A DNA stretch of 64,000 bases from Dehalococcoidia bacterium (GTDB lineage Bacteria; Chloroflexota; Dehalococcoidia; Lucifugimonadales; UBA3495). Position numbers and translations under genes: made by a program. The first letter of the stretch is position 1. Each line of letters opens with the position of its first letter. Below the pieces are notes generated by a model. It saw nothing but the letters and a program-made list of their open reading frames with translations. It was not told where the DNA came from and searched no databases. Below are positions 1 to 64,000 of this stretch, piece by piece. Location of the stretch: positions 422,748-486,747 of the forward strand of contig OY843611.1 of assembly GCA_963692995.1 (NCBI GenBank). Reading direction: 5' to 3'.

Positions 1-2
1 GC

Positions 3-497
3 CGCGCTCGCGACCGGGACACCGGGCGCACCGCAAGCCGCTCTCAGGAGATCCAGCGTCTTATTGGACGCTCCCTCCGCGCTGCCACGGACCTGAATGC
101 CTTGGGTGAGCGGGCCATTTACCTGGACTGCGATGTGCTCCAGGCCGACGGCGGTACCCGCACCGCCGCCATCACCGGCGCCTACGTCGCGCTGCGGGAG
201 GCGCTGGCCGCATTGGTGGATGACGGCAAGCTGGAACGCATCCCGCTCCGCTGCGCCGTCGCCGCCATCAGCGTCGGCCTGCGCAACGGCGGCCTGCTGC
301 TGGATTTGGACTACTCGGAAGACTCTGCCGCCGACGCCGATTTCAACATCGTAATGACCGATGCCGGCGACCTGGTGGAGATACAGGCCACCGCCGAAGG
401 CGAACCGTTCCCCCGCCAACGGGTCGGCGAGGCGATAACGCTGGCCGCAAGGGGAATGGAGCGGCTATTTGCGGCGCAGCGCAACCCGGCGCGGTGA
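3..497 (+). CDS. rph: ribonuclease PH (5' end cut by window edge)
   Basis: Frame is open from base 3. Translation ...QEIQRLIGRSLRAATDLNALGERAIYLDCDVLQADGGTRTAAITGAYVAL... is the conserved RNase PH core. Stop at 495-497. Confidence 0.9.
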   Translation, partial: RARDRDTGRTASRSQEIQRLIGRSLRAATDLNALGERAIYLDCDVLQADGGTRTAAITGAYVALREALAALVDDGKLERIPLRCAVAAISVGLRNGGLLLDLDYSEDSAADADFNIVMTDAGDLVEIQATAEGEPFPRQRVGEAITLAARGMERLFAAQRNPAR

Positions 498-524
498 CGA
501 CGCGAAGTCGCGGATGCGGTTAGC

Positions 525-3182
525 CTAACTGCTCACCGCCCCCTCCGCGTCCAGCAGCGTCAGCCCGTAGCCCAGCCTCCGCAGCGGCTCTTCGACCTGG
601 CTTCGGTCGCCCACCACCAGAACGGTAAGCCGGTTGGGCGAGAGGCGCTCGGCGCCCACACGATGGGTGTCGGTCAGGCTTACTCCCGCCAAGCGTTCCT
701 CAAAGGTGCGGAAGTAGTCATCAGGGAGGCCGAATTGGACCAGAGTTACCAGCTGGCCGAGCAGTTGCGCCGGACGCTCAAACCCGGCGGGATAACCCAG
801 GCGCAGGCCGTTGCGGGCGTTTTCCAGCTCTTCAGCGGTGAGGGGACGCTGGCCGCTGATGTCCTCGAACTCTCGCAGGGTTTCAAAAACGGCCTCCCGG
901 GTCACCGCCGTCTGCACGCTGCCGCCCGCCGACAGCAGCGACGGCGCGTTGTACCACGATATGCCGGAGTTGTAGCCGTATGAGTACCCCTTGTCCTGGC
1001 GCAGGTTCCGGTTGAGCCGGGCCGAGAACTGGCCGCCGAAAGCATAGTTCAGCACCGACAGCGCCATGAAGTCGGGGTGGTTCCGCTCCACCAGCGTCAT
1101 CCCGGCGCGGATGACCGACTGGGCCGCTCCCGGCTTGTCGATCAAATAGATGCGCGGCCCGCCGGCGGTCGAACCGACGCTTGCGCCGATACCGGCCGCC
1201 GCCTCTGCCGGCGCGCGCCAATCGCCGAAGCATTCTTCCGCTGCGGCCACCGCCTCAGCAACGCCGACATCGCCCGCCACCAACAGGCAGAGACGGTCGG
1301 GCCGGAGCGCCTGAAAGTGCCGCGCCAGCAGATCGGCCCGTTGTACGGCAGACACCGTGGCCTCGTTGCCCAAATTGGAGTGAGCATAGGGCGATTTTGG
1401 CCCGAACACCAGCGGGCCGAAATTGGTGTCGGCCACGAACCCGGCTTCGTCGCGGGCCCGGCGCAGGTCGGTGAGGCGTTCCCGTCGTACCCGCTCCAGC
1501 TCGTGATCCGGGAAGCTGGCGTGGCGCGCCACGTCGGCGGCCAGGCCCAGCGCGTGCCGCCAGTGGCGGTTCAGCGTCTCCGCCGTCAACAGGGTCAGTT
1601 CTTTGCGGGCCTCCGTTCCCAGCCGCGCGCCGATATGCTCGAAGGCCGCGGAGATTTCCTGGCTGGTGCGTGTTGTGGTGCCTTCGTCCATCATCGCCGC
1701 AGTGAAGGACGACAGGCCGGGCAGTTCGGTCGGGTCGTCGGTGGCGCCGGCCCGGGCCAGCAGGGCGAAGGACACCAGAGGCAGGCCGGATTTGTTGGCG
1801 ACGATGACCTCCATTCCGTTGCTGAGACGTCCCCGCTGGGGGCGGGACGGCACGAAAGCCGGCGTCGGCCCGCCGTCCGGCTGCCGGGTGCGGTCAACTG
1901 TGACTGTTGCGGGGGACAGCGGGCGTTCGGGGTACACGCGCATTCGCACCTGCCCGCTATCCATTATTTGCCGGTGCACCCGCAGCACGTCCGCTTGGGA
2001 TACCTTGCGGTAATCCGCCATGGCCGTGTTCAATCCGTCGGGGTCGCCGGTGTACACGTTGAAGTAGTTGAGCGCGTCGGCCCGCCCGCCGAACCCGCCC
2101 ACGCGGGCCAGCATCCGATAGTGCTGCATCTCGATACGGTTGATGGCCCGCTCGAACTCCTCGTCGGTCGGCGGCTCCGCGGCAATGCTGGCCAGCACCT
2201 CTTCAGCGGCCGCTTCTACCTCACCCAGCGTATGTCCGTCCGCCGGCGTAAGTTCCATGCGGAACTGGCCGGCGATCTCGGCGGCATAGTAACTAACCGA
2301 GGCCGACTGCGCGATCTGCTTCTCATAGACCAGCGTGCGGTACATCCGGCTGCTGTGCCCGTCGGACAGGATGGCGCGCAAGATGTCGCCGGCGTCGTCG
2401 TCGCCGGACAGATTAGCCGGCGCCAGCCACACCGAGTACAGCCGCGGCAGCGTAACCCGGTCGGTCATCTCCAGGTCAACCCGGCCCATCAGAGGCGAAT
2501 CAGCCCTCCCGATGCGGCGCACGGCCGGCCCCGGGGCCAGGTCGGCAAAGTAGCGGTGGGCCAGATCATGGGCCGCCGCGGTGTCGATGTCGCCGGCGAT
2601 GCAAAGGCTCGCGTTGGACGGGGAATAGTACCGGCGGAAGAAGTCCTTCACGTCATCCAGCGTGGCGGCGTCCAGATCCTCCTGGGAGCCAATGGTCATC
2701 CAGTTGTACGGGTGCGGCAACGGAAAAAGGGCCTGCTGAATGTGCCACTGGGCCATTCCGTAGGGACGGTTCTCGTAACTCTGCCGCCGCTCGTTCTTCA
2801 CCACGTCGCGCTCGGTGTCGAAACCCTCCTGGTCCAGGGCGTCCAGCAGGAACCCCATGCGGTCGGCCTCCAGCCACAGCGCCAGCTCAAGGTAGTTGGA
2901 CGGCACGTCCTCCCAGTAGTTGGTGCGGTCGCCGGTAGTGGAGCCGTTGAGGCTGGCCCCGATCTTCTGCAACGGCTCAAAATGGCTGGCCTTGTGGTGC
3001 CGCGTCCCGCGAAACATGATGTGCTCGAAGAGATGGGCGAACCCGGTCCGTCCCACCTCTTCGTCCTTGGAACCCACGTGGTACCAGACGTTGACTGCGG
3101 CCACCGGAATGGAACGATCCTGGTGCAAGATGACATCCAGGCCGTTGGGCAAAGTGTGTTTTTCAAAAGCGATACCAGCCAT
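525..3182 (-). CDS. M16 (insulinase/pitrilysin) family zinc peptidase, two-unit form (~885 aa)
   Basis: 944-aa ORF with the inverted zinc motif HLFEHIMFRG (HxxEH) near the N-terminus and a second M16-like half without it. Start moved to ATG 3182 (MAGIAFEKHTLPNGLDV...), a typical M16 N-terminus. Confidence 0.85.
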   Translation of the reverse strand: MAGIAFEKHTLPNGLDVILHQDRSIPVAAVNVWYHVGSKDEEVGRTGFAHLFEHIMFRGTRHHKASHFEPLQKIGASLNGSTTGDRTNYWEDVPSNYLELALWLEADRMGFLLDALDQEGFDTERDVVKNERRQSYENRPYGMAQWHIQQALFPLPHPYNWMTIGSQEDLDAATLDDVKDFFRRYYSPSNASLCIAGDIDTAAAHDLAHRYFADLAPGPAVRRIGRADSPLMGRVDLEMTDRVTLPRLYSVWLAPANLSGDDDAGDILRAILSDGHSSRMYRTLVYEKQIAQSASVSYYAAEIAGQFRMELTPADGHTLGEVEAAAEEVLASIAAEPPTDEEFERAINRIEMQHYRMLARVGGFGGRADALNYFNVYTGDPDGLNTAMADYRKVSQADVLRVHRQIMDSGQVRMRVYPERPLSPATVTVDRTRQPDGGPTPAFVPSRPQRGRLSNGMEVIVANKSGLPLVSFALLARAGATDDPTELPGLSSFTAAMMDEGTTTRTSQEISAAFEHIGARLGTEARKELTLLTAETLNRHWRHALGLAADVARHASFPDHELERVRRERLTDLRRARDEAGFVADTNFGPLVFGPKSPYAHSNLGNEATVSAVQRADLLARHFQALRPDRLCLLVAGDVGVAEAVAAAEECFGDWRAPAEAAAGIGASVGSTAGGPRIYLIDKPGAAQSVIRAGMTLVERNHPDFMALSVLNYAFGGQFSARLNRNLRQDKGYSYGYNSGISWYNAPSLLSAGGSVQTAVTREAVFETLREFEDISGQRPLTAEELENARNGLRLGYPAGFERPAQLLGQLVTLVQFGLPDDYFRTFEERLAGVSLTDTHRVGAERLSPNRLTVLVVGDRSQVEEPLRRLGYGLTLLDAEGAVSS

Positions 3183-3384
3183 AAAGCAGCGTCCTTTGGG
3201 GAGGGGGAAAGCGTGGGTAACGGGGAAGCGGGCACGATGCGGCCATTGTAGCACCGGACACTCCGGTTCTTTAGTAGCAAGGGTCGGCGGAAGGCCGGCC
3301 TGTCCGGAAACAAAATCCGGGGTTTCGCAATTTCCTCCCGGTGGTATATTGCGAACCACAAAACGCCTATCGTGAGAATGTGAA

Positions 3385-3768
3385 GTGCTTTACGAAGTTG
3401 CAGTGGTCGCCGACGGCAACAGCCCCATGGACCTCAACCGGGTCTTTGACCTGCTCACCGACCCCCGGCCGGCGCGGCGCATCATCGCGCCCGATCCCAG
3501 GGGCAACGATGTTTGGTGCGACGTTACCGGGTGGGAGAACGGGGTATCCTGTCCCGCCATGGCCGCGCTGTCGGAGGATTCCGGCGAGGGCGTGATAATG
3601 CTCATCTACGGCGGCGAGGACGGCATCCGCCTCAAGCCGGCTGAAGACCCCGCCGACTGGGACACCGATGACGCCCGGCAGTGGGGCGAAGCGTGCCTGA
3701 TGCTGGGCAGCGACGTGAGGATTGAGTACGCGCCGCCCGCGGGGGACTGCTCCCGGTGCCCTGATTGA
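3385..3768 (+). CDS. hypothetical protein (acidic, no recognised domain)
   Basis: 127-aa ORF with a GTG start, lying in the divergent intergenic gap next to the peptidase. Codon usage looks like that of neighbouring genes. No motif recognised. Confidence 0.45.
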   Translation: MLYEVAVVADGNSPMDLNRVFDLLTDPRPARRIIAPDPRGNDVWCDVTGWENGVSCPAMAALSEDSGEGVIMLIYGGEDGIRLKPAEDPADWDTDDARQWGEACLMLGSDVRIEYAPPAGDCSRCPD

Positions 3769-3986
3769 CCGCTGGGCAAGCTATTCGCCTCAAATCCGCA
3801 ACGGACTTACTACGCTGGCCTTGAAACAGCCCGCCCCCAGCTTCGCCGACGCCTTGCTACTGGCCCGCAAGGGAGTAAAGCCGGAATATACCAGCCGGAC
3901 ATCTCACGGCATACGCCCGCTCAGTGATGAACCTACGCTCCCGCTACGTCAAACATATGGGAGCGTTGCACGGCAACTGCAAACTG

Positions 3987-4113
3987 CGTCATTCCCGCGC
4001 AAGCGGGAATCCAGCGAGTGGAAAACAAAGCCGGTTTTCCGCGGGCCGTGATTTTCCAGGTTCCGGCTTGCGCCGGAACGACGGTGTGATTTCCTGTTTT
4101 TAAACCGGCCCTA
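3987..4113 (+). repeat. composite hairpin repeat (MITE/REP-like), copy 1
   Basis: Hairpin unit CGTCATTCCCGCGCAAGCGGGAATCC (3987-4012) plus an inverted diverged unit GGTTCCGGCTTGCGCCGGAACGACG (4059-4083). Tail is GTGTGATTTCCTGTTTTTAAACCGGCCCTA. The same architecture occurs at 44.0 kb and 62.7 kb. Confidence 0.75.
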
Positions 4114-4149
4114 GCAACAGACGGTGCGGGGCCGGCAAAGCTAATCAAC

Positions 4150-5022
4150 CTAAGGCAGGCTGATGTTGTAAAGCCCAATGCTGTCAACATCCGTTCCAAC
4201 AACGCCTCTGCTGGTATCGTAAGCACCAAAGCCAACAGCATAGATGGCAGTTTTGGCAGCGGTCGGCACGTCCCAGATTTGGCATCCGTTGCCCGCAACT
4301 CCCGGTTCTAACCGTTGGTGAGTGGTTGACACCGCAAATCCGATGCCGGTATCAGTATCAATTATGGTGTCGTAACCTGCCTCCAGCCAAGAAGCGCCAT
4401 CGTACTTATGCCGAAAGGTTCCGCAAACCTTGACAAACCTACGTCCGACTCTAGGGGAGAACAACTGCGTAGGGTCGTCTGCGTAATTAAGCGTTACGCC
4501 GGCCGGCGTAGTTGCCGACGTAAGCGTGAACGATGTGTCCGCGATGCCGGATACGGTGTCGCCAACCCCCAGGTAGCCTTCGGCGCTCACCGGCAACCCG
4601 GTGATTGGGCAAAGGTGAGCCGTAGCCGTCTCTGCTGTCGCCTGTGCGTAAACCCAACCCGAGCGGATAGTATAACTATAGGTTTCTCTCTCGGCTTGAA
4701 CCGCGAAATCGTAGGACACGCCAACCGTAAAGCCAGACCAGTGAAAGTTTGTGTGAAGGGTCTTGGAGCAATCCCACGCGTCGCTGCCCGATTCAGCAGA
4801 TTTCTTCTGGCAAATCCAGTAATGCGTAGCCCTCGCCACCGCATTCCATCGTAGATCAATCTCCCCCTCCAGCCCGCTGGGCCGGGCGGTGAAGTTGGTC
4901 GGGGCCGGCAGGCTATTCTGCGCGAACACTGCTCTTGTTGCCCCTCCCCCCAAGTTTGACGCCGCCAGAACCATTGCCAGCGTCAAAAAGGCGGTTGCGC
5001 TACGGATAGCCAGTTTTCGCAT
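4150..5022 (-). CDS. secreted hypothetical protein with fibronectin-III-like N-terminal module
   Basis: AGGAGG sits 6 nt upstream of the ATG. Signal peptide MRKLAIRSATAFLTLAMVLAASNLGGGATRAVFA. Then PAPTNFTARPSGLEGEIDLRWNAVARATHYWI, which is FN3-like. AT-richer than flanks by eye. Confidence 0.7.
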   Translation of the reverse strand: MRKLAIRSATAFLTLAMVLAASNLGGGATRAVFAQNSLPAPTNFTARPSGLEGEIDLRWNAVARATHYWICQKKSAESGSDAWDCSKTLHTNFHWSGFTVGVSYDFAVQAERETYSYTIRSGWVYAQATAETATAHLCPITGLPVSAEGYLGVGDTVSGIADTSFTLTSATTPAGVTLNYADDPTQLFSPRVGRRFVKVCGTFRHKYDGASWLEAGYDTIIDTDTGIGFAVSTTHQRLEPGVAGNGCQIWDVPTAAKTAIYAVGFGAYDTSRGVVGTDVDSIGLYNISLP

Positions 5023-5051
5023 TTCGGGCCTCCTGGTGTTGAGGGATTGCG

Positions 5052-6329
5052 TTATGGCGCTTCTTCACCAGGCGGCGCATCGGGCCATTCGTCGGAAAGC
5101 GAAACCGGCTTCGCCGCGGCGGTCAACGCAGCCAGTACGCCGGAAAGGTCCCGACGGTAGCCGGCCTTGCGGTCTTTGCGGGGCCGCACCCGGGCCGTCG
5201 GATTGGCCTGGAGCCGCTGATAGAGTTCAGCGCTGCCACCATCCAGGCAATCGTCCAGGGCAAGGGTGGCAACGTACACCCGCCGCGCCGGCGATTCGGC
5301 CTGACGCTGCATTATTTCCTGGTACAAGCGCCAGCAGGCCGGGCTTTCCAGCGCGTCCCGTGAGCAGAGCAGAGCTACCCGGTCGAAGTTGCGAAAACGG
5401 CTCATCGGCGGATAGACCGACGTGTTGTACGCCGTCTCCTCATCGTCGGCGAGCAAACTCCAGCACTGCATTCCGCGCTGGCGCAGTTCGCTTTCCAGCC
5501 AAACTAGCATCGTGTCGTCAGCAACCGACCCGATGAGCAATATGCGCCGGTGCGGATCTTCCTGGTTGACCAGCATTGCCCGCCCGTTGATGAACTCGGG
5601 CGGCACTCCCGCCGACATCAGGAAGACTCTGGGGATGCCGCCGCGGGATCGGGCCAGGGTGTCCGCGCCCACGATGCTGGGGCCCTCGTGTCGCAGGGTT
5701 TCCAGTCGCAGCGCCTCGCTCAGGTCGCAGTCGGCAAACAGCGTCATGTCCACTACGCCGTCTTCCAGCAGCGTCCGGTCCAGCCGCGTCCGCACCAGTA
5801 CGGCGCGGCGCAGGTCGCAACGGGTCAGATTGGCCACGTTCAGGCAGGCGGCGTTGAGGCGGGCCCCGTTCAGGTTGGCGTCGGTGAGGTCGGCCATGGT
5901 GAGATCAGCTTCGGTGAGGTCGGCGCCGGCCAGGTTCGCCCCGGCCAGCGTCGCAAAGGCCAGGTCGCAGTTGGACAAATCGGCGCCCCGCAGATCGGCG
6001 CCGCTGAGGTTGCCGCCCTGCAAGTTGGACCGGATGAAGGATATGCCGGACGCATGGGAGTCGGCGAAGCTGGCCCGGTTAAGGTTGCACCGGGACAGGT
6101 GGGCCTCCCGAAGCCAGGCGCCGCCAAAATTGGCGTTACGCAAATCGGAGCGCGTGAGGTCGATCTCGGTAAGGTCATCGAAGGCCAGGTCAACGCCCGG
6201 CATTCGTATGCCGCTCAAATAGGCTCCGGACAGGTCGAGATGAGCGCGGCCCTGGAAGAAGCGCGCCCGCCAGCGCGCCACGGCGAAAGTGCGCCCTTTG
6301 ACAACGGCGACGTGGTCGGGGTTTGCCAA
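5052..6329 (-). CDS. pentapeptide-repeat protein with C-terminal TIR-like domain
   Basis: TTG start with GGAG upstream. Residues ~30-205 are continuous A(D/N)LxG-type pentapeptide repeats (ADLRGADLSNCDLAFATLAGANLAGADLTEADL...). Residues ~261-395 (RILLIGSVADDTMLVWLESELRQRGMQCWSLLADDEE...FDRVALLCSRDALESPACWRLYQEI) follow the bacterial TIR pattern. Confidence 0.8.
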   Translation of the reverse strand: MANPDHVAVVKGRTFAVARWRARFFQGRAHLDLSGAYLSGIRMPGVDLAFDDLTEIDLTRSDLRNANFGGAWLREAHLSRCNLNRASFADSHASGISFIRSNLQGGNLSGADLRGADLSNCDLAFATLAGANLAGADLTEADLTMADLTDANLNGARLNAACLNVANLTRCDLRRAVLVRTRLDRTLLEDGVVDMTLFADCDLSEALRLETLRHEGPSIVGADTLARSRGGIPRVFLMSAGVPPEFINGRAMLVNQEDPHRRILLIGSVADDTMLVWLESELRQRGMQCWSLLADDEETAYNTSVYPPMSRFRNFDRVALLCSRDALESPACWRLYQEIMQRQAESPARRVYVATLALDDCLDGGSAELYQRLQANPTARVRPRKDRKAGYRRDLSGVLAALTAAAKPVSLSDEWPDAPPGEEAP

Positions 6330-6333
6330 GCCG

Positions 6334-7544
6334 CTACTCCGGATGGGCGCGGCCGGCGAGCCTGGTTTCGGATCCTTCGGAAATCGGGGCCGTCAGCGCG
6401 GCCTCGCGCCCCGCGAAAGCGGGCATCACGTCGGAGGCGAAGATAGATAGCTGTTCGCGGAACTCGTGCCAGGGCATTCCTTCGGGCCATTGCAATACGA
6501 TGTCTTCCAGGCCGGGGTATTTATCCTCGATCTCCCGCAGGAAGGCAATGAAGTCGTCGGAGTTGCCGCAGAACCAGGCCTTTTGATCGACGCCGTCCTC
6601 GATGCGTGGCGTGCGGGCCGGCGCTCCGGGGGTACCCCAGGGTCGTCCCTGCTCGTCGGTGTAGCGGACGAAGCCGAAGGGAGCAAACCACTTGTAACGC
6701 TCGTCATGGAAGGGACGCACCCGCTCGATGGCTTCCTCGCGGTTGCCGGCGATGTAGAACCCGAAGCCCAAGGCCATATCGCCGCCCAGCGGGATGTCTC
6801 TCCCGGCGGCAGTGGCAGCGTCGTGGTACTGCGTGATCATTTGCTCGGCGTACCGCTCGCCCGTCAACGCCACCATGGCCTTGATGCCACGCTCGGCGAT
6901 GTAGCTCAGCGTGCGTCCGCTGGCGATGGGCTGCCAGATTTCCACCGGCTGGGTCAAGGGCCGGGGAACCATCGTGATCTCTTTCAGGTCATAACCCCGG
7001 TAGGGCACCTGCGGCGGAATGGTGTAGTGCTTTCCGCGGTGGCTCCAGGAATCTTCGTTGAACGCCTTGAGGATGACTTCCATCTGCTCCAGGAACAGTT
7101 CCCGGTTCGCGTCGTTGTCGATGACTGGCGCGCCGAAAGTTTCCACCTCGCGGGAGTGGTAGCCGCGCCCGACGCCGAAGATCATCCGCCCGCGGTAAGG
7201 ATGTCGGCCATGGCGAAGTCCTCGGCTACGCGAAGGGGATGCCACATGGGGATGATGTTGAACGCCTGGCCGAACTTCAGGTTCTTGGTTTGTCCGGCCA
7301 GGTGGACGCCCATGAGAATGAGGTTGGGGATGCACTCATAACCCTCATGCTGGAAGTGGTGTTCGGCCATCCACATGCAATAGAAGCCGCGCTCGTCCAG
7401 GTGCTGGGCCAGCGCCTCCGCATGCTCGTAAGCCTGGGCCAACTGGGCGTTGGTGTAACGACGCCCATCGGCCGGCGTACCGTCCGCCCCCACGTTGTCC
7501 AAGTCAATCTGCCCCACGTACAGAACCGAAAACCGCTTAATCAT
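6334..7544 (-). pseudogene. LLM-class (luciferase-like) flavin/F420-dependent oxidoreductase, interrupted by a frameshift
   Basis: The N-terminal part (7182-7544: MIKRFSVLYVG...WMAEHHFQHEGY...RVAEDFAMADILTAGG*) and the C-terminal part (frame of 6334-7335: ...RMIFGVGRGYHSREVETFG...) are consecutive parts of one LLM protein in different frames. One extra G in the run at 7189-7191 would restore ...ILTAGRMIFGVGRGY. Confidence 0.75.
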
Positions 7545-7649
7545 CCCGCCAATACTCCGCTCCAATAAGAGTTGCGCCGCATTATAGCATGGGGGTTGGC
7601 GGCCGGGCAGACACCGCGGCGAACAGCGCCGGGGCAATGGCTCCATCAT

Positions 7650-7736
7650 CGTCATTCCCGCGCAAGCGGGAGTCCAGCCTACGGCGTGCGTGCGAGACGG
7701 CGAAGGTTCACGTCATTCCCGCGCAAGCGGGAATCC
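7650..7736. repeat. two direct copies of the 26-bp hairpin unit
   Basis: CGTCATTCCCGCGCAAGCGGGAGTCC (7650-7675) and CGTCATTCCCGCGCAAGCGGGAATCC (7711-7736). Shadow ORFs over them translate to ...SFPRKRES... and ...IPAQAGIQ..., typical of spurious calls over such repeats. Confidence 0.7.
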
Positions 7737-7904
7737 AGCGACCGAATTCGTTAATCTTGTTGCCGTTTTATGGTGACCATGCCGGAGAGCGGGATGTTTC
7801 CCACGGTGAGTTGGTCCAATGCGGTATCGCCGGATGCCGCCAATCCGCCGGGCCAACCCGCTATAATCCCTCCATTCCAAATCGTGAAACAGGGAGGCAG
7901 TCCG

Positions 7905-8681
7905 ATGGATTTGACCCTTAACGGAAAGGTTGCGATGATCACCGGCGGCAGCCGCGGCCTGGGACGGCAGTGCGCCCTGGCCCTGGGGCGCGAGGGCTGC
8001 GCCGTGGCGATCTGCGGACGCGACGGCGATCAGGTAAAGCGTACCGCGGATGAACTCGCCGGGCTGGGCAGCAAGGCCAGCGGCAGCCGGGCCGACGTGA
8101 CTAACCCCGATGACGCCGCCCGCTTCCTGGAGGAAACCACCGACGCTCTGGGCGCGCCCGACATCCTGGTGAACAACGTGGGCGGCCGGCGTGGCTCGAC
8201 GCTCTTCGACGAAACCTCCATGGAACAGTTCATGGAAGGGCTGGAAGTGAATCTCATCTCGGCGGTGCGGATGACCAAGCTGGCGCTGCCCCATATGCAG
8301 GCCCAGGGCTGGGGCCGGGTCATCAACATCGCGTCCATTTACGGACGGGAGCACGGCGGCTCGGTGGACTATATGACCGGCAAGGCGGGGATGATCGCCT
8401 TCTCCAAGCACCTGGCCCTGCAACTGGCGCAGACGGGCGTGCTGGTCAACTGCGTGGCTCCCGGCAGCATCGACTTCCCCGGCAGCAGCTGGGACCGCTT
8501 CCAGCAGAACAACACGCCCGAGGTGGTGTCCGAGTTTATCGACCGCAACCTGCCCATGGGCAGGTTTGGCTGGCCGGAACCCATCGGCGAAACCGTCGCT
8601 TTCCTGGCATCGGACCGGGCCGGCCTGATCACCGGCGCGTGCATCAACGTGGACGGCGGACAGTCCAAGTCGCTGTTTTAG
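7905..8681 (+). CDS. SDR family oxidoreductase
   Basis: AGGGAGG lies upstream of ATG 7905. N-terminus MDLTLNGKVAMITGGSRGLG carries the TGxxxGxG Rossmann motif. Classical SDR length of 258 aa. Confidence 0.9.
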   Translation: MDLTLNGKVAMITGGSRGLGRQCALALGREGCAVAICGRDGDQVKRTADELAGLGSKASGSRADVTNPDDAARFLEETTDALGAPDILVNNVGGRRGSTLFDETSMEQFMEGLEVNLISAVRMTKLALPHMQAQGWGRVINIASIYGREHGGSVDYMTGKAGMIAFSKHLALQLAQTGVLVNCVAPGSIDFPGSSWDRFQQNNTPEVVSEFIDRNLPMGRFGWPEPIGETVAFLASDRAGLITGACINVDGGQSKSLF

Positions 8682-8743
8682 CGTCGGTGGGCAATTTGAA
8701 AACCGCACCGTTACGGGAATAACGGCGGGATGATAGGCCCGCT

Positions 8744-8769
8744 GGGTTCCCGCCTTCGCGGGAACGACG
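8744..8769. repeat. single inverted-orientation hairpin unit
   Basis: GGGTTCCCGCCTTCGCGGGAACGACG is the reverse-orientation variant of the CGTCATTCC...GGAATCC unit. Confidence 0.55.
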
Positions 8770-8811
8770 GCGTTGGTCAACGAGGGGAATGACGGCATTT
8801 GTCAACGCGCT

Positions 8812-9630
8812 CTAGGACTGGCGCGCCGTCCCCACAAACTCCTGCCACGCCAGCACGCACTTTTCCGGCGCCGAGTGCTGCACGTAGCCGCCGGCGCCGG
8901 GTACGCGGGCCAGTGTGCAGTTGGGCATCAGATCGGCCTGACCCTGGGCGCGGTCGGGGATGTCGCCCTCGCTCAACTCGCCGACCAGGGCCAGGGCGGG
9001 AGTCTGGATGGCCGGCAGCTTGTCGGACAGGTTCTGCGTACCCAGGTAGGCCAGGGTTTCCAGCGCCACGTGACGGGCGGTCTGGCCCATCTGCTGGATG
9101 TACCACTCATGATGCTCCGGCGCGTCGTCGGCATTAACGCGACGGCCGCCGGTGGCCCGCGCCCAGCCCTCAACACCTTCCTCCGCCACCAGACGGTAAT
9201 AGTTCCGGTAGGTATCCACGCCGGTGAAGTTGTACGGTGACGTGCACGTGGCGACAGTGTGCAGCCGTTCGGGATATTGGTAAGCGAATTGCAGGGCGAT
9301 GGTGCCGCCGATGGTTTCGCCGATCAGATGCACTCGGTCCAGTTCCAGATAGTCCAGCAAGTTCCGCAAGTCGCTGGCAAAGCCTTCCAGGGACCAGTCG
9401 TAGCTGTCGGGCGCCGGCACGGTGGAGCGGCCAAATCCCCGGGCGTCCACGCGGATCACCCGGTACTGCCGCGCCAGCAGCGGCGGCCAGGCGTACCAAA
9501 GCCGGCCGTTCTTGGCGTTGCCGTGATGCAGCACGATGGTTTCTACCGTCGCCGGGTCGCGCCACGGGTCGGTGAAATTATCGTCGTCATAGTGCATTTC
9601 AAGGTTGTCGGCGAGGGCCGCGATGGGCAT
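8812..9630 (-). CDS. alpha/beta-fold hydrolase (nucleophile elbow GETIG)
   Basis: HHGNAKNG...RVIRVDARGFGRS...VHLIGETIGGTIALQFAYQYPERL is the canonical alpha/beta hydrolase layout. Thr sits where the catalytic Ser is expected. Confidence 0.85.
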   Translation of the reverse strand: MPIAALADNLEMHYDDDNFTDPWRDPATVETIVLHHGNAKNGRLWYAWPPLLARQYRVIRVDARGFGRSTVPAPDSYDWSLEGFASDLRNLLDYLELDRVHLIGETIGGTIALQFAYQYPERLHTVATCTSPYNFTGVDTYRNYYRLVAEEGVEGWARATGGRRVNADDAPEHHEWYIQQMGQTARHVALETLAYLGTQNLSDKLPAIQTPALALVGELSEGDIPDRAQGQADLMPNCTLARVPGAGGYVQHSAPEKCVLAWQEFVGTARQS

Positions 9631-9702
9631 GATGGCCTGCTTCGTGGTTGGAATTCACGCCGGGGCGGGTTGGAAACCCGGCCCGGCCACACGGGCCGGT
9701 CG

Positions 9703-10080
9703 TTACACCCCAAGTCCGCCGCCCGGCGTCTGGTCGGCCAAGGGTATCTGCACGCTCACTCGGTTAACATCGCCGACACTGCGGGTGGTGTGGCCCCGCC
9801 CGGTCAGGTCCTCGCACAGCTCGATGTCGCCCACGTTGAAGATTCGCTTGGCGCCGTTGCCCAAACCGATCTCAACCTGTCCTTGCAGGGTGATAACGTA
9901 TTGACGCCGGGGGGCAGTGTGAAAGTCCACCAGTTGCGTGGGTTTCAGGCTGCTGAACTGGACCCCGATGGCCTCCTGCAATTTCGTCCGCAGGGCGTGG
10001 CCCATCTGCTCAAAAGGCAGCTCCATATCCTCGATGTGAGACTCGCCGTCGTCGCCCGTGTAAATCCTGACAACCTGCAT
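9703..10080 (-). CDS. cupin-domain protein
   Basis: GGAGG upstream of the start. 125 aa. The pattern DGESH...FHTAPRRQYVITLQGQVEIGLGNG..R.F..GD....EDLTGRGHTTR resembles small single-domain cupins. Confidence 0.65.
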   Translation of the reverse strand: MQVVRIYTGDDGESHIEDMELPFEQMGHALRTKLQEAIGVQFSSLKPTQLVDFHTAPRRQYVITLQGQVEIGLGNGAKRIFNVGDIELCEDLTGRGHTTRSVGDVNRVSVQIPLADQTPGGGLGV

Positions 10081-10211
10081 CTGGTCATACCTCCGGGGGG
10101 TTGTTCTCGTGGGACGTATGATAGCATCACACTGGCCCGCGCCGGCACGAACAGGGGCGAATGATTATTCTCCCCTACCCCATACTGCCGATCCCGGCTG
10201 TCCGGCAGGTT

Positions 10212-12470
10212 TTATACCGGAACCATACGCCCGTTACGGAACCTGTAACTTGCGTCTTCCTGCGCCGCTGTCAACAATTTCTCTGCTAGCTCAATGCCGC
10301 GTATTTTGTCGATGTCGGCATTGCTGATATTGTATGACTTTGCCGGCTCAATGCAGTTCTGGCACCCGAGCCGACAAGAGCAGTTGCGAGCAATCTCAAC
10401 TCCTTTCGTCAAAGCTGTTGGCCATACCTCAAACAGCTTCTTGGCCACGCCGATGCCACCAGGATAGTTTTCGTAACAGTAGGCCGCCGGCTCATTGTTG
10501 CCACGGGAGTAGGTGCTGGTATCGAACCTGTCTGCCGGGATCACGAACATTGCCCCTATCCTAATCATGTGCTCGACTGCGCCTATCCCGGTAGCGCTAT
10601 CTGGCACATTGAACCAGAGCGCGTGCAATCTGCTTTGATGATGTGCTTCATTCGCCCCGCCGGCTCCCTTCACTTCACCAGTCCGTTCGTCCATTAGCTG
10701 GTAGCCAGTGAAATTCGTCACCACGTTCAGTGCCCCATAGTACACCTCGACATCTCCATAAGCGAAACCGTCGAAAATGTCCTGTACGGTCAGCACTGTG
10801 TAAAACCCTGCTTCAGTCCTGAGATTAGGATCCGCATCCTCAAGTACCACTGCGTCCGCTTCGTGGGAGCGAACTTGGTAGCGACGTCCGAAGAATGTGA
10901 AAATCGCTCCGATATAGGCTTCCCTGAATCGGCGTGCCGCTGAAATCTGGCCGATGTCTTCGTTGCCTCGTCGCAACGCGAACGATTGCCCGATACCTCC
11001 CCTCAAATTTAAGGTGGGGTGCGGCCGATAACCTTTAGGCGGTTTCCCTCCATCTTTCTTGGCAGTATCGTAAAACGATTGGCCGATGATAGACTCATCG
11101 CCGACGTGTAGCTCGCCTTCAGTTTCTGCAATGAGACAGGGAAGGTGATTTTCAATCAATTCCTCATTGTTTGGGTCCACCACCAACTGGTCAAACGGCT
11201 TGTTCATAAACGCATCAAGGTTTCCGACGAAGAAACGGTCGATTGGATCGTTCATCGCATAGAACAACACCAAGGCGTCTTTGTCCCAGCCTCGTCCGGC
11301 GCGTCCAATCTGTTGCCAAGCTGACATGATGCTGGGAGGGAATCCGGCCATGATGATCGTGTCCAAGCCGCCGATGTCCAGACCCAGCTCCAGCGCATTG
11401 GTGCAGAACACCACATCAATATCACCGCATTTGATTTTCTTTTGTATATCCTGCCGGTCATCATTTTTTAGGTCAGCGTGATATGCCGAAATGCGCTCCG
11501 GATCTAGTCCCATTTCTTCCGCCTTACGGCGACAATTGCTGAACGCATCTTCCAGAAATCGCTTCGATGGGCAAAACGCCAACGTTTGAAGCCCTTCGGT
11601 CATGGCCGCCAATGCTGCTTGCTCAACGCGCAAACGCAGAATGTCCCGGTATTGGTAATCAGGTATGCTGGGGCTGACGAAAACAAAGTGACGCTGTGGC
11701 CGGATCACATCTCTGGCGGATACGACCTCAACATCTCTCCCGGTCAGCGCCTTGGCGTGCTCCTGGGGATTAGCGCACGTTGCAGTTGACAAGAACACCC
11801 TTGGGTTTACGCCTATACGGTGCAGGTGTAAAAAGAATCTTCGCAGCAGCAGTGCCATATTGCTGCCGAAAAATCCCCGATATTCGTGCATCTCGTCAAT
11901 CACGACATACCGAAGATCGCTCAAAAAGCCGTTCCTACCCCATATGTCTCGATAAGCCAAGAACGACCTATTCAAATATTCCGGATTGGTCAACAGAATG
12001 TGCGGAGGCTGCTGGCGTAATATCTGCTTGGTGTCATCGGAAGTATCCCCATCGTATGCCCAAGAATCAACATTCAGTGGTTTGCAGATATCTTCGATTT
12101 GAGTCCGCTGATCAAAAGCCAGCGCCTTCATCGGGTAAATCATCATTGCATGAGCGCCCACATTGCGAACCAGCGAATGCAGCATAGGCGCGGTGAACGC
12201 CAGTGTCTTACCGCTGGCGGTAGGGGACTCTAGCACTACATCAGCGCCGGTCAGAGATTTGCTAATGGCATCGGCTTGATGCTGGTAAGGTCGGGAGATA
12301 TCGGACCGGCTTAGCGCATCTCGAACGGATGAATCCAGTTGCGCCGGCCACTCGGTTGCAAGTTGTGGCTTTTTTCGCTCAACCGTGCCCGTCTTTATCG
12401 TATCGTCGGCTCGTAGCGCGTCGAACTCTTTCAACCGCGCCAGGAAACCGTTGAGGTTGATTCCGTTCAT
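10212..12470 (-). CDS. DEAD/DEAH-box SF2 helicase with C-terminal DUF1998 zinc module (MrfA/YprA/SftH-like)
   Basis: GAGGAG upstream of the start. Motif I SPTASGKT, motif II VVIDEMHEY (DExH), motif VI QQIGRAGR. C-terminal Cys cluster CSCRLGCQNC. 752 aa, the size of B. subtilis YprA. Visibly lower GC than flanks. Confidence 0.85.
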   Translation of the reverse strand: MNGINLNGFLARLKEFDALRADDTIKTGTVERKKPQLATEWPAQLDSSVRDALSRSDISRPYQHQADAISKSLTGADVVLESPTASGKTLAFTAPMLHSLVRNVGAHAMMIYPMKALAFDQRTQIEDICKPLNVDSWAYDGDTSDDTKQILRQQPPHILLTNPEYLNRSFLAYRDIWGRNGFLSDLRYVVIDEMHEYRGFFGSNMALLLRRFFLHLHRIGVNPRVFLSTATCANPQEHAKALTGRDVEVVSARDVIRPQRHFVFVSPSIPDYQYRDILRLRVEQAALAAMTEGLQTLAFCPSKRFLEDAFSNCRRKAEEMGLDPERISAYHADLKNDDRQDIQKKIKCGDIDVVFCTNALELGLDIGGLDTIIMAGFPPSIMSAWQQIGRAGRGWDKDALVLFYAMNDPIDRFFVGNLDAFMNKPFDQLVVDPNNEELIENHLPCLIAETEGELHVGDESIIGQSFYDTAKKDGGKPPKGYRPHPTLNLRGGIGQSFALRRGNEDIGQISAARRFREAYIGAIFTFFGRRYQVRSHEADAVVLEDADPNLRTEAGFYTVLTVQDIFDGFAYGDVEVYYGALNVVTNFTGYQLMDERTGEVKGAGGANEAHHQSRLHALWFNVPDSATGIGAVEHMIRIGAMFVIPADRFDTSTYSRGNNEPAAYCYENYPGGIGVAKKLFEVWPTALTKGVEIARNCSCRLGCQNCIEPAKSYNISNADIDKIRGIELAEKLLTAAQEDASYRFRNGRMVPV

Positions 12471-12522
12471 CTGAACCGCTCCTCAGATCGTAAAAGCTGG
12501 CGCCATTATACCTAAACAGGCT

Positions 12523-12627
12523 CTATCCTGCCGCCGCCGTTTCCGCCCCGCCAACCAGCAGGAATGCGGCGAATACGCCGATGGCCAAGGCACAGGCGAC
12601 CAGAATGGCGGTTCCAACGATAACCAT
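12523..12627 (-). CDS. possible 34-aa single-TM micropeptide
   Basis: Below the ORF-track cutoff. ATG at 12627 gives MVIVGTAILVACALAIGVFAAFLLVGGAETAAAG*, one clean hydrophobic helix. No clear SD sequence. Confidence 0.25.
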   Translation of the reverse strand: MVIVGTAILVACALAIGVFAAFLLVGGAETAAAG

Positions 12628-12837
12628 AATCCGGATCGGTTTGGGTAGATAGGCTTGGGCGTATCGGCGTCGCGCAATCTCTTATCGCCTGTAAGGACGA
12701 GATTCAGCAGAGCAAAGCCCAAGCCCCATACGGCTATGTTGGATTGGAGAGGATTACATCTAGGAAAAGGCTCCGCAGTCCATTTACTTCTGCCTCCTGC
12801 CCCGGCGTTTCCCCTATCGTGGCATGGCGGCTTTGCG

Positions 12838-13272
12838 TCACGGCTTCAGCCGCACCAGGAAACTGGCCTCTCCCAAGGGCATGCCATCGAAGGCGATGGC
12901 GGCCACGTGGCGGCCCAGGCGGGTTACCGGGATGCGGAAGGGCTTGATCCAGCGTTGGAAAAAGATGCCCTCGTCCCAGGTGACGGCCTGGGGCGGCGGG
13001 CTGGACAGGCTGGCCCCCGGCGCGCGGATGGTTACTTCCAGCGTGTGCTCCCCGGCCGCGGCGCCGGCGATGCAGAAGGCCAGTTGAGCGTCCACCTCCG
13101 CCAGCACTCGCGGGCCGTCGCCGCCGGGGGGATCCGCGGGCATTGGTATGTCCACCAGGTCGATCACTCCCTTGAAACTCAGGTCGTCTCCGTCCCCCTC
13201 CTCGGTTTCCCGGCAGAACAGGGCATATTTCAGGTACACTCCGCCTCGTTCGGTTGTCAATAGCGGCTCCAT
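12838..13272 (-). CDS. hypothetical protein
   Basis: 144-aa ORF with host-like codon usage that fills a gap. No motif recognised with confidence. Confidence 0.55.
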   Translation of the reverse strand: MEPLLTTERGGVYLKYALFCRETEEGDGDDLSFKGVIDLVDIPMPADPPGGDGPRVLAEVDAQLAFCIAGAAAGEHTLEVTIRAPGASLSSPPPQAVTWDEGIFFQRWIKPFRIPVTRLGRHVAAIAFDGMPLGEASFLVRLKP

Positions 13273-13386
13273 TCAAACCGACCCGCGCCGGCAAACCCGC
13301 GCCGGGCTGGTAATATATCGGCACGATTGTAGCACCGGCCGCCCACGGCGGCAAAAGACGACCTTCATTACTCCAGGAGGCGCGCT

Positions 13387-14016
13387 ATGGGACTGTCAGC
13401 AGAGAAGTTCGCACAGGGAATGACCACCGACCAGTACATCGACATCATCAAGGTGAACAAGGACCCGTTTCAACAGATCCACGCCGGCGTGGAAATTCCG
13501 GCCAACGTGCTGGATTACTTTAGCGGACTGGAGAAGCCGGTGAACCTGGCCGTGTTCACCTCCGATTGGTGCGGCGACGCCATGTCCACCACTCCGGCCA
13601 TCCTCAAGCTGGCCGACGCCAGCGATAACATCCGACTCAGCGTTTTCAACCGCGACGACGAACTTGAGCTAACCAACGGTTTCCTGCCCGAACACCGGGC
13701 CGGCACCGTGCCCGTCTTCGTGGCGCTGGATGAAAACATGGGGGAAATCGCCCGCTTTATTGAGACGGCCCGTTCTCTGGTTCCCGCAATCGACGCCATG
13801 GACGAGATGGTGGCGCAGGCTGCGGCGTCCATTGGCGACGCGACCGAAAGCCGCCAGCAGGCTCGAGGCCGTCGCACCGCCCATCGCGTCAGCAAGGCCG
13901 CCGAGTGGGGCGCAGTGATCCTCAACGAGTTCCAGCAGGTAGTGGCCGACGGCCTGGCCCGGCTCGCCGCAGATCGCCCCGCCGAGGGCGGCACCGAATG
14001 GCCGCCACAAGACTGA
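13387..14016 (+). CDS. thioredoxin-fold family protein
   Basis: AGGAGG upstream of the start. VNLAVFTSDWCGDAMSTTPAIL carries a WCxD-type thioredoxin-like site with a single Cys. 209 aa. Confidence 0.7.
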   Translation: MGLSAEKFAQGMTTDQYIDIIKVNKDPFQQIHAGVEIPANVLDYFSGLEKPVNLAVFTSDWCGDAMSTTPAILKLADASDNIRLSVFNRDDELELTNGFLPEHRAGTVPVFVALDENMGEIARFIETARSLVPAIDAMDEMVAQAAASIGDATESRQQARGRRTAHRVSKAAEWGAVILNEFQQVVADGLARLAADRPAEGGTEWPPQD

Positions 14017-14050
14017 TTACCGTCATTGTGGATGCCAAAAAAACTGTATT

Positions 14051-14099
14051 ACCGTCATTCCCGCCCTTCCTACCGTCATTCCCGCGAAAGCGGGAATCC
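14051..14099. repeat. hairpin unit plus partial unit
   Basis: Partial ACCGTCATTCCCGCC followed by the full unit CGTCATTCCCGCGAAAGCGGGAATCC (14074-14099). Confidence 0.65.
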
Positions 14100-14119
14100 A
14101 AGCCCCCAGAGGAACGTGA

Positions 14120-14434
14120 ATGTCCGACGACAACGACAGCATAACCATCATCACAATGGACGACATGTCCATCGTCTTTTCCGTCACCGACGACTTCGGC
14201 ATCCACCGCGAGTCGGTGAGCGTAGAACTGGCCCGTGAGGATCCTGGTGAGATCATCATCAGCGGCGGCAAAGTGGAAATCACGTTGCCAGCCAGCCGGG
14301 CGCCCGCCGAATTCGCTCCGACCATCCGGGCTGAGTTGGAATCAAAGGGCTACGCGCACAATCCCGGTCAGGTCGTAACCAATGACGGGGACGAGGGTGA
14401 AGGCGAAGCAGACGATGGCGACTGGCTGGCGTAA
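14120..14434 (+). CDS. hypothetical acidic protein
   Basis: GAGGAA upstream of the ATG. 104 aa with an acidic tail (DGDEGEGEADDGDW). Followed by a strong hairpin. Confidence 0.5.
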   Translation: MSDDNDSITIITMDDMSIVFSVTDDFGIHRESVSVELAREDPGEIIISGGKVEITLPASRAPAEFAPTIRAELESKGYAHNPGQVVTNDGDEGEGEADDGDWLA

Positions 14435-14443
14435 CCAGCAAAC

Positions 14444-14472
14444 GTAAGGGCGGGTTTTAAACCCGCCCTTAC
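14444..14472. terminator. bidirectional hairpin between convergent genes
   Basis: Perfect 13-bp stem GTAAGGGCGGGTT / AACCCGCCCTTAC with a 3-nt loop. It lies between the stops at 14434 (+) and 14486 (-). Confidence 0.6.
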
Positions 14473-14485
14473 CCTTACCGCGTCG

Positions 14486-15010
14486 CTAATACCCCGCTTC
14501 CCGCCACTCGAAGGCCAACGTGGCGTAACGCACAAACACGGCTCCCCCAGGCGCCGCCAGCGGTCCATTCATCGCCAATATGGCAATGGTCACCTCGTCG
14601 CCGGCCTGGGGTTCCGCGGACACGACCACGCGCTGGGGCACATTGAACCCCTGCACCGTGGCCCGCTCCCGGTCACACTCTCCGTTGATCCAGATCTCGC
14701 CGTAGTCGTCGATGCACGACTCAAACAGGCAACGCGCCCCGGCGATGGACCGACCGCCCACCGTTTCCGGCAACGTTGCCTTAATGCGGTACCAAATGAA
14801 GGACACGCCGCGCCGTCGCCAGGCCGCCAGATCCTCGCAGGCGTCCCAACCGGAGTCGTCATAGTCGGGCAGCCGGCATGGCGAACCTTCCGCCTCGCTT
14901 TCCACACCCTCGTTGGGTTGGCCGGGCACGAACCCATAGGCGCATTTCCACCGCCCGCCGACGGCGGACAGGTCGGCGGCATTTTGCAGGTCAAGCGTAG
15001 CTCGTGGCAT
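14486..15010 (-). CDS. stand-alone galactose-binding-domain-like protein (GH2 N-terminal sugar-binding-like)
   Basis: DDSGWDACEDLAAW...GVSFIWYRIKATLPETVGG...LFESCIDDYGEIWINGE follows the GH2 N-terminal jelly-roll pattern. Its start overlaps the upstream stop as TAATG. Confidence 0.55.
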   Translation of the reverse strand: MPRATLDLQNAADLSAVGGRWKCAYGFVPGQPNEGVESEAEGSPCRLPDYDDSGWDACEDLAAWRRRGVSFIWYRIKATLPETVGGRSIAGARCLFESCIDDYGEIWINGECDRERATVQGFNVPQRVVVSAEPQAGDEVTIAILAMNGPLAAPGGAVFVRYATLAFEWREAGY

Positions 15011-15474
15011 TAGTGATCCTCCTTTCGGTTGGCCTGCTCCGGGCGGTCCAATCCATCCGGAGCCGGCAGGGGTTCAATGGAATCTTTGAGCTCAGGGTGG
15101 CTCTCCAGCAGGCGATTGAACCATTCGGACATCCTAGCGTACATTGCGGCTTCCGCTTCGGCCCGACCTTCGGCCCGACCTTCGGCCCGCATCTTTTTGC
15201 TGATAAAGTGCGCCAAAACCATGATGCTGTCAATGACCTCCGCAATTGTAATGACCGTGGCGGTGGATACTCCAAAAGCCGTTATGACACCAACGCCGAT
15301 TGCGGTGTAAAAGCCATAGGCGGCTTCGTGTCCGCCATTGGCGATTGTATGCTGAATCGCCCAAATCGCTCCGCCCAGCGTCAAAGCGGCGTGCCCCGCC
15401 AGACCCAAAGCGGCCAACTTGGCCGGTATGCTGTCAAGCGCTACTCTCGGTATGTTCACGAACTTGATGTTCAC
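15010..15474 (-). CDS. membrane protein, hypothetical
   Basis: GTG start. Three predicted hydrophobic helices, then a charged tail with the repeat RAEGRAEGRAEAEA. Translationally coupled to the downstream gene. Confidence 0.55.
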   Translation of the reverse strand: MNIKFVNIPRVALDSIPAKLAALGLAGHAALTLGGAIWAIQHTIANGGHEAAYGFYTAIGVGVITAFGVSTATVITIAEVIDSIMVLAHFISKKMRAEGRAEGRAEAEAAMYARMSEWFNRLLESHPELKDSIEPLPAPDGLDRPEQANRKEDH

Positions 15475-15547
15475 GAACCGGGACGTTTAGCCGTATGGCG
15501 CCGTCCGGCCGACCGGGCTAGCTTGCTGCGCCGGCCATCCCTTGGCG

Positions 15548-16198
15548 CTACACGCCGGTGATACGGATGCCGGAATGCACCCGGTGGATGCGATTGATGT
15601 TCACCAGCAGGGGCGTTAGCTGCTCCACGTACTTGGCGTTGTAGAGCGCGCCGGCATCCACTGGGCGCAGGTTGGGGATCTTTCGTGTCAGGTCAACAAT
15701 CGTCTGCCGGGCCGCCGCGTCATCGGCGCAGATGACTACGTCCTCGTCCAGCGTGACGCCGGGTCGCAACAGTTCCTCGGCGGACACGTTTTGAAACGCG
15801 GCGACCACCCGCGAATCCGGAGCGGCGGCCTGGGCCTCCTGGGCGGCCGATCCGGCGGGTACGTCCTCGGCGATGGCCCCGACGCCTCTCTCGAACCTCA
15901 TGGGAGCGATAACCGTCACCACCGTCTTCCCGCTCAACGCTTCGCCAACGCCGTCAATGGTGGGAGCCATGCCATTGTAGGGCATAGTGAGGAACACCAC
16001 ATCGGCCTGATCCGCCGCCTCCCGGTTCACCGCGCCGGAGATCGCGGCGCCCGGCGCCAGCTCCAACAGCTCGTCGGCCGCCTCTTGAGCCCGCCCGGCG
16101 TCCCGCGAACCGATCACCGCCGATTCGCCGGCCATGGCCAGCCGCAGCGCCAAACCCTTTCCTTCCGGTCCGGTTCCTCCCAGAAATGCCAGCATCAA
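15548..16198 (-). CDS. npdG: NADPH-dependent F420 reductase
   Basis: N-terminus MMLAFLGGTGPEGKGLALRLAMAGESAVIGSRDAGRAQEAA and a length of 216 aa match the NpdG/Fno family. Confidence 0.8.
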   Translation of the reverse strand: MMLAFLGGTGPEGKGLALRLAMAGESAVIGSRDAGRAQEAADELLELAPGAAISGAVNREAADQADVVFLTMPYNGMAPTIDGVGEALSGKTVVTVIAPMRFERGVGAIAEDVPAGSAAQEAQAAAPDSRVVAAFQNVSAEELLRPGVTLDEDVVICADDAAARQTIVDLTRKIPNLRPVDAGALYNAKYVEQLTPLLVNINRIHRVHSGIRITGV

Positions 16199-16338
16199 TA
16201 ACGCCTCCTGGAACTAATTCGGCGCAAGTATAGCACCGCGTGGGTCGGTGGGCGCGTATGTTACAATCGGGCCGGTTCACCACCTCACCGATGGTGTCCG
16301 TATTGAAGGTATCAATTTCAGCAGGAGGGTTCACCATC

Positions 16339-16701
16339 ATGGCATTCTCACTCAACCACGTTCACCTCAAGACCCCCGACCCCAAGGCCACCGCTGACTG
16401 GTACGTGCAGAACTTGGGCGCCACCGTGACCTCCGAAGCCGCCAACGGCGGGTTCCGGCTGGACCTGCACGGCCTGCCCCTCAACGTAACCGACCACATC
16501 GCCACCCAGACCCACCCGCAGAACTACGGCTTTGAGCACATCGCCATCGACACTACCGACATCGACGGCGCTATGCAGGATCTGAAGGACAGCGGAGCCA
16601 AAGTGCTGGAAGAAACCTCCGTTGGCGGAGGCCGGCGGGTAATGTTCTTTGAAGGGCCGCAGGGCATCATCCTGGAAGTGCTGGAAGTGCTGGACCAGTA
16701 G
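16339..16701 (+). CDS. VOC (glyoxalase/bleomycin-resistance/dioxygenase) family protein
   Basis: AGGAGGG upstream of ATG 16339. MAFSLNHVHLKTPDPKATADWY...FEHIAIDT... is the typical VOC beta-alpha-beta-beta-beta pattern. Confidence 0.85.
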   Translation: MAFSLNHVHLKTPDPKATADWYVQNLGATVTSEAANGGFRLDLHGLPLNVTDHIATQTHPQNYGFEHIAIDTTDIDGAMQDLKDSGAKVLEETSVGGGRRVMFFEGPQGIILEVLEVLDQ

Positions 16702-16712
16702 CCACGGCAACC

Positions 16713-16749
16713 CGCCGGGGCGAATGACCATTCGCCCCGGCGTTTCTCT
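16713..16749 (+). terminator. intrinsic terminator after the VOC gene
   Basis: CGCCGGGGCGAATG..CATTCGCCCCGGCG stem followed by TTTCTCT. Confidence 0.65.
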
Positions 16750-16801
16750 ACGATGATCGATTGCGTCAAATAGTTCAGGTTAAGGCGCACGGTAGTACAC
16801 C

Positions 16802-17527
16802 ATGCAATTCCGGGAGCATCCGGCCGTTGAACAATCTGCGCCAAGTCGTCGGCGGGTACGTAACGGTCAGCCCACCAACGAACTGGTTTTCAGCGCTTAC
16901 GTGGGCGGAAATGAGGACACGTTCCCTCATATCCTGGATCTCTATGTCGCGCCGGGAAGCCTGGTTGCCGATGTCACCTTCGGCAAGGGCGTTTTCTGGC
17001 GAAAGGTTCCCGAAGAGCGGTACGAATTGCTCGCCACTGATATTCAGACCGGGGTGGACTGCCGAGATCTTCCCTACGAAGACGGGACGATAGATTGTGT
17101 CGTGATCGACCCGCCTTATATGCACTCACCGGGAGGAACGGCGCATACCGTCCACCAGGCATTCGAGCAGCATTACCGCAATAACGGGACGGGAAACAGG
17201 ACCAATAAAAAATACCATGAAGCCGTGGTCGAGCTGTACGAAGAGGCCGGCAGAGAAGCATATCGGGTATTGCGCGAACGTGGCGTATTAATCGCAAAAT
17301 GTCAGGACGAAGTGTGCTCCAATCGGCAACGCTTCACCCACGTTGAAATCATGCAATCATACGAAAAGATTGGGTTCATTGCCGAAGACCTGTTTGTGGT
17401 TGTCCGGCAAAATCGCCCAGGAGTCAGCCGTGCCATCCGCCAGGTTCACGCTAGGAAGAATCACTCGTACTTTCTTGTATTCTGGAAGAATAGTTCAGGG
17501 AGTAGTATTTGGGAGCCACCGGAATGA
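16802..17527 (+). CDS. DNA methyltransferase (N6-A/N4-C, DPPY type, motif I before motif IV)
   Basis: ADVTFGKGVFW (FxGxG AdoMet motif) lies ~45 aa before VVIDPPYMH (DPPY catalytic motif). 241 aa. AT-richer than flanks. Confidence 0.8.
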   Translation: MQFREHPAVEQSAPSRRRVRNGQPTNELVFSAYVGGNEDTFPHILDLYVAPGSLVADVTFGKGVFWRKVPEERYELLATDIQTGVDCRDLPYEDGTIDCVVIDPPYMHSPGGTAHTVHQAFEQHYRNNGTGNRTNKKYHEAVVELYEEAGREAYRVLRERGVLIAKCQDEVCSNRQRFTHVEIMQSYEKIGFIAEDLFVVVRQNRPGVSRAIRQVHARKNHSYFLVFWKNSSGSSIWEPPE

Positions 17528-18027
17528 ACGCCGTAGAATTGCTGGTGACCATCATCAGGGAGCACGCGCCGGAAGATATCTGGCGAGAGTCACCCTTAGT
17601 CGGCTACCGAATGCTGGCCAATACCAATCGCGGCGCTATCGGCGAGGAGTTCATCCGACGCTACCTGCGCCAGAATGAGATTGAAGTTGGCAATGGAGGT
17701 CGGGTTTCACCCACCGATCTTCGGATCGAGGATGTACGATTTGAGGTGAAAACTGCTTCACTCGGCGCGAACGGCACCTTCCAGTTCAACCACGTTCGGT
17801 TGGACCGAGATTACGATTATCTGCTGTGTTTGGGAATTTGCCCGAATCAGGTAGTTTTCAATATGTGGAGGAAAGGCGCTGTTGCTGAAGCCAGGGCTGG
17901 CAGGTTGGTACGCATGGCGGAAGGTCAGGCAGTGACGTACAAACTCACTAAGAGATTGGCGGAAATGGCAGCTATAGAATTGTTTCCGGGCCGCGTCCGC
18001 CAAGCCCTCGTCCCTGAAGACCAGTGA
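17524..18027 (+). CDS. putative small type II restriction endonuclease (PD-(D/E)xK-like)
   Basis: Its ATG overlaps the methyltransferase stop (ATGA). PTDLRIEDVRFEVKTAS gives a D-x9-E-x-K arrangement. 167 aa. No other domain recognised. Confidence 0.5.
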   Translation: MNAVELLVTIIREHAPEDIWRESPLVGYRMLANTNRGAIGEEFIRRYLRQNEIEVGNGGRVSPTDLRIEDVRFEVKTASLGANGTFQFNHVRLDRDYDYLLCLGICPNQVVFNMWRKGAVAEARAGRLVRMAEGQAVTYKLTKRLAEMAAIELFPGRVRQALVPEDQ

Positions 18028-18121
18028 AGGGATCGTAAAATCCCAACACCGCCGACACTTCTTTCATCATGGAATAAAAATCCCCGCGACTTGCTACCAC
18101 TGTGCTGAAGGGTTAGTCATC

Positions 18122-18973
18122 ATGCCGGACCATCGCCTGCTCATCCTCTTCGCTCACCCCGACGACGAAGCGTTTCCCGTCGGCGGAACCATTGCCATGC
18201 ACACGGCCCGCGGCGTTACGGCGCGGTTGATCACCACCACATCCGGCGAGCTGGGCGAAATCCGGCAACCAGGGTCTGCCACGCGCGAGACCATTGGCGA
18301 AGTGCGCCGCCGTGAGCTGGCGGAGGCGATCAAGGAGCTGGGCATCGCATCCCACGAGGTATTGGGCTATCGCGACTCAGGGATGGCCGGCTGGGACGAC
18401 AATCACCATCCCAAAGCCTTTGCGCAGGCTGATGAGCACGAGGTTGTCGCCCGCCTGGTTTTTGAGATCCGCCGGTTCAAGCCTCAGGTTATCCTCACCT
18501 TCGGTATGGACGGTCTCTACGGCCACCCGGACCACATCGCCATCTGCAAGCACGCCACCACCGCTTTCAGACTGGCCGCTGACGAAACCGCCTTCCCCCA
18601 CCACATGGCCATCGGTATTCAGCCGCACCAGACCGACCGGCTGTTTTACAGCGTGCGCCCACGTGGTTTCCGCGTCCATATGGCGGAGACCCTCCAGGTC
18701 GCCGGCGTGGACTTTCCCCTGCCGCCACCGGACCGGGCCAACGACGGCGCCGACCCCGAAACCATCAGCCTCACCGTGGATGCCTCGGACGGACTGGACG
18801 CCAAGATGGCCTGCATCAAGCGGCACTTCACCCAGCTACAGCCCGACTGGCCCTACGAGCGCGTCCCCCGAGAAGTCGCCGCTTCGGTAATCGGAATCGA
18901 GCACTTCATCCGCGCCATTCCCCCGGTGAGCGAAGGCGAAACGGTGCCCGCCAACTTTTTCGCCGGCCTCTAG
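18122..18973 (+). CDS. PIG-L family deacetylase (LmbE/MshB-like)
   Basis: LLILFAHPDDEAFPVGGTIA and GHPDHI are the PIG-L zinc-site motifs. Confidence 0.85.
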   Translation: MPDHRLLILFAHPDDEAFPVGGTIAMHTARGVTARLITTTSGELGEIRQPGSATRETIGEVRRRELAEAIKELGIASHEVLGYRDSGMAGWDDNHHPKAFAQADEHEVVARLVFEIRRFKPQVILTFGMDGLYGHPDHIAICKHATTAFRLAADETAFPHHMAIGIQPHQTDRLFYSVRPRGFRVHMAETLQVAGVDFPLPPPDRANDGADPETISLTVDASDGLDAKMACIKRHFTQLQPDWPYERVPREVAASVIGIEHFIRAIPPVSEGETVPANFFAGL

Positions 18974-19657
18974 CTACTCCGGCATAACTTCGCTGACTGA
19001 AATAGTCACGTGCGGCAGCGCGGCCGGCGCCAGTATCCCGGCCGGCCCGACCACCCGTACCCGCTCGTACCCGCCGGCTAACGGTTCGTCATAAACCTCC
19101 ACCTGTCGGGCGTTGACGTCAAACAGCCACACTTCGGGAATCCCGTACATCGCATACATCGGTATCTTATGGTGGCGGTCAAAGCCGACTGTGGTATCCG
19201 CTACCTCAATCACCAGCAGCGTGTCCTCCGGGCCAGGCAGCTCCGGGTAGCCCTCATCCTGCCAGCGCAGCACTGTCAAGTCGGGTTGCGGTTCGTTCCT
19301 TACGCCGAGTCGCACTGGATTCTGAGCGTCCAGAATCGCCAAGTTTCCCAGGGCGATGACCAATGCTTTAATCAACCAGCGTACACAGAATGCGTGCCTG
19401 CTCCCAATTGCAGCCATGTTGATTAGTTCTCCCGCCAGCAGTTCCACGCGCTCATCCGATGTCAGGATGCCGGCCTGGGCCATTGCGTAGTATTCAGCCA
19501 CCGTGAACCGTCGGCGCACGCCAGTGTATTTTTGGAATATATGCCCGTCCAGCAGCTCAACCCGCTCGTCCGGCGCCAAGATGCCGGCCTCGGCCAAGGC
19601 ATAATATTCATTCATGTTGAACCGCCGCCGCTCGACTACAGTTGTCTGCATTGCCAT
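18974..19657 (-). CDS. Uma2 (DUF820) family endonuclease with duplicated N-terminal segment
   Basis: ELLAGELINMAAIGSRHA...PQPDLTVL...LVIEVADTT...DRHHKIPMYAMYGIPEVWLFD is the Uma2 PD-(D/E)xK core. The N-terminal 31 aa occur twice. Confidence 0.85.
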   Translation of the reverse strand: MAMQTTVVERRRFNMNEYYALAEAGILAPDERVELLDGHIFQKYTGVRRRFTVAEYYAMAQAGILTSDERVELLAGELINMAAIGSRHAFCVRWLIKALVIALGNLAILDAQNPVRLGVRNEPQPDLTVLRWQDEGYPELPGPEDTLLVIEVADTTVGFDRHHKIPMYAMYGIPEVWLFDVNARQVEVYDEPLAGGYERVRVVGPAGILAPAALPHVTISVSEVMPE

Positions 19658-19693
19658 AATCGTCCTCGACTATCTTTATTCGCCCCAATTACA

Positions 19694-19743
19694 GCGCATC
19701 GGGGGCGGGGGCGCCCGCAGCGGACGCCCCGCCCCCGATGCGC
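19694..19743. other. long GC-rich hairpin
   Basis: GCGCATCGGGGGCGGGG(G)CG ... CGCCCCGCCCCCGATGCGC forms a ~19-bp stem with one bulge and an 11-nt loop. It sits between the VOC stop (19764) and the Uma2 start (19657). Confidence 0.45.
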
Positions 19744-19763
19744 CGGAGCGCTGGCATTGCCCC

Positions 19764-20153
19764 CTAGTCAGGCCGCTGGATAATTTCCAGGCTCACCTTG
19801 TCGGGCGCTTCTACGAACATTACCTGGCTGCCCGACGGCATCGTCCACGGTGGGCAGATGATGTTGGCTCCGTTGGCCTCGAACCGCTCGTGGGCGGCCT
19901 GGATGTCATCAGTCTGAAAGCCAAAGTGGTCCAGGCCGAAGCGCGGGTGGGTGGAGCCGGGGACGGCGTTTTCACCCTCGGCCTCGCCGGATACGGTCAG
20001 CAACGGCTGGCCGTTCAGCTCCAGCTGGTGGGACACGGTGTTGGCCAGCGGCCGAGTGGATACGATCTCCGCGCCGAAGTTGTCCACGTAGAACTTGGCG
20101 GCGTTGTCCGGGTCTTCACTACGCAGATGCAGGTGGTTGCAAACGAATGCCAT
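19764..20153 (-). CDS. VOC family protein
   Basis: GGGAGG upstream of the start. MAFVCNHLHLRSEDPDNAAKFY...LDHFGFQTDD is the VOC pattern. Confidence 0.85.
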   Translation of the reverse strand: MAFVCNHLHLRSEDPDNAAKFYVDNFGAEIVSTRPLANTVSHQLELNGQPLLTVSGEAEGENAVPGSTHPRFGLDHFGFQTDDIQAAHERFEANGANIICPPWTMPSGSQVMFVEAPDKVSLEIIQRPD

Positions 20154-20195
20154 GATAATTGCCTCCCTTGTGATTGGAATTTAACGGTATCGTTT

Positions 20196-20221
20196 CGTCA
20201 TGCCCGCGAAAGCGGGCATCC
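20196..20221. repeat. hairpin unit variant
   Basis: CGTCATGCCCGCGAAAGCGGGCATCC. Compensatory changes keep the stem intact. Confidence 0.6.
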
Positions 20222-20238
20222 AGGGATTTGGCGTCAGG

Positions 20239-21093
20239 CTACCGCAGGTAATCGGCGATCTGCTGGTCGTAATCGGCCTTGCGGGTTACCTGGGCGATGA
20301 GGTCGGCTGACGCCAGCGTGTCTCGCAGGTCGGCCGGCGCGACGCCCTCGCGCAACGCCTTCAGCGTGTCATACACCGCCTTGATGGCGGCCTGAAAGGG
20401 GAGATGCCCCTGCAAGGCAACGCGCACGCCGTGCTGCCCCAGCCATTCTTTGTCCGACAGCTCGCCGCCGGCGCCGCCCAGCAGCAGCGGAATGTTCAGC
20501 TCGGCATTCACCGCGGCGACTTCAGCCTTCGTGCCGGCCCCGGCCAGGAAGATGGCGTCCACGCCGGCGGCTTCGTAGGCTTGCACCCGCCGGATGCACT
20601 CGTCCAAACCCAACCGCAAGCTGCTGGTGCGGCCGGCGACCACCAAGTTGGGGTCGGTGCGACCGGACAGCGCCGCCTTCATCTTGCCCACGCCTTCCTC
20701 CAGCGAGATAAACCCGCCGTCGCCGCCGAACACCATGGGCAGCATGGTATCCTCGATGGTCAAGGCGGCAACGCCGGAGGCTTCCAGCTCCTCGACGGTG
20801 CGCTTGACGCTGAGGGCGTTGCCGTAGCCGTGATCGGCGTCCACCATCAGGGGCAGCTGGCCGGCGCGGCAGATGCGGTAGATCTGCTCGGCAAATTCGC
20901 TGAGGGTCAGCACCACGTAGTCCGGCGCGCCCAGCACCGTGCCGCTGGCGATGGAGCCGGCGAACATGCCGACCTCGAACCCCAGATCCTCGGCGGCGCG
21001 CGCCGAAATCGGGTCAAACACAGAGCCGGGATGCACACAGACATCGCCGGCCAGAACGGCGCGATACCGCTCCCGTCGCTTGGTGTAATCCAT
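20239..21093 (-). CDS. isocitrate lyase/PEP mutase superfamily protein (oxaloacetate decarboxylase / methylisocitrate lyase-like)
   Basis: PGSVFDPISARAAEDLGFE...PLMVDADHGYGNALSVKRTVEELEASGVAALTIEDT is the ICL/PEPM signature region. Confidence 0.85.
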   Translation of the reverse strand: MDYTKRRERYRAVLAGDVCVHPGSVFDPISARAAEDLGFEVGMFAGSIASGTVLGAPDYVVLTLSEFAEQIYRICRAGQLPLMVDADHGYGNALSVKRTVEELEASGVAALTIEDTMLPMVFGGDGGFISLEEGVGKMKAALSGRTDPNLVVAGRTSSLRLGLDECIRRVQAYEAAGVDAIFLAGAGTKAEVAAVNAELNIPLLLGGAGGELSDKEWLGQHGVRVALQGHLPFQAAIKAVYDTLKALREGVAPADLRDTLASADLIAQVTRKADYDQQIADYLR

Positions 21094-21158
21094 CTGAATA
21101 ATTTCTCCTTTCAGGATGTTGACGCAGGTATGATGTCCGCCGTATTTGGGCGACTACG

Positions 21159-21398
21159 CTACGCTATACGGTCAGGATGCGGGTCGAAATACCGTTCCCA
21201 CAGCTCCAGAGCGACTACCAGCAAACGCGCGCCCACGATCAGCCAAGCCAGCAACACGATCACCGATTTCAACAGGATCCCCGCGCCCACCAGTCCCGCC
21301 GCCGTATCGGCTATTGCCGGCGTCATTATGCCTGCCAGGATTGACTCCGCCATTTTTCTAGCGTCGTCAGCTACAGCCCTGACTGCTGCAACAGTCAT
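21159..21398 (-). CDS. small membrane protein, hypothetical
   Basis: 79 aa with two hydrophobic helices. Its start overlaps the upstream stop (ATGA). Confidence 0.4.
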   Translation of the reverse strand: MTVAAVRAVADDARKMAESILAGIMTPAIADTAAGLVGAGILLKSVIVLLAWLIVGARLLVVALELWERYFDPHPDRIA

Positions 21399-21613
21399 CG
21401 CCGGCGCTCGATATGATCAGCCACGGCCACAATGGTCCGGCAGACGAATATAATGGCGCAGAGAACCAAAGCGATGATCAGCAGTGCGGTTTCACCAGGC
21501 GACGTTCCGGTCAGCCCAGCCCAAACGATGGGAACCGTTCCATAGAACATATAGGCTAAACTTGCCAACAACAGCGCGATGAGCGTAGCGCCGAATATCT
21601 TTCGCGTTGCCAT
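21395..21613 (-). CDS. small membrane protein, hypothetical
   Basis: 72 aa, two hydrophobic helices (IFGATLIALLLASLAYMFYG; ALLIIALVLCAIIFV). Confidence 0.45.
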   Translation of the reverse strand: MATRKIFGATLIALLLASLAYMFYGTVPIVWAGLTGTSPGETALLIIALVLCAIIFVCRTIVAVADHIERRR

Positions 21614-21705
21614 GCCATCCCCCTGCGTTGACCCGGCGGCCGATTGGCCGTATTCTAACCCAACTCTGCACTGGCCGCAAAACCGGAGCGACGGTAGGCA
21701 GGGGC

Positions 21706-22566
21706 ATGACCACCATCATCGGCGTCGATTTCAGCGGGGCAATTGCCGAAAGGCCAATCAATACTTGGGCGGCTCAGGGACGGCTGAACGACCGCGGTGC
21801 TTTGCAGATAGATAGCGCATGCCGAATCCGCCGCGCCGACCTATACAGACTGCTGGCAGATATTGCCGCGCCAGCAGTGGCCGCAATGGATTTTCCTTTC
21901 GGTATTCCAGCGGCCTTCTCAGCGCATCTTGGAGTCAACGAACCATTAGCAGCGATGCCACCGGTGTGGGAGACCATAGCCAATATGACCTTCGCCGAGT
22001 TCCTGACCGCACGCAATGATTTCGTGCGCGCTAATGGCGAACTCAGACGCGCCGGCGATGCCAGGTATTACCCCGAAAGCTCCTCCCCGCTACACTGTGT
22101 CAATCCCAATATGGTGCCGATGACCTACCGGGGCATCAAAATGTTGCACTGCTTGCATCGGAATTATCCCCAGCGCTGGAACGTGCCGCCGCTGGAACCC
22201 ATTGTGCCGCTGGCGGCTGACGTAACCCTGCTGGAACTGATGCCAGGCGCATTGCTCAGGGCCATCGGACTGAACTACAGAGGATACAAGAACGGCCAAG
22301 ATGCGCCGCAGTTGCGCAACAGCAATCTCGATAATTTGGCCGGCAAGGCGGGCATAGAATTGCAAATGCCGCCCGATGTGTGGCAGGGATGCCTGGCCAA
22401 TCACGACTGCCTGGATGCCGTCATCGCCGCCGTCGGCGCAGCAATGTGGGCGCAGGACAGTGCTCGCTTTCGCCATCCCAACAATGACGCTGAACTGGCC
22501 GCCGCCCAACTGGAGGGCTGGATATATGCCCCGACACTACCCGCGTGCCCGCAACAACCACACTAG
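21706..22566 (+). CDS. hypothetical protein, DUF429-like
   Basis: Start moved to ATG 21706 (MTTIIGVDFSGA...AAMDFPFGIP), which resembles the DUF429 N-terminus. Assignment is weak. Confidence 0.55.
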   Translation: MTTIIGVDFSGAIAERPINTWAAQGRLNDRGALQIDSACRIRRADLYRLLADIAAPAVAAMDFPFGIPAAFSAHLGVNEPLAAMPPVWETIANMTFAEFLTARNDFVRANGELRRAGDARYYPESSSPLHCVNPNMVPMTYRGIKMLHCLHRNYPQRWNVPPLEPIVPLAADVTLLELMPGALLRAIGLNYRGYKNGQDAPQLRNSNLDNLAGKAGIELQMPPDVWQGCLANHDCLDAVIAAVGAAMWAQDSARFRHPNNDAELAAAQLEGWIYAPTLPACPQQPH

Positions 22567-23196
22567 CCCGATAGCCAGTCCCGCCCCCACCAGCTGCATC
22601 ACGATAAACAGCGGCGCCGAAGCGGGCTGAATGCCGGCGAAGGTGTCCGAGAACATCCGCGCCACGGTGACTGCCGGGTTGGCGAAGCTGGTGGACGACG
22701 TGAAAAAGTAGGCCGCCCCGATGTAGGCGCCCACTGCCACCGCGACCACCGCCCCCCGGCGGCGCGGGATCAGAAAAATCACGAGCAGCAGGCCCAGCGT
22801 GGCGATGACTTCCGCGAGCCATTGGTCCGGGCCACCCCGAACCTTGGTTGACCACGTTGCCGGTGGCAGCGCGAACATCAGGTTGGCCAGAATGGTCCCG
22901 ATGCTGCCGCCGGTAATCTGAGCGCTGACGTAAGCAATGCCCTCTTTGACCGGCCGGCCCTGCAACACCACATCGGCCAAGGTGACCGCCGGATTGAAGT
23001 GCGCCCCCGACACCGGCCCGAAAGCCCAGATCAGCGCCATCAGCGCGAAGGCCGTCGCCACGGCATTCTCCAGCAGCTGCAAGCCGATGTCATTCGGGCT
23101 AAGCCGCTGCGCCATAATCCCGCTGCCCACCACCGCCATCAGCAGGAAGGCGGTTCCCACCGCTTCGGCGAGCAGCCGCTGTCCTAACGAGGGCAT
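22537..23196 (-). CDS. MIP/aquaporin family channel
   Basis: Two NPA boxes (GAHFNPAVTLA and FANPAVTVAR) and six hydrophobic segments. Start moved to ATG 23196. Confidence 0.85.
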   Translation of the reverse strand: MPSLGQRLLAEAVGTAFLLMAVVGSGIMAQRLSPNDIGLQLLENAVATAFALMALIWAFGPVSGAHFNPAVTLADVVLQGRPVKEGIAYVSAQITGGSIGTILANLMFALPPATWSTKVRGGPDQWLAEVIATLGLLLVIFLIPRRRGAVVAVAVGAYIGAAYFFTSSTSFANPAVTVARMFSDTFAGIQPASAPLFIVMQLVGAGLAIGLVWLLRARG

Positions 23197-23230
23197 CCCC
23201 AGCCGGCCACCGTCTTGTTGGGATCGTGAC

Positions 23231-23256
23231 AAACAAAAGGGGCGGAAAATCCGCCC
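23231..23256 (-). terminator. intrinsic terminator after the NuoF-like gene
   Basis: On the minus strand: GGGCGGA-TTT-TCCGCCC followed by CTTTTGTTTG. Confidence 0.45.
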
Positions 23257-23334
23257 GCTGGATTCGCCCATACGGGAGCAATTGCGCCGCAGCAATTCAT
23301 AATGCAATTAGTCTAAACCCGGGCCAATCGGTGG

Positions 23335-24996
23335 TCAACCGCCGTCAATTCCAAGCCCGCTACCGTAGAAATGCAACAGGCTGTTCACCGGATTACCCGC
23401 CATTTGGCCCAGACCACAGAGCGACGCCGCTCCCACAATTTCCGAAAGGTCTCGCAGATCCTGAATATCCGACGCCGACCCGTCGCCGGACGCCACTCGC
23501 GCCAAGGCCGCCACGATGCGCGGCGTTCCCTCGCGGCAGGGAGTGCATTTCCCGCAGGACTCGGCCGCGTTGTACTCGGCCAATTTAAGGGTCACCGTTG
23601 ATGGCGACGCCGAGTCGTCGAACACGGTGATACCGCCAGCGCCCATCACTACGCCGCTGGGGTGCAGCATCCCCGGACGCAAAGCAACGTCCAACTCCGC
23701 TGCGGGAAGTATGCCGCTGGACGGCCCGCCCACTGCCGCGAACCCGATAGGCCGTTCATCCGGAACGCCTCCGCCCACTTGTTCAATCACCTGACGAACC
23801 GTCGTCCCCAGGGGAACCTCGGCCAACCCGGGTCGCCGCACTGCGCCGCTGAGCGATACCAGCCGCGTTCCCCTGGCCTCGTTCAGTCCAATGGAGGCGA
23901 AACGGCGCACGCCGCCGGTGAGAATCCCCGGCACGTTGCACAGGGTTTCGGCGTTGTTGATGACCGTCGGCTCACCGTACAGTCCCGCGTCGGTGGGGAA
24001 CGGCGGGCGCAGCCGCGGCTCCCGGCGCCGCCCTTCGATGGTGTTGAGCAGCGTGGTTTCCTCGCCGCAAACGTATCCGCCGGCGCCGCGACGTACTGCC
24101 ACGGTGCATCCGAATTCGCTACCCAGGGCGTTTGGGCCGAAGAGACCGGCGGCATCGGCGTCAGTCACCGCCGCCGTCATCCGTTCCGCCGACAAGTCCG
24201 CCTCAGCGTTGACGTAGATTACCACGCGGTCTGCGCCGGCAGCGTAGGCGGCAATCAGGGCGCCCTCGATGATGCGATGCGGGTTGCCCTCCATCAGATG
24301 CCGGTCTTTGAACACTCCCGGCTCGCCTTCTTCGGCGTTAACCACCAGGTGACGGTGTGCCGCGCGACTGGTCAAGGATCCGGCCCGCCGGGCGGCCTGC
24401 CACTTGCGCGCCGCCGGGAAATACGCGCCGCCGCGGCCCAGCAGGCCGGCGTCCAGTACCAGCTGGACGACAGCCTCCGGCGTCCCGGATTTTTGACCAC
24501 CGGATTTTTGACCAAGCGACAGCGCCGTTGCTAATCCTCGGTAGCCACCCGACGCCAAGTATTCTTCCAGGGAAGTCGGGTTTATGCTGCCGACACTTTC
24601 CATAAGCGCAATGTGCTGGGGCGCGAAGAAAGCCTCCAGGTTCGGCGACGGGCGCGCCCGGTCTTCCGGTCCGCCGGCATCAACCGACGCAATGATGGCG
24701 GACAGGTCATCGCCCGCGCCAACGCAGTCGAAGAAGCGCGTTGTTCCGTCAGCCCGTTCCACCACCACTTGCGTGGCCGCGAAACACGCGCCGTCGCAGC
24801 CGGTTGCAATCACCGCGACATCTCGCCGAGGCGAAAGCGCTGCGGTCAGTCGCCGGTACAATACATCCGCGCCAACAGCCTCGCTGCAATGACCCCATTG
24901 GACCATCACCCGAGCCGGGTTGCCCGATCCGGCGATGCGCTGGCGCGCTGCCGTAGCCATAGCCGCCCAGGTTGCCAGGCTGCCTACTTCTGTCAT
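23335..24996 (-). CDS. NuoF-like NAD(H)-binding FMN/Fe-S flavoprotein with N-terminal thioredoxin-like extension
   Basis: GRGGAYFPAARKW, VVNAEEGEPGVFKDRHLMEGNPH and ESCGKCTPCREG are the NuoF/HoxF motifs. The ATG overlaps the upstream stop (ATGA). Confidence 0.85.
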   Translation of the reverse strand: MTEVGSLATWAAMATAARQRIAGSGNPARVMVQWGHCSEAVGADVLYRRLTAALSPRRDVAVIATGCDGACFAATQVVVERADGTTRFFDCVGAGDDLSAIIASVDAGGPEDRARPSPNLEAFFAPQHIALMESVGSINPTSLEEYLASGGYRGLATALSLGQKSGGQKSGTPEAVVQLVLDAGLLGRGGAYFPAARKWQAARRAGSLTSRAAHRHLVVNAEEGEPGVFKDRHLMEGNPHRIIEGALIAAYAAGADRVVIYVNAEADLSAERMTAAVTDADAAGLFGPNALGSEFGCTVAVRRGAGGYVCGEETTLLNTIEGRRREPRLRPPFPTDAGLYGEPTVINNAETLCNVPGILTGGVRRFASIGLNEARGTRLVSLSGAVRRPGLAEVPLGTTVRQVIEQVGGGVPDERPIGFAAVGGPSSGILPAAELDVALRPGMLHPSGVVMGAGGITVFDDSASPSTVTLKLAEYNAAESCGKCTPCREGTPRIVAALARVASGDGSASDIQDLRDLSEIVGAASLCGLGQMAGNPVNSLLHFYGSGLGIDGG

Positions 24997-25532
24997 TGGC
25001 TGGCCTCTGCAATGACCGCCGCCAAACGACCCGGGTTCATGCGTCCCAGCCACCGCCGGCGGCTCCCTTGACCGGTCACGCCGACCACCGGCGCAACACC
25101 GCAGATGAACGCGCAGGCGGCGGTTTCGACCCTCGCGCGTTCATCTGCCGTTTTCTGCGCCGACGCCAACAGCTCGTCGCTGCCGGCCCGCCAGCAGGCC
25201 AATCCCGTGCAAACGGTGATGACGAGGAGCGGCGGCGTATCAAGTCGCAGCTCCGAGTACGAGGTGGCCGATCCATATACTTCCGACGCCGGCACGCGCA
25301 GGTGCCAGCCGACCACTTGCAGGGCCCACTCCGGCAGGTAGCCGTGCTCATGCTGCAAAAAATGCAGCGCCGGCAGCAAATTGCTTCTGACCCGCTGGGG
25401 GAACCGCTCCCGGAGGATGCGCCGCAGCCCCGACTGCCGCTCGCGGCGCTCCGCATTGGCCGAACCGTCGCTCGCCGGGTCGGCGTTGTCGCGCCGTTCG
25501 CGTCGTCGCCTGAAGTCTCCCGGCTCTACCAT
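24993..25532 (-). CDS. NuoE-like [2Fe-2S] thioredoxin-like subunit
   Basis: LLPALHFLQHEHGYLPEWALQVVGWHLRVPASEVYGSATSYSE...CTGLAC...CAFICGVAPV is the NuoE/HoxE pattern. The start is uncertain. Confidence 0.7.
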   Translation of the reverse strand: MVEPGDFRRRRERRDNADPASDGSANAERRERQSGLRRILRERFPQRVRSNLLPALHFLQHEHGYLPEWALQVVGWHLRVPASEVYGSATSYSELRLDTPPLLVITVCTGLACWRAGSDELLASAQKTADERARVETAACAFICGVAPVVGVTGQGSRRRWLGRMNPGRLAAVIAEASQ

Positions 25533-25638
25533 TGCGGGATTATAGCAGGACATCGGCAAACGCGATGTCTCAAATGTCAGAAACTGGCGGCTCCCGGCCC
25601 GTTGCCCTATACTTCCGCCCACCGTACCGCAAACGCAA

Positions 25639-25678
25639 CGCGACAATCTCAACAAACCCGCGACAATCTCAACGAACC
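25639..25678. repeat. 20-bp direct repeat x2 in divergent intergenic region
   Basis: CGCGACAATCTCAACAAACC followed directly by CGCGACAATCTCAACGAACC. Confidence 0.85.
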
Positions 25679-25711
25679 TTGGATGCAGCCCCGCTGCGGA
25701 GGTCAATCATT

Positions 25712-27508
25712 ATGGCATTGGGACTTAATAGCTATCGCCCCCTGGTTGGCGGCGTGAGCCACATGATTAGCACCGGCCATTATCTCGCCACGGCGGCCGG
25801 CTACCGTATCCTGGAGCAGGGCGGCAACGCCATTGACGCCGGCGTGGCGGCCGGCATCGTCATCAACGTAACGCTGCCCCAGTACACCAGCTTCGGCGGC
25901 GTCGCTCCCATCATCATTCACCACGCCGCCAGCGGCGATACCAAGGAGATCAGCGGCCTGGGGCGTTGGCCGGCCGAAGCGTCCATCGACTACTTCCGCC
26001 GCGAGCATAACGGCGATATGCCCCATGGGGTGATGCGCACCGTCACTCCCGCCGCCCCCGATGCCTGGCTCACCGCGCTGAGCCGCTACGGCACCATGAC
26101 CTTCGAGCAGGTAGTTACGCCGGCCCTGGAGCTGGCCGGCGGCGGCTTCCCCATACCGGCCACGCTGCACCGCGCCCTGGTGGCCGGTCAAAGATCGAGC
26201 AGCGGAGACAACATCATCCTGGACGAGGGCGACACCAGCCAGTGGACCAGCACCATGCAGATTTTCTACCCCAAGGGCCGGGCCCTGGGTGTGGGCGACC
26301 TGCTGGTGCAGTCTGATCTGGCCCGCACTTTCCAGCGCATGATCGACGCCGAGCGCGCCGCCGCCGGACAAGGTCGAGAGTCGGCCATCAAGGCGGCACG
26401 GGACTTCTTTTACAAGGGTGATATTGCCGAGGAGATGGTCGCCTTCCACCGCTCCCAGGGCGGTTGGCTGTCCATGCGTGATCTGGCCGACTTCTCGGTG
26501 GGCGTGGACGACCCGCCGATGATCGACTACAAAGGGCCGAACTCTTCTGAAATCGCCGTGTACGCCTGCGGCCCGTGGTGTCAGGGGCCGATGAACCTGC
26601 ACGCCCTGCGCATTCTGGAAGGCTGCGACTTGCAAAGCATGGGGCATAATTCCGCCGACTACATCCACACCGTGCTGGAGGCGCTGAAGCTGGCCTTCGC
26701 GGATCGCCACGCCTACTACGGCGACCCCGACTTTGTGAATGTGCCCATGGACGGCCTGCTGTCCCGGGAGTACGCTGATCTCCGTCGCCGCGAGATCGAT
26801 CCCCACCGCGCCAACCCCGAAATGCCCGACGCCGGCGACCCGTGGCCCCACCAGGTCGGCCTCGACTCCCGTGACCAATCGCGAGGGGCTGGCAAGCCGG
26901 AGGCGGTGGCCGGCCCGCTGTCCGCCGACACGTCTTACATTTGTGCCGTGGACCGCTGGGGCAACGCCTTCTCCGCCACACCCAGCGACGGCTTTGGCGG
27001 AGCGCCCATCATCCCCGGCCTGGGCTTCATGGCGTCGGCCCGGGGCGCCCAGAACTGGCTGGACGAGGACCATCCCAGCAGCCTGGCTCCCGGCAAACGT
27101 CCGCGCTTGACGCCCAACCCGGCCCTGGCCTTCAAGGACGGCCGGCCCTGGCTGCCCTTTGGCACGCCGGGCGGCGACGTCCAGCCTCAGTCCATGGTGC
27201 AGTTGTTCCTCAACGTCGCCGAGTTCGGCATGAACGTGCAGCAGGCCATCGAGCAGCCTCGCGCCTCCACCTGGAGCTTCCCCAACTCCTTCTGGCCCCA
27301 CGCCTACCGGCCCGGCCTGGTGGGCGTCGAGTCGCGCATCGACCCGTCGGTGGTGGACGAACTGCGCAAGCGCGGCCACGACGTGGACGTGTGGAACGAA
27401 TGGACCCCGCGCATGGGCTCCCTCTGCGCCATCGAGATCGACCGCGAGCGCGGCGCCTTGTTCGGCGGCGCGGACCTGCGGCGCGACGGGTACGCCATGG
27501 GCCGGTAA
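25712..27508 (+). CDS. gamma-glutamyltransferase family protein
   Basis: GGAGG upstream of ATG 25712. HMISTGHYLATAAGYRILEQGGNAIDAGVAAG and DTSYICAVDRWGNAFSATPS (autoprocessing Thr region) are GGT-like. Confidence 0.85.
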   Translation: MALGLNSYRPLVGGVSHMISTGHYLATAAGYRILEQGGNAIDAGVAAGIVINVTLPQYTSFGGVAPIIIHHAASGDTKEISGLGRWPAEASIDYFRREHNGDMPHGVMRTVTPAAPDAWLTALSRYGTMTFEQVVTPALELAGGGFPIPATLHRALVAGQRSSSGDNIILDEGDTSQWTSTMQIFYPKGRALGVGDLLVQSDLARTFQRMIDAERAAAGQGRESAIKAARDFFYKGDIAEEMVAFHRSQGGWLSMRDLADFSVGVDDPPMIDYKGPNSSEIAVYACGPWCQGPMNLHALRILEGCDLQSMGHNSADYIHTVLEALKLAFADRHAYYGDPDFVNVPMDGLLSREYADLRRREIDPHRANPEMPDAGDPWPHQVGLDSRDQSRGAGKPEAVAGPLSADTSYICAVDRWGNAFSATPSDGFGGAPIIPGLGFMASARGAQNWLDEDHPSSLAPGKRPRLTPNPALAFKDGRPWLPFGTPGGDVQPQSMVQLFLNVAEFGMNVQQAIEQPRASTWSFPNSFWPHAYRPGLVGVESRIDPSVVDELRKRGHDVDVWNEWTPRMGSLCAIEIDRERGALFGGADLRRDGYAMGR

Positions 27509-27533
27509 AACGCATCAGCGCAGCGTCATCGGG

Positions 27534-27564
27534 AGCGACGCCAGCATTTTTTGCTGGCGTCGCT
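27534..27564. terminator. hairpin between convergent genes
   Basis: Perfect 12-bp stem AGCGACGCCAGC / GCTGGCGTCGCT with a 7-nt loop (ATTTTTT). Confidence 0.55.
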
Positions 27565-27612
27565 TGCAATGTGTCACCCCGGATAATCAGCGGTTGCCGG
27601 CGACAGAACCCG

Positions 27613-28482
27613 TCAACTTTGCGCCAGTGGCCACCTCGACTGCCGCTGCCGGCGTTCGCTCGGCACGCGACAGACGCTCAGCTCCACCTGCCCGGCGGCG
27701 GCGCGGGTTTGCTGGATCGCCTCCATGAAGTTGGAGGTGAGGATGCCGGCGGGGAGCGCGAAAAGGCCGATGCCCAACAGGGCAATGAAGCCGGCAATGA
27801 CGCGCCCCACGAGCGTCCCCGGCACCACTTCCAGCGACGGCAATGTGGTCAAAATCACTACCGACGCCCAGAGGGACTCGCCGATGTTGCCGAACTGCTC
27901 GTGGTTGCCGTTGGGCAGGTTGGTCTCGGCTGAGTGCATCAGAAAGCCCGCCGCCAGCCAGAACACGCTGAGGGTCACCAGGACGCTGATCAGCTGGGAC
28001 GCCGATCGCAGCATGACGCGACCCATCAATCTCATCGCCGGAAAACGCCTCCCGGTCATAATCAGCCGCGAGATCAGGCGAAAGATCGGCAGCACCTCCA
28101 CCTCGCCAAATATGATCATCACCACCAGCGTGGGCCAGATGGCGATGAAGTCGATGATGGCCGCCGCGTTGGTGGTAGCGTAGCGCAGCCGCGCTTTCCA
28201 CCCACCTTGCCGGTAGTTGCGGTGCCAGACGATGCACCACAACCGGATGAGATATTCGGCGGCGAATACGCTGATGAAGAAGAACTCCAGCTTGGTGTTG
28301 CTGACCGCCAGATTTACCGCGCTGAACAGCACCAGCCCAAAGATGGTGAAGTCCACAATTCGCGCCGCGCCGCCGCTGTCCGCCTCCAGCACGTGAAACA
28401 CGGCGTGCTGGAGGCGGAGGTAAGGATTGGCTTCGGGCAACCGGCATTGCAGCAGGGAAAACCCGCCGGAAAACATCCCCAT
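27613..28482 (-). CDS. voltage-gated-type (6TM) ion transport protein with non-canonical pore signature
   Basis: S4-like segment FRLISRLIMTGRRF. The pore helix and S6 align to Kv-type channels (SLWASVVILTT....VVPGTLVGRVIAGFIALLGIGLFALPAGIL), but TVGYGD is replaced by TLPSLE. Confidence 0.8.
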   Translation of the reverse strand: MGMFSGGFSLLQCRLPEANPYLRLQHAVFHVLEADSGGAARIVDFTIFGLVLFSAVNLAVSNTKLEFFFISVFAAEYLIRLWCIVWHRNYRQGGWKARLRYATTNAAAIIDFIAIWPTLVVMIIFGEVEVLPIFRLISRLIMTGRRFPAMRLMGRVMLRSASQLISVLVTLSVFWLAAGFLMHSAETNLPNGNHEQFGNIGESLWASVVILTTLPSLEVVPGTLVGRVIAGFIALLGIGLFALPAGILTSNFMEAIQQTRAAAGQVELSVCRVPSERRQRQSRWPLAQS

Positions 28483-28620
28483 TTGCTATCGCTGGATGCT
28501 TGCTATCGGTAGATGCTTGCTGGTCATTGCCGGCGGCGCGAGGCAAGCTCGACGCTGTGCGGACCGCCGTTGCAGTCGCGGGATTGCGGCGGCGCTACAC
28601 TTCCGGCAATGACCGAGTGG

Positions 28621-29367
28621 TTACATCGCAGTCCGGCCGCCATCGATGACCAATTCGCTGCCCGTCATGAAGGAAGCTTCGTCGGACGCCAGGAACAGCG
28701 CGCCGTATGCGATGTCCTCGGCCTGCCCCAGGCGACCCAGCGGGGTGCGGTTCAGCCGGTCCTCCCGTCCGCCGGCGGCCAGCAGGTCGGCGGTCATGTC
28801 AGTCTCGATGGTGCCGGGATGCACGCTGTTGCAGCGGATGCCGTCGGCGGCGTGCTGGATGGCGGTAGATTTGGTGAACAGGCGCACCGCGCCTTTTGAC
28901 GCGGTGTAGGCCGAGGAGATGTGGTTGCCCACCAGTCCGGCCACGCTGGAAATGTTGACGATGGAGCCGCCGCCGTTGCGCCTAAGCTCGGGAATGGCTG
29001 CCTTGGTGCCGAGGAACACGCCCTTGGCGTTCACTGCCATGGTGGTGTCCCAGTTGTCCGTGGTGGTGTTTTCCACCGTCTCCGGCATATAGACGCCGGC
29101 GTTGTTCACCAGGATATCCAGCTTGCCGAACTGCTCCACCGTGGCGGCGACGGCAGCTCTCCAGGACTGCTCGTCGGTCACGTCCAGGTGGACGTACCGG
29201 CACTCGCCGCCCAACTCGTTGATTTCGGCTTCCACCTGCCGTCCCAGCTCGTCCCGCAGGTCGCCGATGACCACCTTGCAACCCTCCCGGGAGAACATTC
29301 GCGCTTCAGTGGCGCCCATCCCTCGGGCGCCGCCGCTGATGAGAGCCACCTTGTTTTCCAGTCGCAT
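28621..29367 (-). CDS. SDR family oxidoreductase (SDR-B, left flank of the Uma2 array)
   Basis: Start at ATG 29367: MRLENKVALISGGARGMGATEARMF (TGxxxGxG). C-terminus FMTGSELVIDGGRTAM. Confidence 0.9.
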   Translation of the reverse strand: MRLENKVALISGGARGMGATEARMFSREGCKVVIGDLRDELGRQVEAEINELGGECRYVHLDVTDEQSWRAAVAATVEQFGKLDILVNNAGVYMPETVENTTTDNWDTTMAVNAKGVFLGTKAAIPELRRNGGGSIVNISSVAGLVGNHISSAYTASKGAVRLFTKSTAIQHAADGIRCNSVHPGTIETDMTADLLAAGGREDRLNRTPLGRLGQAEDIAYGALFLASDEASFMTGSELVIDGGRTAM

Positions 29368-29384
29368 TCTGAAATCACCTCGCT

Positions 29385-30143
29385 TTATGGTTGATCCGGC
29401 AAGCGTTGCAACTGCTCGCGGAGCCGGGCGTTTTCGGATTCTAGGGCCAGGAGAGCGTTTTCGGCGGCCTGCCGGGCAGCGGCTTCGGTCTGCCGGGCGT
29501 CCTCGGCTTCCTGGTGGGTCAGGAGCCATTGTCCGGTTGCCGGGTCGTACAACCGCAGCTCCAGGCCGGGCAGCACGCAGATGTCCAGCCCTAATACGGC
29601 GCTGTGTCCGCGCAAGATGCCGGCAGCGTCATTGTACAGCGGCTGCTCCCGGTAGATGCCATCGTCCAGCCGTTCTAGCGCCAGGGCCGGAGTGAAATAG
29701 CTGCCGGTAGGGTCAAAGCGGACGTATTCCTGAACGCCCATTGCAGCATAGATGGGCCTTTTTTCAGTAATGTCGCGCTGCCAAGTGCTTCGGGAGGCTA
29801 CCTCCATCACAAAGTTCGGGGCCCGGCCTTCCCGCCAGACCAGCCAGGAATCGCGGCGATGGTTGCCGGTGGCGCCAAAGACGGCAAAGACGTCCGGCGC
29901 GACCCTTACGTCCGCGCGGTTTATCCGGTAATAGACCAGCATATCGCCGGCAATATAAACATCGTCCCGGTTGCGGTAGCGGACACGGAGGGCGGAAACG
30001 GTGTTGGTGAGGGGAACGTACTGGTGGTCGGATTCGGCCATAGGCTCACCATCGGAGGACGGGTAGCAGATGTTGGGGTCATCCACTTCGTCGTCGCCAT
30101 GGGAAAAGTGGGGGATGGCCGATTCCGCGGACTTGGAGACCAT
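29385..30143 (-). CDS. Uma2 (DUF820) family endonuclease, array copy 1 (1 heptad unit)
   Basis: CYPSSDGEPMAESDHQYV...APDVFAVFG...PNFVMEVASRSTWQRDITEKRPIYAAMGVQEYVRFDP is the canonical Uma2 core. C-terminal coiled coil ...ENALLALESENARLREQLQRL. GGGAG lies 8 nt upstream of the ATG. Confidence 0.85.
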   Translation of the reverse strand: MVSKSAESAIPHFSHGDDEVDDPNICYPSSDGEPMAESDHQYVPLTNTVSALRVRYRNRDDVYIAGDMLVYYRINRADVRVAPDVFAVFGATGNHRRDSWLVWREGRAPNFVMEVASRSTWQRDITEKRPIYAAMGVQEYVRFDPTGSYFTPALALERLDDGIYREQPLYNDAAGILRGHSAVLGLDICVLPGLELRLYDPATGQWLLTHQEAEDARQTEAAARQAAENALLALESENARLREQLQRLPDQP

Positions 30144-30298
30144 GGGCGTTGCTCCCGAGCTGTGGCGGACGTAGGCTGTGGCGCGCGTAGATTGCGGCGG
30201 GGGTAGATTGGTGAAACTTACTGCGCGAACAGCCCGCCGTCAATCACCAACTCGCTGCCGGTCATAGTTATCCAGTCGCATTCTGAAATCACTGCGCT

Positions 30299-31120
30299 TT
30301 ATGGTTGGTCCGGCAAGCGTTGCAACTGCTCGCGGAGTCGGGCGTTTTCGGCTTCTAAGGCCAGGAGAGCGTTTTCGGCAACCTGCCGGGCAGCGGCTTC
30401 GGCCTGCCGGGCAGCGGCTTCGGCCTGCCGGGCAACGGCTTCGGCCTGCCGGGCAACGGCTTCGGCCTGCCGGGCGTCCTCGGCTTCCTGGTGGGTCAGG
30501 AGCCATTGTCCGGTTGCCGGGTCGTACAACCGCAGCTCCAGGCCGGGCAGCACGCAGATGTCCAGCCCTAATACGGCGCTGTGGCCGCGCAAGATGCCGG
30601 CAGCGTCATTGTACAGGGGCTGCTCCCGGTAGATGCCATCGTCCAGCCGTTCTAGCGCCAGGGCCGGAGTGAAATAGCTGCCGGTAGGGTCAAAGCGGAC
30701 GTATTCCTGGACGCCCATTGCAGCATAGATGGGCCTTTTTTCGGTAATGTCGCGCTGCCAAGTGCTTCGGGGGGCTACCTCCATCACAAAGTTCGGGGCC
30801 CGGCCTTCCCGCCAGACCAGCCAGGAATCGCGGCGATGGTTGCCGGTGGCGCCAAAGACGGCAAAGACGTCCGGCGCGACCCTTACGTCCGCGCGGTTTA
30901 TCCGGTAATAGACCAGCATATCGCCGGCAATATAAACATCGTCCCGGTTGCGGTAGCGGACACGGAGGGCGGAAACGGTGTTGGTGAGGGGAACGTACTG
31001 GTGGTCGGATTCGGCCATAGGCTCACCATCGGAGGACGGGTAGCAGATGTTGGGGTCATCCACTTCGTCGTCGCCATGGGAAAAGTGGGGGATGGCCGAT
31101 TCCGCGGACTTGGAGACCAT
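30299..31120 (-). CDS. Uma2 family endonuclease, array copy 2 (4 heptad units)
   Basis: Same protein as copy 1 with EVAPRSTW, and AEAVARQ AEAVARQ AEAAARQ AEAAARQ inserted. Confidence 0.85.
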   Translation of the reverse strand: MVSKSAESAIPHFSHGDDEVDDPNICYPSSDGEPMAESDHQYVPLTNTVSALRVRYRNRDDVYIAGDMLVYYRINRADVRVAPDVFAVFGATGNHRRDSWLVWREGRAPNFVMEVAPRSTWQRDITEKRPIYAAMGVQEYVRFDPTGSYFTPALALERLDDGIYREQPLYNDAAGILRGHSAVLGLDICVLPGLELRLYDPATGQWLLTHQEAEDARQAEAVARQAEAVARQAEAAARQAEAAARQVAENALLALEAENARLREQLQRLPDQP

Positions 31121-31275
31121 GGGCGTTGCTCCCGAGCTGTGGCGGACGTAGGCTGTGGCGCGCGTAGATTGCGGCGGGGGTAGATTGGTGAAACTTACTG
31201 CGCGAACAGCCCGCCGTCAATCACCAACTCGCTGCCGGTCATGGTTATCCAGTCGCATTCTGAAATCACCGCGCT

Positions 31276-32118
31276 TTATGGTTGGTCCGGCAAGCGTTGC
31301 AACTGCTCGCGGAGCCGGGCGTTTTCGGCTTCTAAGGCCAGGAGAGCGTTTTCGGCGGCCTGCCGGGCAATGGCTTCGGCCTGCCGGGCAGCGGCTTCGG
31401 CCTGCCGGGCAGCGGCTTCGGCCTGCCGGGCAATGGCTTCGGCCTGCCGGGCAATGGCTTCGGCTTGTCGGGCGTCCTCGGCTTCCTGGTGGGTCAGCAG
31501 CCATTGTCCGGTTGCCGGGTCGTACAACCGCAGCTCCAGGCCGGGCAGCACGCAGATGTCCAGCCCTAATACGGCGCTGTGTCCGCGCAAGATGCCGGCA
31601 GCGTCATTGTACAGGGGCTGCTCCCGGTAGATGCCATCGTCCAGCCGTTCTAGCGCCAGGGCCGGAGTGAAATAGCTGCCGGTAGGGTCAAAGCGGACGT
31701 ATTCCTGGACGCCCATTGCAGCATAGATGGGCCTTTTTTCGGTAATGTCGCGCTGCCAAGTGCTTCTGGAGGCTACCTCCATCACAAAGTTCGGCGCTCG
31801 GCCTTCCCGCCAGACCAGCCAGGAATCGCGGCGATGGTTGCCGGTGGCGCCAAAGACGGCAAAGACGTCCGGCGCGACCCTTACGTCCGCGCGGTTTATC
31901 CGGTAATAGACCAGCATATCGCCGGCAATATAAACATCGTCCCGGTTGCGGTAGCGGACACGGAGGGCGGAAACGGTGTTGGTGAGGGGAACGTACTGGT
32001 GGTCGGATTCGGCCATAGGCTCACCATCGGAGGACGGGTAGCAGATGTTGGGGTCATCCACTTCGTCGTCGCCATGGGAAAAGTGGGGGATGGCCGATTC
32101 CGCGGACTTGGAGACCAT
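31276..32118 (-). CDS. Uma2 family endonuclease, array copy 3 (5 heptad units)
   Basis: Start taken at ATG 32118 (MVSKSAES...), homologous to the other copies. Five AEA(I/A)ARQ units. Confidence 0.85.
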   Translation of the reverse strand: MVSKSAESAIPHFSHGDDEVDDPNICYPSSDGEPMAESDHQYVPLTNTVSALRVRYRNRDDVYIAGDMLVYYRINRADVRVAPDVFAVFGATGNHRRDSWLVWREGRAPNFVMEVASRSTWQRDITEKRPIYAAMGVQEYVRFDPTGSYFTPALALERLDDGIYREQPLYNDAAGILRGHSAVLGLDICVLPGLELRLYDPATGQWLLTHQEAEDARQAEAIARQAEAIARQAEAAARQAEAAARQAEAIARQAAENALLALEAENARLREQLQRLPDQP

Positions 32119-32257
32119 GGGCGTTGCTCCCGAGCTGTGGCGGACGTAGGCTGTGGCGGGGGTAGATTGGTGAAACTTACTGCGCGAACAGCCCGCCGTC
32201 AATCACCAACTCGCTGCCGGTCATGGTTATCCAGTCGCATTCTGAAATCACCTCGCT

Positions 32258-32995
32258 TTATGGTTGATCCGGCAAGCGTTGCAACTGCTCGCGGAGCCGG
32301 GCGTTTTCGGCTTCTAAGGCCAGCAGAGCGTTTTCGGCAGACTGTCGGGCGTCCTCGGCTTCCTGGTGGGTCAGGAGCCATTGTCCGGTTGCCGGGTCGT
32401 ACAACCGCAGCTCCAGGCCCGGCAGCACGCAGATGTCCAGCCCTAATACGGCGCTGTGGCCGCGCAAGATGCCGGCAGCGTCATTGTACAGCGGCTGCTC
32501 CCGGTAGATTCCATCGTCCAGCCGTTCTAGCGCCAGGGCCGGAGTGAAATAGCTCCCGGTGGGGTCAAAGCGGACGTATTCCTGGACGCCCATTGCAGCA
32601 TAGATGGGCCTTTTTTCGGTAATGTCGCGCTGCCAAGTGCTTCGGGAGGCTACCTCCATCACAAAGTTCGGGGCCCGGCCTTCCCGCCAGACCAGCCAGG
32701 AATCGCGGCGATGGTTGCCGGTGGCGCCAAAGACGGCAAAGACGTCCGGCGCGACCCGAAGGTCCGCGCGGTTTATCCGGTAATAGACCAGCATATCGCC
32801 GGCAATATAAACATCGTCCCGGTTGCGGTAGCGGACACGGAGGGCGGAAACGGTGTTGGTGAGGGGAACGTACTGGTGGTCGGATTCGGCCATAGGCTCA
32901 CCATCGGAGGACGGGTAGCAGATGTTGGGGTCATCCACTTCGTCGTCGCCATGGGAAAAGTGGGGGATGGCCGATTCCGCGGACTTGGAGACCAT
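32258..32995 (-). CDS. Uma2 family endonuclease, array copy 4 (0 heptad units)
   Basis: Same core with RADLRV. EDARQ runs directly into SAENALLALEAEN. Confidence 0.85.
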   Translation of the reverse strand: MVSKSAESAIPHFSHGDDEVDDPNICYPSSDGEPMAESDHQYVPLTNTVSALRVRYRNRDDVYIAGDMLVYYRINRADLRVAPDVFAVFGATGNHRRDSWLVWREGRAPNFVMEVASRSTWQRDITEKRPIYAAMGVQEYVRFDPTGSYFTPALALERLDDGIYREQPLYNDAAGILRGHSAVLGLDICVLPGLELRLYDPATGQWLLTHQEAEDARQSAENALLALEAENARLREQLQRLPDQP

Positions 32996-33150
32996 GGGCG
33001 CTGCTCCCGAGCTGTGGCGGACGTAGGCTGTGGCGCGCGTAGATTGTGGCGGGGGTAGATTGGTGAAACTTACTGCGCGAACAGCCCGCCGTCAATCACC
33101 AACTCGCTGCCGGTCATGGTTATCCAGTCGCATTCTGAAATCACTGCGCT

Positions 33151-33930
33151 TTATGGTTGGTCCGGCAAGCGTTGCAACTGCTCGCGGAGTCGGGCGTTTT
33201 CGGCTTCTAAGGCCAGGAGAGCGTTTTCGGCGGCCTGCCGGGCAACGGCTTCGGCCTGCCGGGCAGCGGCTTCGGCCTGCCGGGCGTCCTCGGCCTCCTG
33301 GTGGGTCAGGAGCCATTGTCCGGTTGCCGGGTCGTACAACCGCAGCTCCAGGTCCGGCAGCACGCAGATGTCCAGCCCTAATACGGCGCTGTGGCCGCGC
33401 AAGATGCCGGCAGCGTCATTGTACAGTGGCTGCTCCCGGTAGATCCCATCGTCCAGCCGTTCTAGCGCCAGGGCCGGAGTGAAATAGCTGCCGGTAGGGT
33501 CAAAGCGGACGTATTCCTGGACGCCCATTGCAGCATAGATGGGCCTTTTTTCGGTAATGTCGCGTTGCCAAGTGCTTCGGGAGGCTACCTCCATCACAAA
33601 GTCCGGGGCCCGGCCTTCCCGCCAGACCAGCCAGGAATCGCGGCGATGGTTGCCGGTGGCGCCAAAGACGGCAAAGACGTCCGGCGCGACCCGAAGGTCC
33701 GCGCGGTTTATCCGGTAATAGACCAGCATATCGCCGGCAATATAAACATCGTTCCGGTTGCGGTAGCGGACACGGAGGGCGGAAACGGTGTTGGTGAGGG
33801 GAACGTACTGGTGGTCGGATTCGGCCATAGGCTCACCATCGGAGGACGGGTAGCAGATGTTGGGGTCATCCACTTCGTCGTCGCCATGGGAAAAGTGGGG
33901 GATGGCCGATTCCGCAGACTTGGAGACCAT
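33151..33930 (-). CDS. Uma2 family endonuclease, array copy 5 (2 heptad units)
   Basis: Same core with RNRND, RADLRV, RAPDF and LPDLE substitutions. AEAAARQ AEAVARQ. Confidence 0.85.
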   Translation of the reverse strand: MVSKSAESAIPHFSHGDDEVDDPNICYPSSDGEPMAESDHQYVPLTNTVSALRVRYRNRNDVYIAGDMLVYYRINRADLRVAPDVFAVFGATGNHRRDSWLVWREGRAPDFVMEVASRSTWQRDITEKRPIYAAMGVQEYVRFDPTGSYFTPALALERLDDGIYREQPLYNDAAGILRGHSAVLGLDICVLPDLELRLYDPATGQWLLTHQEAEDARQAEAAARQAEAVARQAAENALLALEAENARLREQLQRLPDQP

Positions 33931-34004
33931 GGGCGTTGCTCCCGAGCTGTGGCGGACGTAGGCTGTGGCGCGCGTAGATTGTGGCGGGGGTAGATTGGTG
34001 AAAC

Positions 34005-34757
34005 TTACTGCGCGAACAGCCCGCCGTCAATCACCAACTCGCTGCCGGTCATAAAGGACGACTCGTCCGACGCCAGGAACAGCGCTCCCCAGGCCACGTC
34101 TTCGGCCTGCCCGACGCGGCCGAGGGGAGTGCGGTCCAGCGACGCCTGGCGCGCCGCGTCGTCGCGCAGCAAGGTCGGCGTCGTCATGGGCGTCTCGATG
34201 ATGCCCGGATGCACCGAGTTGCAGCGAATGCCCTCGGCCGCGTACTGGATGGCAGTGGACTTGGTGAAAAGGCGCACCGCGCCCTTGGTGGCGCCGTAGG
34301 CGGGCGCCCGCCAGCTGCCGATGAGACCGGCCACGCTGGAGATGTTGACGATGGAGCCGCCGCCGGCCTTCCGCATCTCCGGCAGGGCCGCCTTGGTGCC
34401 CAGGAACACGCCTTTGGCGTTGATGTCGAAGATGTTGTCCCACAGCTCTTCGCTGGTATCCTCGATGCCCACTTGCCGATAGATTCCGGCGTTGTTCACC
34501 AGGATGTCCAGCTTGCCGAACCGCGCCACGGCGGTGTTGACGGCGGCGTTCCACTCGTCCTCGCTGGTGACGTCCAAGCGGACAAAGACGCACTCGCCTC
34601 CGGTCTCGTTGATCTCGGCCTCCAGCTGTCGGCCCGCTTCCTCTAGCACGTCGCCGATAACCACCTTGCAGCCTTCGCCGGCGAATAACCGCGCTTCAGC
34701 AGCCCCCTGCCCGCGCGAGCCGCCGCTAATCAGAGCAACCTTGTTTTCCAAACGCAT
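34005..34757 (-). CDS. SDR family oxidoreductase (SDR-A, right flank of the Uma2 array)
   Basis: Start at ATG 34757: MRLENKVALISGGSRGQGAAEARLF. C-terminus FMTGSELVIDGGLFAQ. Its last 48 nt are repeated at every array junction. Confidence 0.9.
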   Translation of the reverse strand: MRLENKVALISGGSRGQGAAEARLFAGEGCKVVIGDVLEEAGRQLEAEINETGGECVFVRLDVTSEDEWNAAVNTAVARFGKLDILVNNAGIYRQVGIEDTSEELWDNIFDINAKGVFLGTKAALPEMRKAGGGSIVNISSVAGLIGSWRAPAYGATKGAVRLFTKSTAIQYAAEGIRCNSVHPGIIETPMTTPTLLRDDAARQASLDRTPLGRVGQAEDVAWGALFLASDESSFMTGSELVIDGGLFAQ

Positions 34758-34894
34758 AGTGACACCTCGAACCTGAAGCAACATTTCTTGGGAACATCAG
34801 CCGGGAGTATGACTAATCGGCAGGCACGATTGTAACTCTGAAGGGAAGGGCGTCAAGAGATGTGATGGCGCTGTGTTCGGTTCAGAGGGTAGCG

Positions 34895-34923
34895 TTGACC
34901 GTGCGACTAGTTGGCTTTATATT
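34895..34923 (+). promoter_or_regulatory. sigma70-like promoter
   Basis: TTGACC, a 17-nt spacer, then TATATT, in an AT-rich 0.4-kb intergenic region about 210 nt upstream of the SBP gene. Confidence 0.5.
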
Positions 34924-35181
34924 ACTCGCTTGAACAATCGAACACACGAATCGGCGCCGGTCGCCGGTTCGGATTTTCGCTCGCTCATTGACGTTCATCG
35001 GCGGTGCGTTGTTGTCCGCGGGAGTGGATGTCGTACGTTTGCCATCCGCGTTGCACGGAACGCATGAGGCAGGCTGGACGCTGGAGCGCGGTGTTCGTTT
35101 AAAATTCACCTTAGAAAAAAGAGGAGAATCGTTATGCTCAAATTATTGATATAAAGTATCGCAAATACTGCCGCGGGCGCC

Positions 35182-36867
35182 TTGGTGGTTGTGTTGGTCC
35201 TGGCGGTGGCCTGCGGAGCGCCCAGCGCCGCCACTGAGAACGTCCCGCCACCTGCGGCCACCGCAGCGCCGGCGCTCCCGGCAGCAACCGCGGTTCCACA
35301 GCAACGTTCTCAAGCCGCCGGAACATCGGAACAGCCGGCCGCTCCGACCGCCGCGGTGGAGCCATCTACCACCGTCGCCGATGCCGAAGTGGAGCGTCCC
35401 ACCCTGAAAGCCGGCGTCATCTGCCTCGACAGCCCGCTGGACCCGGTGGAAGGCTCATGGGCGGCCAATCAATCGGGTATGGCGGAGAACCTCTTCCGCC
35501 TGTCTGCGATTGACCTCAGCCCGGAGCCATGGCTGGCTACGGGCGCGGAGCGGTTGGATCCGCTGACTTGGGAGATTGGGCTGCGTTCCGGCGTCCGGTT
35601 TCACAATGGCGCGGTGATGGACGCTCATGCAGTCAAAGCGTCATTGGAAAGGGCGGTCAGGTTGTCGTCGGGAGCTGCGGAAAGACTGGCGATTGAGAGG
35701 GTGGAAGTCAAAGATGCCCAGACTGTCATAGTAACTACTACGAAGCCGCGTCCCACACTGCCGGGGCTGTTGAGCAATGGCAACACGGCCATTGTTGACG
35801 CTGCTGCGGCTGACGCGGCCGGCGAGGACAACTTCCTGGCTGCGGGAGCGATGACCGGTCCCTACATTCCCACTGAGTACATTCTCAAAGAGCGTCTGAG
35901 CAGCGTGGCCAACGACGATTACTGGGGCGGATCTCCCCCGCTGGCCGGCATCGATCACATTGCCATCCCTGATACCAACAGCCGGGAACTGGCGCTGCAA
36001 GCCGGCGACATTGATTTTGCCATCAACATATCTCCGGAAGGGGTGGAACTTATCGATACCCTCCCCCGGCTGCACAGCCGGACGGCCGGCGTGGGCTCCT
36101 CGGTGGTGATGTGGTGGGTCAATTTCGAGCGGGGCACGCTATCCGACCCGCTGGTACGCCAGGCGGTGAGCCACGCCATCGACCGGGAAAGCATCGCCGA
36201 GCTCGTTGCGCCGGCGGGAACGGGTTCGTTTGCAGACCTTTTACTGCCGGAAGCCATGGCCTCATGCCCCGGAGTGTCCGGGCCGGCTTACGATCCGCAG
36301 CGCGCCCGGGACCTGCTAACCGAGGCCGGCTACGCCGACCGCAACGGCGACGGGTACGTGGACAAGGACGGGCAGGCTCTGGAGATAATCATCGGCGGCT
36401 ACCCGCAGCGGTTCCAGTTGCCCATCATGGCTGAGGCGGCGCAAGCCATGCTGGGCGAGGTGGGAATCCGGGCCGACGTGCGCATCTCCGAATGGTCGGC
36501 GGTAAAGGAGCCGGCCTGGGACCTCTTTGGATGGTTCAACAACGTAGTGGACGCCGGAGACCCGGTTTTGAACGTCAGCAAGTTTGTTGGACTGCACGCC
36601 GACGGCAGCGACAGCGGAGCCAACAACTATGGGCATTACTCCAATCCGGAGGTGGCGGACATCATAGCGCAGGCGGGGCCCGTGTCAGACATTCAGCAGC
36701 GGAAGCAAATCACGTGCCAGGCATTGGCCGTGGTCGCCGCCGAAAGCGCGCTTTTCCCGGTGGCGCACGCCTACATGGTGTATGGCATCAATGAGCGTGT
36801 TACCGGATTCGAGCCACACCCGCATCGGCTCTATATCTTCGACCATCGCGTCGGCCTCTCCGAGTGA
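35182..36867 (+). CDS. ABC transporter substrate-binding lipoprotein (family 5, peptide/nickel type)
   Basis: Lipobox LAVAC, then a long SBP_bac_5-like body. The ORF track starts at TTG 35182. An in-frame ATG at 35134 with a strong SD is separated from it by one TAA (35152-35154). Confidence 0.85.
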   Translation: MVVVLVLAVACGAPSAATENVPPPAATAAPALPAATAVPQQRSQAAGTSEQPAAPTAAVEPSTTVADAEVERPTLKAGVICLDSPLDPVEGSWAANQSGMAENLFRLSAIDLSPEPWLATGAERLDPLTWEIGLRSGVRFHNGAVMDAHAVKASLERAVRLSSGAAERLAIERVEVKDAQTVIVTTTKPRPTLPGLLSNGNTAIVDAAAADAAGEDNFLAAGAMTGPYIPTEYILKERLSSVANDDYWGGSPPLAGIDHIAIPDTNSRELALQAGDIDFAINISPEGVELIDTLPRLHSRTAGVGSSVVMWWVNFERGTLSDPLVRQAVSHAIDRESIAELVAPAGTGSFADLLLPEAMASCPGVSGPAYDPQRARDLLTEAGYADRNGDGYVDKDGQALEIIIGGYPQRFQLPIMAEAAQAMLGEVGIRADVRISEWSAVKEPAWDLFGWFNNVVDAGDPVLNVSKFVGLHADGSDSGANNYGHYSNPEVADIIAQAGPVSDIQQRKQITCQALAVVAAESALFPVAHAYMVYGINERVTGFEPHPHRLYIFDHRVGLSE

Positions 36868-36906
36868 GGGACGGCCAATCACCGCCGATAACGTTCGCAA
36901 AGGGGC

Positions 36907-37854
36907 ATGAGCGCATACCTGGCCCGACGGCTGCTCACGCTGCCACTGCTGCTCTTGGGAATCTCGGCCATCAGCTTCATCCTCCTGAACCTGGGGCCGG
37001 GAGACCCGGCCGAAATTGTGCTGCGCCAGCGCAACCCCGGCCAGTCGCCCAGCGCAGTGGAAATCGCCGCCATGCGCGCCGAGCTGGGCCTGGACATTCC
37101 CTTGCCGGCCCAATACGCTCGCTGGGTGGGTCAGGCGCTGGCTGGCGACCTGGGCCAGTCCTATGTCACTGAGCAGCCGGTGGCCGCCCAACTGGCGCGC
37201 CGCTCCGTCCCGACGGCCCTGCTCACCGCAGTCGCCCTGGCCCTGGCGCTGCTGGTCGCCGTGCCGGTGGGCATACTGTCCGCCCGGCGGCGGGGCAGCG
37301 CCGTGGATACCGTCGCGCGGCTGGCGGCGCTGGTAGGCGCGGCGGTTCCATCCTACGCTCTGGCCTACGGGCTGATCATCGTGTTCGCGGTGAAACTGTC
37401 GTGGCTGCCGGCCCTGGGCTACGGTTCGGTTGCCCAGGTTGCGCTTCCGGCCATCGCGCTGTCTCTTGCGCCGATGGCTCAGCTGATGCGGCTCATCCGC
37501 GCCAGTATGCTGGAGACCCTGGGGCAGGACTACATCCGAACGGCGCAGGCCAAGGGATTGTCTGAACCAACCGTCGCCTTTCGGCACGCCCTGCGCAACG
37601 CGCTGCTGCCGGCCATCGGGGCTACGGGAGTGAATCTCAGTTATCTGCTCAGCGGCGCCGTAGTAGTTGAGACCATCTTCACCTGGCCCGGTTTGGGTCC
37701 ATTGGTGGTGAGCGCGGCGCTGACCCGCGATTACCCCGTAGTGCAGGGGTTCGTTACTTATATTGCTGCGGTGGCGCTGCTGATCAACCTGGCCGCCGAC
37801 GCTGCCCTGCGTGTCGCCGACCCACGCCTGCGCTTCGGACGGGACGAGATGTAG
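36907..37854 (+). CDS. ABC transporter permease (DppB/OppB-like)
   Basis: MSAYLARRLLTLPLLLLGISAISFILLNLGPGDPA N-terminus and the EAA-type loop region are typical of DppB. Confidence 0.9.
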   Translation: MSAYLARRLLTLPLLLLGISAISFILLNLGPGDPAEIVLRQRNPGQSPSAVEIAAMRAELGLDIPLPAQYARWVGQALAGDLGQSYVTEQPVAAQLARRSVPTALLTAVALALALLVAVPVGILSARRRGSAVDTVARLAALVGAAVPSYALAYGLIIVFAVKLSWLPALGYGSVAQVALPAIALSLAPMAQLMRLIRASMLETLGQDYIRTAQAKGLSEPTVAFRHALRNALLPAIGATGVNLSYLLSGAVVVETIFTWPGLGPLVVSAALTRDYPVVQGFVTYIAAVALLINLAADAALRVADPRLRFGRDEM

Positions 37855-37860
37855 CCGCCG

Positions 37861-38754
37861 ATGATGGGTGATGCTGAACATCCCGGGGAACGTGTTCCCG
37901 TTCCAGACGTCGGGAGGAGCGCACGTCGGCGCCGGCGATGGACCGCGCTGCTGCGCGAACCCGGAACCATGTTGGGGCTGTTCCTGGTAGCGTCCCTGCT
38001 GCTGGCGGGGTTGTTGGCTCCCTGGCTACCGCTGGATGATCCCACAGAGATCAACTTGTCCGAACGGCTGCTCCCGCCGTCCACCGGGCGTCTCTTGGGC
38101 ACCGACCATCTGGGTCGAGACACCTTCAGCCGGATCATTCATGGCGCGCGCGTGACCCTGCTGGCCGCCGCTGCCACTCTGTCCATCAGCATGACCATTG
38201 CGCTGGGGGTGGGAATATTGTCCGGCTATCACGGGGGCTGGCCCGACACCGCGCTGATGGGAGTCGTGGACCTGCTGCTGGCGTTTCCCTCGCTGATCCT
38301 GGCGCTGGCCGTGGCGGGTACTCTGGGGCCCGGCCTGTTCAACGTCCTGCTGGCGGCCGGCGCGGTCTGGTGGGCAGGTCATGCCCGCATTATTCGCGGG
38401 GTCACTCTGGGGGCGCGGCAGATGGAGTACGTGACAGCGGCGCGGGCCGCCGGCGCCGGTGGCCCGCGCATCATCATGCGGCACATCGTCCCCAACATCC
38501 TCGGGCCCATCGTCGTGATCGCTTCCCTGGACGTGGGCTGGATAATCTTGGGCATCGCCGGCCTGAACTTCCTGGGACTTGGCGCGCAACCGCCCACGCC
38601 GGAGTGGGGCGCCATGCTCAATGACGCTCGCCCACATCTACAGACCGCTCCGCGCTTGCTGCTGCTGCCGGGATCGGCCATATTCGTTGCCGTGCTGGGA
38701 TTCAACCTGCTGGGTGACGGACTGCGGGACTTATTTGACCCTCGGACCACATAG
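37861..38754 (+). CDS. ABC transporter permease (DppC/OppC-like)
   Basis: LGTDHLGRDTFSRIIHGARVTL is the DppC/OppC hallmark. Six hydrophobic segments. Confidence 0.9.
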   Translation: MMGDAEHPGERVPVPDVGRSARRRRRWTALLREPGTMLGLFLVASLLLAGLLAPWLPLDDPTEINLSERLLPPSTGRLLGTDHLGRDTFSRIIHGARVTLLAAAATLSISMTIALGVGILSGYHGGWPDTALMGVVDLLLAFPSLILALAVAGTLGPGLFNVLLAAGAVWWAGHARIIRGVTLGARQMEYVTAARAAGAGGPRIIMRHIVPNILGPIVVIASLDVGWIILGIAGLNFLGLGAQPPTPEWGAMLNDARPHLQTAPRLLLLPGSAIFVAVLGFNLLGDGLRDLFDPRTT

Positions 38755-38983
38755 AGCACGGTTAATCAGAGAGCGCATTGCGAATCTTCTCGACACAGGT
38801 TTAAAGCACGCCGTGCGCCATCATGCGTATAAGTTATACTAACTGCGCTTTGGTATTATAAGATTGCCGGCAATCGTGGCGCTAATCGCTAACTTAAATG
38901 GGCGATCGCCAGCGCAGGGGACGCATAACATAGCAGCGCAAACCGCAGCAACGGGTGGCCGGGAGGTGAACAAAGCGTGGTTT

Positions 38984-40144
38984 ATGGCCGTGCTTGCGCT
39001 CACCGTCTTTGCGACGATAAGCGCGATCCTGATCATTCCGCCGCTCCTGGTGGAGATCGCGACCGACCTGGACATTTCGGTTGCCGTTGCGGGCCAGTTG
39101 GCCACCGCGACTTTCGCGGCCTGGGCGGTTACCGGAGTATCGGCCGGCCCCTTATCCGACTCCTTTGGCCGTCGCCCGGTGGCCATCGTATGTCTGGCGG
39201 CGCTCTCGATATCCATGCTGGCGTGCGCAATTGCGCCCAACCTGGAGACGCTGCTGGCGTTGCGAGTTCTGACCGGGCTGGGTGGCGGAGTGATACCGCC
39301 CAACATCGTGGGGTCGGTCGCCGATGTCATCTCGCCGGCTCGGCGCGCCCTGGCAGTGAGCGCCCTGCTGTCGATCCAGGGAATTGCTTCGGCCATCAGC
39401 GTACCGCTGGTCGCGGTGCTGGCGGACGTCGGAGGCTGGCGGCTGCCCTTCATTGTTTATGGCGCGCTGCTCGTGGCCGGGCTGGTGGCTAACTGGCTGT
39501 GGCTCCCGAAAGACCGCGGTGCGCGAGTTCGGAATTTCGCCTATTTCTCCAGGTACCGGTCGCTGGTGGCGCTGCGGTTTTTCCGCGTGGCCGTGGCGGT
39601 GAACCTGACGCAACGCATCGCCTTTTGGGGGACTATCAGCTACTTTGCCGCCTATTTGATAAATACCTTCGATCTGAGCGTGGGCTTCGTGGCCCTGCCC
39701 CTGGCGATAGCCGCGCTTGGGCAAACGGTCGGCAACTACGGCGCGTCATTCGTGGTGAACCGGCGCCGCCGCGGCGCCATCATCGCCGCCGTCACCGTCG
39801 CCGGCGGAGCCTTCGGGTTCGCGCTCTTTTCCGTAGAACTCGGACTGTGGGCAACGGTGGCCGTGGCCACGGTCAGCTCGGGACTGCTGAGCATGACGTT
39901 CCCAATCCTGATCTCCGCCAGCACCGAGTATTCGGGTGAGTCCAAGGCTACCGGAGTGGGCCTGATGGGTTTCAGCAACCAGGGTGGCGGGATGCTGGGC
40001 GCTGCGATAGCGGGGGCGCTATTGGCGAGCATCGGGTACATGGGGATCGGCTATATGTGCCTCGCGGCAACAATCATCAGCGCGTTGCTAACCCCTCTGT
40101 TCGGCCGGCAGTTTGGGGAGTTCGCCGGTCAGAACCGCGGCTGA
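38984..40144 (+). CDS. MFS transporter
   Basis: 12 hydrophobic segments and the GPLSDSFGRRPV loop (MFS motif A). The start is uncertain (ORF opens at 38864; GTG 38966 and ATG 38984 follow GGGAGG). Confidence 0.8.
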   Translation: MAVLALTVFATISAILIIPPLLVEIATDLDISVAVAGQLATATFAAWAVTGVSAGPLSDSFGRRPVAIVCLAALSISMLACAIAPNLETLLALRVLTGLGGGVIPPNIVGSVADVISPARRALAVSALLSIQGIASAISVPLVAVLADVGGWRLPFIVYGALLVAGLVANWLWLPKDRGARVRNFAYFSRYRSLVALRFFRVAVAVNLTQRIAFWGTISYFAAYLINTFDLSVGFVALPLAIAALGQTVGNYGASFVVNRRRRGAIIAAVTVAGGAFGFALFSVELGLWATVAVATVSSGLLSMTFPILISASTEYSGESKATGVGLMGFSNQGGGMLGAAIAGALLASIGYMGIGYMCLAATIISALLTPLFGRQFGEFAGQNRG

Positions 40145-40281
40145 GCCGGCCGTAGTTCGAGCCAGCGCCGGAGCGGCGCAGACTAGCCCGCCCGTCGCAA
40201 AAGTGGTATGGTTGGCGCATCAACTCCCGTCGGGAGCGATTATTCAACCCGGCCTTGCCATTTGGCCGCAGGAGGGATGCA

Positions 40282-40707
40282 ATGCCCCAGATTAAACACA
40301 TCGCCATCGCTACCAACGACGCCGAAAAGACCGCGAAGTTCTATGCGGAAGTTTTCGGACTGCGTGAAGTCGCCAAGCTGGAGAGCGTCAACGCCAACGG
40401 CTATATGCTCAGCGACGGCAACGTGAACATGGCCATCCTGGACTTCCAGAGCGACGCCGTAGCCGGCGAGCGCGGCAAGGACTGGGAAGGCATCCACCAC
40501 ATCGGGTTCGAGGTCGAGAGCCTTGAGGAGACCGAGGCGCGCCTGCTCGCCGCTAACTCCCAGCCCATGGCAGAGGTCAACCACGCGCTCCACGCCGGCA
40601 TGACCGGCCCGCGCACCCAGAACGTGGAGACCAAGTACGAAGGGCCCAACGGTGAGATGATTGACGTCTCCGAAACGGGCTGGGTAGGCACTCGCGGCCT
40701 GGACTAA
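40282..40707 (+). CDS. VOC family protein
   Basis: AGGAGGG upstream of ATG 40282. MPQIKHIAIATNDAEKTAKFY...IHHIGFEVES. Confidence 0.85.
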   Translation: MPQIKHIAIATNDAEKTAKFYAEVFGLREVAKLESVNANGYMLSDGNVNMAILDFQSDAVAGERGKDWEGIHHIGFEVESLEETEARLLAANSQPMAEVNHALHAGMTGPRTQNVETKYEGPNGEMIDVSETGWVGTRGLD

Positions 40708-40743
40708 TTCCGGATCCCTGCCGGTCCTCCCCGGAGGGCAAGC

Positions 40744-40774
40744 CAAAAAGGGCGATGCCGGCCGGCATCGCCCT
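40744..40774 (-). terminator. intrinsic terminator of the thiolase/DUF35 operon
   Basis: Perfect 13-bp palindrome AGGGCGATGCCGG/CCGGCATCGCCCT, followed on the minus strand by TTTTT. Confidence 0.6.
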
Positions 40775-40812
40775 GCTTGGTCACTTGTCAGCGGTCGGTC
40801 GGAACCGCGGGG

Positions 40813-41232
40813 TTATGCGGGCCGGAACACGAGACCCGGATCGTCCGCATCTATGCCGGGGAGGTCCAGCACCAGGGCCATGCCGGTGCGAATGTTCTGG
40901 GGGTTCGCGGCATCCACGCCAGCGATGCGCGCTGAGATGCGCGGCCCCTCCTCCAGCGTCACTATGCCGGTGCAATAAGGATTATTGCGCCCGTACCCCT
41001 TGGCCTCCAGCGAGGCCGGGGCGACGGATATGCACGTGAAGGTGCTGAGGGTGGCCCGGCCGCTCAGTTCGTGCCACTCCATATCGCTGCTGTGGCTCGC
41101 CGGGTCCATGGGGCGCGCTTCGGCGTAGATGTTCCCATTCTCACGGCAGCGGACGCCCATGAACCGGCCCTCCTTGAGGAAGGCATAGAACGATGCGGCG
41201 TTGAACGGACGAGATTCGGCATCAGTGGTCAT
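40813..41232 (-). CDS. DUF35 OB-fold protein (thiolase partner)
   Basis: 139 aa located directly downstream of an SCP-x-type thiolase. The OB-fold C-terminal pattern (GRATLSTFTCISVAP...YCTGIVTLEEGPRISARI) is typical. The N-terminal Zn-ribbon cysteines are missing. Confidence 0.7.
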   Translation of the reverse strand: MTTDAESRPFNAASFYAFLKEGRFMGVRCRENGNIYAEARPMDPASHSSDMEWHELSGRATLSTFTCISVAPASLEAKGYGRNNPYCTGIVTLEEGPRISARIAGVDAANPQNIRTGMALVLDLPGIDADDPGLVFRPA

Positions 41233-41242
41233 CAGACGACTC

Positions 41243-42517
41243 CTAACCCCGTTGCAAGATGTTGACGACGCAGGTGCCGCCGGTGCCGCCTACGTTGTGC
41301 GTGAGACCGAACTCCAGGTCGGGGTTGTTGAGTTGGCGGTCGCCCGCGTCGCCGCGAAGCTGCTTGTACACCTCGATTACCTGGGCAACTCCGCTGGCTC
41401 CCACCGGATGCCCCTTGGCTTTCAGGCCGCCGCTGGTGTTGATGGGGCGGTCGCCGTGGCGCGCGGTACGGCCCTCGTCAACGGCGTGGGGTCCCTCCCC
41501 CGGGGCAAAAAAGCCGAGGTCTTCGCTGGCGACGATTTCGGCGATGGTGAAGCAGTCATGCACTTCGGCCACGCCAACCTGTTCGGGAGTGATGCCCGCC
41601 ATTTCGTAAGCCTGGGCCGCTGCGATCTTTGCCGCCGACAGGGAGGTTAGCTCCTCAGCGTCGTGCAAGGGCCGGCCGGTGGCCTGTCCGATGCCGGCGA
41701 TATGCACCGGCTGGTCGGTGAATTGTCCGGCGATCTCGCTGGCCACCAGCAGCACGCAAGACGCGCCATCCGTGATGGGAGCGCAGTCGTAGAGACGCAG
41801 GGGCCAGGCAATCCAGGGGTTGGCGCGGGCGTCGTTGAGGAAGTCCAGCTCGTCTTCCCAATCGGGCACGGGCTCGCCACGCTGCTCGGCCCTAGCCTTG
41901 CGCCGCTCCATCATGTCGCGGACGGTCTGCTGGAACTGGGCCTTGGGGTTGAGCTTGCCGTTTTCGTGGTTCTTGACGCCAACCTTGAGCAGGTGGTTCA
42001 GGTTAGTCTCATAGCGATCCATGTGGGCCTTGGCGATGGCGCCGAAGATGCCGGGGAAAGTCAGGCCGGCCGGCACTTCATAAAGGCCGTCGGCCGCCGA
42101 CGCCAGCACGTCGGTAACGCCCTCGGTGGGCAGGGACGTCATCTTTTCCACGCCGCCGACTAACACCACGTCGTACATGCCGCTGGCGATGGCCATGACG
42201 CCTTCGCGCAGGGCGCTGCCGCTGCTGGCGCAGGCGTTCTCGATGCGAGTCATCGGCGTGGGAGTCATTCCCAGCCAATCGGCCATAATGGGAGCGGTGT
42301 GGCCCTGGTGTTCGAAAAGGTCGGCCGAATAGTTGCCCAGGTAGCCGGACTCGATGTCCTGGGGTGATATGCCGGTGTCGATATTGTCCTGCATATCCTG
42401 GAAAGCCTCAACGAACAGGTCTCGGCTGGTCTTGTCGGGATACGCGCCGAACTGGGAAAGGCCGGCGCCGACTATCGAAACCGGGCGGGCCAGACGGCGG
42501 CTGCGGGTGGTAGCCAT
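41243..42517 (-). CDS. thiolase-domain protein (SCP-x/lipid-transfer type)
   Basis: IENACASSGSALREG (active-site Cys), AEVHDCFTIAEI and the C-terminal HNVGGTGG are thiolase motifs. Confidence 0.85.
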   Translation of the reverse strand: MATTRSRRLARPVSIVGAGLSQFGAYPDKTSRDLFVEAFQDMQDNIDTGISPQDIESGYLGNYSADLFEHQGHTAPIMADWLGMTPTPMTRIENACASSGSALREGVMAIASGMYDVVLVGGVEKMTSLPTEGVTDVLASAADGLYEVPAGLTFPGIFGAIAKAHMDRYETNLNHLLKVGVKNHENGKLNPKAQFQQTVRDMMERRKARAEQRGEPVPDWEDELDFLNDARANPWIAWPLRLYDCAPITDGASCVLLVASEIAGQFTDQPVHIAGIGQATGRPLHDAEELTSLSAAKIAAAQAYEMAGITPEQVGVAEVHDCFTIAEIVASEDLGFFAPGEGPHAVDEGRTARHGDRPINTSGGLKAKGHPVGASGVAQVIEVYKQLRGDAGDRQLNNPDLEFGLTHNVGGTGGTCVVNILQRG

Positions 42518-42624
42518 TTAAGGTACTCCTCGTTCGCGGTTACGGTTGCGGTGCATCATCCTACACTAAAATTCGCTGACGTTGCCAGCGCATCAAGCGT
42601 GGCAGCCACTGCCAAACGAGCCGG

Positions 42625-43974
42625 TTAGAGCGGCGGCGTCAGCGTCACCCGCAGCGCCGCTTCGCACCAGGCGGCCGCCGCAAGCAGCCGCGCCTCAGCC
42701 AAGGGCGCGGCCACCAGCTGCATCCCCATGGGCAAGCCGGATTCGGCCAGACCCGAAGGAAGGGCGATTGCCGGCAGTCCACAGGAAGTCCACGGGCCCT
42801 GGAAGGCCGGATCGCCGGTGTTGGCGCGGTCGGCCTGGGACGGCGCCGGCGTTGCCGGCGTGAGCATCACGTCGCAACGCTGGGAAAGCTGCTCCATATC
42901 GTCGATGAACCGGCGTCGGCGCTCCAGGGCACGGGCGTACACGATGCCGTCCACCTGCAAGCCGTCGGCCAGCATGGCGCGCAGTTTGGGTTGATAGTCT
43001 GCGGCCTGCCGGCGGTACATCGGCTCGTGGAACGCCGCCGCTTCCACTGACATGATCAGGAGCTGGTCAGCATAGGCTTCCTCGATGCTGTCGGGCATTG
43101 GCAGCTCGACAATTTCCGCGCCGGCTTGGGCCAGTTGCTCGGCAACAGCGTCAAGATGCCGCCGGGTTTCGGCATTCGACCTTTCGTAGAAGTAGCGACG
43201 CAGCAGCCCGATCCGTGGCGGCGACGGGTCTTTGATAGCCGACTGGTAATCGCCGGCCGGCTGGCGAGATGAAACCGGATCGTTCGCGTCCGGGCCGGCC
43301 GTCACCTGGAGCAACAGGGCGGCGTCCTCCACCGAGCGCGCCAGCCAGCCAACGGTATCCAGGTTCCAGCTTACGGGAATGACGCCGTGCCGGCTGACTC
43401 GTCCGAAGGTGGGCTTGAAGCCTACCACGCCGTTGTACGCCGCCGGCCGCAACACGGAACCGACGGTCTGTGAACCCAGCGCCGCCGGGCACATCCGAGA
43501 CGCCACCGCTACTGCCGACCCGCTGCTGCTGCCCCCCGGCGTGTGCGCCGCGTTCCAGGGATTGAACGTGGGTGACGGGTCCAGGCAGGCGAACTCGGTG
43601 GTAACGGTCTTGCCCAGCATCACCGCGCCGGCTCGCCTGAGCAGAGTCCACGAAGCGGCATCGTATTCGGGCACGAAGTCTTTATAAACCGCGCTGCCGG
43701 CGCGCGTGGGTATGCCGGCAGTATAGTAGATGTCTTTGAGGCCGATGGGGACGCCGTGCAGTGGGCCGAGAGGTTGGCCGGCGGACACGGCTGCGTCGGC
43801 GGCGCGGGCGTCGGCCAGGACGGTTTCCCGATCAACATAAACCCAGGCCAGCAGCCGGTCGTCCAACGCCTCGATGCGGTTGAGGCAGGCTTCGGCCAGT
43901 TCGACGGCGGTAAGGCGCCGTTCGGCAATGGCGCGGGCGGCTTCGGCAGCGGTGAGTTGGTTGGGGTTGGGCAT
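42625..43974 (-). CDS. amidase (amidase-signature family)
   Basis: GVPIGLKDIY...GGSSSGSAVAVAS...GSQTVGSVLRPAAYNGVVGFKPTFG contains the AS-family Ser-cisSer-Lys signature. Confidence 0.9.
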   Translation of the reverse strand: MPNPNQLTAAEAARAIAERRLTAVELAEACLNRIEALDDRLLAWVYVDRETVLADARAADAAVSAGQPLGPLHGVPIGLKDIYYTAGIPTRAGSAVYKDFVPEYDAASWTLLRRAGAVMLGKTVTTEFACLDPSPTFNPWNAAHTPGGSSSGSAVAVASRMCPAALGSQTVGSVLRPAAYNGVVGFKPTFGRVSRHGVIPVSWNLDTVGWLARSVEDAALLLQVTAGPDANDPVSSRQPAGDYQSAIKDPSPPRIGLLRRYFYERSNAETRRHLDAVAEQLAQAGAEIVELPMPDSIEEAYADQLLIMSVEAAAFHEPMYRRQAADYQPKLRAMLADGLQVDGIVYARALERRRRFIDDMEQLSQRCDVMLTPATPAPSQADRANTGDPAFQGPWTSCGLPAIALPSGLAESGLPMGMQLVAAPLAEARLLAAAAWCEAALRVTLTPPL

Positions 43975-43995
43975 AGTGGCAAGCGCCTCCCTTGC

Positions 43996-44168
43996 TAGGC
44001 CGTGGTTAAAAACTCCGTGCTAGACCGTGGTTAAAAACTCCGTCATTCCCGCGAAAGCGGGAATCCAGCGAGTACAGAATAAAGCCGGTTTTCTCCTAAT
44101 CAGTGACTTTCTGGGTTCCTGCTTTCGCAGGAACGACGGTGTGATTCCCAGTTTTTAAACAGGCCCTA
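43996..44168 (+). repeat. composite hairpin repeat with terminal inverted repeats (MITE-like), copy 2
   Basis: Left end TAGGCCGTGGTTAAAAACT (its 19-bp core CCGTGGTTAAAAACTCCGT occurs twice, 25 bp apart) versus right end AGTTTTTAAACAGGCCCTA. Internal units lie at 44041-44066 and, inverted, at 44113-44138. Confidence 0.75.
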
Positions 44169-44531
44169 ATTCAGCAGCGCCAGCATCAGCGCGACGAAAC
44201 GATGCGCCAGGGGACGGTCATATGCAACATCCTCCGGCTCCATGGCGCTGTTGTAAAAGTTGGAGTGGAAATGCTGCGCGGCCAAAATTCCCACCCGCAT
44301 TTCGGATCGCAGTAAGTCATCGTTCTGCTCTTCGGCGATTTGTCGGGCCGAATTAATCAGCGTTCGGTGAGTTCCGCATTCCAACCCGCGCTGTTGCGCG
44401 ACCGCCATTACGGCGTGAGCGGCGGCCCCCCACAGCTTTTCTGAAGCCTGTAGCACGTCCCCCGAAGCAAACTCCCGGTCTGAGTCGGCCAGGAAGCCGG
44501 CTGCGGTTTGGGCGTGGTCGGTCGTCAGCAT
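44166..44531 (-). CDS. hypothetical protein, PaREP1/HEPN-clan-like
   Basis: GGAGG upstream of the start. ASEKLWGAAAHAVMAVAQQRGLECGTHRTL resembles the PaREP1 family signature (EK.WGAA..A.KA.A...G....H..L). 121 aa. Confidence 0.55.
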   Translation of the reverse strand: MLTTDHAQTAAGFLADSDREFASGDVLQASEKLWGAAAHAVMAVAQQRGLECGTHRTLINSARQIAEEQNDDLLRSEMRVGILAAQHFHSNFYNSAMEPEDVAYDRPLAHRFVALMLALLN

Positions 44532-44561
44532 TGGCCTAACCTCCGGTATGGCATGAGCTGA

Positions 44562-45983
44562 TTACACTCCCGGCGGCCGACGTTCTCCCCAATCCGTCGC
44601 CTGCTCGTAGGCGTGGGCGACGCGGAACAGCGTCGTTTCATCAAACGCCTTGCCCGCGATCTGGAGGCCGATGGGCAGGCCGGATGCGGTAAAGCCGCAG
44701 TTGATGGACAAAGCCGGCAGATTAGCCAGGTTGAATGGCGCGGTGAACCCACGACGGCCCTTGAAACCGGCTATAACGTCCGCCTTGGCGCCCAGGCCGC
44801 TTGACTGAGGTATCAACGTGGCCGGGACGGAAGACGCCGGCATCACCAGTACGTCCACATCCGCCAAGGCGGCAAGGATCTGACGACGGAGGACATCACG
44901 CAAGCGCATGGACTTCTGATACACCCGGGCCGGGAGGATGCTGCCCATCAACAGCCGCACCTGGTTGTTGTGGTCCAACTCACGCAGTCGCTCGGTGGAA
45001 ATGATGTCCCAGTTCAGCATGGCCGCATCGCTGCTGATGATGCCATAGGAGATTTCCGAGGAGTTGACGATCAAGGGTATGGACACTTCTCGAACTTCCG
45101 CACCCAGGCCAGCCAGCGCCGCCGTCGCCGCGATCACCGCGTCGCGCACCTCGGGATCGTTGGCGTCGGTGTGGACACGCTCCGTAATGACGCCGACCTT
45201 CAGGCCGCCGATGTTGCCGTCCAGCGCAGCGGCGTAGTCCGGTACTGGGACCTCCCACGTCTGCGGATCCTTGGGGTCGTGGCCGGCGATAGCGGCCAGG
45301 GTGTTGGCGCAGTCCGCAACGGTGCGGGAGACCGGGCCGGCCGTGTCCATAGACCAACTGGCGCCGAATACCCCGTGGCGGCTGACCAGGCCGAAGGTAG
45401 GGCGAATGCCCACCAGTCCGCAGAAGGCGGCGGGGCCACGGATGCTGCCGCCGGTATCCTCGCCCAGGGAGGTGGCGCAAAGGAAGGCCGCCGTGGCTGC
45501 TCCGGAGCCGCTGCTGGAGGTGCCGGGGTTGCGTGCGGTATCCCAGGGGTTGCGCGGCCGGCCGTAGGGATGCCGGAAAGCGTCGCCACTGGCGTACTCG
45601 CTCATGTTGAGCTTGCCCAGCAGAACGGCGCCGGCGTCGCGCAGGCGGGCCATGATGGTGGCGTCCTCGTCGGGTACGTTTTCGGCCAGGATGGTAGAAC
45701 CGTTGGTGGTGACGATGCCGGCGGTGTTGAACTGATCCTTGACGGCTACGGGCACGCCGTGCAGGGGCCCGCGTCGGTTGCCGGCGGCAATTTCGGCGTC
45801 GGCGCGGCGGGCATCTTCGCGAGCCCGGTCGGCAGTCACCGTGATGTAGGATGCGTAGTTGCCATCCAACCGGGCAATTCTTTCCAGGTACACCTCGGTG
45901 GCGTCAACCGATGATATATCGCCGGCGGCGATGCGCTCGCCGAGTTCGGTGGCGGAGAGGTAGCAAAGGTTGGGGTCTGCCAT
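44562..45983 (-). CDS. amidase (amidase-signature family)
   Basis: Start at ATG 45983 (GGAGG upstream). GVPVAVKDQF...GTSSSGSGAATAA...GEDTGGSIRGPAAFCGLVGIRPTFG. Confidence 0.9.
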   Translation of the reverse strand: MADPNLCYLSATELGERIAAGDISSVDATEVYLERIARLDGNYASYITVTADRAREDARRADAEIAAGNRRGPLHGVPVAVKDQFNTAGIVTTNGSTILAENVPDEDATIMARLRDAGAVLLGKLNMSEYASGDAFRHPYGRPRNPWDTARNPGTSSSGSGAATAAFLCATSLGEDTGGSIRGPAAFCGLVGIRPTFGLVSRHGVFGASWSMDTAGPVSRTVADCANTLAAIAGHDPKDPQTWEVPVPDYAAALDGNIGGLKVGVITERVHTDANDPEVRDAVIAATAALAGLGAEVREVSIPLIVNSSEISYGIISSDAAMLNWDIISTERLRELDHNNQVRLLMGSILPARVYQKSMRLRDVLRRQILAALADVDVLVMPASSVPATLIPQSSGLGAKADVIAGFKGRRGFTAPFNLANLPALSINCGFTASGLPIGLQIAGKAFDETTLFRVAHAYEQATDWGERRPPGV

Positions 45984-45985
45984 TG

Positions 45986-46186
45986 TCACGCCTCCATCTT
46001 GCGCGCTGTGGGAGAAACGATGATGGGCAACGGCTCGACGTTGGCTACGTCGGGCTCGGTGACGGCGTCCAGCGCTTCCAGCAGGCCGTTCAGCGATTCC
46101 CGCACTTCCGGCAGCAAATCGTCGGGGATGTTGATGCCCGAGGCGTTGGCCAAAGCCCGCACCTCTGCGTTCGTTAGGTCGGCCAA
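45986..46186 (-). CDS. GatC-like / AtzG-like small subunit
   Basis: TTG start with GGAGGTG upstream. 66 aa: LTNAEVRALANASGINIPDDLLPEVRESLNGLLEALDAVTEPDVANVEPLP follows the GatC pattern. Its stop lies 2 nt before the amidase ATG. Confidence 0.6.
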   Translation of the reverse strand: MADLTNAEVRALANASGINIPDDLLPEVRESLNGLLEALDAVTEPDVANVEPLPIIVSPTARKMEA

Positions 46187-46292
46187 GATTGCACCTCCGG
46201 CGACGGCGTTTCACGGTTCGTTGGCAAATCTCAAATGCACGCTCGGAATGCGTACCTGGGTGCCGCGATTGTAGCCGTCGGCCAGAACCGAT

Positions 46293-46346
46293 TCAACCCG
46301 GGTTCACGGCTCAACCCGGGTTTACGGCTCAACTCGGGTTCACCGC
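46293..46346. repeat. 18-bp tandem repeat x3
   Basis: TCAACCCGGGTTCACGGC / TCAACCCGGGTTTACGGC / TCAACTCGGGTTCACCGC, in a divergent intergenic region. Confidence 0.85.
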
Positions 46347-46446
46347 CGGGGAATAAGGCCCCTTGCCGGCGGCGTTCAACCCCCTCTGCTAGAATGCCTT
46401 TACCTTCCCCAACTCTGTTGGGTGATCGAGCTAGGAGATGACCAAG

Positions 46447-47382
46447 ATGGCAAAGGTTGGTTTTATCGGGTTGGGCACGATGGGCGCCAGCATGGCGTAC
46501 AACTGCCAGCGCGGCGGCAACGCTATGGTGGTGCATGACATCCGGCGGGAGGCGGCGACCCAGCACCTCGAGGCTGGGGCGGTATGGGCCGACACGCCCC
46601 GAGAGGTGGCGGAGTCGACCGATGTTGTGTTCACGTCACTCCCCGGGCCGGTGGAGGTGGAGGCGGTGTCGCTGGGGGAGGACGGCATCATGTCCGGTAT
46701 GTCGGCGGGCAAGACCTATTTCGATCTCAGCACCAGTTCGCCGACGCTGATCCGGCAGATCCACGCCCGCGTCGCGCCCCAGGGCATCAATGTGCTGGAC
46801 GCGCCGGTCAGCGGCGGGCCGGCCGGCGCGGCCAGCGGACGTCTCGCCATTTGGGTCGGCGGCGACCAGGCCGTATTCGACCAGCACAAAGCCGTGCTCG
46901 ATTCCATCGGCGACGCCGCCTATTACGTGGGCCCCATCGGCAGCGGCTCCGTCGCCAAGCTGGTACACAACTGCGCCGGCTACATCGTGCAGACGGCGCT
47001 GGCCGAGGTGTTCACCATGGGCATCAAGGCGGGAGTGGATCCGCTGGCCCTGTGGCTGGCGGTGCGCAAGGGCGCCGGCGGACGTCGGGGGATGTTCGAG
47101 GGCCTGGCCCAGCACTTCCTGATCAACGACTACGATCCGCCGGACTTTGCCCTGCGCCTGGCCCGCAAGGACGTTGACCTGGCGGTGGCCGTGGGACGAG
47201 AGTTCGACGTGCCGATGAAGCTGGCCAACACCACGCTGGCCGAAATGACGGAGGCCATGAACCGCGGCTGGGCTGGTCGCGACTCCAGAGTGGCCATGCT
47301 GCTCCAGCAGGAGCGGGCCGGCGTCGAAGTCGGTATCGACCCGGACGCGCTACAGCGGGCGCTGGAGGAGCAGGGGGGCTAG
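46447..47382 (+). CDS. NAD(P)-dependent oxidoreductase, 3-hydroxyisobutyrate/6-phosphogluconate dehydrogenase-like
   Basis: MAKVGFIGLGTMGASMA (GxGxxG) and the HIBADH-type body. AGGAG lies 9 nt upstream of ATG 46447. ATG 46438 is an alternative start. Confidence 0.85.
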   Translation: MAKVGFIGLGTMGASMAYNCQRGGNAMVVHDIRREAATQHLEAGAVWADTPREVAESTDVVFTSLPGPVEVEAVSLGEDGIMSGMSAGKTYFDLSTSSPTLIRQIHARVAPQGINVLDAPVSGGPAGAASGRLAIWVGGDQAVFDQHKAVLDSIGDAAYYVGPIGSGSVAKLVHNCAGYIVQTALAEVFTMGIKAGVDPLALWLAVRKGAGGRRGMFEGLAQHFLINDYDPPDFALRLARKDVDLAVAVGREFDVPMKLANTTLAEMTEAMNRGWAGRDSRVAMLLQQERAGVEVGIDPDALQRALEEQGG

Positions 47383-47437
47383 AGAACATCGATGTTACAA
47401 TGAAGGGCAATCCGCACTTGCTGCTCGGGACCTGGTT

Positions 47438-48628
47438 ATGATCATAACCCGCCTGAAACTGGAAAACTGGCGCAACTTCACCGAAGTTGACATCCCCCTG
47501 CGCGACCGCGCCTTTATCATAGGCCCCAATGCGTCGGGCAAGTCTAACTTGCTCGACGCGATTCGTTTTTTGAGAGATGTGGCGAAACGCGAAGGTGGCG
47601 GCTTGCAGGCCGCGGTTTTGAGGCGCGGTGGAGTACGTCAAATCCGTAGCCTGTCGTCTCACTCCAGTTCGGGCGTGTGCATTGAAGTGCAGCTGAGCCG
47701 CGATGCCGGCGAACTTGTCGAGTGGACATATCGGCTGGCATTTACCGTTGAGCGCTCTGGTAACCATCGCATCCTGGTGCAGGAAGAGACGGTCAAGCAC
47801 AATGGCGAAACTTTGCTGCGGCGTCCCGACCAAGACGACAAACACGATACGGAACGGCTTACCGCTACTGCGCTGGAACAAATCAACGTTAACCGACCGT
47901 TCCGAGACATCGCCGAGTTTTTTGACGAAGTCACGTACCTGCACCTGGTTCCGCAACTGGTCCGCCACGGCAACGAAATCAGTGGCAACCGGCTGGAAAA
48001 CGACCCTTTCGGGCAAGGTTTTCTGGAGCGAATCGCCGCTACCAATAGCAAGACTCGGCAAAGCCGTTTGACGAGGATAGCAATTGCTCTGTCGCACATT
48101 GTACCGCAACTCAAGGAAATTACCTTTGAACGCGACGATACTACAGGCCAACCTCACCTCAAAGCCCGTTTCGACAACTGGCGGGCCAATGACGTCTGGC
48201 AACGCGAAGACCAACTCTCTGACGGAACGCTTCGTCTGACTGGACTATTCTGGTCCTTGCTGGAGCGGGGTGGATTGCTGCTTTTGGAAGAACCGGAGAT
48301 TTCCTTGAACCGCGATATTATACTGAGACTGGCTGGATTGATTTACAAATTAAGCCGTCCCGCCCGGCGTCGGCGTGGCGGAGAACGTCATAGTGAACGT
48401 CGCCAAGTAATACTGACTACTCATAGTTCTGATCTCTTGTGCGACCAGGGCATAGACGGCTGGGAAGTAATCTACATTACCCCAGGGAAAGACGGTTCAA
48501 TCGTGCAGACTATGGCGGATGACCTAGGAATGCGTCAGGTATTGGAATCAGGCGTGATGCCCGGCGAGATTGCTCCGTTCAGTGGGGAAGGTTATCAGCT
48601 GCCTATGGACCGGGGACTTACCGGCTAG
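47438..48628 (+). CDS. ABC/SMC-type AAA ATPase (AAA_21/OLD-N-terminal-like)
   Basis: Walker A GPNASGKS (res 29-36), signature-like LSDGTLRL, Walker B LLLLEEPE, H-loop ILTTHSSD. AT-richer than flanks. Confidence 0.8.
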   Translation: MIITRLKLENWRNFTEVDIPLRDRAFIIGPNASGKSNLLDAIRFLRDVAKREGGGLQAAVLRRGGVRQIRSLSSHSSSGVCIEVQLSRDAGELVEWTYRLAFTVERSGNHRILVQEETVKHNGETLLRRPDQDDKHDTERLTATALEQINVNRPFRDIAEFFDEVTYLHLVPQLVRHGNEISGNRLENDPFGQGFLERIAATNSKTRQSRLTRIAIALSHIVPQLKEITFERDDTTGQPHLKARFDNWRANDVWQREDQLSDGTLRLTGLFWSLLERGGLLLLEEPEISLNRDIILRLAGLIYKLSRPARRRRGGERHSERRQVILTTHSSDLLCDQGIDGWEVIYITPGKDGSIVQTMADDLGMRQVLESGVMPGEIAPFSGEGYQLPMDRGLTG

Positions 48629-48632
48629 CCGT

Positions 48633-49247
48633 ATGTCCCTTACCTTGGGAGTAGAGGACATATTGTCCGAATCGGTTGCCAAACGGCTGATTGCCGAATA
48701 CGCTCCCAACGTTCAGATTTTGGAAACGTTGGGTTTGCGGGGCAATCGTGCACTCAGACGGAGTTTGCGCCCGTTGAATGAGATTGCCATTTACCAGCGG
48801 CCGGCGCTGATTTTCACCGACTTGGACCGTCCGCAATCCTGTCCACCGGCCTTGCTGAGGGATTGGACGCAAGGCTTGACAATTTCCTCTCAACTGATGA
48901 TCAGGGTTGCGGTGCTGGAAATTGAAGCCTGGCTGCTCGCTGACCGGGTAGGTGTCGCGCAATGGCTGTCAGTTGCGGCTAGCCGTGTGCCGGACAACCC
49001 TGAAGGTATTTCTGATCCGAAGCGTACACTGATTGAACTGGCCAGTCGCAGTCGCAACCGCCATTTGCGAGAGGCTATCGTTCCGCGTCGCGGGACCGGC
49101 ACACACCAAGTCGGTCCAGGTTATAACCAGTCCGTAGGTGAATTTGCGTCACAATTCTGGAATCCGGAAACCGCCCGTAGCCATGCGCCCAGCCTTAACC
49201 GCGCCATCATTCGCATCGCGGAACTGTCTGTTAACCCGATGCGCTAA
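48633..49247 (+). CDS. TOPRIM-like DUF4276/DUF4435-type protein
   Basis: Starts 4 nt after the ATPase stop. LGVEDILSE (acidic N-terminal strand), IFTDLD and VLEIEAWLLAD match the pattern I recall for DUF4276. 204 aa. Confidence 0.6.
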   Translation: MSLTLGVEDILSESVAKRLIAEYAPNVQILETLGLRGNRALRRSLRPLNEIAIYQRPALIFTDLDRPQSCPPALLRDWTQGLTISSQLMIRVAVLEIEAWLLADRVGVAQWLSVAASRVPDNPEGISDPKRTLIELASRSRNRHLREAIVPRRGTGTHQVGPGYNQSVGEFASQFWNPETARSHAPSLNRAIIRIAELSVNPMR

Positions 49248-50713
49248 TCTGCCGCCGCTTCCCACCGCAACACCGGGCGTCGCGCCGCCGTAGCCTCGTC
49301 CAGTCGGGATACGGGCGTGGTGTGTGGTGCGCGTTGGACCGTTTCCGGCTCGCTGGTGGCCTCGGCGTCGATGGCCCGGAGGGCATCAATGAAGGCGTCT
49401 AGGGTTTCCCGGGTTTCCGACTCGGTGGGCTCGATCATCAGCGCCTCGTGGACGATGAGGGGGAAGTACATCGTTGGAGCGTGGAAACCGTAGTCCAGCA
49501 GGCGCTTGGCTACCTCTAGCCCGCTTACGCCACGCTCGCGCTGCCAGTCGGCGGAGAAGACCACCTCGTGCATACAGGCGCGGTCGTAGGGCAAGGCGTA
49601 AATGTCTTTCAAAGCGTGCATGATGTAGTTGGCGTTGAGCACGGCGTTTCCGCTGATGGAAAGGAGGCCGGCAGCGCCCAGCGTGCGGATGTAAGTGTAG
49701 GCGCGCACCAGCACGCCGAAGTTGCCGTGAAAGCCGCTGATTTTGCCGATGCTGTGCTCCGGCTCGGTCAGCGTGTATTTGCCGGCTGCGCTGCGCTCCA
49801 CCACCGGAGCTGCCAGGTAGGGGGCCAGGTTTTCGCCACAACACACCGGGCCAGCGCCCGGGCCGCCGCCGCCGTGGGGCGTGCTGAAGGTCTTGTGCAG
49901 GTTCAGATGACAAACGTCAAAGCCCAGCTCGCCCAGCTTGGCCCGCCCCAGCAGGGCGTTCATATTGGCGCCGTCTCCGTACACCAGCCCTCCGCAGTCG
50001 TGGACGATTTGGCACACCTCCAGGATATTGGTGTCAAAAAGGCCCAGAGTGCTGGGCAGGGTGATCATTACGCCGGCCAGGTCGTTCCCGGCCAGTTCGC
50101 GCAGAGCGGCCAGATCGGTATTGCCGTCGGCGTCGGACGGGATGGTGACCACGTCGAAACCGGCCATGGCTGCCGACGCCGGATTGGTGCCGTGGGCGCT
50201 GTCGGGGATACCCATTTTGGTACGTCCCCGGTCCCCCCTGTCCAGATGGTAGGCGCGCATCATCAACACGCCGCCCAACTCGCCGTGGGCTCCGGCCAGG
50301 GTGGCCAGACTGGTGGCGGCCATACCGGTCACCTCGGTCAGGAAACCCTGGAGACGGTACAGCAGATCCAGAGCGCCCTGGGATTGCTCGGCGGGCTGGT
50401 GAGGATGAATGCCGGCAAAGCCGGGCAGAAAGGCTACTTCGTCGTTGATCTTGGGGTTGTACTTCATGGTGCATGACCCAAGAGGATAGAAGTGAGTGTC
50501 GATGCTGAAGTTGAGCTGGCTTAGCGCGGTGAAATACTGCACTACCTCCGGCTCCGAAACTTCGGGCAAGGGCAGGTCGTCGCGCAGGTAGGCCCCGCTG
50601 GGCGGCGGCGCGACGGGCACGTCCAGCGCGGGCGTTATGACTCCCACTCTGCCGGGCACGCTCCGGTCCATCAGCAGCCTGGTGGTGTCTCGGTTTCCGC
50701 CTTTGTTCAGCAT
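49244..50713 (-). CDS. gcvPB: glycine dehydrogenase (aminomethyl-transferring) subunit 2
   Basis: YPLGSCTMKYNPKINDEV, and CHLNLHKTFSTPHGGGGPGAGP (PLP-lysine region). Confidence 0.92.
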   Translation of the reverse strand: MLNKGGNRDTTRLLMDRSVPGRVGVITPALDVPVAPPPSGAYLRDDLPLPEVSEPEVVQYFTALSQLNFSIDTHFYPLGSCTMKYNPKINDEVAFLPGFAGIHPHQPAEQSQGALDLLYRLQGFLTEVTGMAATSLATLAGAHGELGGVLMMRAYHLDRGDRGRTKMGIPDSAHGTNPASAAMAGFDVVTIPSDADGNTDLAALRELAGNDLAGVMITLPSTLGLFDTNILEVCQIVHDCGGLVYGDGANMNALLGRAKLGELGFDVCHLNLHKTFSTPHGGGGPGAGPVCCGENLAPYLAAPVVERSAAGKYTLTEPEHSIGKISGFHGNFGVLVRAYTYIRTLGAAGLLSISGNAVLNANYIMHALKDIYALPYDRACMHEVVFSADWQRERGVSGLEVAKRLLDYGFHAPTMYFPLIVHEALMIEPTESETRETLDAFIDALRAIDAEATSEPETVQRAPHTTPVSRLDEATAARRPVLRWEAAAD

Positions 50714-50748
50714 TGTTCCGGTTGCTCCTGTTGTCTAGGTGGCGATGC

Positions 50749-51024
50749 TCACCAGGTGGTCAGCGCTACCCACGCGCCCAAAGCGGCCACGATCACGCAG
50801 TCGGTGCAGAAACGGACGGTGGGAGTGATGGTTTCGGGTCGAATCGAGTTGACGAGGATGCTAATGGGTTCGATGGCGAGGCCGGCCAGCACCAGCAGGA
50901 TGCCGATTCCTTGCGCTTGCTCCGCGGGGATAGCATCCGATACATGGTACTGGATGAAAAGAAACCACAGGCCCAGCAGCATAGTGGGTATGTGCAGCGC
51001 GGATAACAGCTTGCGGGGGTCCAT
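50749..51024 (-). CDS. small membrane protein, hypothetical
   Basis: 91 aa with three hydrophobic segments, located between gcvPB and gcvPA. Confidence 0.5.
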   Translation of the reverse strand: MDPRKLLSALHIPTMLLGLWFLFIQYHVSDAIPAEQAQGIGILLVLAGLAIEPISILVNSIRPETITPTVRFCTDCVIVAALGAWVALTTW

Positions 51025-51228
51025 CGGGACGCCTCCTGGCCGTGGTTACTTTCGACACGGTTGTCATCCGCTGCCAGCTGTCAAGCTCTGGATTAGCGCG
51101 TCGGGCCCAACCACCGGCTGAATATGCCGGCGATTTCGCTCCGGAAGCGCCACAAGCCGACGATTGCGCGGAGCGCCGAAATCGGCATTCCCGAGTTTGT
51201 TGCGGTCGATCATGGTCTGATCCGGCCT

Positions 51229-51798
51229 CTAATGCCGGCCGCCGGCGAGGCGGCGCAGACGATCCCAAATCTGCTGGCCAAAGGCGCCTTGAATAGCTAG
51301 GATGGACATTACCACTGCCAGCCCGACAAAATAAGGCAAAGGCCCGGCCCAATCGAAAATCAACGGACTGCCCAGCACCACCCATACCCCAACGCAAGCC
51401 ACGGCGTATAAAACCAGCCGGCCGTACACCGCCCGGCGAATGAAGCGGTTGGTCTCGGCCAGGGCCTCCTCGTGGGTTGCGCCGTCCAGTCGAGCCAATT
51501 GGATCCGCGAACGGCGCAGGTATTGGGCCATTACCAACAGGGCAGCGACGGATGCCCCCAGGGTGGCCACCAGGCCAGCCCAGCACACGCCCATTATCGT
51601 CCAGCGAAGCCACGGCGTTTCGGTGATCCAGCCCAGAGAGTTAGCGATCATAATCGCCAGGAAGGTGACTGCGCTCGCCGCGATCAGCAGCAGGGCAGGA
51701 ACGGGCCTTATGGACCAACCGAAAACGCGGAACCGCCGGGCGTCGGCAACCCCCATGTCCTCCCAATCGTCCGCGTAGCTGGTGCGCAACCGTCTCAT
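51229..51798 (-). CDS. membrane protein, hypothetical
   Basis: 189 aa with four hydrophobic helices, immediately downstream of gcvPA. Confidence 0.6.
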   Translation of the reverse strand: MRRLRTSYADDWEDMGVADARRFRVFGWSIRPVPALLLIAASAVTFLAIMIANSLGWITETPWLRWTIMGVCWAGLVATLGASVAALLVMAQYLRRSRIQLARLDGATHEEALAETNRFIRRAVYGRLVLYAVACVGVWVVLGSPLIFDWAGPLPYFVGLAVVMSILAIQGAFGQQIWDRLRRLAGGRH

Positions 51799-51850
51799 CC
51801 GGCGACCACTCTTTTCTTGCCCAAGGTCGGGCCAACGCAGGGCGCGGTGA

Positions 51851-53176
51851 TTATTTCACCGCCTCCAGGCCGGCTACCAAGGCGTCAATATCAGCCCGGG
51901 AATTCATCTCGGTGACGCAGAGGAGCATCCCATTATCAAAGCGGTCGCTCACGTCCAGTCCGCCCAGGATGTTGCGTTCCATCAACTGGCGGTTGACCTC
52001 CGCCGGCGGTTTGGGACCTGAGATGACGAACTCCTGGAAAAACTCGCCCGACTGGGGCAGGGAGTATCCGTCCAGTTTCGCGATGCCGGCGGCGGCATAG
52101 TGGGCCTTGTGATAGCACAATTGGGCAACCTGCCGCAGGCCGTGCCGCCCCATGGCCGCCAGGTAGATGGCCGACGCCAGCGCGTACAGCGCTTCGTTGG
52201 TGCAGATGTTGGACGTGGCCCGCTCGCGACGGATGTGCTGCTCCCGGGTTTGCAGGGTGAGGACATAACCGGGGCGCCCCGCAGTATCGGTAGTGCGACC
52301 CACCAGGCGGCTGGGCATCTGGCGGATGTACTGCTGCTGGCAACTGAACAGCCCCAGGTAAGGGCCGCCAAACGAGGGCGGAATGCCTATGGGCTGTCCT
52401 TCGCCGGTTACGATGTCGGCGCCGAACTCTCCCGGGGGCCTCAGCATCCCCATAGCCAGCGGGTCGGCGGATACCGCGAGGAGCGCGCCGTCGTCGTGAG
52501 CGGCGGCGGCCAGGCCGGCCAGGTCGTCCAGCTCGCCGTAGAAATTGGGATACTGGGCCACGATGCCGGCAGTTGCCTCGGTAACGGCTCCGGGAGCGTC
52601 GGCGGCGGGCATGACGTCGATGGTGATGCCCTGGGCCTGGCAGTAAGTCGCAATCACCTGCCGGTAGGCGGGGTTCACGGTGTCGCTCACGATGACCTGC
52701 TGGCGTCGGGTGACGCGGCAGGCCATGAGCACGGCCTCGGCCAGGCTGGTGGCGCCGTCGTACATGCCGGCGTTGGCGACTTCCATGCCGTAAAGGGCGC
52801 TGATCATGGTCTGGAACTCGAAGATGACTTGCAGCGTACCCTGGGATACCTCGGGCTGATAGGGGGTGTACGCAGTGAGGAACTCGCCCCGGGTCATCAC
52901 CGCCTTGACGATGGCGGGAATGAAGTGGTGATAGCAGCCGGCGCCCAGGAAAGATGGGCCGCTGGCCAGCGGACGGTTGCGCGCCGCCAGTTCGCCCAAC
53001 TCCCGCTGGATTTCCAGCTCCGACATTGGCGCCGGCAGTTCCAGCGTCGGGTTGCGATAGCCGTCGGGGACGTCGGCGAACAGGTCATCAACCGCGCGCC
53101 GGCCGATGGCGGCCAGCAGTTCATCCTGCTCGGCGACGGTGTTGGGAATGTAGTGGGACTGGAAGTTGGTTACCAT
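51851..53176 (-). CDS. gcvPA: glycine dehydrogenase (aminomethyl-transferring) subunit 1
   Basis: Start at ATG 53176 (MVTNFQSHYIPNT...). FLGAGCYHHFIPAIV and LTAYTPYQPEVSQGTLQVIFEFQTMI. Confidence 0.92.
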   Translation of the reverse strand: MVTNFQSHYIPNTVAEQDELLAAIGRRAVDDLFADVPDGYRNPTLELPAPMSELEIQRELGELAARNRPLASGPSFLGAGCYHHFIPAIVKAVMTRGEFLTAYTPYQPEVSQGTLQVIFEFQTMISALYGMEVANAGMYDGATSLAEAVLMACRVTRRQQVIVSDTVNPAYRQVIATYCQAQGITIDVMPAADAPGAVTEATAGIVAQYPNFYGELDDLAGLAAAAHDDGALLAVSADPLAMGMLRPPGEFGADIVTGEGQPIGIPPSFGGPYLGLFSCQQQYIRQMPSRLVGRTTDTAGRPGYVLTLQTREQHIRRERATSNICTNEALYALASAIYLAAMGRHGLRQVAQLCYHKAHYAAAGIAKLDGYSLPQSGEFFQEFVISGPKPPAEVNRQLMERNILGGLDVSDRFDNGMLLCVTEMNSRADIDALVAGLEAVK

Positions 53177-53510
53177 TCGGGGTTGCTCCGTGACAATTGG
53201 CTCAATCATCCCAAGTAAAGGGTTGATCCGGGTCGGCGGCAATAGTTTGCGCGCGCCAGTTTGCTTTGTTCTTGAGGACTGTCAGACTTATTCTAACGCG
53301 AAATGCCTCGCCCCGTGTCGGCGCGTTACGTCCGGCGAGCCAGATGGTGTCTGTTGCTGATGGGTTGTAAATGTCTTGCAATAATCCGTTGGGCAGGCAC
53401 CGGGCAGAATCGATTCTAGGCGGTTCGGATGAGGATAGGCCGCGTCTTCCGCCGCCATGCGCAAGGCAGATTTGCCCACCTGCTCAATGATGTCAGGATT
53501 AGCCCGAAGG

Positions 53511-54482
53511 TCATTGGCGTTCAATGTCATAAAGGCAGCCGTTGCGTAGCAGCAGTATTTCTCCGGCGCGTTTCTTCGCCAGCCGCGCGCTCTCCGGGCT
53601 GATGTCAAACCCCATAAACTGCCGGCCCTCCTGTATCGCGGCCAGCACCGTAGTGCCGCTGCCGACGAAACAGTCCAGTACCAAGTCGTCCGGCTCGGTG
53701 AGCAACTTTATCATACGGCGGGGCAACTCTATGGGGAACTGCGATTCGTGGGCTTGATTGGAGCGCACCGACGGGATGTTCCACACGGCGCGGGAACCCC
53801 ATTCGGCCCATTCGCCGGCGTCCAGCCGCTCCCGATTCACTACGGTTATGCCCGGCTTCCAGAAAATCAGGATATGTTCAAACTCGTCAACGGCGCGGTA
53901 GGACAGGCTGTGCCAACGGCTGTTTTCCCAGCAGGGGTCTTTCACCCAGACCCGTCGGTCGTACAGGTAGAAGCCGGCGTCGGCGGCCCATTGCTCTACC
54001 AGGCCGGCGGTCAGCCGCACCCGTGTTTGCGGCGCGTACTTGCCCCCCCGCACGTTGTTGTTTTTCAGGCGGCGGTCAATAGTCTGTTCGCTACAGCCCA
54101 GCAGGGCGGCCAGCTGGTACTTATCGAAGCCGGGGTTGGCGCGTTGGGCGGCCAGCGCCTGCTCTCGCGTGATTTTCACTTTCTTGGCGCTGACGTTATC
54201 GGCTTGGATACGCGGCATATCCGGGTCGGCAAAGGCCAGAATGTCGGCGATATTCACGCCCAGAAAGCCGCCGGGCGCAATGACCGCAAAGTGGCCGGCA
54301 ATGGTTTCCCGCAACAAGTCCGACCACGCCGCAAAGTCCAGCCCGGCCTCGTAAGACTTGCCCACATAGTAGGGCGGCGACCAGAAGCTCAGCGCGACCG
54401 ATTGCGGTCGCGCCCTTTTCAGCAGCGCCCTGGCGTCGCCCTGGTAGATTTGGTCCGGCGACAGAAAATCCGATGCGGTCAT
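53511..54482 (-). CDS. beta-class DNA methyltransferase (SPPY; probable N4-cytosine) with internal HTH insert
   Basis: Motif IV SFWSPPYYVG lies N-terminal and motif I VLDCFVGSGTTVLAA C-terminal (beta order). The insert YQLAALLGCSEQTIDRRLK looks like an HTH. Confidence 0.8.
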   Translation of the reverse strand: MTASDFLSPDQIYQGDARALLKRARPQSVALSFWSPPYYVGKSYEAGLDFAAWSDLLRETIAGHFAVIAPGGFLGVNIADILAFADPDMPRIQADNVSAKKVKITREQALAAQRANPGFDKYQLAALLGCSEQTIDRRLKNNNVRGGKYAPQTRVRLTAGLVEQWAADAGFYLYDRRVWVKDPCWENSRWHSLSYRAVDEFEHILIFWKPGITVVNRERLDAGEWAEWGSRAVWNIPSVRSNQAHESQFPIELPRRMIKLLTEPDDLVLDCFVGSGTTVLAAIQEGRQFMGFDISPESARLAKKRAGEILLLRNGCLYDIERQ

Positions 54483-54495
54483 CGTCGCCCTACTC

Positions 54496-55701
54496 TTACG
54501 CCAGCACGCGATAGCGGTAGCTGGACTCCAGCAGGTCGCCCTCGGCGAAGCGAGTGAAGCGCAAGGGCGTCAGGTCAACGTCCCGGGCGCTGCCGTCGGC
54601 GATTAGTTCGGCCATGGCTTTGCCGATGGCCGGAGACAACTTGAAGCCGTGGCCGCTGAAACCCACCGCGCAGAACAGGCCATCCACACCGGGCACGGCG
54701 TCCAGTATGGGATGCCAGTCGGGGGTGGTGGTGAACAGGCCGGACCAGCCGCCGCGGTAGTAGCAGTTCGCCAGGCCCGGGATCCGGTGGCCCAGACGGG
54801 CCCGAGCCGATGCCGCCTCGGCAATGTCCACTCCCTGGGGATAAACGTCGGGATCCGGCTGCTCCGCGTCGTCTCCGAACCCCATGGTGGTGAAATTGGC
54901 GCCGTCGGGTCGGAAGGAGAAAGACTGGCTGATGTCCCCTACCGTAGGATGGTGCGGCACCACTTCGACCGAGCGAGCGACCGTGGCGACCTGGTGACGC
55001 ACGGGCAGCAGCGGTACGTCAACCCCGACGCCGGCCAGTAGCTGCTTTGACCAGGGGCCGGCCGCCACAATGGCGGTGTCGGTGGCGATGCGCTCGCCGT
55101 TCACGGTAGTGACGGTTTGGACGCGCCCGCCGTCCGTTGCGATGCTGGCAGCCGGGTTGCGCGTCACGATGCGGGCGCCGGCCTCCCGCGCGCGGGCCGC
55201 GTAAGCCGCGGTGACCTGATAGGGATCGGCATAGCCCGATTCCGGTTCCCAAGCCGCGCGTTCGTCATAGTGCAGGGCTACCATCGGAGCCAGGCGGGCC
55301 AAGTCGTCCCGGCTGACCACCGAGGTGGACACACCGAGTTCCTGCTGCATGGCGACGTTGCGCTCCAGGCCGCTCTGGTCAGCCTCGTTCACGACCACCA
55401 GATAGCCGGTATTCACAAAGCCCGACGTACCGCCCACCCGGGCGTCGAAATCGGCGAATACTTGCAGGCTGAGCCGGGCCAGTTGGGTGGTTATTCGGTT
55501 GGAATAGTGCATCCGGCAGATGGCTTGGGAACGGCCGGTGCTGCCGGAGCCGATTACATCCCGTTCCAGAAGGACGGTGTTGGTGATGCCCAGCTGCGCC
55601 AGGTTGTATTGGATGGCGCAACCCATGACGCCGCCGCCGATGATGACGGCGTCCACTGCTGTGGGTATCGGGTCGCTGGGCCGGATTTCCTGAACGGTCA
55701 T
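54496..55701 (-). CDS. FAD-dependent oxidoreductase (DAO family; sarcosine oxidase beta / glycine oxidase-like)
   Basis: VDAVIIGGGVMGCAIQYNLAQLG dinucleotide motif and a DAO-type body. ATG 55701 was chosen over TTG 55713. Confidence 0.85.
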   Translation of the reverse strand: MTVQEIRPSDPIPTAVDAVIIGGGVMGCAIQYNLAQLGITNTVLLERDVIGSGSTGRSQAICRMHYSNRITTQLARLSLQVFADFDARVGGTSGFVNTGYLVVVNEADQSGLERNVAMQQELGVSTSVVSRDDLARLAPMVALHYDERAAWEPESGYADPYQVTAAYAARAREAGARIVTRNPAASIATDGGRVQTVTTVNGERIATDTAIVAAGPWSKQLLAGVGVDVPLLPVRHQVATVARSVEVVPHHPTVGDISQSFSFRPDGANFTTMGFGDDAEQPDPDVYPQGVDIAEAASARARLGHRIPGLANCYYRGGWSGLFTTTPDWHPILDAVPGVDGLFCAVGFSGHGFKLSPAIGKAMAELIADGSARDVDLTPLRFTRFAEGDLLESSYRYRVLA

Positions 55702-55702
55702 G

Positions 55703-56125
55703 TTATTGGTCAATGCCTTTCCACGACAGGACGCGGTTCACGTCGATCTCAATGGCCACCAGCTTCTGGTCGCCCTGAGTCAAGTCGGCGGCGTCCTGTT
55801 CGCCTCTTTCATTGCCCTCGTAGCGGGAGAATATGCTGCGGACCGCTTCTTCTAGGTTGTCGCTGCGGACGGTGGCGTTGCCTTCGAGGATGACATACTG
55901 ATAAGGCCATTCGTCGGTGGCAACGGAGATGGCGACCTTGGGGTTGCGGCGCACGTTGCGGGTTTTGACGGACGAATCGCCGGAAACGACGGTGACGCGG
56001 CCGTCCGCCCACTGGTACCAAACGGGCGAAATGTGCGGAGCGCCATCTTTCCGGATGGACGCGAAGTGGGCCACGTGGGGGCCATCGAGATAGGCGTCAA
56101 TCTCCTGCGGCGTCAGTCGCGGCAT
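55703..56125 (-). CDS. pyridoxamine 5'-phosphate oxidase family (PPOX-class, possibly F420-dependent) protein
   Basis: HVAHFASIRKDGAPHISPVWYQWADGRVTVVS...KTRNVRRNPKVAISV is the PPOX split-barrel pattern. Confidence 0.8.
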   Translation of the reverse strand: MPRLTPQEIDAYLDGPHVAHFASIRKDGAPHISPVWYQWADGRVTVVSGDSSVKTRNVRRNPKVAISVATDEWPYQYVILEGNATVRSDNLEEAVRSIFSRYEGNERGEQDAADLTQGDQKLVAIEIDVNRVLSWKGIDQ

Positions 56126-56343
56126 CGTAACCTCATCCCTCCGGTAGTGATGGCGTCGATTAGTAATGGCGTAGATTGCCCTGTTGGGACACGATAATCA
56201 AGGCGAGGCTATCATATCATACCGGTGCGCCGGGCTTGGCCTGGGGTCTTTCGGTTCGTTCCGTCGTTGCGCCCGGACCGTCTTGGGGGTATCATTATTC
56301 GGTAACGCTCCTCAAGCAAGTCTCGACACAACCGGCGCATACC

Positions 56344-57498
56344 ATGTCGACCGATACCAACTCTGATAATCTTCGCACCGCCCTCTACCAGACCCACGTT
56401 GATCTGGGCGCCCGAATGGTGCCCTTCGGCGGCTGGGATATGCCGGTGCAATACCGGGGCGTCATCTCCGAGGTCGCAGCGGTTCGCGCTGACGCCGGCA
56501 TTTTTGACGTGTCGCACATGGGAAGGCTGCACATCGGTGGTCCCAACGCGGCCGGACTGCTGGACATCCTGCTTACCGGGTCTGCGTCATCGCTGCGGGC
56601 CGGCCGGGCTCGCTACTGTTTCGTCTGCAACGAACGGGGCGGCGTTATTGACGATACCATCTTCTACCGGCTGGCCGACGATGAGTTTCTGCTGATCCCC
56701 AACGCCGGCAACCGCGCGGCAGTGGCGCTCTGGTTTGACCGCCAGCTGGCGCATCACTTCGATGGCCGGGGCGTGCGGATTACCGACCGTACCATGCTTA
56801 CCGGCTTGATTGCGTTGCAGGGGCCCGCCGCCGCCGGCGTAGTGGATCGGTTGTGCGAGGATTTCGCGCCGGGCGCGCGACTGCCTCGGAACCCCGGGCG
56901 AACCCCGGTTCCGTCGCTGCTGCGTCCTTTCGCCTGGGGACGGGGGCACATCGACGGACGGCGGGTGTTCATCGGACGCACCGGCTATACCGGCGAGGAC
57001 GGGTTCGAGCTGGCGATGGGTTCGTCCGATATAGCTCCCGTCTGGCAGAAGCTATACGAAGCCGGCGCCACTCCCTGCGGGCTGGGAGCGCGGGATGTCC
57101 TGCGTTTGGAGGCCGGCCTGCCGCTGCACGGACACGAACTGACGGACACGATCACGCCCATTGAGGCCGGCCAGGACCGCTTCGTCCGACGGGACGGCGG
57201 CTACAACGGCGCCGACGTACTGGATCATCAGCGGGTGTACGGCGCCAGGCGGCGGCTGGTGGGTCTAACTCTGCCCGGCCGCAGCGCGCCGCGAGCCGGC
57301 TACGACGTGCTGGCCGATGGCGAGGCGGTGGGCGTCGTCAGCAGCGGCACCTACTCGCCCACGCTGGAGCGCTGTATCGCCATGGCCTTTGTGGATACGG
57401 CCCACACTGCCCCCGGTACGACCCTCACGGTGGATATTCGAGGGCGGCTGGCGGAGGCGTCCATTGTGGAACTCCCCTTCTATCAGCGTTCAGGCTAA
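56344..57498 (+). CDS. gcvT: glycine cleavage system aminomethyltransferase T
   Basis: Start at ATG 56344. [27 protein letters not shown] and [13 protein letters not shown]. Confidence 0.92.
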
Positions 57499-57552
57499 CG
57501 TGGTGCAACTGACTAACGCGCCGACCGCAATCATTCGGAGGTATCAGTAAAG

Positions 57553-57942
57553 GTGAATCCCGATGACCGCAAATACACCCGGGAACATGAGTGGGCGCTG
57601 TTGGAGCCGGCCGGCGCCGGCACGGTGCTGGTGGGCATTACCCACTACGCCCAGGACCAGTTAGGCGACGTGGTGTACCTGGAACTGCCAACCGTAGGCG
57701 CCACCGTAGGATATTTGGCGAAGATGGGCGAGATTGAATCGGTGAAGGCCGTTTCGGATCTCTATTCCCCGGTGAGCGGCGCGGTCACCGAAGTCAACGG
57801 ACGCCTGGCCCACGAACCGGAGCTGGTGAATAATGACCCCTTCGGCGAGGGATGGATGATGCGCGTCCGCATCACCGACCCCGGCGAGCTGGATGGGTTG
57901 ATGGATGCCGCCGCCTATGGCGAATACGTGGGACAGTTGTAG
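57553..57942 (+). CDS. gcvH: glycine cleavage system H protein
   Basis: YTREHEW...GITHYAQDQLGDVVYLELP...GEIESVKAVSDLYSPVSG (lipoyl-lysine motif). Confidence 0.92.
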   Translation: MNPDDRKYTREHEWALLEPAGAGTVLVGITHYAQDQLGDVVYLELPTVGATVGYLAKMGEIESVKAVSDLYSPVSGAVTEVNGRLAHEPELVNNDPFGEGWMMRVRITDPGELDGLMDAAAYGEYVGQL

Positions 57943-57974
57943 TCGGGGCGGATACCAGGCAGAGCGGACAATTT

Positions 57975-58096
57975 GCGTCATTCCCGCGTTGACGTTTCTC
58001 GTCATTCCCGCGAAAGCGGGAATCCAGAATCGCCTGCTGTCGCAGAACGATTGGGTTATGGAAACGTCTGGACTCCTGCTTTTTCAGGAATGACGG
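57975..58096 (+). repeat. composite hairpin repeat, variant copy
   Basis: Partial unit GCGTCATTCCCGCG, full unit CGTCATTCCCGCGAAAGCGGGAATCC (58000-58025), and inverted arm GACTCCTGCTTTTTCAGGAATGACG (58071-58095). Confidence 0.7.
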
Positions 58097-58115
58097 AATA
58101 ATCTGACGACACGTC

Positions 58116-59783
58116 CTAGTCAACCCGGTAGAAATCCCCTCCGCCGGTCCAGCGGATCCGCAACGCCCGACCGCCGACCACTGCGTCGAAGCGCAACCGC
58201 TCGGCGCTTGGTTCGTCCGCTGGCCCGATTTTGAACCAGCCGGACAGTTTGTCGTCGGGGTTCTGAGGGATAAGATCCTCCTCGCCGCCGTGAGGCCAGG
58301 CGAGGCGCAGGCGTCCGCGGCGCAGGATGACGCGAAAGGTGGTGAGGTAGGGCGCGTGGCTGCGGTATTGGCCGGGGAATGCTGACCATTCCTGCGGATG
58401 TGGCGCGGTGGCTTCGCTAGGCTCACTGCCCGCTCGCACATACACGTCCGGGCCGTGACGTACTTCGAGCACGGGGCCGTCAGCATCGGCATCGGCGGAA
58501 CGGAACCGCAGCGGGAAGGGGTCGAACGCATCGTGGGGCGCGCAGAATACGTCGCCTGCGATATGCTCCAGATGGCAGCTACGCGCACCGGCGTCCCAAC
58601 GCAGCCCATTGCCGGAAGTCCGAATCGATAAGCGCCGACCGCTGACGGCGTCCTGATATGTTCCCGCGTAACGGTCAGCGTTGGCGATGCGCGTAGGGTC
58701 GGGAACCTCGGGAGGCTCCGGCACGGGATGCTTGTCGCGTAGCGCCGCGGCGACCCGTAGCGCGTAACGCGCCGGAGAATAAGTATCGACGCCGACTCCG
58801 TTGCAGAGGATAACGACCCCTAATCCATCCGTCTGGTCGGTGAGCATGATGGACCGGAAACCCACGGTGCCGCCGCCGTGGCCGATAAAACGATGGCCGT
58901 CGGCGTGGTGACGGATTAGGCCGAAACCGTATCCGTAATCGTGCTGGTAGTCGCTGCCCCGGCGCACATCGATTGCCGGGGTAGTCATGCGGTCGAATGA
59001 AGCCGGGGATACGATGGCGTGAATACCGCTCCGTCCACCGTTCAACCAGAGGCGGGTATATCGGGCCATGTCTTCAGCGGTGGACGCCTGGCTGCCGTCC
59101 CCCACTGCGTATTCGGACCAGTCGCCCGGAACGAGCGGGTCTCCCCACCGGTGCGGCCGGTCGTCGTGCAACGGCACGTATCCGGTCGCCATCGGGCGAC
59201 GACTGCTATGCGTGATCACCGGATCCGTGGCGGCCATGCCTAAAGGTTCCAGTACCCGTCGGCGGATGACTTCGCCGTAGGGAAGCCCGGTTACGTCCTC
59301 CAGCAACCACCCCAGCAGCTTGTAGCCGGTGTTGGAGTAATGAAATCGGGAGCCGGGTTCCCAGGCTGCCTCAGCCTCGCGCAGGGCGTACCCTTCGTAA
59401 CGAGCGGCCGGCGTGAAATCCGTTCCGGCCGGCAGGCCGGCAGTATGGCTGAGCACGTGTTTGAGGGCGATGGGCCCATGCCGGGACGGTATCGCAAACC
59501 AGGGAAGGCGAGCGCTCAACGGCGCGTCCAGGTCTAAACGACCCTCCTGGACCAGTTGCAGCAACGCCAATGCGGTCATCGACTTGCCGATGCTGCCGAT
59601 CTGGAAGGTGGTGTCGGCCCGCACCGGCTGGCGAGCGGCGGCATCGCCATAACCCAGCGAGGCCGCGTAAAGGGTCTGCTGGCGATCGGTCACCGAAATC
59701 GCCAACCCGGGAGACGGAACCGCGGCCAGCCAGTCCCGCAGGTATGCCGTCAGCGCAGAGAAGTCGGTCGGAAAGGCGGCCAT
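58116..59783 (-). CDS. serine hydrolase (beta-lactamase/class C esterase family)
   Basis: FQIGSIGKSMTALAL carries the SxxK motif, with YSNTGY downstream. ATG 59783 was chosen (5 nt after the upstream stop) over TTG 59810. Confidence 0.85.
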   Translation of the reverse strand: MAAFPTDFSALTAYLRDWLAAVPSPGLAISVTDRQQTLYAASLGYGDAAARQPVRADTTFQIGSIGKSMTALALLQLVQEGRLDLDAPLSARLPWFAIPSRHGPIALKHVLSHTAGLPAGTDFTPAARYEGYALREAEAAWEPGSRFHYSNTGYKLLGWLLEDVTGLPYGEVIRRRVLEPLGMAATDPVITHSSRRPMATGYVPLHDDRPHRWGDPLVPGDWSEYAVGDGSQASTAEDMARYTRLWLNGGRSGIHAIVSPASFDRMTTPAIDVRRGSDYQHDYGYGFGLIRHHADGHRFIGHGGGTVGFRSIMLTDQTDGLGVVILCNGVGVDTYSPARYALRVAAALRDKHPVPEPPEVPDPTRIANADRYAGTYQDAVSGRRLSIRTSGNGLRWDAGARSCHLEHIAGDVFCAPHDAFDPFPLRFRSADADADGPVLEVRHGPDVYVRAGSEPSEATAPHPQEWSAFPGQYRSHAPYLTTFRVILRRGRLRLAWPHGGEEDLIPQNPDDKLSGWFKIGPADEPSAERLRFDAVVGGRALRIRWTGGGDFYRVD

Positions 59784-59788
59784 CGGGT

Positions 59789-60466
59789 TCAGCCTAACAG
59801 GTGTCGCCAAAGGAAAGCGAGCGTTCGGCGCAATCCGGTATTGCGCACTTCCCGCACGGTTACGTAAATGTGACCGTGGGGTCCGCCATCAACGCCGGCG
59901 TTACCCTGACCGCGCAGCCGTAGGCGCCGGCCATCGGACATGCCGGCGGGTATGGTAGCGTTGAGTGTGAAGTCATGGCGGAGGCGTTGCGCTCCGGCGC
60001 ACCGCCAGCATTGCCCCACATCCAGCGTCTCCTCCGGTTCTTGACCCGTTCCGCGGCAACGGGGACAAGTTTCCAGGCGCACCACGGGAAATGTTTTGCG
60101 GCACCCGCGCCTGGCCTCGCGTCGGGTGATCAACACCGTGGCGGGAATGTCGTCGCCGCGCCGGGGTGAAAAGGGGCGGGAACTTGGTGGATCCACAGAG
60201 GCGGAACGACGCGGACGTTGCCGGCCCCGACTGTGGGCATCCACGCCGGTCGGGTCAGCCGTGCCGTAGATGTCGTAGTGGCGACGGCGCGTCGGATCGG
60301 ACAGCGTCGCATAGGCTTCATTGATTTCCTTCATCCGGGCCTCCGCTTCCGGGTTGGAGTTGAGGTCGGGATGGTACTGACGCGCCAAGCGTCGATAGGC
60401 GGCCCGGATTTCCTCCGCCGTTGCCGCCGCCGGCACTCCCAGGATGCTGTAACAGTCTCCGTTCAT
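59789..60466 (-). CDS. J-domain protein with zinc-finger segment (DnaJ-like, truncated)
   Basis: [31 protein letters not shown] (HPD motif), then CPRCRGTG...CWRCAG. Confidence 0.85.
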
Positions 60467-60505
60467 GGTCAGCGAACTTGCAACACGCAGAATGGCGTTT
60501 TCGGT

Positions 60506-60534
60506 TTGCTAATTGCCGCTATCAGTGATATTCT
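60506..60534 (+). promoter_or_regulatory. sigma70-like promoter for tRNA-Pro
   Basis: TTGCTA, a 17-nt spacer, then TATTCT, ending 13 nt before the tRNA 5' end. Confidence 0.45.
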
Positions 60535-60547
60535 AGTGATGTCGGGG

Positions 60548-60624
60548 CGGGGCGTAGCGCAGCCTGGTAGCGCACCTGCATGGGGTGCAGGGGGTCGCCA
60601 GTTCGAATCTGGCCGCCCCGACCA
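60548..60624 (+). tRNA. tRNA-Pro (anticodon GGG)
   Basis: Cloverleaf folded by hand. Acceptor CGGGGCG/CGCCCCG. D-arm GCGC-AGCCUGGUA-GCGC. Anticodon stem CCUGC/GCAGG with loop AU-GGG-GU (G37). T-arm GCCAG-UUCGAAU-CUGGC. Encoded ACCA tail. Confidence 0.92.
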
Positions 60625-60638
60625 TCTTCAGCCAAAAT

Positions 60639-60664
60639 GAGGGCGTCTTGCAAAAGGCGCCCTC
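60639..60664. terminator. hairpin between tRNA and convergent SDR gene
   Basis: GAGGGCGTC / GGCGCCCTC stem with an 8-nt loop. Confidence 0.45.
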
Positions 60665-60669
60665 GCGCT

Positions 60670-61434
60670 TTACATCGCGGTTCGTCCGCCATCCACCACG
60701 ACCTCGCTGCCGGTGACGAATGCCGCCTCATCCGATGCCAGGTAGATGACGGCGTAGGCGATGTCCTCCGACCGTCCGATGCGGCCTAGGGGCACACGTC
60801 GCATCTGTTCCGCATCGCTGAGGCCGCTGCCCCGGTTGGCTCGGGATTCGCGCAGCATCGGGGTGTCGATGGGGCCGGGGTGGACCGAGTTGCACCGGAT
60901 GCCCTCAGCGGCGTGCTGAATGGCGGTGGACTTGGTGAACAGCCGCACCGCGCCCTTGCTGCTGCTGTAGCCGGCCAGGTTGTAGTCGTTGCCCACCAAC
61001 CCGGCGGTGGAAGATATGTTGACGATGCTCCCGCCGCCCGCCGCCCGCAAGGCGGGCAGACTAGCCTTGGTGCCGAGAAACACGCCCTTGGCGTTCACAT
61101 CAAACAGCCGGTCCCATTCCGCAACGGTCATCTCCTCGATGCTGCGGCCCAGGACGATGCCGGCATTGTTGACCAGGACGTTCAGCTTGCCGTACTCGGA
61201 TACGGCGGCATTGACGGCGGACTGCCAGTCGTCTTCGTTGGTGACGTCCAGGTGAACATAGGTGGCCTGGCCGCCCAACTCCCGGATTTCGGCCTCAACG
61301 CGGCGGCCTTCGTCATCCAGAATGTCGCCAAAGACGACGGACGCGCCTTCCGCGGCGAACATTCGGGCTTCCACCGCGCCCTGTCCCCGGGCGCCGCCAC
61401 TGATCAAAGCAACCTTGCCGTCCAACCTGCCCAT
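60670..61434 (-). CDS. SDR family oxidoreductase
   Basis: MGRLDGKVALISGGARGQGAVEARMF. C-terminus FVTGSEVVVDGGRTAM. Paralog of the SDRs at 28.6 and 34.0 kb. Confidence 0.9.
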   Translation of the reverse strand: MGRLDGKVALISGGARGQGAVEARMFAAEGASVVFGDILDDEGRRVEAEIRELGGQATYVHLDVTNEDDWQSAVNAAVSEYGKLNVLVNNAGIVLGRSIEEMTVAEWDRLFDVNAKGVFLGTKASLPALRAAGGGSIVNISSTAGLVGNDYNLAGYSSSKGAVRLFTKSTAIQHAAEGIRCNSVHPGPIDTPMLRESRANRGSGLSDAEQMRRVPLGRIGRSEDIAYAVIYLASDEAAFVTGSEVVVDGGRTAM

Positions 61435-61496
61435 GATGATGCCTCCTGGTGTAACCGCCAGCCCGCCAAAATAACGTGCCGGGATAAAGCGGAAGT

Positions 61497-62405
61497 TTAT
61501 CCGATGATAACTTCTTTGAACTCGCGAATGGCGTTGATGTGAGCGTCTGGAGTGGTCAGGTTAGCCGACATGGTGTTGACGGAAAAGTGGGATGCCCCCA
61601 AGCTACGCCACTCCTCGGCGCGGGCCTGCCAAAACTCCGGGTCGCCGTCGGAATAGTTAACGCGGGGTTCCATGCCGATGGCGTTCGGATCACGGCCGGC
61701 GGCGGTGGCGGCGGCCCGAACTTTGGCGATAGCCGTGGCCGCTTGCGGGTCGTGGGATTGGAACTGGGGAAACCAGCCATCGGCGCAGCGTCCCACCCGG
61801 TTCAGTACCCGATCGGCGGGAATAGGCCCCCGGGCCCGGCTGCCGGCGCCCATCCATAGTGGGATGGGTCGCTGGATGGGCAGCGGGTTGATGCCGGCGT
61901 TGGTGACGTTGTGATAAGAGCCGTGGAAGTCAACCACCTCTTCCGTCCAGAGACGGCGCAGCAGTTCCAGCTGTTCTTCGGCCCGGCGGCCCCGAGTGGT
62001 GAAATCCTCGCCCAGGGCCTCGTACTCCACCGGGTTCCAGCCGATGCCGACGCCCAGGCGCAGCCGGCCGCCGCTGAGCACGTCCACCTCGGCGGCCTGC
62101 TTGGCTACCAGCGCGGTCTGCCGCTGGCCGAGGATGACAATTGCGGACACCAATTCCACGTTGCTGGTCAGGGCGGCCATGTAGCCAAAGACGACGAATA
62201 TCTCGTGGAACATGCTGTCCTTGGTATAGCTGCCCGTCCAGGGCTGATGATAGGCAGTATCCGCGCCCAGCACGTGGTCATAGGCGATGATGTGGGCATA
62301 TCCCAATTGCTCCGCAGCTTGAACATAGTCCCGCACTGCAATGGGGTCGGAACCGATCTCAGTTTGGGGGAATACAACGCCTATCCGCATCTGCTGGTTG
62401 GGCAT
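61497..62405 (-). CDS. LLM-class F420-dependent oxidoreductase
   Basis: MRIGVVFPQTEIGSDP...GYAHIIAYDHVLG...RLRLGVGIGWNPVEYEALG is typical of the F420-dependent LLM subgroup. Confidence 0.85.
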   Translation of the reverse strand: MPNQQMRIGVVFPQTEIGSDPIAVRDYVQAAEQLGYAHIIAYDHVLGADTAYHQPWTGSYTKDSMFHEIFVVFGYMAALTSNVELVSAIVILGQRQTALVAKQAAEVDVLSGGRLRLGVGIGWNPVEYEALGEDFTTRGRRAEEQLELLRRLWTEEVVDFHGSYHNVTNAGINPLPIQRPIPLWMGAGSRARGPIPADRVLNRVGRCADGWFPQFQSHDPQAATAIAKVRAAATAAGRDPNAIGMEPRVNYSDGDPEFWQARAEEWRSLGASHFSVNTMSANLTTPDAHINAIREFKEVIIG

Positions 62406-62519
62406 GGCTAAACTCCTGGTGGGCGATGGTTCGTTGACGCGGAGGCGATTTCACCCGGCGCGCCGACAATTTTACCCCGCGCGCAAACGCGGGGGCAAAC
62501 TCAAATTGCCGCGCCCATA

Positions 62520-62714
62520 CTACCCCGTCGCCCACACCAGGTTCCAGATGAGAAAGAATGCGATCACCGCGGCCCAACCAAGGAGCATGGTGATGCGATA
62601 GAGTCGGGTGAACCAGGGATGTTCCCAAACGGGCAAACGGCGCTCCCTGGCCCAGCGGGTTTCAGCCGCGCCGCCGGCCCAGACCCAGCGCCCGAATTTT
62701 CTCACCAACATCAT
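62520..62714 (-). CDS. possible small membrane protein
   Basis: 64 aa with one C-terminal hydrophobic helix (ITMLLGWAAVIAFFLIWNLVW). No domain recognised. Confidence 0.3.
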   Translation of the reverse strand: MMLVRKFGRWVWAGGAAETRWARERRLPVWEHPWFTRLYRITMLLGWAAVIAFFLIWNLVWATG

Positions 62715-62727
62715 TTGGAAGCCTTTT

Positions 62728-62823
62728 CGTCCGCGACGGGATTGCCCCGTTTCGCTGGCAACGCCTTTCCGGGTTCCTGCTTGCGCCGGAACGACGGTGT
62801 GATTGCCAGTTTTTAAACAGGCC

Positions 62824-62826
<3 letters not shown>
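62728..62826 (+). repeat. composite hairpin repeat, copy 3 (left arm degenerate)
   Basis: The right half GGGTTCCTGCTTGCGCCGGAACGACGGTGTGATTGCCAGTTTTTAAACAGGCCCTA is nearly identical to the 4.1-kb and 44.1-kb copies. The left arm is decayed to CGTCCGCGACGGGATTGCC. Confidence 0.7.
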
Positions 62827-63582
<756 letters not shown>

Positions 63583-63617
63583 AGTGTGCTCCGTTGCGTT
63601 AGTGGCGGCGGCCGGCG

Positions 63618-64000
63618 CTATCGCTCACCAACCCCCAGATTGCGTTCAATGCGATCGCTGACCCAGGACATGCCGTAGGTGAAAATCCAGAAGACCACGG
63701 CAACGAAAATGAAGAGTTCCCGAGCGTGGTCCAGGTATTCGGTGTTGCCCTGGATGAACACCTTGCCGATGTTCACCAAGTCTTGCATGGCGATGATATA
63801 GACCAGGCTGGTGTCTTTGAAGAGGGCGATGAACTGGCCCACGATGGCGGGAATGACGTTGCGAATGGCCTGGGGGAGAGAGATGAGCAGGGTGGTTTGC
63901 CAACCGGGCAGCCCCAAGGCCCGGGCCGCCTCGGCCTGGCCGGGGTGGAGCGCCTGCAAGCCGCCCCGGATGTTCTCCGCCATGTATGCGGCGCTGAAAA
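63618..64000 (-). CDS. amino acid ABC transporter permease (5' end beyond window)
   Basis: Frame remains open to the window end (...FSAAYMAENIRGGLQALHPGQAEAARALGL...), the HisM/GlnP EAA-loop region. Confidence 0.88.
   Translation of the reverse strand, partial: FSAAYMAENIRGGLQALHPGQAEAARALGLPGWQTTLLISLPQAIRNVIPAIVGQFIALFKDTSLVYIIAMQDLVNIGKVFIQGNTEYLDHARELFIFVAVVFWIFTYGMSWVSDRIERNLGVGER

Follow-up and report, generated by a model that had tools for sequence, protein, structure and literature searches.

Tandem array of predicted Uma2 nuclease genes with stalks of variable heptad number between two short-chain dehydrogenase genes in Dehalococcoidia

Uma2 cassettes, tandem amplification and coiled-coil repeats

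Uma2 (DUF820, COG4636) is among the largest bacterial protein families without a known role; our search of the family gave 5,356 clusters at 50% identity, and the literature searched contained no published activity or biochemical function for any member. Cassettes of Uma2/COG4636 paralogues were described in cyanobacteria, with 114 COG4636-COG4636 neighbor pairs (Makarova, Wolf and Koonin, 2009; PMC2701414), and the family is expanded in Thermus (PMC1274311) and Thermosynechococcus (PMC9403480). The initial annotation of the locus presented here stated that no multi-copy Uma2 battery had been described, which overlooked the cassettes published in 2009. The cyanobacterial cassettes and the present array share the Pfam family, the adjacency of genes without an antitoxin partner and the prediction of a nuclease. 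The published cassettes were described as paralogues with no analysis of junctions, whereas the copies of the present array are 97-99% identical and are separated by a datable chimeric scar. The array also differs from them by its concerted evolution, by copy-number polymorphism at one Dehalococcoidia locus and by stalks that differ by whole heptads.

Tandem nuclease genes of another family are found in Thermosynechococcus TA-1, which carries arrays of 11, 3, and 3 Rpn genes (PMC9403480). Rpn proteins also belong to the PD-(D/E)xK superfamily, and their genes are likewise expanded in particular strains, but the TA-1 arrays were reported without an analysis of junctions, heptads or selection.

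Gene amplification can proceed in two steps, with a duplication at an illegitimate join followed by RecA-dependent expansion (e.g., Poteete, 2009; PMC2656507). The present array resembles classical amplifications in having head-to-tail units, one novel join that is reiterated, and a copy number that varies between close relatives. Textbook amplifications are young and identical, and unstable without selection. The copies described here, in contrast, have reached a pS of 0.05-0.09, show mosaic variation and are retained in different strains and lineages.

A third comparison concerns the Type IC HsdS proteins, where a TAEL repeat lies in a coiled-coil spacer and the recognition sequences of EcoR124I and EcoR124II are GAA-N6-RTCG and GAA-N7-RTCG, respectively (Loenen et al., 2014; PMC3874165). 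Both HsdS and the Uma2 proteins belong to nuclease systems and have a coiled coil (predicted for Uma2) whose length is set by a short in-frame DNA repeat. The TAEL repeat number is a demonstrated molecular ruler for DNA recognition, whereas a ruler in Uma2 would be an analogy. Moreover, the HsdS repeat is 4 aa long and located between two DNA-reading domains, while the Uma2 repeat is 7 aa long, follows a single nuclease domain and occurs as several alleles side by side. Uma2 paralogue cassettes and textbook two-step amplification were thus already known; new are the recurrent amplification, its long-term maintenance and a variable stalk quantized in heptads.

Organization of the array and its junctions

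The window, i.e., the whole stretch of 64,000 nucleotides analyzed, contains five Uma2 genes arranged head-to-tail between the genes SDR-A and SDR-B (Table 1). The 48-nt motif ATGACCGGCAGCGAGTTGGTGATTGACGGCGGGCTGTTCGCGCAGTAA has five exact matches on the minus strand, at 34052, 33117, 32224, 31242, and 30265, and the motif starts define units of 935, 893, 982, 977, and 914 nt in minus-strand order. The first of these matches, at 34052-34005, is the final 48 nt of SDR-A and at the same time the beginning of repeat unit 5. A repeat search returned 300-nt blocks in five copies at 97-100% identity, spaced by 977, 998, 877, and 935 nt. Five 0.9-kb copies with 97-99% identity cannot have arisen by chance.

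Table 1. Features of the array and its surroundings, in minus-strand order (coordinates are window positions).
Feature	Position	Strand	Remarks
Promoter-like site TTGACG-16-TACAAT upstream of SDR-A	34829-34856	-	Consensus scan
SDR-A, short-chain dehydrogenase, 250 aa	34005-34757	-	Pfam adh_short_C2, 1.4e-67; L001 orthologue has same called start
Tandem array, five head-to-tail units	29352-34052	-	Units 34052-33118, 33117-32225, 32224-31243, 31242-30266, 30265-29352
Uma2 copy 5, 259 aa	33151-33930	-	6-heptad stalk; D110 kept; identical to P0122
21-nt tandem repeat, copy 5	33231-33285	-	2.6 units; equivalent to that of copy 3
Scar copies 5/4	33070-33133	-	15-nt SDR-B head + one base (C) + 48-nt SDR-A tail
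Uma2 copy 4, 245 aa	32258-32995	-	4-heptad stalk; 0 ARQAEAx units; N110; identical to P0129
Scar copies 4/3	32177-32240	-	Same make-up as 5/4; joining base C
Uma2 copy 3, 280 aa	31276-32118	-	9-heptad stalk; N110; identical to P0123
21-nt tandem repeat, copy 3	31356-31473	-	5.6 units; encodes ARQAEA(A/V/I) heptads
Scar copies 3/2	31195-31258	-	Same make-up as 5/4; joining base C
Uma2 copy 2, 273 aa	30299-31120	-	8-heptad stalk; N110; S117P; identical to P0001
21-nt tandem repeat, copy 2	30382-30475	-	4.5 units; equivalent to that of copy 3
Scar copies 2/1	30218-30281	-	Joining base T, unlike C at other three
Uma2 copy 1, 252 aa	29385-30143	-	5-heptad stalk; N110; positional counterpart is L001 U5; identical to P0124
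SDR-B, SDR, 248 aa	28621-29367	-	Leader and first 15 nt recur at every junction

The mapped units and the Pfam matches bear out the gene order initially annotated, SDR-A, five Uma2 genes and SDR-B, and each Uma2 copy has an intact open reading frame as had been noted. Four of the unit lengths given earlier match ours exactly and the fifth, noted as approximately 910 nt, measures 914 nt. The listed amino acid substitutions (S117P, V79L, N110D, G193D, and D60N) are all real, and so is a 16-nt indel ahead of copy 3, where the spacer contains one 16-nt unit fewer.

On the minus strand the junction reads TAA, a 17-nt SDR-B leader, ATGCGACTGGATAAC, a C or a T, and the 48-nt SDR-A tail. A chimeric SDR scar with this sequence had been reported for every internal junction, and was found at each of them. 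The same SDR-B head/SDR-A tail join, in head-to-tail orientation, is present at four junctions in the window and at four in L001, a close relative described below. The founding event was an illegitimate join between nt 15 of SDR-B and the terminal 48 nt of SDR-A, which doubled a segment of about 0.9 kb consisting of spacer, Uma2 gene and SDR-B leader. Homologous unequal crossing-over and gene conversion among the units subsequently changed the copy number and shuffled variants. This origin, an illegitimate join at SDR-B nt 15/SDR-A nt -48 followed by unequal crossing-over, had been proposed from the window and is consistent with all observations.

The site upstream of SDR-A was the only promoter-like site on the coding strand, L001 and L002 have the motif ahead of SDR-A as well, and no terminator-like site was seen on the coding strand. 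From the one conserved promoter-like site and the lack of terminator-like sites, polycistronic expression of the copies is plausible, and the Uma2 genes would then ride in an operon from SDR-A to SDR-B with one promoter upstream of SDR-A. The units contain no small open reading frame for an antitoxin partner. Mini-ORFs in the scars were considered as partner genes and discarded, as they are not conserved and the ATG is lost at one L001 junction.

The neighboring genes encode SDRs, a peptide ABC transporter, an ion channel, GGT, and NuoE/F-like proteins. This neighborhood is metabolic, and a defense-island setting was rejected. The Uma2 copies match four HMMs of PADLOC PDC-S03 (best PDLC04833, E = 6.6e-10); PDC-S03 is a candidate defense system matched by HMM, whereas the setting in the window is not that of a defense island.

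The Uma2 proteins and their heptad stalks

All five copies match Pfam Uma2 (PF05685) with 53.7-61.2 bits, relative to a cut-off of 27. The AlphaFold2 model (pTM 0.70) has a restriction-endonuclease-like fold as in solved Uma2 structures, and the sole significant Foldseek matches in the PDB were the Uma2 structures 9y1l, 6okh, 1wdj, and 3ot2 (probability 1.00). The active site was compared to the pattern of an E in helix 1, PD, E-V-x-S, and a downstream K; E37, D84, E114, and K128 are present in all five copies. The D at residue 110 is invariant in 61 homologues and retained in copy 5 of the window, but copies 1-4 have an N. Residue 117 is an S in at least 90% of homologues and a P in copy 2. 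The proteins probably act as Uma2-type "solo toxins" or defense-like nucleases. Given D110N in four of five copies and S117P in copy 2, the copies may not be equivalent active enzymes.

The main source of the differences in unit length is a 21-nt coding repeat (7 aa, ARQAEAx) that the initial annotation had overlooked. Copies 1-5 contain 1, 4, 5, 0, and 2 ARQAEAx units, and their C-terminal helical stalks comprise 5, 8, 9, 4, and 6 heptads. AlphaFold2 predicted a single continuous helix for residues 210-254 (pLDDT >90). In 117 of 118 cluster representatives, a conserved Trp is separated from the Leu at the end of the zipper by a whole number of heptads (3-13, 21 to 91 residues). The rule also held for 51 of 70 representatives that are much more distant, where approximately 10 were expected. 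Repeat number thus alters the length of the heptad-periodic helix and the register is kept. Slippage at the 21-nt repeat gives each copy a different C-terminal helix. Each protein would consist of a PD-(D/E)xK nuclease head and a coiled-coil stalk with a leucine zipper at its end (core a = N/I/V, d = L). Because the stalk is heptad-periodic and zipper-ended, the Uma2 copies probably oligomerize.

Copy number among relatives and maintenance of the array

The five window proteins make up all five members of one 90% cluster and are encoded on a single 3.29-Mb NCBI/ENA contig. L001 is a separate MAG from a different sample, in which a 3.15-Mb contig carries five copies with the same scar between flanks that are about 99% identical to those of the window. 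The copies measure 266, 273, 245, 280, and 252 aa in L001 and 259, 245, 280, 273, and 252 aa in the window; both the order and the stalk tails differ.

A single-copy SDR-Uma2-SDR state was sought in related Dehalococcoidia MAGs and found in L004 (OY282456.1) and L007 (OZ241860.1). The orthologous locus has two copies in L003, L006, L016, and L017, three in L014, at least four in L015 and seven in L002, so that the copy-number polymorphism likewise looked for exists and spans 1-7 copies. Close relatives differ, with seven copies in L002 versus three in L014, and two in L003 versus at least four in L015. At least three junction architectures were found: the window and L001 join a 15-nt SDR-B head to a 48-nt SDR-A tail, L003 and L015 have an SDR-B head of about 100 nt, and the L006 junction contains 46 nt of other sequence. 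Judged from these sequences, amplification at the SDR-A/SDR-B locus is recurrent. L016 and L017 look like an older, diverged stage of such an array, and the locus may illustrate how the known diverged Uma2 paralogue cassettes originate.

The copies of the window differ by 1.3-3% (pS approximately 0.05), whereas the flanks differ by 0.5-1% between strains. Since the copies have diverged more than the flanks, the amplification is not fresh. Among the ten copies of the window and L001 the variable codons comprise 27 synonymous and 12 non-synonymous ones; pN/pS was 0.09-0.20 in every array and dN/dS between lineages was 0.10-0.16. By these ratios the copies are under purifying selection. With this selection and a copy divergence of 1.3-3%, the array does not fit the pattern of young, identical copies, unstable in the absence of selection. 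All four gametes were seen at 248 of 465 informative site pairs, and the mosaic distribution of variants points to recombination between copies. Copies cluster by lineage, with a divergence of 0-4% within and 16-29% between lineages, and those of L003 and L015 group by strain despite their common junction type. Paralogues within a lineage are thus closer than orthologues between lineages, which together with the mosaic variants constitutes concerted evolution. Sequence comparison shows a genuine, old array under active remodeling.

We consider it likely that the locus is a long-lived and not a transient tandem array. The founding join, recombination between units by unequal crossing-over, purifying selection and slippage at the 21-nt repeat are documented steps, while transcription as an operon, the form of the stalk and a benefit to the cell would complete the scheme. 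It is a clear example that bacterial tandem amplifications can become stable, concertedly evolving arrays. The array may be maintained through a benefit of several stalk-length isoforms, to which we assign somewhat less than an even chance; maintenance through dosage simply is a possible but more doubtful alternative.

A stricter form of the dosage explanation, in which extra nuclease is selected or the array is tolerated, and tail lengths and point variants are neutral noise from the 21-nt repeat, is unlikely, though it has to be taken seriously. Two-step amplification is a standard path to higher dosage (PMC2656507), several of the L002 copies have identical stalks (3, 3, 4, 4, 4, 3, and 5 heptads), and two L015 copies are identical altogether. 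Equal-length stalks of the window and L001 differ in their internal A/V/I pattern, which implies that stalk lengths turn over quickly, and the variation in length may be selectively neutral, arising from a repeat that slips easily. However, unselected tandem repeats are usually lost through recombination, whereas the copies described here predate the strain split and persist across lineages. At least two stalk lengths are also kept at nine of nine multi-copy loci, and family-wide length variation in strict heptad phase suggests that length is a functional variable and not noise. Stalk length could accordingly be a fast-evolving functional parameter of this Uma2 subfamily, and cells might gain from several lengths held together.

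By analogy to HsdS, the isoforms could form a nuclease battery with the stalk as molecular ruler, where each length (4, 5, 6, 8, or 9 heptads) would set its own distance or geometry of the heads and hence its own target spacing or partner, and VNTR slippage and unequal crossing-over would continually regenerate the isoform set. We regard this specific form as improbable. Within it, the copies with D110N might serve as partners of reduced catalytic activity in heteromers joined through the zipper. If the ruler reading is true, the locus would diversify a defense-like or toxin-like nuclease by a simple mechanism based on recombination.

Still less probable is that Uma2 is a mobile, toxin-like gene in a variable slot, where duplication would recur because of cleavage by the encoded nuclease or breaks nearby. 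Uma2/COG4636 has been put forward as a likely solo toxin with cassettes of paralogues (PMC2701414), DUF820 genes lie within unrelated operons such as hox (PMC4963859), the SDR-A/SDR-B interval takes other cargo (TIMP-like and methyltransferase-HNH genes), and at least three junction types exist. The units were, however, found to be devoid of terminal repeats, transposase and target-site duplications, the window has no Uma2 gene outside the array, a search of viral contigs gave no relatives, and strong purifying selection with synteny kept across a dS of approximately 0.7 fits a host-beneficial gene better. An assembly artefact, in which strain variants of one Uma2 gene were concatenated, is highly improbable: although the source is a MAG, 97-99% identical units are of the kind that assemblers mishandle and the copy order disagrees between the window and L001, the SDR-B head/SDR-A tail chimera requires at least two physically tandem copies, the independent L001 assembly contradicts it with five copies and the same scar, seven further loci in other MAGs have 2-7 copies, every ORF is intact, and the variants are mostly synonymous and mosaic among copies.

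The long-lived array and its relatives provide a natural experiment, with one gene at one chromosomal position in 1-7 copies in related genomes and with datable scars. The TIMP-like gene lies inside the SDR-A/SDR-B interval of L016 and L017, and the methyltransferase-HNH gene adjoins SDR-B in L004 and L007.

Structure of the Uma2 array and its counterparts in relatives

The array was found to consist of five head-to-tail units of 935, 893, 982, 977, and 914 nt, located between two genes that both encode classical short-chain dehydrogenases (SDR-A and SDR-B). The GC content of the window is 62.8%. The units are bounded by five exact copies of a 48-nt motif, ATGACCGGCAGCGAGTTGGTGATTGACGGCGGGCTGTTCGCGCAGTAA. 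The first copy forms the authentic 3' end of SDR-A and the other four are located inside the junctions, where the Uma2 stop codon is followed by a 17-nt SDR-B leader, by ATGCGACTGGATAAC, by a dC or dT and by the 48 nt. ATGCGACTGGATAAC corresponds to the first five codons of SDR-B, apart from a single A-to-T change. Each unit contains one intact open reading frame (259, 245, 280, 273, and 252 aa from SDR-A onward) with GGGAG 8 nt upstream of the ATG, and all five match the Pfam Uma2 model with 54-61 bits (cut-off 27). No further Uma2 paralogues were found elsewhere in the 64-kb window.

The initial annotation was correct in describing five intact Uma2 genes, each with GGGAG, and chimeric junctions, and all substitutions and the 16-nt indel it listed are present. 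Its proposed origin, a duplication followed by unequal crossing-over, is also correct. One scar is repeated at all junctions. Most of the length variation among units had gone unnoticed, and results from a 21-nt coding repeat for ARQAEA(A/V/I), present in 2, 0, 5, 4, and 1 units from the SDR-A side. A 16-nt repeat in the spacer adds another small VNTR to each unit; copy 3 (copies are numbered 5 to 1 from SDR-A) is preceded by one 16-nt unit fewer, as is the 280-aa copy of the related locus L001.

The five Uma2 proteins are exactly the members of a 90%-identity cluster found on a 3,293,860-bp NCBI/ENA contig. Five more members are carried by a separate 3,149,110-bp contig (L001, ERZ21742358). 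L001 has the gene order of the window, five copies (266, 273, 245, 280, and 252 aa), an identical scar type at four of four junctions and flanks with approximately 99% identity to those of the window (0-8 differences in each 500 nt). That the array is an assembly artefact of stacked strain variants of a single-copy locus, the scenario named earlier as refuting it, is highly improbable, because a chimera of SDR-B head and SDR-A tail is not obtainable by such stacking and the L001 contig also carries five copies. Only one flanking stretch, L001 9001-9500 (approximately window 34430-34930), was more divergent, with 20 differences in 500 nt; it spans the 5' half of SDR-A and the region upstream. 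The pS between window and L001 was 0.08 for SDR-A and 0.005 for SDR-B.

All relatives found were MAGs labelled Dehalococcoidia. The interval between the SDR genes holds one to seven Uma2 copies among them, and both the single-copy SDR-Uma2-SDR state (L004 and L007) and the copy-number polymorphism for which a search had been proposed do exist. The close pairs L002/L014 and L003/L015 are unequal in copy number. Copy numbers from short-read assemblies are lower bounds, since scaffolds break inside arrays, as seen for the N run in an extra Uma2 copy directly after SDR-A in L015.

A gene fusing an N6_N4 methyltransferase to an HNH domain is located directly 3' of SDR-B in both single-copy relatives; the window, L001, and L002 lack such a gene. 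A gene for a TIMP-like protein of 194-207 aa is found among the Uma2 genes of L016 and L017. The protein carries a signal or anchor sequence, its TIMP-like match is weak (E = 0.004), and its two versions are 61% identical. With this gene among the Uma2 genes, the interval behaves as a variable cargo slot.

Coordinates of features in the window and Uma2 copy numbers of the SDR-A/SDR-B interval in relatives
Feature	Locus	Position	Remarks
Uma2 array	Window	29352-34052	Minus strand
SDR-A	Window	34005-34757	
SDR-B	Window	28621-29367	
Invariant 48-nt stretches	Window	33070-33117, 32177-32224, 31195-31242, 30218-30265, 34005-34052	Same stretches in L001
16-nt tandem repeat	Window	33948-33997, 33013-33062, 31136-31167, 30159-30190	2-3 units, spacer before each Uma2 start
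17-nt tandem repeat	Window	28483-28521	2.3 units, between SDR-B and downstream ion-transport gene
Terminator-like hairpin with T-run	Window	29736-29757, 30713-30734, 31711-31732, 32588-32609, 33523-33544	In every Uma2 gene, plus strand (antisense)
Uma2, 1 copy	L004 = L005 (OY282456.1)		Between SDR-A and SDR-B
Uma2, 1 copy	L007 (OZ241860.1)		Between SDR-A and SDR-B
Uma2, 2 copies	L006		
Uma2, 2 copies	L003		
Uma2, 2 copies each	L016, L017		More diverged paralogues, plus unrelated TIMP-like gene
Uma2, 3 copies	L014		
Uma2, at least 4 copies	L015		One broken by scaffold gap
Uma2, 7 copies	L002		
N run	L015	~8700-8830	
Methyltransferase-HNH fusion	L004	11659-12927	
Methyltransferase-HNH fusion	L007	11796-13133	
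TIMP-like gene	L016	6467-7090	
TIMP-like gene	L017	7345-7929	

Evolution of copies and junctions

Among the ten units of the window and L001, 52 of 877 ungapped columns were variable, and the coding variation comprised 27 synonymous and 12 non-synonymous variable codons. The mean pN/pS was 0.09 for the window array, 0.09 for L001, 0.16 for L002, 0.20 for L014, and 0.15 for L003 and L015 together. Between lineages, codon-aligned sequences gave a dN/dS of 0.10-0.16 for Uma2 compared to 0.03-0.09 for the two SDR genes. The low ratios indicate that the Uma2 copies all behave as functional genes, with a protein sequence that evolves two to three times faster than the neighbours.

Pairs of copies differ at 11-29 of the 877 sites (1.3-3.3%; pS approximately 0.05). 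This is more than the flanks differ between the two strains, and the array therefore predates the split of the window and L001. Among 465 pairs of sites that were informative, 248 showed all four gametes, and some alleles were present in several copies of one strain only (GTAAGG versus CTTCGG at codons 79-80; N110 versus D110). A neighbour-joining tree based on the nuclease domain groups the copies by lineage (0-4% divergence within, 16-29% between), with those of L003 and L015 grouped by strain despite a common junction. These are signatures of concerted evolution by unequal crossing-over and gene conversion. Textbook amplifications are young and unstable (PMC2656507), in contrast to an array of this type.

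At least three kinds of junction were found across the loci. In L003 and L015, where SDR-B is degraded, approximately 100 nt of SDR-B head is joined 19 nt upstream of the Uma2 start. The L006 junction consists of 46 nt of other sequence and 39 nt of upstream spacer. Junction 1 of L014 contains the SDR-B leader and exactly the 15-nt head of the window scar, ending at the same nucleotide. The sequence after this head is decayed but collinear with the tail of SDR-A and the spacer. The junctions of L002 are versions of this L014 junction with further deletions. The statistical support from the middle part of this junction is weak (p of approximately 0.03 against shuffled sequences), with SDR-B giving a similar score. 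The arrays of the window and of L002/L014 probably descend from one old duplication. Whether or not they share this origin, at least three independent amplifications of the Uma2 gene have occurred at this one position.

The 48-nt SDR-A-tail part is invariant in eight of eight junctions and in both true SDR-A tails of the window and L001, and its counterpart is decayed in L002/L014. In the same ten units variation was seen at 27 of approximately 180 synonymous sites and, in the remaining non-coding part, at 9 of 91 columns, so that finding none of 48 sites variable has a probability of approximately 4e-4 at the synonymous rate or 7e-3 at the other non-coding rate. The invariance suggests either constraint, possibly through an internal promoter, or biased conversion.

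Expression signals

The sole sigma-70-like site reported on the coding strand by a consensus scan was TTGACG-16-TACAAT upstream of SDR-A, which L001 and L002 have at the corresponding place. In the array, the scan detected neither terminator-like sites on the coding strand nor a promoter in any junction. Co-transcription of the Uma2 copies with the SDR genes is plausible. TTGACG-17-TAAGTT, located across the SDR-A stop codon, was rejected as a junction promoter, being below threshold and not conserved in L002, L003, and L006; that such a promoter might explain the scar invariance is an idea only. The RNA structure of the junction gave no signal (minimum free energy -47.9 kcal/mol, z = 0.05), and mini-ORFs in the scar were not conserved, with ATC replacing ATG at one L001 junction. 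The antisense hairpins in the Uma2 genes are also found in seven of seven L002 copies. They overlap the conserved coding sequence EKRPIYAAMG and, lying on the antisense strand, are probably coincidental.

Predicted protein structure, stalk length and possible role

An AlphaFold2 model (pTM 0.70) shows an alpha/beta core of the Uma2 type, a small subdomain rich in beta structure and a single unbroken helix, the stalk, at residues 210-254 (pLDDT >90). A fold search of the PDB gave four uncharacterised Uma2 structures as the only significant neighbours, and a PDB sequence search gave 9y1l alone as a weak match (E = 0.14), both without a functional lead. The Uma2 copies have no model in NCBIfam, and the SDRs score below every equivalog cut-off.

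The tail ends in a leucine-zipper-like sequence, ALLALEAENARLREQLQRL, with L/N/L at the a positions and L/L/L at the d positions; in homologues the central a residue is N, I or V. The ARQAEAx units are located between the nuclease domain and the zipper and contain E(i)-R(i+4) pairs, which in our reading could stabilise the helix. Measured from the conserved Trp where the domain ends to the Leu within the terminal L[RKQ]xx[LMI] motif, the distance ranges from 21 to 91 residues (3-13 heptads), and in 117 of 118 cluster representatives it is exactly divisible by 7. For distant representatives (38-58% identity), where cruder anchors were used, this was the case for 51 of 70, compared to approximately 10 expected by chance. 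Thus, stalk length is hypervariable while the heptad phase is conserved, which argues for coiled-coil-like packing in which the register of the stalk relative to the nuclease head would matter.

The stalks comprise 6, 4, 9, 8, and 5 heptads in the window array and 7, 8, 4, 9, and 5 in L001, and at least two stalk lengths were found in nine of nine multi-copy loci. Stalks of equal length in the window and L001 have different internal A/V/I patterns; equal length was therefore rejected as a marker of orthologues, and stalk lengths turn over quickly.

Uma2 (DUF820/COG4636) is predicted to be a family of PD-(D/E)xK nucleases and has no assigned role (PMC3424549); it is expanded in cyanobacteria, Thermus (PMC1274311), and Thermosynechococcus (PMC9403480). 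A multi-copy Uma2 cluster as such is not new, and Uma2 gene cassettes (Makarova et al. 2009, PMC2701414) and two-step amplification are already known. Within the searched literature, what is new is the recurrent amplification at one orthologous slot, the long-term upkeep under purifying selection with concerted evolution, and the heptad-quantised hypervariable stalk, which makes each copy an isoform of different length. The closest mechanistic analogy, which does not imply membership, is Type IC HsdS, where the number of TAEL repeats shifts the recognised spacer from N6 to N7 (PMC3874165). It could well be this isoform diversity that selection acts on, a reading we hold tentatively. The stalk-length differences may also be neutral; that only dosage matters is somewhat less likely than selection for isoform diversity, and selfish or other explanations take the remainder. 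The Uma2 copies match the untested PADLOC candidate PDC-S03 (E = 6.6e-10), but the array neighbourhood is metabolic, and a scan of viral contigs gave no relatives.

D110, in the motif APDFVMEV, was invariant in 61 homologues and aligns with a D of PDB 9y1l. Copies 1-4 of the window have N110 (e.g., codon at 29814-29816), whereas copy 5 and all five L001 copies have D110. Copy 2 also carries S117P (codon at 30770-30772), a position where S is kept in at least 90% of homologues. From these substitutions, some Uma2 copies may be catalytically altered.

Three distant Uma2 relatives (P0182, P0188, and P0198) carry a small extra C-terminal domain after a repeat-rich stalk, e.g., LISLGLTIDQVAETLNLSTEAVQELL, which is helix-turn-helix-like.

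Follow-up and report, generated by a model that had tools for sequence, protein, structure and literature searches.

In-frame 21-bp repeats probably vary the length of a predicted helical tail on amplified Uma2 nuclease-like genes of an uncultured Dehalococcoidia

To our knowledge, Uma2/COG4636 is among the largest predicted nuclease families without a known function. Proteins of this family (Uma2, COG4636 or DUF820; PF05685) are predicted PD-(D/E)XK nucleases and occur as paralogue cassettes in cyanobacteria and Thermus (PMC551604; PMC2701414; PMC1274311). [quoted passage not shown] The proteins described here share with this family the Pfam match, the PD-EXX-K residues (D84, E114 and K128) and, as judged by Foldseek, the fold. 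In contrast to the described or solved members, which are ∼150–190 aa long and have no tail, they and a large clade of relatives carry a predicted helix of heptad repeats, 37 to 100 or more residues long, that ends in a zipper. The length of this tail is quantised as 13+7n residues and is polymorphic between paralogues and between strains.

The HsdS subunits of EcoR124I and EcoR124II reportedly differ in whether a 12-bp (4-aa) repeat occurs twice or three times in a helical central region, and this difference shifts the target spacer. There, as here, an in-frame DNA repeat whose number is changed by slippage or recombination would determine how long the helical spacer of a nuclease-associated protein is; the unit here is 7 aa, not 4, and the analogy is one of mechanism only, not of membership. 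An HsdS-type restriction-modification system was considered for our locus and rejected, with only a Uma2 domain found and no target-recognition domains, methyltransferase or HsdR neighbours. Single α-helix (ER/K) domains and engineered A(EAAAK)nA linkers are rigid helical spacers. The tract may resemble them: it is rich in Ala, each unit has a single Glu(i)-Arg(i+4) pair, a hydrophobic a/d seam is not consistently present, the predicted helix is straight, and it would likewise act as a rigid spacer scaling with repeat number. However, it has more Ala and Gln and less charge than ER/K helices, and it terminates with a canonical leucine zipper. In-frame length variants of helical segments are also known from streptococcal M and alpha-C proteins (coiled-coil VNTRs), Lpp and injectisome ruler proteins, where strains similarly differ in the number of helical repeats, through recombination or slippage that leaves the frame intact. 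Those proteins are surface or secreted and under immune or geometric selection, whereas the protein here is a cytoplasmic predicted nuclease encoded in a multi-copy array in which the length differs per copy.

We analysed a 64,000-nucleotide stretch (the window) of the chromosome of an uncultured member of the Dehalococcoidia (Chloroflexota). It contains five tandem Uma2 (PF05685) genes between two paralogous short-chain dehydrogenase (SDR) genes, all on the minus strand. SDR2 (34005..34757; Pfam adh_short_C2, E = 1.6e-67) lies upstream of the array; its start was set at MRLENK, after the gene call in a second strain, L001. It is followed by Uma2 copy 5 (33151..33930; 259 aa), copy 4 (32258..32995; 245 aa), copy 3 (31276..32118; 280 aa), copy 2 (30299..31120; 273 aa) and copy 1 (29385..30143; 252 aa). 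SDR1 (28621..29364; adh_short_C2, E = 1.3e-67), which shares ∼70% amino acid identity with SDR2, is immediately downstream, its start codon 20 nt past the copy 1 stop codon (17 nt between). A separate GGGAG ribosome-binding site lies upstream of each Uma2 copy, and just before each start there is a 16-bp tandem repeat (∼3 copies), also on the minus strand. This repeat is at 33948..33997, with further sites at 33013-33062, 31136-31187 and 30159-30210, and the region upstream of copy 3 is missing one 16-bp unit. The sole minus-strand sigma-70-like promoter match within 28.5–35.2 kb is at 34829..34856, upstream of SDR2, and, being a consensus match only, is weak evidence; the array may be co-transcribed with both SDR genes. 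The neighbours comprise the SDR genes, an ion channel, a gamma-glutamyltranspeptidase and a peptide ABC transporter. A defence-island context was sought around the array; the surroundings are not a defence island and consist of ordinary metabolism and transport, with a G+C content typical of the genome.

The amplification junction lies on the minus strand at 30144..30298 and recurs at 31121-31275, 32119-32257 and 32996-33150. In each, 17 nt past the Uma2 stop are followed by the first ∼15–17 nt of the SDR1 ORF (ATGCGACTGGATAAC). This 5′ piece of SDR1 is fused to the final ∼50 nt of the SDR2 ORF, which are present in every amplicon, and the junction ends with the SDR2-Uma2 intergenic region, including the 16-bp repeats and the GGGAG site. 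A single SDR1′::′SDR2 breakpoint is common to 4/4 junctions. These data show that one illegitimate recombination between the 5′ end of the downstream SDR gene and the 3′ end of its upstream paralogue produced an amplicon of ∼0.9–1.0 kb (unit lengths 913–982 bp). Unequal homologous recombination would then have raised the amplicon number to five copies, and gene conversion would hold the copies 97–99% alike and mosaic; the substitutions among copies are private, mostly synonymous and mosaic. The SDR2-Uma2-SDR1 site has been amplified repeatedly, with copy numbers of 1, 1, 2, 2, 2, 5 and 7 and with differing junctions. The seven-copy array (L011) occupies this site in another species; it carries 0, 0, 1, 1, 1, 0 and 2 tail repeat units, and its tail lengths repeat. 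As judged from these sequences, the unit-number pattern is a family trait and is not special to the window array. Between species, Uma2 identity is 69–74%, compared with 89–95% for the flanking SDR genes.

The 21-bp unit, CCTGCCGGGCA(G/A)(C/T)GGCTTCGG, gave 12 regular-expression matches against 0.00 expected from 100 dinucleotide-preserving shuffles, and Tandem Repeats Finder reported period-21 arrays with 93–98% matches and zero indels. A sequence-only reading of the window had assigned 1, 4, 5, 0 and 2 units to copies 1 to 5, and the regular expression returned exactly these counts, which rest on the assemblies. Copy 1 has one unit (29468-29488), copy 2 four (30382-30465; variable residues V, V, A, A), copy 3 five (31359-31463; I, I, A, A, I) and copy 5 two (33234-33275; A, V). 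Copy 4 was correctly read as having none: its EAEDARQ is followed directly by SAENALL, with EDARQ running straight into SAENAL at 32331-32356 (E214-N222). All five copies have a degenerate proto-unit, EAEDARQ, before the tract. The units generally encode AEA(A/V/I)ARQ, as had been proposed, except that the copy 1 unit encodes TEAAARQ (first codon ACC). The tract does sit between the nuclease core and a terminal helix, but this helix is not the invariant one that was claimed, having an A-to-S change in copy 1 (ALESENARL); the residue directly past the tract is also variable (A/V/S). Similarly, the statement that the copies differ mainly in spacer length fits protein lengths that differ by multiples of 7, but five other amino acid positions outside the tract (60, 79, 110, 117 and 193) vary. 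Because the unit is 21 bp, the reading frame is kept at every unit change; phase variation by frameshift was rejected, with every change in frame and all copies intact ORFs. It is true that every copy has a different number of units (0, 1, 2, 4 and 5), yet this is not significant alone (P = 0.17, the probability that five independent draws from the family length distribution all differ).

Copies 1, 3 and 4 were scanned against Pfam and scored 58.6–59.7 bits for Uma2 (E ∼1e-16), with a gathering score of 27. D84 does not vary among 64 homologues, in which E114 and K128 reach at least 90% conservation, and all three residues are present in all five copies; K128 falls inside a helix (121–135) predicted by AlphaFold2 (AF2). 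Foldseek searches with the AF2 model returned 9y1l, 6okh, 1wdj and 3ot2 with probabilities of 0.96–1.00, and a profile search likewise matched 9y1l and 6okh. D110 is also at least 90% conserved, and it is N in 4/5 window copies and D only in copy 5; copy 2 combines N110 with S117P. Therefore, some copies may not be fully functional. The PADLOC candidate defence family PDC-S03 gave a partial match (E = 1.2e-9; residues 74–168 against positions 90–180 of a 207-position profile), and a literature search for PDC-S03 found no paper.

In the structural model, each copy is a nuclease-like PD-(D/E)XK core with one long C-terminal α-helix. The tract had been expected to be helical, and AF2 modelling of copy 3 as a monomer predicted residues 210–278 to be one continuous helix with pLDDT 91–99. 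The tail consists, in order, of the proto-unit EAEDARQ, n perfect AEA(A/V/I)ARQ heptads and a short GCN4-like zipper (LxxLxxxNxxLxxxLxxL); heptad periodicity and a predicted α-helical conformation are both present. However, the coiled-coil spacer of the sequence-only reading applies to the final ∼3 heptads (a/d = L,L,N,L,L,L) and not to the repeat, in which a is Arg, d is Glu and the A/V/I residue is at f. A canonical coiled coil along the repeat was rejected, with hydrophobic a/d residues absent; an alternative register places only Ala at a, with Ala/Val/Ile at d, where homologues have D/E/T/G. Each unit contains one E(i)-R(i+4) pair, and the tails are 19–35% Ala and 44–46% E/R/Q/D/K. Because Arg and Glu fill a and d and there is no canonical hydrophobic core, the modelled repeat looks less like a canonical coiled coil than like a rigid, Ala-rich, salt-bridged single helix. 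The terminal zipper, together with its a-position N/I, is conserved among homologues, and it is nearly invariant among the copies.

A survey of Uma2 homologues for AEAxARQ-type VNTRs had been suggested; whole-heptad stepping proved to be clade-wide and stronger than originally proposed. In 115/116 close homologues, core and terminal leucine zipper are 13+7n residues apart (n = 0–10; 13 to 83), a spacing congruent to 6 mod 7. Every scorable member of ten 90%-identity clusters has this spacing too, with lengths that step by 7 within clusters, and steps of 7 residues are seen between near-identical proteins as well as between co-occurring strains. Among distant representatives, a tail rich in A/E/R/Q/K/D/L is kept in 116 of the 135 that are full-length; 52/53 repeat-bearing tails have a period of 7, 14, 21 or 28, and shuffled tails gave none. 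Across the clade, length is free, but breaks in the heptad phase that links core and zipper are extremely rare; by this comparison, selection would act on phase rather than on length. Part of the phase conservation could come from a mutational bias toward whole-unit indels. Our literature search for a heptad-quantised, polymorphic Uma2 tail found no description, and the clade-wide 13+7n rule is apparently new.

The second strain, whose flanks are 98–99% identical to those of the window, also has a five-gene array, on one contig of an independent assembly. Reading both arrays from copy 5 to copy 1, the units number 3, 4, 0, 5 and 1 in L001 and 2, 0, 5, 4 and 1 in the window, and the A/V/I order differs. 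In both strains the 0-unit and 5-unit copies are adjacent and the last copy is identical. The tract is thus a VNTR, with near-perfect tandem DNA repeats differing in number between closely related genomes. In another species, the first copy at the same site is 277 aa in one of two co-occurring strains and 263 aa in the other (L013, L014). These between-strain differences are as expected from the slippage or recombination, layered on gene amplification, that had been proposed; the different counts in the second-strain array and the private substitutions of the copies argue that the counts are not assembly noise. The counts 0, 1, 4 and 5 are common to both strains while the tract interiors have changed (IIAAI in the window against VAVAA in the 5-unit copies; VVAA against AAAA in the 4-unit copies). 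This hints that particular lengths are perhaps maintained, which is unexpected under a length-neutral model. Over the ten copies of the two strains, 27 variable codons outside the tract are synonymous and 12 are non-synonymous. By this codon comparison, the excess is the mark of purifying selection on the copies, and the genes are real and maintained.

We consider it probable that slippage or recombination in 21-bp steps alters the length of a phase-constrained helical tail on these amplified Uma2 nuclease-like genes. The near-identical 21-bp direct repeats would gain or lose whole units by replication slippage or unequal exchange. Such change would outpace homogenising gene conversion, and for that reason copies and strains would differ in n. 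It is very hard to attribute the pattern instead to an array, or counts, mis-assembled from a collapsed or heterogeneous repeat. Five ∼0.95 kb units that are 97–99% identical are difficult with short reads, but an independent single-contig assembly of the second strain has five genes and an identical last copy, each copy has private, mostly synonymous substitutions, every tract is in frame, and the same 7-aa steps recur in dozens of unrelated assemblies.

A biological alternative is neutral low-complexity drift, in which the tail is dispensable and both unit numbers and heptad periodicity are by-products of slippage. The solved Uma2 structures (∼150–190 aa) have no tail, and tails of 13 to 83 residues in homologues vary even inside 90%-identity clusters, as drift would predict. 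We nevertheless think drift quite improbable: phase is kept in >99% of sequences, even where heptads are too diverged for slippage at the DNA level and make up 14-, 21- or 28-residue super-repeats that are still in phase, the zipper and its a-position N/I are conserved, the tail persists in most full-length distant representatives (116/135), and the copies appear to be under purifying selection. Also rather unlikely, in our estimate, is an adaptive series, that is, a selected set of arm lengths combining into homo- and heterodimers via the near-identical zippers, for example in defence or mobile-element conflict. Such a set would diversify the distance separating two nuclease or DNA-binding heads, or one head and a partner, and so work as a tunable molecular ruler. 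That all five lengths differ in both strains would fit such a series, but random draws give this with P ∼0.17 and L011 repeats lengths (0, 0, 1, 1, 1, 0, 2). The counts kept between strains despite turnover of the tract interiors, the nearly invariant zipper, the independent, repeated amplification at the same site and the divergence of Uma2 (69–74% identity against 89–95% for SDR) are consistent with selection of this kind, as are the tandem pairs of other species, which are typically one long and one short (268/239, 268/245, 254/245, 261/238, 277/249, 263/249 and 258/239 aa). The weak PADLOC PDC-S03 matches could point the same way; however, they are partial and domain-level, and the neighbourhood is ordinary, with genome-typical G+C and no defence island.

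Under the preferred reading, change by whole 21-bp units, each unit would add ∼1.05 nm of helix and a rotation of only about −20 degrees. The zipper would most likely pair two chains, with the repeat tract as a rigid, largely solvent-exposed arm holding the nuclease heads at a variable distance. We can only speculate that this makes a tunable ruler, an idea we regard as doubtful, in which the arms of zipper-paired chains (∼3 to 8 nm in this array) set the spacing of the heads, the array supplies combinatorial homo- and heterodimers and slippage keeps making new spacings. If the ruler were true, it would be a diversity-generating mechanism for the Uma2 nuclease family, possibly in defence or intragenomic conflict; if length is irrelevant, the tail is simply a well-documented protein VNTR. 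The tract is in addition a clean natural example of helical spacer evolution that is phase-constrained yet length-free. For the Uma2/COG4636 family, which is massively expanded in cyanobacteria, Chloroflexota and Deinococcota, the predicted head, rigid arm and zipper would be the first clue to the architecture of its members, and they offer a concrete handle on whether arm length matters and whether paralogues heterodimerise.

The array comprises five intact open reading frames on the minus strand between 29.3 and 34.1 kb, encoding proteins of 252, 273, 280, 245 and 259 amino acids (copies 1–5). The copies scanned against Pfam (1, 3 and 4) matched Uma2 (PF05685) at ∼59 bits, with a cut-off of 27. 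In each tail, a proto-unit (EAEDARQ) is followed by a variable number of heptads, each encoded by a 21-bp in-frame unit, and then by a terminal leucine zipper. The sequence-only reading had placed 1, 4, 5, 0 and 2 units in copies 1–5 (29468–29488, 30382–30465, 31359–31463, none around 32331–32356, and 33234–33275), and these counts and coordinates were exact; in copy 4, EDARQ is joined directly to SAENAL. The window holds 12 unit matches, compared with 0 in 100 shuffles, and Tandem Repeats Finder reported period-21 arrays with zero indels. The repeat observation is real, with minor corrections to its description. The unit reads AEA(A/V/I)ARQ in general, but that of copy 1 is TEAAARQ; the terminal helix, described as invariant, is not strictly so, as copy 1 carries an A-to-S change. 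Among the window copies the tract is followed by A, V or S, and five further amino-acid positions also differ.

In 2005, COG4636/Uma2 proteins were predicted to be PD-(D/E)XK nucleases in which the lysine has migrated (‘PD-EXX-K’; D83, E111 and K127 in all3650) (PMC551604). Tandemly duplicated genes and ‘cassettes of paralogous genes’ have been described in the family, and its members have been proposed to act as solo toxins (PMC551604; PMC2701414; PMC1274311; PMC3424549). PADLOC returned only weak, partial matches to the candidate PDC-S03, and NCBIfam gave zero family matches. A direct single-protein sequence search of the PDB found nothing, and Uma2 structures were reached only by profile and fold searches. 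An AlphaFold2 model of copy 3, built with 63 homologues, was confident in the core, and Foldseek matched it to 9y1l, 6okh, 1wdj and 3ot2, solved proteins from which the tail is absent. D84, E114 and K128 are conserved and intact in all five copies. Asp110, in the ‘APDFVxEIxS’ motif, is conserved in ≥90% of homologues and also in the solved 9y1l and 6okh. Copies 1–4 have Asn at codon 110 (e.g. 32666–32668 in copy 4), whereas copy 5 and every copy of the five in a second strain have Asp. At codon 117 of copy 2 (30770–30772), another position with ≥90% conservation, Ser is replaced by Pro.

In the model of copy 3, residues 210–278 form a single helix with pLDDT values of 91–99, in agreement with the helical tract that the sequence-only reading had assumed. 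That reading also took the tract to be a coiled coil, which fits the last three heptads but not the repeat units. The terminal zipper (ENALLALEAENARLREQLQRL) presents L, L, N, L, L and L at the a and d positions of the last three heptads, a textbook pattern, and an N or I at the a position is conserved in homologues. When the zipper register is extended upstream, every repeat has Arg at its a position and Glu at d, with the variable A/V/I residue falling at f; the alternative register offers only Ala and (Ala, Val, Ile), and at this variable position homologues often have D, E, T or G. The repeat therefore lacks a canonical core; each unit contributes one E(i)–R(i+4) pair, and the tract resembles a rigid, Ala-rich single helix. 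In the model we propose, a rigid arm of 20–55 residues (about 3.0–8.3 nm in the window array) would connect the nuclease head to a short dimerising zipper. Each added unit lengthens the arm by about 1.05 nm, with a helix rotation of just about −20 degrees, which would account for the tolerance of whole heptads and not of other indels. The earlier suggestion that the tail may act as a ‘ruler’ is plausible.

The array lies between two short-chain dehydrogenase paralogues with about 70% amino-acid identity, SDR2 upstream (34005–34757) and SDR1 downstream (28621–29364). All four inter-copy junctions share a single breakpoint, an identical fusion in which the opening ∼15–17 nt of the SDR1 ORF run into the final ∼50 nt of the SDR2 ORF; the SDR2–Uma2 intergenic region comes next, and then a GGGAG ribosome-binding site. 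Because the fusion is the same at all four junctions, the array descends from one founding illegitimate duplication of a 0.9–1.0 kb unit, which later grew to five copies, presumably by unequal crossing-over. A foreign island or mobile element was ruled out by a G+C content equal to that of the surroundings and by metabolic and transport neighbours that are syntenic across species. Every junction also contains a 13-codon mini-ORF, MRLDN(H/Y)DRQRVGD (30240–30281 and equivalent places). Its start codon and ribosome-binding context are those copied from SDR1, and it enters the SDR2 3′ fragment in another reading frame; it could be translated, but it probably arose as a by-product without meaning. 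Independently of the Uma2 array, SDR genes are present in several copies locally, with further paralogues at 60673–61428 (minus strand) and 7905–8660 (plus strand), one 63% identical to SDR1 and one about 32% identical. Cumulative GC skew is negative from 10 to 28 kb and positive from 30 kb on, with a minimum near 28 kb (noted for about 26000–30000) that could mark a replication origin or terminus, or be a mere gene-strand effect.

The 90%-identity protein cluster contains ten sequences from two single-contig genomes, the second being a strain (L001; ENA ERZ21742358) with flanks 98–99% identical to those of the window and a five-copy array that has the same junction. Starting from SDR2, its units number 3, 4, 0, 5 and 1, compared with 2, 0, 5, 4 and 1 in the window, and the order of A/V/I within tracts is unlike between the two. 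In both strains the 5-unit copy comes after the 0-unit copy, and the last copy is essentially identical. Other substitutions are mosaic among copies, the pattern that gene conversion and unequal exchange would be expected to leave; because of this mosaic we abandoned copy-by-copy orthology, and matches could be made only for the 0-unit/5-unit pair and the last copy. Among the ten copies, variable codons outside the tract comprise 27 synonymous and 12 non-synonymous cases, which indicates that the copies are under purifying selection. Neither the array nor its variability between strains appears to be an artefact. Two scans of JGI metagenome contigs, for the amplicon junction and for a gene-specific 29-mer, yielded no further strains, and copy 5 had no exact entry in the contig index.

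SDR2–Uma2–SDR1(–ion channel) synteny is kept in related uncultured Dehalococcoidia genomes, with one Uma2 copy at two loci (L002, L004), two at three (L003, L013, L014) and seven at another (L011); at L012, SDR2 is followed by two Uma2 copies without SDR1. Inter-copy junctions in other species are unlike those of the window, and all lack the SDR2 3′ fragment; amplification at this site has therefore recurred independently. Tail units at the related loci number 2; about 5; 3 and 0; 4 and 0; and 0, 0, 1, 1, 1, 0 and 2. In two co-occurring strains of one sample (L013 and L014), the first copy is 277 versus 263 amino acids long. Between species (L002–L004 against 28621–34757), Uma2 amino-acid identity is 69–74%, versus 89–95% for the SDR genes only a few dozen bases away on either side, which would reflect either evolution 3–4 times faster or replacement by paralogues at the same site.

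The sole sigma-70-like promoter match on the array strand lies upstream of SDR2, and a scan for this one promoter type found no such site between copies, an arrangement weakly suggestive of co-transcription of the array. Just upstream of the Uma2 ribosome-binding sites is a 16-bp non-coding VNTR (CGCCACAATCTACGCG-like, about 3 copies; 30159–30210, 31136–31187, 33013–33062 and 33948–33997), which could tune expression of single copies. One 16-bp unit is absent upstream of the 5-unit copy (32119–32257), and the same absence is seen in L001. At the equivalent place in the seven-copy array there is a variable run of CCTAA/CCTAC pentamers. Every Uma2 copy contains, antisense on the plus strand, a terminator-like stem-loop and T-run (GCCCATTGCAGCATAGATGGGC CTTTTTTC; 29736–29757, 30713–30734, 31711–31732, 32588–32609 and 33523–33544). 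These are probably incidental, because terminator-like sites in the region are at chance level (7 versus 6.2 expected).

The proposal that slipped-strand or recombinational length change is layered on gene amplification is well supported by the strain differences in counts. Direct-repeat slippage or recombination is sufficient for the length change; hairpin-driven instability was dropped because the 5-unit tract, as single-stranded DNA, is no stabler than shuffles (z = −0.55). An adaptive length series, in which the array keeps a set of different arm lengths, would explain why counts of 0, 1, 4 and 5 persist in both strains though the tract interiors have turned over, and why long-plus-short pairs recur in other species. 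We consider it unlikely: that all five copies differ, although true of the counts, is statistically unremarkable (P about 0.17), and the seven-copy array has repeated lengths.

The homologue survey that the sequence-only reading had called for revealed heptad-stepped tails across the clade. Among 1.8 billion representatives, a HMMER scan identified 5154 relatives. Of the best 150, 135 are full-length proteins, and 116 of these have an A/E/R/Q/K/D/L-rich tail. Clear internal repeats occur in 53 tails of this set, and in 52 of them the period is 7, 14, 21 or 28, compared with none of the shuffled tails. In a set of 129 proteins (the 120 best homologues and nine other members of the window's cluster), we measured the distance from a core anchor, W-L-x-T-H-Q-E, to a zipper anchor, x-L-R-x-Q-L. 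This distance equals 13+7n residues (13, 20, 27 ... 83) in 115 of the 116 scorable proteins. All scorable members of ten 90%-identity clusters obey the rule, and within-cluster lengths rise in steps of 7 (e.g. 239/247/254/261/268/275 amino acids). Many tails are too diverged for DNA-level slippage and yet lack non-heptad indels, from which we infer selection on phase, beyond mutational bias alone. In the library searched, no paper was found linking Uma2 to coiled-coil or repeat tails. Uma2 cassettes and in-frame helical VNTRs are already known in kind, and the main new result is the clade-wide heptad rule: the window array is one case of a general property of these proteins, in which tail length is free and heptad phase is kept.
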